Below, piece by piece: positions 1-16,313 of a DNA stretch of 16,313 bases. Source of the DNA: Promethearchaeia archaeon (GTDB taxonomy: Archaea > Asgardarchaeota > Lokiarchaeia > Sigyniarchaeales > SOKP01); contig JAWOFX010000184.1 in assembly GCA_046497275.1 (NCBI GenBank), forward strand, positions 1 through 16,313, given 5' to 3'. A model generated the notes under the pieces. It saw nothing but the letters and a program-made list of their open reading frames with translations, had not been told where the DNA came from and searched no databases. The position numbers and the translations under genes were made by a program. How positions within the stretch are numbered: position 1 is the stretch's first letter; each line of letters begins with the position of its first letter.

Positions 1-591
1 CTTGAAAAATATCCACGGAATCTCATTAATAATTTAAGGAAGAAATCGATAACATACAAATTCGATCACTGGCTCAAAGAAGGCATAATTCTGAATATTA
101 TGAAATTGAATGAGATCAGATATTTCAGAAGACCTCTATTTAGAAAGTGTACTCCTTCAGCTAATCATGATCATATCAATTTAAACTATAAACAGATTGA
201 CATAATCTATGAGGAACTTGTTAAATACATGTCCAAAAATCAAAATAAATTGCCATTCTATTTTTGTTATGCAAATAAAAGTAAGGAATATTGCGAACGA
301 TTAGCAAATAATGTATATAAAAAGCTTTCTGATCTCCTCTGGGAAACCTATTTTCCCTCATTTGATCATAGTTTCTATGACCATGGTTGTTTCGTGTTAA
401 TGAGTCAAGCTACTCCTCGCAAGCGAATATATACCATGGAACTTGAATCTAAAAAACATTTTTATGATATCTTTGCTGAAATAGAAAAATCCAAAAAAAT
501 TTCTGATTATTATGAAAATCAACTAAAGGATATCAATAAAGGATTAAAATTAGTAAAACAATCAATACTCCAAATGATTACACAATTTTAA
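1..591 (+). CDS. Hypothetical protein, probably 5'-truncated by the window edge
   Basis: Frame 1 has no stop from position 1 to the ATG at 100 (LEKYPRNLINNLRKKSITYKFDHWLKEGIILNI-MKLNE...), so the gene likely starts before the window. No recognisable motif. Its stop overlaps the stop of the convergent gene at 588-591. Confidence 0.65.
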   Translation, partial: LEKYPRNLINNLRKKSITYKFDHWLKEGIILNIMKLNEIRYFRRPLFRKCTPSANHDHINLNYKQIDIIYEELVKYMSKNQNKLPFYFCYANKSKEYCERLANNVYKKLSDLLWETYFPSFDHSFYDHGCFVLMSQATPRKRIYTMELESKKHFYDIFAEIEKSKKISDYYENQLKDINKGLKLVKQSILQMITQF

Positions 592-1583
592 TTATCAAGA
601 AATCTCAAAATACCTCCGACTAAGGCAACTTCATTCTTCTTCATAGTATGTCCACCTTTCTTAAAAATTAACTGATTTTTCTCGGGTAACTCCAATATTG
701 AACAATTCTCTTTAAAATTATTAAATTTTATAACTCTATCATTCTTAGCATGAATTAAATATATTCTCTCTGAAAGTTTTTTATATTCTTCTTTTGATAA
801 TGTTTTCTTCTGATTTTCAAATATATTATAAGGAGAGAGCATTTCTGACTTTTCTTTATCAGGAAATAATGAGATCCCTCTTAAAATATAACTGAACAAT
901 ATTATTGGATTCAAGCGTAACAAATTTTTTTTATAATGAGATATACAAGAAATTGCAATAATTTTTTTCACGTTTAAGTCGTTAAAGCTTCCCGAGATAG
1001 AAATAATACCACCAATACTAAATCCAATTGAATAGATTTGATATTTGTGATATTTTTTATGTGATTTTATCCATTGAATTATTTTTTGATAGTCTTCAAT
1101 TCTTTTTTGGAAATGATATCGTTTCCCCAATTTTCTGGAGTCACCAGTTCCTCGAGCATCATAAATCAAGATTGTGTAACCTTGCATGGCTAAGGGAAGA
1201 TAAAGATATTCTAAAGTCTGTTTTGTATCTGAATATCCATGATTAATTATGATAAAAGTATCTTTCTTACTCTCGGTTAAATCATGAGATTTAATAATAT
1301 TAATAGTAATGTTTTTATCTTTGTCCTTGCTTTCAAGGGGAATTCTAACTTTCTTTTTTATTATTCCTTCGAGATCAAGATCAGACCATCTTTCATACCA
1401 AATATTTCTCACGGAAAAATAAGTTTCAAATGGTGTGTAGACGATAAAGAAGAGACATGTTGAAATTATCAAACATCTTTCTAAGGGATTATTGAAAATA
1501 TTACAATTAATATGCCAAATAGAGGCACTAATTAAAATCCCAACAATTATAACAATTATACGCTTTATAACTTCTTTAAGCAT
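588..1583 (-). CDS. Alpha/beta hydrolase (serine esterase/lipase-like) with N-terminal hydrophobic anchor
   Basis: Oxyanion motif INHGY, YDARGTGDS, nucleophile elbow GFSIGG, acid HAKND, catalytic His in KGGH. Two hydrophobic segments in the first ~55 aa. Confidence 0.88.
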   Translation of the reverse strand: MLKEVIKRIIVIIVGILISASIWHINCNIFNNPLERCLIISTCLFFIVYTPFETYFSVRNIWYERWSDLDLEGIIKKKVRIPLESKDKDKNITINIIKSHDLTESKKDTFIIINHGYSDTKQTLEYLYLPLAMQGYTILIYDARGTGDSRKLGKRYHFQKRIEDYQKIIQWIKSHKKYHKYQIYSIGFSIGGIISISGSFNDLNVKKIIAISCISHYKKNLLRLNPIILFSYILRGISLFPDKEKSEMLSPYNIFENQKKTLSKEEYKKLSERIYLIHAKNDRVIKFNNFKENCSILELPEKNQLIFKKGGHTMKKNEVALVGGILRFLDN

Positions 1584-1739
1584 TTTTTATCCTTTGACTT
1601 GAAGTATTTCTATAGAATTACAGAGGAGTAGATTTTTTTATAAAAAAGAATAATAAAAAGATACTTTTGTTCTCTTAATCTCTATCTTTTATGTTTCTTA
1701 TTCACTTAGAGAGTAAAGATTGGAAAATATTTCGTTCTA

Positions 1740-2042
1740 TTATTTATCTGCCTTCGGGCATCCAAAATCTCTAGCAACTTGACAACCTGGTTTGGTTGAT
1801 AAACCTTTACAAGGATCACATTTTAACTTACGAAGCATTTTCTCTACTTCGTCAACTTCAGGACCAAACTCCTCTTCTTCCGTTTCGTCAGCAAGCATTT
1901 CATCTTCGATTGCATTTAAATCTTCTATCTCATCCTCATCGAGATTATCATCCCATTCATCTAAATCTAATATTTCCTCTCCATCCTCGTCTTTTTTACC
2001 ATGTGGGATTTCCTCTTCATCCACTTTCTTTTTTTTTGCCAT
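1740..2042 (-). CDS. Small hyperacidic protein with C-terminal Cys4 motif (C-x2-C-x8-C-x7-C), function unknown
   Basis: ATG preceded by an SD-like AGGAGA. 33 of residues 8-67 are D/E. Cys at 75, 78, 87 and 95. The two + strand ORFs over it look like antisense shadows. Confidence 0.8.
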   Translation of the reverse strand: MAKKKKVDEEEIPHGKKDEDGEEILDLDEWDDNLDEDEIEDLNAIEDEMLADETEEEEFGPEVDEVEKMLRKLKCDPCKGLSTKPGCQVARDFGCPKADK

Positions 2043-2050
2043 TGAATTAT

Positions 2051-2056
2051 TCTCCT
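2051..2056 (-). promoter_or_regulatory. Putative Shine-Dalgarno site (AGGAGA) for 1740..2042
   Basis: Minus strand reads AGGAGA-ATAATTCA-ATG, an 8 nt spacing. Confidence 0.55.
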
Positions 2057-2134
2057 TTTTTTTTGATAATTAATATTTGATGGTGAAAAATGATTATTAA
2101 AATTTAGATTTTTCGAGTGAATATTGTTTTTACA

Positions 2135-2143
2135 TATATAAAA
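2135..2143 (-). promoter_or_regulatory. Putative archaeal TATA box (TTTTATATA) upstream of 1740..2042
   Basis: Matches the TTTA(T/A)A consensus in the intergenic gap. Weak evidence in AT-rich DNA. Confidence 0.35.
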
Positions 2144-2180
2144 GCTTTAAATAACTGATTCTTTGATTAATGAATATAAT

Positions 2181-3470
2181 TTATGCATCCTCTAATTCAA
2201 TGATATCTTTTAATTCTTGATAAGCTTTACAGTCCAGAAGATCTTCTTTTGTACAGTCATCAATCATCCAACATCTATATTCATGATTCAAATATGCCTT
2301 ACATTGCTCTTTCTCCGGGCAATCTTTGATTTGCCAGCATTGAAATGTTTTATCTTCATAAAAGTGGTGGAACTTCTTCGGAAGTTTCTTATAATTAAAA
2401 TCTGTTTCTCTGAGATATTTATCTAAGTTATTTGAATTATAGGTATTCCAGAAAAGTACAGTTTTAGCTTTATTTTCTTCTTTTTTAAGATAATCAATCA
2501 TAGCAGCCATAGTTTTTCCCGTGTAAGTGGTTTCTATTCTAAATCCTTTGGGCTTACCTTCCAATTCCATAATCAAATCGATTGCTTTCTGTCCGCGTTC
2601 AGTTTTTGTACCATATTCAGATCCTAAGTAGCCTTCTATTATTTCAAAATCTTCCTCTCCTAATTTTATGTCAGGGATCGATTCATCACGCTTCTTTAAA
2701 TATTTTAAAGCTTTATTAGCATTTTTCAAGACATTTTCGTTATTTATAATCCAATCCATACTCACTGCGGTTATATATACTTTAGTCTTCAGTCTTAAGA
2801 GTTTGCAGCCAAGTATTAGTCCTGCTGCCGTTCCGCCTGAACCACCCGCCACAAAAATCGCATCGGGTTCTGGTATATCTTTTTTTTCAATTTGTTCTTT
2901 TAATTCAAAGATCGCATTCACGAATCCGATGGTTCCAATTGGTGAGCCCAACCCAAACAATAAACTTCCACCAGGAAACATAAGATGATGGTTTAGATGA
3001 GCCAGCTTGAAGCCAAGCACTTTCAATGCTAATTTTGTAAAATTTTTACTTAAATGAAGGTTTGCTCCAAAATAATCGTAAAGTAATAATGAGCGTTGGA
3101 CGTGCCACGTTAACGGTTGAGGAAATAAAAAAAGATGGCATCGCATATCTAATTGTTGCGCGATGATTGCACATGCCAAGGCATGATTAGATCCTATTCC
3201 TCCTATGGTAATCATTCCTTTTTTATTATTTTTGACTGCCTTCCCAAAAATGAATTCGAACTTTCTAAGCTTATTTCCCCCATAGACATGATGACATTTA
3301 TCATCCCTTTTAATATAGACTCGCCCTTCTGATTCCATGCCAATTTCCTCTTCAAGATTTTCTAATCGGTCAATTGGAGTCGGTATTTGACTTAATAAGG
3401 AAATCCATGGAACTTCTTGTTGTAGATTGGGATATGCTTTAAAAATAAGTGGTCTTTCTCTTTCAACCAT
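2181..3470 (-). CDS. PLP-dependent enzyme, D-cysteine desulfhydrase / ACC deaminase family (fold type II), with a C-terminal Cys-rich extension
   Basis: YIKRDD, GGNKLRK (PLP lysine), GGIGSNHA, phosphate loop GGSGGTAAG, ETTYTGK. The Thr in YTGK, rather than the Glu of ACC deaminase YEGK, favours a DcyD-like activity. Confidence 0.9.
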   Translation of the reverse strand: MVERERPLIFKAYPNLQQEVPWISLLSQIPTPIDRLENLEEEIGMESEGRVYIKRDDKCHHVYGGNKLRKFEFIFGKAVKNNKKGMITIGGIGSNHALACAIIAQQLDMRCHLFLFPQPLTWHVQRSLLLYDYFGANLHLSKNFTKLALKVLGFKLAHLNHHLMFPGGSLLFGLGSPIGTIGFVNAIFELKEQIEKKDIPEPDAIFVAGGSGGTAAGLILGCKLLRLKTKVYITAVSMDWIINNENVLKNANKALKYLKKRDESIPDIKLGEEDFEIIEGYLGSEYGTKTERGQKAIDLIMELEGKPKGFRIETTYTGKTMAAMIDYLKKEENKAKTVLFWNTYNSNNLDKYLRETDFNYKKLPKKFHHFYEDKTFQCWQIKDCPEKEQCKAYLNHEYRCWMIDDCTKEDLLDCKAYQELKDIIELEDA

Positions 3471-3564
3471 AGTTGAGAGTAATTTATGTCTCTATAAAAA
3501 GTTATATAATTATCTCTTGGATAAAATATAGGAAAGATATATAGACCTTTCATGCTGATATACC

Positions 3565-4527
3565 TCAAGACATCCCGATGTCGGATTCTATCATTCTAGT
3601 AATAGCAATATCAAAGAAGTTCTTGAAACTGTTCAAATAATATTGTATCACATTTTTTATATGACATTTGGTTTGATCTGTTCCAAATTCAGTGTTCTCA
3701 AGCTGATCTTGGAGTTCGATCATATAATTCTGAAATTCAGAAATAGATTCTAAATTAATATTATTATAATTCTCTATGAGAGCGTTTAAAAGATCCGGAA
3801 CCTTTAATAAGAGATCAGAGTAGTTTGAAATAATTTGATCAGGTATTCCTTGAAGATTGATGAGTGCTTCATTAATAAAATCCCGAACATAGAGAAGGAC
3901 AACACGATCACCCAAGAAACGTATTATTGGAAATTTATTTCTTGAGACAGGATATTCAGCAAGTCCAGTCACCAGAATTCTTGTACCTAATGAATATTTT
4001 CTATCTATCTCGTCTAATAGTAAATCACTGATTTTATCTTGCTCACTTTTTACTATATTTCTGATGATGGTTTCGAAGACATTAACAAGATCAACCAAAA
4101 CTTCATGAAATGTTGTTTTAGAAGCATCTAAAAGAAAATTAATATAAAATTCATTAGTATTTGGCACATCCTTAAAATCAATACCTATTATTTCACGTCT
4201 AAGTTCAATAAGGAGTTCATATAATTTCTCTTTATTGGAAGTTTTATACTTTAGATAAATATAATCTACATTTAATTTAAACGCAGAAATGATTGCTTGC
4301 CGTACTAATTTAATTGGCATTTGGTCACTATTAATTCTATATACTATTTTTTCCTCACTTTTTTCTTGAACACGAACGACGAGAGTTTTTTTATCAACTG
4401 GATAAAGAGTAATTTCTGATTTTTCCTGCAAATCTGCTTCTTTAGTCCATTCTTGTGGAAATGTAATCGCTTTAGAGTTTCCTAATTTAATTATACTACG
4501 TTTATATTTATTCTTAATATTAGTCAT
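3565..4527 (-). CDS. phoU: Archaeal AbrB/SpoVT-PhoU family regulator (phosphate uptake regulator-like)
   Basis: N-terminal AbrB-like RSIIKLGNSKAITFPQEW, then QAIISAFKLNVDYI and PhoU-like helical segments (DEIDRKYSL..R.L; RFLGDR). Confidence 0.75.
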   Translation of the reverse strand: MTNIKNKYKRSIIKLGNSKAITFPQEWTKEADLQEKSEITLYPVDKKTLVVRVQEKSEEKIVYRINSDQMPIKLVRQAIISAFKLNVDYIYLKYKTSNKEKLYELLIELRREIIGIDFKDVPNTNEFYINFLLDASKTTFHEVLVDLVNVFETIIRNIVKSEQDKISDLLLDEIDRKYSLGTRILVTGLAEYPVSRNKFPIIRFLGDRVVLLYVRDFINEALINLQGIPDQIISNYSDLLLKVPDLLNALIENYNNINLESISEFQNYMIELQDQLENTEFGTDQTKCHIKNVIQYYLNSFKNFFDIAITRMIESDIGMS

Positions 4528-4644
4528 AAGGAAAATTACTGAATTTAATTATTATTTAATTTTTTTATATTCATTGAATAAATATAATTTTTTGATTCAA
4601 ATATAATTATTTAAATTTTCATAACTAAAACACACATTCAAAAA

Positions 4645-6615
4645 TTAAAAGTTATAATTTTTAAGGTTGTTAATCTCATTTTTTAGTATTTTATTATTTT
4701 CTAGTTTCTTATTGATCGATTTTATCTGAGAGTATATTGAGAGAATATCGGTATCTGAAAAAACACTGAACTTTGGGAGATCAAAATAGCGTTTAGAAAA
4801 TTTAAAATTTATATCTGGGAAAATATTTTTTGAGAAGAGCAATCGTAAAAGTTCTGGAAATTTTTTCTCAATATTATAATCTAACTTCGATAGATAAAGA
4901 ATCTGGATTAGAGATTCGCATAAAGATTGAAGGAAAGTGATATTTTGATTAAGAATATAGGGTGAAATAACCTCTTGCATACTGAGTGATTCTAAAGAAT
5001 CATATTCATATTGAATAAGGATTTGTAAGATCTTTCCAATAGATCCCAAGGAGGAGGGAAGATACTCTGGGATAGGCAATTTTTTGATAAAACTGCCATT
5101 AAATCTAAGATATCCGCCAGACATATGAAGTGTTTCATATAAATTCTTAAATAAAGTATCTAAGAATTGAGAATTCAAGATACTAAGAAGAGAGAATAAT
5201 TCATTATTGTTTAAAGAAGGGATTTTAATGAAATATAATCCAGTTATATTAGTAAACACCCCGGGATCATAGACGCAAGTTAAATCTTTAGCAATTTCTC
5301 TAAAGATAATCTTTTCAGAGGAAAGGGTTTCATTCAGAGAATTATTGTCAGGAAAATGAAAATATGATACGTTTAAATTGTGATTGGCAATTTTTATTTT
5401 TTTGCGAAATCGAAAATGATATTTACCTAAATTGCCAGTACCAAGCAATATTAAATCTTGTTCGGAAATTTTTATTGCATTAGCAAATTTATAATATTTT
5501 TTATAATTTGTAAAGGCATATGGGCGATAGATTACATTTAACTCCGGAAAGGCCTTTTCTAAGGAGGAAAAATTAGAAAATATTTGATTAATGAAGTTTA
5601 AGTTACCTTTTAAAGGTATGATCACTTCTGGTAGTGATAATAATTGATTTTGAAGTATTTTTTGGCTTTTTTTCTTTTCTTTTTTTAATAGATCTTTTAA
5701 AGTATTATATTCCTCAATTAAAATCTCATGTCTTTCATTATTAGGTTGATTTTGTAAAGATATAATGATAGGATATGCCGAATGTTTCGAAAAGACGGGT
5801 AAAGAAGAGATATTTATTATTTGTAGAATGCGGGTATCCTCCAATAAAATCTTTCTTATTTTTATTCCATAATTTGATGCTAAAAATTTATTTGTAATAA
5901 TAAAGGAAATGATACCAGAATTCGAAGTTAAAATTTTTAATGATTTTTCTAAAAAGAGAATAGAGAGATCAAATAATTTATATGCCGATTTGAAGGTATT
6001 ATAAAGCTGAGTTTTATAAAATCTATCCGAAATCTTTTTATTCTCAACGTAGGGAGGATTTCCAATAATAATATCAAACTTTTTTTTAGGTAAATAATCT
6101 AAAAGATAATCATTAATAAATAAATTAAATTTGATTTTTGCCTCTCCCAGTTTAGAATTTAAATTATCTATATCCTTTATTTTATCTTCATCAAATTTAT
6201 TTAATATACCAGAATACTCTCCTTGTTCTTTTAGAAACCATAAAAATAATCGTAATTTAGTTATAGTGACCGCATCTTTCTCTAAATCAATTCCATGCAG
6301 ATTATTTTCAATTATTTGACGTTTTAACTGTGATTTTTTAGAGTTAGGAAATAAAATCTTATAAATCTTATATAAAAAATCTGCCGTAATCGCTAAAAAC
6401 CTTCCAGATCCGCAAGAGGGGTCTAAAATTCTTATATCTCGTAATTTTTGTCTAACAGACAACCGGAGATTTTGGTCCTTTGTTAATCTCGTGAGAGATA
6501 TAAAGAATTTTTCTTTGTTAGAAGATTCTAAATCCAAATTAAAATTGATTTTTAAATATTTGCTGATTGTTTCCCGAATTATATATTCAATAATATTTAT
6601 TGGTGTATAGATCAC
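4645..6615 (-). CDS. N6-adenine DNA methyltransferase (TaqI/Eco57I-like, gamma-type motif order) with C-terminal target-recognition region; true start probably upstream of 6615
   Basis: Motif I ILDPSCGSGRFL, motif IV FDIIIGNPPY, TaqI_C-like KIIFREIAK. The YGVIYTP motif straddles the annotated GTG. The frame stays open back to the TAA at 6757-6759. Confidence 0.88.
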   Translation of the reverse strand: MIYTPINIIEYIIRETISKYLKINFNLDLESSNKEKFFISLTRLTKDQNLRLSVRQKLRDIRILDPSCGSGRFLAITADFLYKIYKILFPNSKKSQLKRQIIENNLHGIDLEKDAVTITKLRLFLWFLKEQGEYSGILNKFDEDKIKDIDNLNSKLGEAKIKFNLFINDYLLDYLPKKKFDIIIGNPPYVENKKISDRFYKTQLYNTFKSAYKLFDLSILFLEKSLKILTSNSGIISFIITNKFLASNYGIKIRKILLEDTRILQIINISSLPVFSKHSAYPIIISLQNQPNNERHEILIEEYNTLKDLLKKEKKKSQKILQNQLLSLPEVIIPLKGNLNFINQIFSNFSSLEKAFPELNVIYRPYAFTNYKKYYKFANAIKISEQDLILLGTGNLGKYHFRFRKKIKIANHNLNVSYFHFPDNNSLNETLSSEKIIFREIAKDLTCVYDPGVFTNITGLYFIKIPSLNNNELFSLLSILNSQFLDTLFKNLYETLHMSGGYLRFNGSFIKKLPIPEYLPSSLGSIGKILQILIQYEYDSLESLSMQEVISPYILNQNITFLQSLCESLIQILYLSKLDYNIEKKFPELLRLLFSKNIFPDINFKFSKRYFDLPKFSVFSDTDILSIYSQIKSINKKLENNKILKNEINNLKNYNF

Positions 6616-6860
6616 TCCATATGTCTTTTGGGCAGATTCATCTTGAAATTTCTGATATTCAAATATTTTTATACATTGGTTTAATAGTTCTAAGGTATGA
6701 AGACTTTTCTCGCGAATAGTTAATCCCTTATTCTCATGGTTTTTTCTGAATTTAATTTAGATTCTTCTTCCTAATAAAGATGAGCTTTTAAGAATTTTAG
6801 AACGATAATCAAAAATTTAATAAATATACATTAAACAAATGATAGTAGAGCTGTTTAAGA

Positions 6861-7757
6861 ATGATTGAGGAATCTTTTCTTAAGAAAATAATCAAATCAC
6901 CTGAAAAAGTTTCCAGATTTAAGTTTGATAAAGTTTCTGAAATATTAAAAGAAGCAAAAGAAATTTTTTCTAATGAAAAGCTTTTATTAGAATTGAATGC
7001 TAAAAACGATGAAGAAATTTTCGTTATTGGAGATATTCATGGAAATCTAGACTCTCTAAAAAAAATTTATAATATAATTAAAGAAAAAAATCCAAAATAT
7101 GTAATTTTTCTGGGTGATATTGTTGATCGTGGTTCATATCAAATTGAATGCTTTAGTTTTGTCTTAAGTTTGAAGATTTTATTTCCAAATAAGTATTATT
7201 TACTACGTGGAAATCATGAAACACTTCAAATGAATAAATATTATGGGTTTTATGATGATTTTGATATGAGATTTGGAAGTGAGGGAGATTTTACTGAAAT
7301 TATTCAATTATATAATGTTTTACCTATATGTACCATAATAAATAATTCTATATTATGTTTACACGGAGGTATTCCAGAAAATAATAATATTTTGAATGAA
7401 ATCAAAGATTTAAAACATCAAGAATTGCCCTACACGCCTTCTGGTCCGATTGAGGAAGGGATTTTTCAGCTCCTTTGGAATGACCCTAAGGAAGGCCTTT
7501 CGGGTTTTATGCATAGTTTTAGAGGAGGAGATATAAAATTTTTTGGAGAGGAAGTTTTTGAGATTTTTATGAATAAATATAATTTAAAATATCTTATTCG
7601 TGCCCATGAAGTTTTTCCCATGGGTTATAAGTGGTTTTTTGACCATAGACTTTTATCAGTTTTTTCTTCTTCTGATTATAGAGGAGCAGGAAGTAATTAT
7701 GGAGCCTATGCAAGAGTTAAAGGAGAGGAAATATTTGCAGAAACAATAGAAGATTAA
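6861..7757 (+). CDS. PPP-family Ser/Thr protein phosphatase (PP1/PP2A-like catalytic domain)
   Basis: GDIHG, [27 protein letters not shown], RAHE and VFSSSDY (SAPNY equivalent), all in the correct order. Confidence 0.92.
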   Translation: [298 protein letters not shown]

Positions 7758-7794
7758 ACGTTAAAAAATTGAAATTTAGAATTTATTTAAAAAA

Positions 7795-8217
7795 TTATTC
7801 TAATTCGGGAAATTTCCTTATAATATCTGGATGCTTTCGAATCTCTTGTTTCCATCTGTCATTTTTATCTATTGCAAGAGTTAAGTTTTCTCGCTCGATA
7901 GTTTGATCGGTTGGTACATAAATAAATGCTTCTTTTTTAGTTCCATCCTTTAATTTTATCACAGTTTTTGTTCGTTTATACAAACCAGAAGGAACGCCTT
8001 CATAATTATCTAACTGTATTAATTCTTTTCTAGATACGTCAAATTTTAGCGCCCAAAAAGAAGAATCTGGATCAGGAATAACATAAGGAAACCAATTACC
8101 TTCTGGGAAAATCCTTCTAAATCCAATAACTCCACATACTTTTACATTTGATTTGTCTTTCCAGTATCCTCGTGTAATAAAAGTACCATAACCGACAACA
8201 GAAAATCTCTCTGACAT
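7795..8217 (-). CDS. Gamma-glutamylcyclotransferase (GGCT/AIG2-like) family protein
   Basis: N-terminal VVGYGTF (YGS/TL motif), LDNYEG..GLYKR with the putative catalytic Glu, AFIYV. Confidence 0.8.
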   Translation of the reverse strand: MSERFSVVGYGTFITRGYWKDKSNVKVCGVIGFRRIFPEGNWFPYVIPDPDSSFWALKFDVSRKELIQLDNYEGVPSGLYKRTKTVIKLKDGTKKEAFIYVPTDQTIERENLTLAIDKNDRWKQEIRKHPDIIRKFPELE

Positions 8218-8261
8218 CTTAGATATCTCTAATTAGTCTTAGGAATTATAAATATGATCTT

Positions 8262-8269
8262 TATATAAA
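8262..8269 (-). promoter_or_regulatory. Putative TATA box (TTTATATA) for the GGCT gene
   Basis: Consensus archaeal TATA ~45 nt upstream of the ATG at 8217. Confidence 0.4.
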
Positions 8270-8300
8270 TGAAATAGAACCAAGTGTATAGTTGCTTATA

Positions 8301-8555
8301 TTACATTATTTCCGAAGCATCAGGTTTTATGAAGAGGAGATTATTGCCCCTGATAAAAATCTCACTATATTTAGCAACTGGACTTCCATCAAGGATTTCT
8401 GTTGCATCTTCGAGAATCATATTCATATAAGCATCTATTTCTTTTAGAAGACCTCTATATTCAGTTCCGTCTTTTAAACGCAACAATATCTCAGAATTTT
8501 GAGCATTCTGAAGTATTGTTAAGGGATTTTTAGATCTATCTTGCTGTTTAGACAT
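8301..8555 (-). CDS. Sm/LSm-like archaeal protein (SmAP)
   Basis: N-terminal helix PLTIL, Sm1 motif LRLKDGTEYRGLLKEIDAYMNMILEDA, Sm2 motif IFIRGNNLLFI. Confidence 0.95.
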   Translation of the reverse strand: MSKQQDRSKNPLTILQNAQNSEILLRLKDGTEYRGLLKEIDAYMNMILEDATEILDGSPVAKYSEIFIRGNNLLFIKPDASEIM

Positions 8556-8650
8556 ACTATTTTAAACCTTCAATAAAAAAATTTGTTAAAGTTATTTAAT
8601 GCTATTAAAATTTAATAGAATTAAAATTTATTGGTCATTATATATTCAAG

Positions 8651-9241
8651 ATGGATAATTTAAACAAAAAGAAAAAAATCAAAGGAAAATATAATTCTAC
8701 TTCTTACTTTTATGATGAAAGATATAAAGAGATTCAATTTGAAAAATACCAAAGAATTATTAAAAGAAAGGATTTAAAAAATAGGACTATTTTAGATGCA
8801 GGATGCGGGACTGGTCTCATTTCAGAATTTTTCCAAGAAGAGTATGATGTAATTGATCAAAGTAATTTTAAATATGTTGGTGTAGATCTCTCTATTGAGA
8901 TGATTAATATCTTTAAGAAAAAGCTTGGAAAGGTATACAGAAAAGCTTTGGGATTTTTTAATCTCATTTTAGCTGATCTAGAGAACTTACCTTTCAGAGT
9001 AGACAGTTTTAATCTCTTAATTTCTATTACATCCTATCAAAATTTGCCAGATGTGAAGAGAGGGGTAAAAGAATCTTTAAGAACTTTGAGAGAAAAATCA
9101 TTTATAATTATTTCAATATTAAAAAAGAAATTAGATAAAGAAACTTTGATTTCCTTATTGGAGGATGAAATCGAGATTATTAAATTTATAAATGATAATA
9201 AGCTTGAGGACTTTCTCATAAGTGGAAGAAAAATCAATTAG
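8651..9241 (+). CDS. Class I SAM-dependent methyltransferase
   Basis: Motif I ILDAGCGTG, VGVDLS..M, ADLENLPF..DSFNLLIS. Confidence 0.9.
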   Translation: MDNLNKKKKIKGKYNSTSYFYDERYKEIQFEKYQRIIKRKDLKNRTILDAGCGTGLISEFFQEEYDVIDQSNFKYVGVDLSIEMINIFKKKLGKVYRKALGFFNLILADLENLPFRVDSFNLLISITSYQNLPDVKRGVKESLRTLREKSFIIISILKKKLDKETLISLLEDEIEIIKFINDNKLEDFLISGRKIN

Positions 9242-9268
9242 AATATAGCCGAATTTATAAAAAATGAA

Positions 9269-10147
9269 TCAATTATCTATAAAAGATTCTAAAATCTCAT
9301 CAGTTTCACACTCAATATGATATTTCTTTCGAAAATAGATACAAATATTATCTATATCTCGTCTCAAAATCTTAATAGCATTTGGGTGATCTGCCGAAAC
9401 CGATTGAAGCCAATCAATAATTAAAATATTTCCTTCTTCATCAGCAACAACATTGAATTCTCCCATATCACCATGAATAAGATTACCCTCTTGATAGATA
9501 TGCCTCATTTGATTGATAATCTGTTCGAAGATAAACTGAGGATCATCAATATCCTTATAATATGCAAGTTCCTTCCCTCTTAAATATTCCATAACGATAA
9601 TATGTCTATTATAACCGATTGGCTTTGGAGTGTTCAAATCAAGTTTATATATTTTATTTAATGCTTTAAATTCTCTTTTTGCTGCTAAACGATTAACATA
9701 TAACCATGATATATGAGTCCTATTTCCAATGATATTTCTATAGCGTTTTATATTTCTAAAAGAGGTTCGTCCAATTCTATAGATTTTTAAAGCATAAATA
9801 TTCTCCTCATCATCCATACAACTATACACATCTGATTCCTTCCCTTTTCCCAGTAAAGGACCGAGTTGGCTTATGAGTTCCTGCTCTACAAGAGTATGTA
9901 GCGCTAGCACATCATATCCAATAGAATTTAATTTATATGAAACTACATATTTAGCCGCATTCCTGATAATAAGGTCATTTTTGTGTACTTTCTTCAGCCT
10001 ATATAAAGTTTCCTCCATAGGATACCTCGAATAGAATCGGATATCACTAACTTTTACAAATTCTGATGTTTTCATACCTTGCTCAATAGCCATCAGAATC
10101 CTGAAATCTTCTTTTTCAAGTTCAAGGAGAATTTTACCTGCTTCCAT
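9269..10147 (-). CDS. rio2: Rio2 atypical Ser/Thr kinase/ATPase (small-subunit ribosome maturation)
   Basis: N-terminal winged helix (EDFRILMAIEQGMK...GYDVLAL), P-loop GKGKESDVY, ALKIYRIGRTSFR, catalytic loop IHGDMGEFNV, metal loop IIDWLQ. Confidence 0.93.
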   Translation of the reverse strand: MEAGKILLELEKEDFRILMAIEQGMKTSEFVKVSDIRFYSRYPMEETLYRLKKVHKNDLIIRNAAKYVVSYKLNSIGYDVLALHTLVEQELISQLGPLLGKGKESDVYSCMDDEENIYALKIYRIGRTSFRNIKRYRNIIGNRTHISWLYVNRLAAKREFKALNKIYKLDLNTPKPIGYNRHIIVMEYLRGKELAYYKDIDDPQFIFEQIINQMRHIYQEGNLIHGDMGEFNVVADEEGNILIIDWLQSVSADHPNAIKILRRDIDNICIYFRKKYHIECETDEILESFIDN

Positions 10148-10231
10148 TTCTTTTCACATTTTCCATTTAAATTTCCAAAAAGATTTATCGCCCTATTTCA
10201 AAATTTATCAATGAAAGAATGATAAATTCAA

Positions 10232-11023
10232 TTATTTAGAAATAAAAATATATCTTTTATAGGTTTTATAAAAATTATATAATTTGTAAAGATTTGGTAC
10301 TATCACTATTAAAAGTTCGATTAAATTTAAGATTATAAATATATCGAAGTCAGTTTTTAATATTAAAAATAATTCTTCGGTTGATCCCTCTTGATGAATA
10401 AATAGAAAAATTCCCTGGTTTATATAAACTAAAATTCCTATATCAATAATCAATCCTAATAAAGAAAATATGAAGATCCCAAGATCTCTTTCAAAAGCAC
10501 TTATAATAATATTTAATGTAAAAATGATAAGGGTTGTTATGGTTAAAATTCTATAAATGTTTAGGTATAAAAAGTATGAACTAGAAGAGATGAAGTAGGT
10601 ATCCCCAATAGAAGGAGTATAAAGTAATGAAAGAATTAAAAATATCGATGAAAATTTTAAAATAGAAATAATAATTAAAAATAGAAACGATAATTTGATT
10701 GTGAAGAATCTGCTGTATTTTAATTTACCCATCTCTTTATTTTCTTTTGTAATTTTTAACATGGAATCAATTTCTGTCTTTACTAATAGAGGGAAATCTT
10801 CTTCTTTTTCAAAAATTTTCCAAGTCTCCTCAGAATAATTTGATATTATCGTGAACAATTTTTCCTTAGCGTTTTTCAGCTTATTTTTTTTAATTTCAGG
10901 TCCAGTCCAAATATAAATAATCTTTTTAGTACTATCAATTACAACACAGATATCATGAAAAAGCAGGATTTGTTCCTCTTCAATCCACCTATTCTCTTCA
11001 TTAAAAATAAAAGTTCGAAGCAT
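10232..11023 (-). CDS. Membrane protein: N-terminal gelsolin-like domain (aa ~1-90) plus about four transmembrane helices
   Basis: LLFHDICVVIDSTKKIIYIWTGPE resembles the gelsolin-repeat core (L-x3-D-x-h-h-h-D-x4/5-IYhW-x-G) followed by a long helix. Hydrophobic segments at aa ~109-135, ~155-177, ~181-209 and ~226-246. The CDS itself is high confidence; the domain call is moderate. Confidence 0.62.
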   Translation of the reverse strand: MLRTFIFNEENRWIEEEQILLFHDICVVIDSTKKIIYIWTGPEIKKNKLKNAKEKLFTIISNYSEETWKIFEKEEDFPLLVKTEIDSMLKITKENKEMGKLKYSRFFTIKLSFLFLIIISILKFSSIFLILSLLYTPSIGDTYFISSSSYFLYLNIYRILTITTLIIFTLNIIISAFERDLGIFIFSLLGLIIDIGILVYINQGIFLFIHQEGSTEELFLILKTDFDIFIILNLIELLIVIVPNLYKLYNFYKTYKRYIFISK

Positions 11024-11201
11024 CTTTTCATTAAAATAAAATCTTTTTAATTAATATCCTTTTCTATAAATAATATAATCAGATTGAATTTTTTGTAGAA
11101 GTTATAATCAAATCATTCTGTATGTTGAAAAAAACTCAAAATTATGAGAGATGGCTGAAACTTTTTTTATGGATAAATAAGGAAATTTATGATAAAAGTT
11201 A

Positions 11202-12095
11202 TCATTTTATTCTATTTTTTATCTCTTTCCATAGATCTTGAATATATATTTCATATTCTTTTATGATTTCGTCTGTAATTCCTGAAAACCTCTTCTGGGA
11301 TTTAAGATATTGTTCTATTGGAGTTCTTTTTTCCGGATCTATATATTTTTTACTCGTTTTTGAAAGATTAAATTTGCCGTGTTCAACTTCATAGAGAGGC
11401 CAGAACCCAGTTTCAACTGCTAATCGTCCAATTTTTATGGTATCTTTTGGATCATATCCCCAACCAGGAGGACATGGTGCTAAAATATGGAGATATTTTG
11501 TTCCCTCAATTGAATGTGCTTTTTGAAATTTTTCATAAATATCAAGAGGATAGGCTGCACAAGCAGTTGCCACATACGGAATCCCATGTGCCTCTAAAAT
11601 TTTTGGCATATTTTTTTTATGACCGAGTTTCCCATCTGGAGTTGTTGTACTGAAAGCTCCCAATGGAGTAGATCCACTTCTCTGGACGCCTGTGTTCATA
11701 TATGCTTCATTATCATAACATGCATAGATAAAATTTGTCCCACGTTCTGCAGCACCGCTTAACGCTTGAATACCAATATCAGTGGTTCCTCCATCACCCG
11801 CAAAAGCAACCGTACAGATTTCTTTATCCAATCCTTTATCTTCCAAAGATGCCACTATACCAGAGGCAGATGCACCAGTTGTAGCGAACGGAGTATGGAG
11901 TACTGAGAGTTTAGTCGAGCAAAATCCTTGCATTCCATGAAGAACTGTAAGGCACGAAGCTGGTACTGTAAGAATTGTTTTAGGACCTAAAGCTTTTAAA
12001 GCGATTCTATATATTAAAGCCATCCCACACCCTGCACAAGCTCGTGTTCCTGGATAAATGAACTCTTCTTCTCTAAGATCCATTATATTAACCAT
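11202..12095 (-). CDS. porB: 2-oxoacid:ferredoxin oxidoreductase beta subunit (TPP-binding, POR type)
   Basis: CAGCG, TPP motif GDGG...DNEAYMNTGVQRS, APCPPGW. The start overlaps the porA stop (TAATG). Confidence 0.93.
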   Translation of the reverse strand: MVNIMDLREEEFIYPGTRACAGCGMALIYRIALKALGPKTILTVPASCLTVLHGMQGFCSTKLSVLHTPFATTGASASGIVASLEDKGLDKEICTVAFAGDGGTTDIGIQALSGAAERGTNFIYACYDNEAYMNTGVQRSGSTPLGAFSTTTPDGKLGHKKNMPKILEAHGIPYVATACAAYPLDIYEKFQKAHSIEGTKYLHILAPCPPGWGYDPKDTIKIGRLAVETGFWPLYEVEHGKFNLSKTSKKYIDPEKRTPIEQYLKSQKRFSGITDEIIKEYEIYIQDLWKEIKNRIK

Positions 12096-13375
12096 TATTT
12101 ATCTTCACCTCCTTTTAGAAAATCTAACTCATCCAATTTTAATCCAATAAATTCTGTTTTACTTGAAATTTCATTATTTTCAGCATATTTAAGTCCCTTT
12201 TTTACACCGTGGATAATCTGATCATCATTAACATCCCTTCCTCCTAAACCTATTATAAAACCTTTAATAAATGGTGGATTTTTAAGGCCATACAAACTAG
12301 CTTTTAATTCATATGATAAGACTCCTTCATGTCCATACCCTATATCTCTGTCGAAAACTATGACATTTTTGAATTTTTTAAACAGGTTTCGTAATTCGGT
12401 GGCAGGAAAGGGTCTAAAAAGCTTTAAACTTACAAGTCCAATATTCATACCTTCTTTTCTCAATTTATCAATTGCGCTTCTTGATTGTGATGCTACAGAT
12501 CCCATAGCAAATATAACTGTATCAGCATCATTAGTCATATGGGTTTTATAGATGCCATTACCGTAGGATCTTCCAAATGTATTAGCAAAATCATCATGAA
12601 CTTCTCTTATGATATTTATAGAATTTTCGAGAGCCTTTTGTAACGAATATCTATATTCATAATACCCTGGGGCAGTACCTTCGTCTCTTTTTACAATATG
12701 GGGAGTAGTTACCGGATCCACTCCCTTGATTTGACTAAGATCTGATAAATTAATATGATGTTGTAATGGAGGTAAAAAATTATCGATTGTTTCTTGAGGT
12801 TCTAAAGTTATTGGCATCATGGTATGACTTAGTATATATCCGTCATAACCTACAATAGCAGGAATAAAAACTCGGGGATCCTCTGCAATTTTAAATGCTT
12901 GAATATTTGTGTCATATATTTCTTGATTATCTTCGCAGAACATTTGAATCCACCCAACATCTCGCACGGTTATAAAATCTTGATGATCAGTCCATACACT
13001 CCATGGAGCTCCGAGAGCCCTCGTTGCTAAGTTAATTACTATTGGCAAGCGGTTTCCAGAAGCCCAAGGGAGCATCTCATACATTAGTTCTAAGCCATGA
13101 GCAGAAGTTGCTGTGCATACCCTAGATCCAGTAGCTGAAGCCGCGCAACACACAGCAAGAGCAGAATGTTCTGATTCAACTTTCACGAATCTCGCTTTCA
13201 TTTTTCCCTTAGAAATGAAATCAGAAATTTTTTCAACCACTGGACTTTGAGGGGTTATAGGATAAGCTGAAATAACCTCCACGTTAGCTTGCCGAAATGC
13301 ATGAGCTGCTGCATGATTTCCGGTGACTATTTTGGTGATTTTTTTGGTATTATTTGATTCAATAGATTGAGTCAT
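12095..13375 (-). CDS. porA: 2-oxoacid:ferredoxin oxidoreductase alpha subunit
   Basis: YPITPQS, ESEHSA, TATSAHG, DGYILSH, GLGGRD. Substrate specificity cannot be read from the sequence. Confidence 0.93.
   Translation of the reverse strand: MTQSIESNNTKKITKIVTGNHAAAHAFRQANVEVISAYPITPQSPVVEKISDFISKGKMKARFVKVESEHSALAVCCAASATGSRVCTATSAHGLELMYEMLPWASGNRLPIVINLATRALGAPWSVWTDHQDFITVRDVGWIQMFCEDNQEIYDTNIQAFKIAEDPRVFIPAIVGYDGYILSHTMMPITLEPQETIDNFLPPLQHHINLSDLSQIKGVDPVTTPHIVKRDEGTAPGYYEYRYSLQKALENSINIIREVHDDFANTFGRSYGNGIYKTHMTNDADTVIFAMGSVASQSRSAIDKLRKEGMNIGLVSLKLFRPFPATELRNLFKKFKNVIVFDRDIGYGHEGVLSYELKASLYGLKNPPFIKGFIIGLGGRDVNDDQIIHGVKKGLKYAENNEISSKTEFIGLKLDELDFLKGGEDK
12105..12112 (-). promoter_or_regulatory. 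Shine-Dalgarno GGAGGTGA for porB, inside the 3' end of porA
   Basis: Full archaeal SD consensus, 9 nt before the ATG at 12095. Confidence 0.75.
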
Positions 13376-13672
13376 TTACTCTTTCACCTCCTCCATAGTG
13401 ATAGCACCTACAGGACATTCTTCCATACAAATCCCACATCCTTTACAGTAAGTGAAATCAATTTTAGGGGGAATAGTTCTGGTAATCACTGCTTCAGGAC
13501 AATATAGCCAACAATTAAAACATGCGAACTTTCCAGATTTTGCGGGAATACACACTTCTAAATTTATTATGGGTTTTAAAGGAGACCATGTACCTGTTTT
13601 GCCAGCTTCTCCGATAACCGGTTTCTGAATTGATGATAAAATCTTCTGATAATCTTTTTTGGAATCATTCAT
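13376..13672 (-). CDS. porD: 2-oxoacid:ferredoxin oxidoreductase delta subunit (2x[4Fe-4S] ferredoxin-like)
   Basis: KTGTW...P, first motif C-x9-C-x2-C-x3-CP, second motif YCKGCGICMEECP. Abuts the porA start. Confidence 0.9.
   Translation of the reverse strand: MNDSKKDYQKILSSIQKPVIGEAGKTGTWSPLKPIINLEVCIPAKSGKFACFNCWLYCPEAVITRTIPPKIDFTYCKGCGICMEECPVGAITMEEVKE
13384..13391 (-). promoter_or_regulatory. Shine-Dalgarno GGAGGTGA for porA, inside the 3' end of porD
   Basis: Full archaeal SD consensus, 8 nt before the ATG at 13375. Confidence 0.75.
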
Positions 13673-13715
13673 ATTGATCGAATTTTTCTTATATTACTAT
13701 AATAAGGAGAGAAAA

Positions 13716-13723
13716 ATATAAAA
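13716..13723 (-). promoter_or_regulatory. Putative internal TATA box (TTTTATAT) upstream of porD
   Basis: Lies ~44 nt upstream of the porD ATG in the 220-nt porG-porD gap. porD has no SD. Confidence 0.3.
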
Positions 13724-13892
13724 TTCTTACAATTTACAAAGATAAGTATCATCAAAATTGTTTAAAAACGTATATTTTTTATAAAATTCCTTAATAAAAG
13801 TCAATTGAAAAACTTCTCGACTTTTTAATATTTTTTTAAAGAATTAAAACAGAATATAGAAAACCAAAATGGCTTTATAAATAAGTAAAAGA

Positions 13893-14486
13893 TTAAATAA
13901 TTTTGGCTAAATTATAACCTTTTTCCATCAATCTATTGTTTAATTGACTCAATTTCGGATTCATACGATTATTTATAATTTTTTTCAGATTCTCCAAGCT
14001 CAAATCTGGAAGAGCTTTTGCTAACAATCCTAAGATTGGTGTGTTAATTATTGGATTTCCATCAATGATAAGATTATTTTCCATTGACAATTTATTGATA
14101 TCTGCGACAATAATTTTTGTAGTATCGCTTAGAGAATAATTCATTTTAAAGAAATCAGGATTTTTATCTGAATTTGCAATAAAAATTCCATCTTTTTTAA
14201 GGGAAGAGGCAATATCTGTAGTGAGCACGCTTTCATCAAAAACGATTAGAATGTCTGGATTTGCGATAGCCGAACGATCCCAAATTTTTTTGGTTTTTGA
14301 TAATTTGGCATATGCTTGAATTGGCGCACCTCTACGTTCTGCACCAAAACTTGGAAAAGCCACAACATCCATAAAATTTCCGCTCATATATGCAGCTTCA
14401 ACTATAATTTGAGAAGCGGTAACAGCCCCTTGACCACCTCGACCATGTATTACAATTTTAATTATTTCGCTTTCCTTATTTGTCAT
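13893..14486 (-). CDS. porG: 2-oxoacid:ferredoxin oxidoreductase gamma subunit
   Basis: IHGRGGQGAVTA, FPSFGAERRGAPI, PDILIVFD, PIINTPILG. Confidence 0.93.
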   Translation of the reverse strand: MTNKESEIIKIVIHGRGGQGAVTASQIIVEAAYMSGNFMDVVAFPSFGAERRGAPIQAYAKLSKTKKIWDRSAIANPDILIVFDESVLTTDIASSLKKDGIFIANSDKNPDFFKMNYSLSDTTKIIVADINKLSMENNLIIDGNPIINTPILGLLAKALPDLSLENLKKIINNRMNPKLSQLNNRLMEKGYNLAKII

Positions 14487-14668
14487 TTTTATTCAGATTT
14501 AGTTATTTCTTATTCTATTTATCTCATTTAATAGGAAATTCACATGGAAATTAAAATTTTTTTGAAAACTAGAGAGATTCATAACATTATTCGTAAAAAA
14601 TTTAATAATTCCAACATCAATTAAAAAGTAAATATATAATTTTGATATTAAAATAAAATAAAAAAAGA

Positions 14669-15511
14669 GTGAAGGAATTGCGAAATGAAAAGGGATTTTT
14701 CGAAGGATATAAAGGAAGAAAATTGTTTTATCAATATTGGATTCCCGAATCTGGAGACTTTAAAGCAAGTCTCATCGTATTACATGGATTAGGCACTCAT
14801 TCTCATCGAATAGAAACACCAGCGGAATTTTTTACAGAAAAAGGATATGGTGTTTTTTCTTTTGATTTGCGTGGGCATTGGATGAATATTAAAGAAGTTC
14901 CAGGTCATATTGAAAATATTGAAGATATCGAAAATGATATTAGTTTATTCAAGGATTTTATTATTAAGGAGACAGGAGAAAAGCCCTTTTTCCTAATGGG
15001 TCATTCTTTGGGAGGACTCGCGACCTTAATTTACGCGATCAATCATTCTGATATCGTTGGTGTGCTCGTTTCCTCACCTTTACTCAGTTTTAGTTCTGAT
15101 ATTTTTCTAGAAAAAAAAGTCGGCTCTTTTCTTGCTAAAATAAATCCTACAAGGATAATTGAATTTGAAATTGACCAAAATAAATTAACAACTGATTTAA
15201 AGCTTTTACGAAAACAAATCGCAGACAAACATAAACTTACACAAATTACATATAACACTTATTCGGAAATAGATAGTGCAATGAAGCGGGTAATGAAGAA
15301 CGCCTTAAATTTGACTTGTCCTATTTTTATTATGCAAGCTGGTAACGATAAAATTACTGATAAAAAACAAGTAAGAATATTTTTTAAAAGAGTCAATTCT
15401 AAAGATAAGAGTTATAGGGAATATGATGGATTTCTCCACGACTTATGGCATGAAAAGGGAAGAGCCCAAGTTTATAGGGATATGTTTATCTGGCTTGAAA
15501 AACATCTTTAA
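14669..15511 (+). CDS. Lysophospholipase / monoacylglycerol lipase-like alpha/beta hydrolase (PldB/Hydrolase_4 type)
   Basis: GTG start. LFYQYW, VLHGLGTHS, FDLRGH, GHSLGG, QAGNDKI, GFLHDL give an intact Ser-Asp-His triad. Confidence 0.9.
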   Translation: MKELRNEKGFFEGYKGRKLFYQYWIPESGDFKASLIVLHGLGTHSHRIETPAEFFTEKGYGVFSFDLRGHWMNIKEVPGHIENIEDIENDISLFKDFIIKETGEKPFFLMGHSLGGLATLIYAINHSDIVGVLVSSPLLSFSSDIFLEKKVGSFLAKINPTRIIEFEIDQNKLTTDLKLLRKQIADKHKLTQITYNTYSEIDSAMKRVMKNALNLTCPIFIMQAGNDKITDKKQVRIFFKRVNSKDKSYREYDGFLHDLWHEKGRAQVYRDMFIWLEKHL

Positions 15512-15527
15512 CAGAATTGAAACATGA

Positions 15528-16313
15528 TTAAGGATAATCTTCATACAATTTTCTGATTATATTATCCAATTCTTTTTGGTTATGCTTTTCATACGCAAGT
15601 TCTCCACATTTATCTTCCAAATCATACCATCTTTCAATATATTTATTATTCATTATAGTTAGCGATGTTTTGATCAAATACATAAAAGATTCCATTCGTT
15701 TACTAAAAGTCCTCATGAATTTATTAGTCTCAACCTCGAGTTTGTCTGGGATAAAAATTCTTGTTGGAAAATTTAGATTTTTCAATTCTTCTAAACCAAA
15801 TTTATCGGATGTGAAGAGAAGTTTTTTGGCATAGCTAAACCCAAATGCTAAAAGAGGTAATATGGTTGCTCCAGTTTGGGGGTAAATTCCAATGGCAATT
15901 TCCGGCATCCTAAAAAACATTTCATCAATTGATTTATCAGCAAATATCCGTAAATCGCTCGCCATAATAAGTTCCATTCCAAACCCGATTGCGGTTCCTT
16001 GAACTTGTACCACAATAGGCTTTTTCATCAATAACATCGTCTGGGTCACTTTTCTTCCAAATTCCCGCATTTTTTCAAGGTAATCCACATCATCTGCAGA
16101 GGCAGCTCGAATATCAATTCCAGAACTAAATACTTTTTTGCCTGTACTTTTTAAAAGAATACATTTCACTTTTTCTTCCTCATGAGCTTTTATTAGATGA
16201 TCATACAATCCTTTCATTAATTCCCAATTGAATGCATGAGCCATATCGGGACGATTTAGGGTAATAATCGCAATATTTCGCTTTTTCTCATATAAAATAA
16301 TTTCATTATTATT
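15528..16313 (-). CDS. Enoyl-CoA hydratase/isomerase (crotonase) family protein, 5'-truncated by the window edge
   Basis: The frame is open from 16313 (NNNEIILYEKKRNIAIITLNRPD-MAHAF...), including the crotonase TLNRP motif, so the track start at 16244 is internal. FSSGIDI, GFGMEL and MPEIAIG retain both catalytic Glu positions. Confidence 0.9.
   Translation of the reverse strand, partial: NNNEIILYEKKRNIAIITLNRPDMAHAFNWELMKGLYDHLIKAHEEEKVKCILLKSTGKKVFSSGIDIRAASADDVDYLEKMREFGRKVTQTMLLMKKPIVVQVQGTAIGFGMELIMASDLRIFADKSIDEMFFRMPEIAIGIYPQTGATILPLLAFGFSYAKKLLFTSDKFGLEELKNLNFPTRIFIPDKLEVETNKFMRTFSKRMESFMYLIKTSLTIMNNKYIERWYDLEDKCGELAYEKHNQKELDNIIRKLYEDYP

What the first reader, a model, noticed from the sequence alone, without database searches (positions are those of the whole stretch)
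10232..11023. Candidate membrane-anchored gelsolin: gelsolin-like domain fused to a four-TM bundle
Seen: aa 1-90 read RTFIF...IEEE..LLFHDICVVID...IIYIWTGPE, then a long amphipathic helix, then KIFEKEEDFP. A basic linker (KENKEMGKLKYSR) follows, then four hydrophobic segments and a basic tail (YKTYKR), so the positive-inside rule puts both termini in the cytoplasm. Established: gelsolin repeats have the core L-x3-D-hhh-D-x-IYhWxG plus a long helix, and Asgard archaea encode soluble one- and two-domain gelsolins that regulate actin. Inference: this is an integral membrane actin-binding protein that could tether or nucleate filaments at the membrane, relevant to the actin-filled protrusions of Lokiarchaeia. 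I do not know a characterised gelsolin-TM fusion. The Glu nine residues after the conserved Trp, which I recall as a Ca2+ ligand in gelsolin domains, is Lys48 here, suggesting Ca2+-independent behaviour or a degenerate domain.
Basis: partly seen in the sequence, partly recalled or inferred. Interest (0 to 1): 0.8.

Follow-up and report, generated by a model that had tools for sequence, protein, structure and literature searches.

The report
Membrane-anchored gelsolin-domain protein of Lokiarchaeia
This gene encodes a conserved Asgard-archaeal membrane protein whose cytoplasmic head is a genuine gelsolin-type (actin-regulator) domain fused to four membrane-spanning helices, which makes it a testable but still untested candidate for how these relatives of eukaryotes attach actin to the cell membrane.

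Summary
The ORF at 10232-11023 (-) is real.

**Gelsolin domain (residues 1-97), shown:**
- A 40-sequence family profile hits only gelsolin-family chains in the PDB (villin 1.4e-14, gelsolin 3e-12, Thor ProGel and Loki 2DGel 2e-5).
- The AlphaFold model's best Foldseek match is Thor ProGel bound to actin (7c2f_B). VIA-align gives Z 9.0 over 84 of its 88 residues.
- The gelsolin D/W/G signature is kept (D24, W39, G41).
- The type-II Ca2+ glutamate at Trp+9 is Lys/Arg in 26 of 40 family members and Glu in only 2.

**Membrane domain (residues 104-258), predicted with high confidence:**
- It forms a four-helix membrane bundle (pLDDT 95) with no recognisable family.
- Charge distribution across 39 homologues places both termini in the cytoplasm.

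**Distribution:** mostly single-copy and found in 113 of 134 genomes of its family. It is confined to one order, which includes Ca. Lokiarchaeum ossiferum (UYP46179.1, "hypothetical").

I found no paper describing this architecture. This scan has already reported the same family at least 7 times on other genomes.

**Verdict:** a new architectural variant of a known domain family, with a plausible role as a membrane-actin linker. Interest is moderate to high.

The parts
10232..11023 (-). Whole gene (263 codons plus stop), here called GelTM
   Evidence: conserved full-length in homologues
10733..11023 (-). Gelsolin-homology domain, aa 1-97. Order of elements: strands 2-7, 13-15, 25-30, 35-40; long helix 46-63; strand 69-71; helix 79-97
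   Evidence: AF2 model; profile against PDB; Foldseek and VIA; invariant D24 and G41, W39 in 38/40
10709..10732 (-). Short basic juxtamembrane linker, aa 98-105 (MGKLKYSR). L101, K102 and S104 are nearly invariant in the close family
10619..10708 (-). TM helix 1, aa 106-135
10490..10585 (-). TM helix 2, aa 147-178, preceded by a short outer beta strand (aa 142-146)
10418..10483 (-). TM helix 3, aa 181-202 (G196 and Y200 highly conserved)
10358..10417 (-). Extracytoplasmic loop 3, aa 203-222 (NQGIFLF..QEGST..LI). This is the best conserved part of the membrane domain (G204, L207, F208, Y/F219, I221)
10286..10357 (-). TM helix 4, aa 223-246
10235..10285 (-). Basic cytoplasmic tail, aa 247-263. 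Family mean is 4.0 Lys+Arg. Some homologues carry long Lys/Glu-rich extensions

Best explanation
GelTM is an integral membrane protein with four membrane helices and both ends in the cytoplasm. Its first ~97 residues form a single gelsolin-homology domain, held within a few residues of the inner membrane face by an 8-residue basic linker.

Shown: the gelsolin homology and fold; the four conserved hydrophobic helices; the positive-inside charge pattern; conservation as a mostly single-copy gene across one order of Asgard archaea.

Inferred: like the soluble Asgard gelsolins (ProGel, 1DGelX, 2DGel), the head binds lokiactin. It would therefore either fasten filaments to the membrane or regulate them locally by capping or nucleation.

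Because the type-II Ca2+ glutamate is replaced by Lys/Arg in this clade, any such activity is probably not Ca2+-switched, as is also reported for ProGel and 1DGelX.

The membrane module is more than a passive anchor. Its most conserved residues lie at the outer end of TM3 and in the outer loop, which suggests a conserved outside-facing contact.
For: **Gelsolin homology**
- The 12-sequence profile hits villin at 2.1e-7 and gelsolin at 8.5e-6.
- The 40-sequence profile hits villin at 1.4e-14, gelsolin at 3e-12, and Thor ProGel 7c2f_B and Loki 2DGel 7whg_G at about 2e-5. All top 35 hits are gelsolin family.
- hhalign against this genome's own 2DGel gives E 1.3e-5.

**Fold**
- The AF2 model has pLDDT 81.
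- Top Foldseek hit is ProGel/actin 7c2f_B (E 5.9e-5, TM 0.65 normalised by target). All 50 listed hits are entries containing a gelsolin-family protein.
- VIA gives Z 9.0, rmsd 3.0 A, 84 of 88 residues of ProGel.

**Signature**
- D24 40/40, G41 40/40, W39 38/40. This matches the 'DWG motif' named by Akil et al. 2020 (PMC7444086).

**Membrane part**
- AF2 pLDDT 95.4, pTM 0.88, four long helices.
- Four hydropathy peaks are conserved across 39 sequences.
- Mean Lys+Arg is 2.1 before TM1 and 4.0 in the tail, against 0.41 and 0.49 in the two outer loops.
- There is no N-terminal hydrophobic signal.

**Conservation**
- f1 113/134, f3 12/14, f4 3/4, f2 1/1 genomes. Outside the order there are only 4 weak or partial matches.
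- Orthologues exist in Ca. L. ossiferum (UYP46179.1) and Ca. Harpocratesius repetitus.

**Cellular context**
- The same genome encodes two lokiactins and at least five soluble gelsolin-domain proteins.

**Expression hint**
- Contigs 100% identical to the gene occur in salt-lake metatranscriptome libraries of two studies.
Against: - Nothing here tests actin binding.
- The exposed positions of the long helix, which inserts into actin in gelsolin G1 (from memory), are variable: column entropy is 2.4-3.5 bits.
- A single-sequence Pfam scan does not reach PF00626. Only 3 of 12 members hit it, best E 0.007. The Pfam model also misses the gene in a whole-genome scan.
- The L. ossiferum orthologue is not among the five gelsolin-homology proteins enriched in the lokiactin co-IP. 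The authors note, however, that their co-IP under-represents membrane proteins.
- Gelsolin-like folds without known actin binding exist; Sec23a is named in Akil 2020.
- RNA-library contigs cannot prove transcription.
Confidence: 0.55

Rival explanations
1. The gelsolin-fold head has a partner other than actin, or acts as a regulatory or plug domain. The conserved four-helix module with its conserved outer loop is the working part, for example a small channel, receptor or scaffold. The protein would then have no direct cytoskeletal role.
For: - The most conserved residues of the membrane domain are at the outer face (G196, Y200, G204, L207, F208, Y219, I221). That is unexpected for a mere anchor.
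- The exposed helix face of the head is variable.
- A gelsolin-like domain without known actin binding exists (Sec23a).
- A related head is fused to a different membrane module (an EamA-like permease) in one genome.
Against: - Profile and fold searches return only actin-binding gelsolin-family proteins. No Sec23/24 appears at E<=1 or among the top 50 Foldseek hits.
- The membrane module matches no channel or transporter family. Pfam finds nothing. The best Foldseek PDB hit has E 0.22. VIA hits are generic helical bundles.
Confidence: 0.3
2. The head is mainly a lipid-facing or membrane-shaping module. Its very basic helix start and linker bind anionic lipids, and the protein shapes or marks membrane domains independently of actin.
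For: - Lys/Arg are the commonest residues at positions 43, 45-48, 50 and 51 and in the linker.
- The LKY-type juxtamembrane motif recalls, from memory only, the PIP2-binding stretch at the end of gelsolin G1.
Against: - A basic juxtamembrane region is expected for any N-in membrane protein (positive-inside rule).
- The LKY motif is conserved only in the close family, not in the L. ossiferum-type members.
Confidence: 0.1
3. Spurious or decaying ORF in AT-rich DNA.
For: The window has 25% G+C around the gene, where long ORFs and hydrophobic runs arise easily.
Against: - Full-length conservation down to about 20% identity, with preserved length and motifs.
- Mostly single-copy presence in more than 130 genomes.
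- High-confidence structure predictions.
Confidence: 0.01

Closest known systems
Thorarchaeota ProGel (PDB 7c2f chain B; Akil et al. 2020, PMC7444086)
   Same: - Single gelsolin/cofilin-type domain of about 90 residues from an Asgard archaeon.
- Best structural match: Foldseek E 5.9e-5; VIA Z 9.0 over 84/88 residues.
- The paper's Fig. 1 legend implies ProGel lacks the type-II Ca2+ site; GelTM lacks its Glu ligand.
   Different: - ProGel is a free soluble protein; GelTM carries a 160-residue four-helix membrane module and a basic tail.
- Sequence identity is only about 18-19%.
- ProGel's actin binding is shown by crystal structure and assays; GelTM's is untested.
Asgard 1DGelX / GelX-type proteins (Thor 1DGelX; L. 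ossiferum B35_GelX)
   Same: One gelsolin domain followed by a non-gelsolin C-terminal module. 1DGelX activity is Ca2+-independent. This genome has several such soluble proteins.
   Different: Domain X is a soluble coiled-coil or disordered region, whereas GelTM has a membrane bundle. hhalign to this genome's GelX-like ORF is weak (E 8.8e-5, 40 columns).
Eukaryotic gelsolin/villin/adseverin/CapG repeats (e.g. 9jus, 1d0n, 5a1k, 1j72)
   Same: Best profile hits (1.4e-14 to 1e-6), the same fold (Z 8-9), and the D...W.G core.
   Different: The eukaryotic proteins have three to six tandem repeats, are soluble or peripheral, and are Ca2+-switched with Glu at Trp+9. GelTM has one repeat, is integral to the membrane, and has Lys at Trp+9.
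Eukaryotic membrane-actin linkers (ERM proteins, talin/vinculin-integrin)
   Same: Functional analogy only: they couple cortical actin to the membrane. This comparison is inference, not homology.
   Different: The folds are unrelated. Those linkers are peripheral adaptors that bind separate membrane proteins, whereas GelTM would combine actin-binding head and membrane span in one chain.
Cornichon (CNIH) and connexin four-helix membrane proteins
   Same: Four membrane helices with short outer strands. VIA gives Z 11.5 over 137/141 residues of CNIH. Connexin is the top but non-significant Foldseek hit (E 0.22).
   Different: These scores lie in the range the tool describes as common for helical bundles. 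There is no sequence signal. From memory, the termini of CNIH face the opposite side. I do not treat this as homology.

Membership tests
Gelsolin-homology domain superfamily | Significant sequence-profile similarity to gelsolin repeats | tested here: met
   The family profile against PDB hits villin at 1.4e-14 and gelsolin at 3e-12. All top 35 hits are gelsolin family. The earlier 12-sequence profile gave 2.1e-7.
Gelsolin-homology domain superfamily | Pfam PF00626 above the gathering score for the protein itself | tested here: not met
   No PF00626 hit for P0001 at E<=1. Three of 12 members hit it, best E 0.007 and below the cut-off. The PF00626 genome scan misses the locus. This reflects divergence: the family is outside the reach of the current Pfam model, not outside the superfamily.
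Gelsolin-homology domain superfamily | Fold: central beta sheet packed between a long helix and a shorter C-terminal helix, in the canonical order | tested here: met
   AF2 element order is strand-strand-strand-strand-long helix-strand-helix. The Foldseek top 50 are all entries containing a gelsolin-family protein. VIA gives Z 8-9 over about 90 residues.
Gelsolin-homology domain superfamily | D...W.G core signature ('DWG motif' of Akil 2020) | tested here: met
   D24 40/40, W39 38/40, G41 40/40. The motif is named in PMC7444086.
Ca2+-regulated gelsolin repeats (type-II site) | Asp in the core strand plus Glu nine residues after the conserved Trp | tested here: not met
   The Asp is present (D24). 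Position 48 is K 15, R 11, L 5, A 2 and E only 2 of 40. Glu is present in this genome's 2DGel and in the L. ossiferum orthologue; Asp is present in Harpocratesius.
Actin-binding gelsolins (functional class) | Binds G- or F-actin | not testable with these tools
No biochemical data exist for this family in the papers searched.
Polytopic integral membrane protein, N-in/C-in | Four hydrophobic helices long enough to span the membrane, and positive-inside charge bias | tested here: met
   KD peaks of 2.2-2.5 in four conserved blocks. AF2 helices are 21-38 residues long at pLDDT 95. Lys+Arg is 2.1 and 4.0 on the inside against 0.41 and 0.49 on the outside. No dedicated TM predictor was available.
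Known four-helix membrane families (cornichon, connexin, others) | Specific structural or sequence match of the membrane module | tested here: inconclusive
   Pfam finds nothing. Best Foldseek PDB hit has E 0.22. VIA-wide top hits are designed helical bundles, Z 15.8. CNIH scores Z 11.5. The atlas best hit is an unnamed bacterial cluster, TM 0.63/0.75.

The most novel reading that the evidence does not exclude
GelTM is the direct transmembrane attachment and nucleation point of lokiactin filaments. Its conserved outer loop senses a surface or partner cell, so that one small protein would do what integrin plus talin do in eukaryotes: couple outside contact to actin-driven protrusion and crawling in Lokiarchaeia.
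Probability: 0.15. Interest if true: 0.9.

Novelty: new variant of a known kind. Interest (0 to 1): 0.62.

Why it matters
Cultured Lokiarchaeia have actin-filled protrusions and crawl (PMC9834061; preprint 10.1101/2025.11.30.690169). The known Asgard actin regulators (profilins, ProGel, 1DGelX, 2DGel) are all soluble, and no filament-membrane link has been identified.

GelTM is a conserved, mostly single-copy protein in which one gelsolin domain is hard-wired to the membrane. It is present in the culturable Ca. L. ossiferum. It therefore gives a concrete gene to test by pull-down after detergent solubilisation, immuno-cryo-ET, and in vitro actin assays.

If the head binds actin, this would be the first integral-membrane member of the gelsolin superfamily, and an example of a membrane-cytoskeleton link that predates eukaryotes. 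If it does not, it shows that the gelsolin fold was recruited to a non-actin membrane function in Asgard archaea.

Tried and rejected
- **Complex prediction.** I submitted the gelsolin head (alignment A4) with this genome's lokiactin (alignment A3). There is no verdict, and I did not attempt it any other way.
- **Weak Pfam hits.** Single-sequence Pfam gave only weak hits to Phage_tail_terminator_7 (E 0.0038, also in 8/12 members) and MPK1_gelsolin_C (E 0.019), both far below cut-off. I rejected the phage hit because every profile and fold search returns gelsolins only.
- **Identity of the membrane module.** Nothing specific came from any search:
  - Pfam found nothing.
  - The protein-atlas feature search found only its own unnamed Promethearchaeota cluster.
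  - Foldseek against PDB was non-significant.
  - VIA-wide returned generic bundles.
  - The atlas structure search returned an unnamed bacterial cluster.
- **Synteny as a functional clue.**
  - The order OFOR delta-alpha-beta, then GelTM, then Rio2 kinase is kept in about 66-71 of 72 loci of the close family.
  - It is replaced by TFB, GelTM and a large Eco57I-like protein in L. ossiferum, Harpocratesius and G143. The Rio2/OFOR linkage is therefore family-level synteny, not a functional module.
- **Expression of the L. ossiferum orthologue.** The preprint's tables use other identifiers and are truncated, so I could not map UYP46179.1 to a row.
- **Possible prior cataloguing as an asCOG.**
  - An orthogroup annotated 'Gelsolin domain' (cog.006527, no Pfam hit) sits next to a TFIIB orthogroup in the table of PMC9834061. 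No protein identifiers are given.
This is unresolved.
- **Metatranscriptome contigs.** They show presence in RNA libraries only. Stretches without cover (most of Rio2, the methyltransferase) are not evidence.
- **Literature.** Searches for the accession numbers and for gelsolin plus transmembrane or membrane-anchored in Asgard archaea found no description of this architecture.

Full report
**Observation**

The window holds an ATG-started ORF of 263 codons at 10232-11023 on the minus strand.
- the N-terminal strands (RTFIF, WIEEE);
- the core LLFHDICVVID ... IIYIWTGPE;
- a basic linker at aa 93-105;
- four hydrophobic blocks with Kyte-Doolittle peaks above 2.1;
- a basic tail.

Lys48 lies nine residues after Trp39. 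The gene sits in 25% G+C DNA. Its neighbours are the beta subunit of a four-subunit 2-oxoacid:ferredoxin oxidoreductase (upstream) and a Rio2 kinase (downstream), all on the same strand.

**It is a real, conserved gene**

- A word-indexed search found 11 close relatives of 228-273 aa. Where sources give a name, it is 'hypothetical' or 'membrane protein of unknown function' from Promethearchaeota MAGs.
- An exhaustive HMMER search of 1.8 billion cluster representatives found 61 at E<=1e-3, 22 of them at E<=1e-30. Nearly all are full-length matches of 259-321 aa.
- In a six-frame scan of 400 genomes of the phylum, the gene was found in 134:
  - 113 of 134 in the window's own family;
  - 12 of 14, 3 of 4 and 1 of 1 in the three other families of the same order;
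  - only 4 weak or partial matches in about 246 genomes of all other families.
- It is single-copy in the window's genome, which is 98.9% complete.
- Two closed genomes of the sister family are Ca. Lokiarchaeum ossiferum (283 aa; UYP46179.1, NEF87_002464, 'hypothetical protein') and Ca. Harpocratesius repetitus (MCF2139422.1). This follows from an exact look-up and matching contig lengths.

**The head is a gelsolin domain**

*Sequence evidence*
- The single sequence gives only hints: villin at E 0.032 in PDB and no PF00626 hit.
- A profile of 12 family heads hits villin at 2.1e-7 and gelsolin at 8.5e-6.
- A profile of 40 diverse heads hits villin at 1.4e-14, gelsolin at about 3e-12, adseverin, CapG, and the Asgard proteins Thor ProGel (7c2f_B) and Loki 2DGel (7whg_G) at about 2e-5. 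The first 35 hits contain nothing but gelsolin-family chains.
- hhalign against the canonical 2DGel of the same genome gives E 1.3e-5.

*Structural evidence*
- The AlphaFold model (12-sequence alignment, pLDDT 81) has the canonical element order: four strands, a long helix (46-63), a strand and a C-terminal helix (79-97).
- Its best Foldseek match is the ProGel/actin crystal structure (E 5.9e-5; TM 0.65 normalised by target). All 50 listed matches are entries containing a gelsolin-family protein.
- VIA-align gives Z 9.0 at 3.0 A over 84 of ProGel's 88 residues, with similar values for gelsolin G2, adseverin and CapG.

*Signature residues*
- Across the 40 heads, D24 and G41 are invariant. W39, W13 and E15 are present in 38 of 40, and P78 in 39 of 40.
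- D/W/G is the motif that Akil et al. (2020) use to separate gelsolins from cofilins.

**Ca2+ site**

Horse gelsolin G3 and both domains of this genome's 2DGel have Glu at Trp+9.
- In GelTM that position is Lys. Across the family it is K 15, R 11, L 5, A 2 and E only 2 of 40.
- The L. ossiferum orthologue has Glu there and the Harpocratesius one has Asp. The site may therefore survive in that sister family.
- For the window's clade, Ca2+-independent behaviour is the likelier reading. Akil et al. report Ca2+-independent severing for 1DGelX, and their Fig. 1 legend implies no single-domain Ca2+-binding gelsolin is known.

**The membrane module**

- Folded alone with 39 homologues, it gives a very confident model (pLDDT 95.4, pTM 0.88). 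The model has four long antiparallel helices and two short strands on one side.
- Column-averaged hydropathy shows four conserved peaks of 2.2-2.5.
- Mean Lys+Arg is 2.1 just before TM1 and 4.0 in the tail, but only 0.41 and 0.49 in the two loops on the other side. Those two loops are net acidic.
- There is no N-terminal signal sequence, so both termini should be cytoplasmic and the head is inside the cell.
- Only about eight residues separate the last helix of the head from TM1. The head must therefore sit directly on the inner membrane face (inference).
- The module matches no family:
  - Pfam finds nothing.
  - The best Foldseek PDB hit has E 0.22, to connexin.
  - VIA hits are generic helical bundles, with cornichon at Z 11.5. 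This is within the range the tool calls common for bundles.
  - The best atlas hit is an unnamed bacterial cluster.
- Its most conserved residues cluster at the outer end of TM3 and in the outer loop (G196, Y200, G204, L207, F208, Y219, I221). This argues that it is more than a passive anchor.

**Context**

- The OFOR-GelTM-Rio2 order is kept in about 66-71 of 72 loci of the close family.
- In L. ossiferum, Harpocratesius and a third closed genome, GelTM instead lies between a TFB gene and a large Eco57I-like protein. I therefore read no function from the Rio2/OFOR neighbours.
- The window's genome also encodes two lokiactins and at least five soluble gelsolin-domain proteins. GelTM is its only gelsolin-like protein with membrane helices.
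- Contigs 100% identical to the gene occur in salt-lake metatranscriptome libraries from two studies. This is compatible with expression but does not prove it.

**Mechanism**

*Shown:* a gelsolin-homology head on the cytoplasmic face, fused to a conserved four-helix membrane bundle.

*Inferred:* the head binds lokiactin and either tethers filaments to the membrane or regulates them locally.

*For the inference*
- Every detectable relative of the head is an actin-binding gelsolin.
- The closest structure is ProGel caught on actin.
- The organisms have an actin cytoskeleton that reaches into membrane protrusions (PMC9834061).

*Against the inference*
- The exposed face of the long helix is variable.
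- The L. ossiferum orthologue is not among the five gelsolin-homology proteins enriched in the published lokiactin co-IP. The authors state that the co-IP is biased against membrane proteins.
- Gelsolin-like folds without known actin binding exist (Sec23a).

I put the architecture at about 0.9 and actin binding at about 0.5.

**Novelty**

- Akil et al. (2020) list three Asgard gelsolin architectures: ProGel, 1DGelX and 2DGel, all soluble.
- The L. ossiferum papers count 'eight gelsolin-like proteins' and analyse five, without mentioning a membrane form.
- Full-text searches for the accession numbers, and for gelsolin with transmembrane or membrane-anchored in Asgard archaea, found nothing.
- An asCOG named 'Gelsolin domain' without a Pfam hit may or may not be this family.
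- This scan has already reported the same family at least seven times on other genomes, with the same reading. Those notes agree with my independent tests but are not independent evidence.
- I class it as a new architectural variant of a known domain family.

Noticed in passing
L119 (G058:C98) 1826-2962 (-): A 378-aa ORF (open frame 430 aa) joins the C-terminal half of a GelTM-type gelsolin head and its linker to a roughly 10-helix EamA/DMT-like permease. A 317-aa EamA paralogue lies directly downstream. It is seen in one genome only, so it may be a real domain swap or a chimeric assembly.
   Followed up: partly
L115 2456-8345, L116 3553-8672, L117 2829-8259; window 588-1583 and 4645-6615: In the L. 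ossiferum-type family, GelTM is followed by an 830-1050-aa Eco57I-like methyltransferase-like ORF (its start overlaps the GelTM stop in L115 and L117; an 83-nt gap separates them in L116) and, in L115 and L117, a membrane-anchored alpha/beta hydrolase, and is preceded by TFB. Homologues of the hydrolase (29% identity, E 6e-48) and of the Eco57I-like protein (weak) also lie 3.6-9 kb downstream of GelTM in the window. This suggests an old conserved neighbourhood of unknown meaning.
   Followed up: partly
L120 (G279) 5808-9129: In a high-G+C member of a third family, the 252-aa GelTM homologue lies 1.3 kb from a 422-aa gelsolin-domain plus coiled-coil (GelX-like) ORF. A ubiquitin-conjugating-enzyme-like ORF sits between them.
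   Followed up: no
L099 (DATKTW010000096.1): A contig labelled 'Candidatus Nanopelagicaceae bacterium' carries the complete Asgard gene order OFOR-GelTM-Rio2-methyltransferase. It is almost certainly a mis-binned Asgard contig.
   Followed up: partly
L005 2938-3549 (+) (own genome, contig C156): A 203-aa seven-helix, rhodopsin-like ORF lies about 320 bp downstream of the best lokiactin gene of the window's genome.
   Followed up: no
window 11202-14486 (-): Four-subunit 2-oxoacid:ferredoxin oxidoreductase: beta 11202-12095, alpha 12095-13375, delta (4Fe-4S) 13376-13672, gamma 13893-14486. Many relatives have about 2.5 kb of extra DNA between delta and gamma.
   Followed up: partly
window 3565-4527 (-): A 320-aa ORF whose only Pfam signal is a weak N-terminal MazE/AbrB-like hit (E 1.8e-4). 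It is otherwise unannotated and is poorly conserved in the related loci (1 of 72).
   Followed up: no
window 10709-10732 (-), aa 98-105: The juxtamembrane motif G-K-L-K-Y-S-R resembles, from memory only, the G-L-K-Y-K-K stretch at the end of human gelsolin G1 that is implicated in PIP2 binding. It is conserved only in the close family.
   Followed up: no
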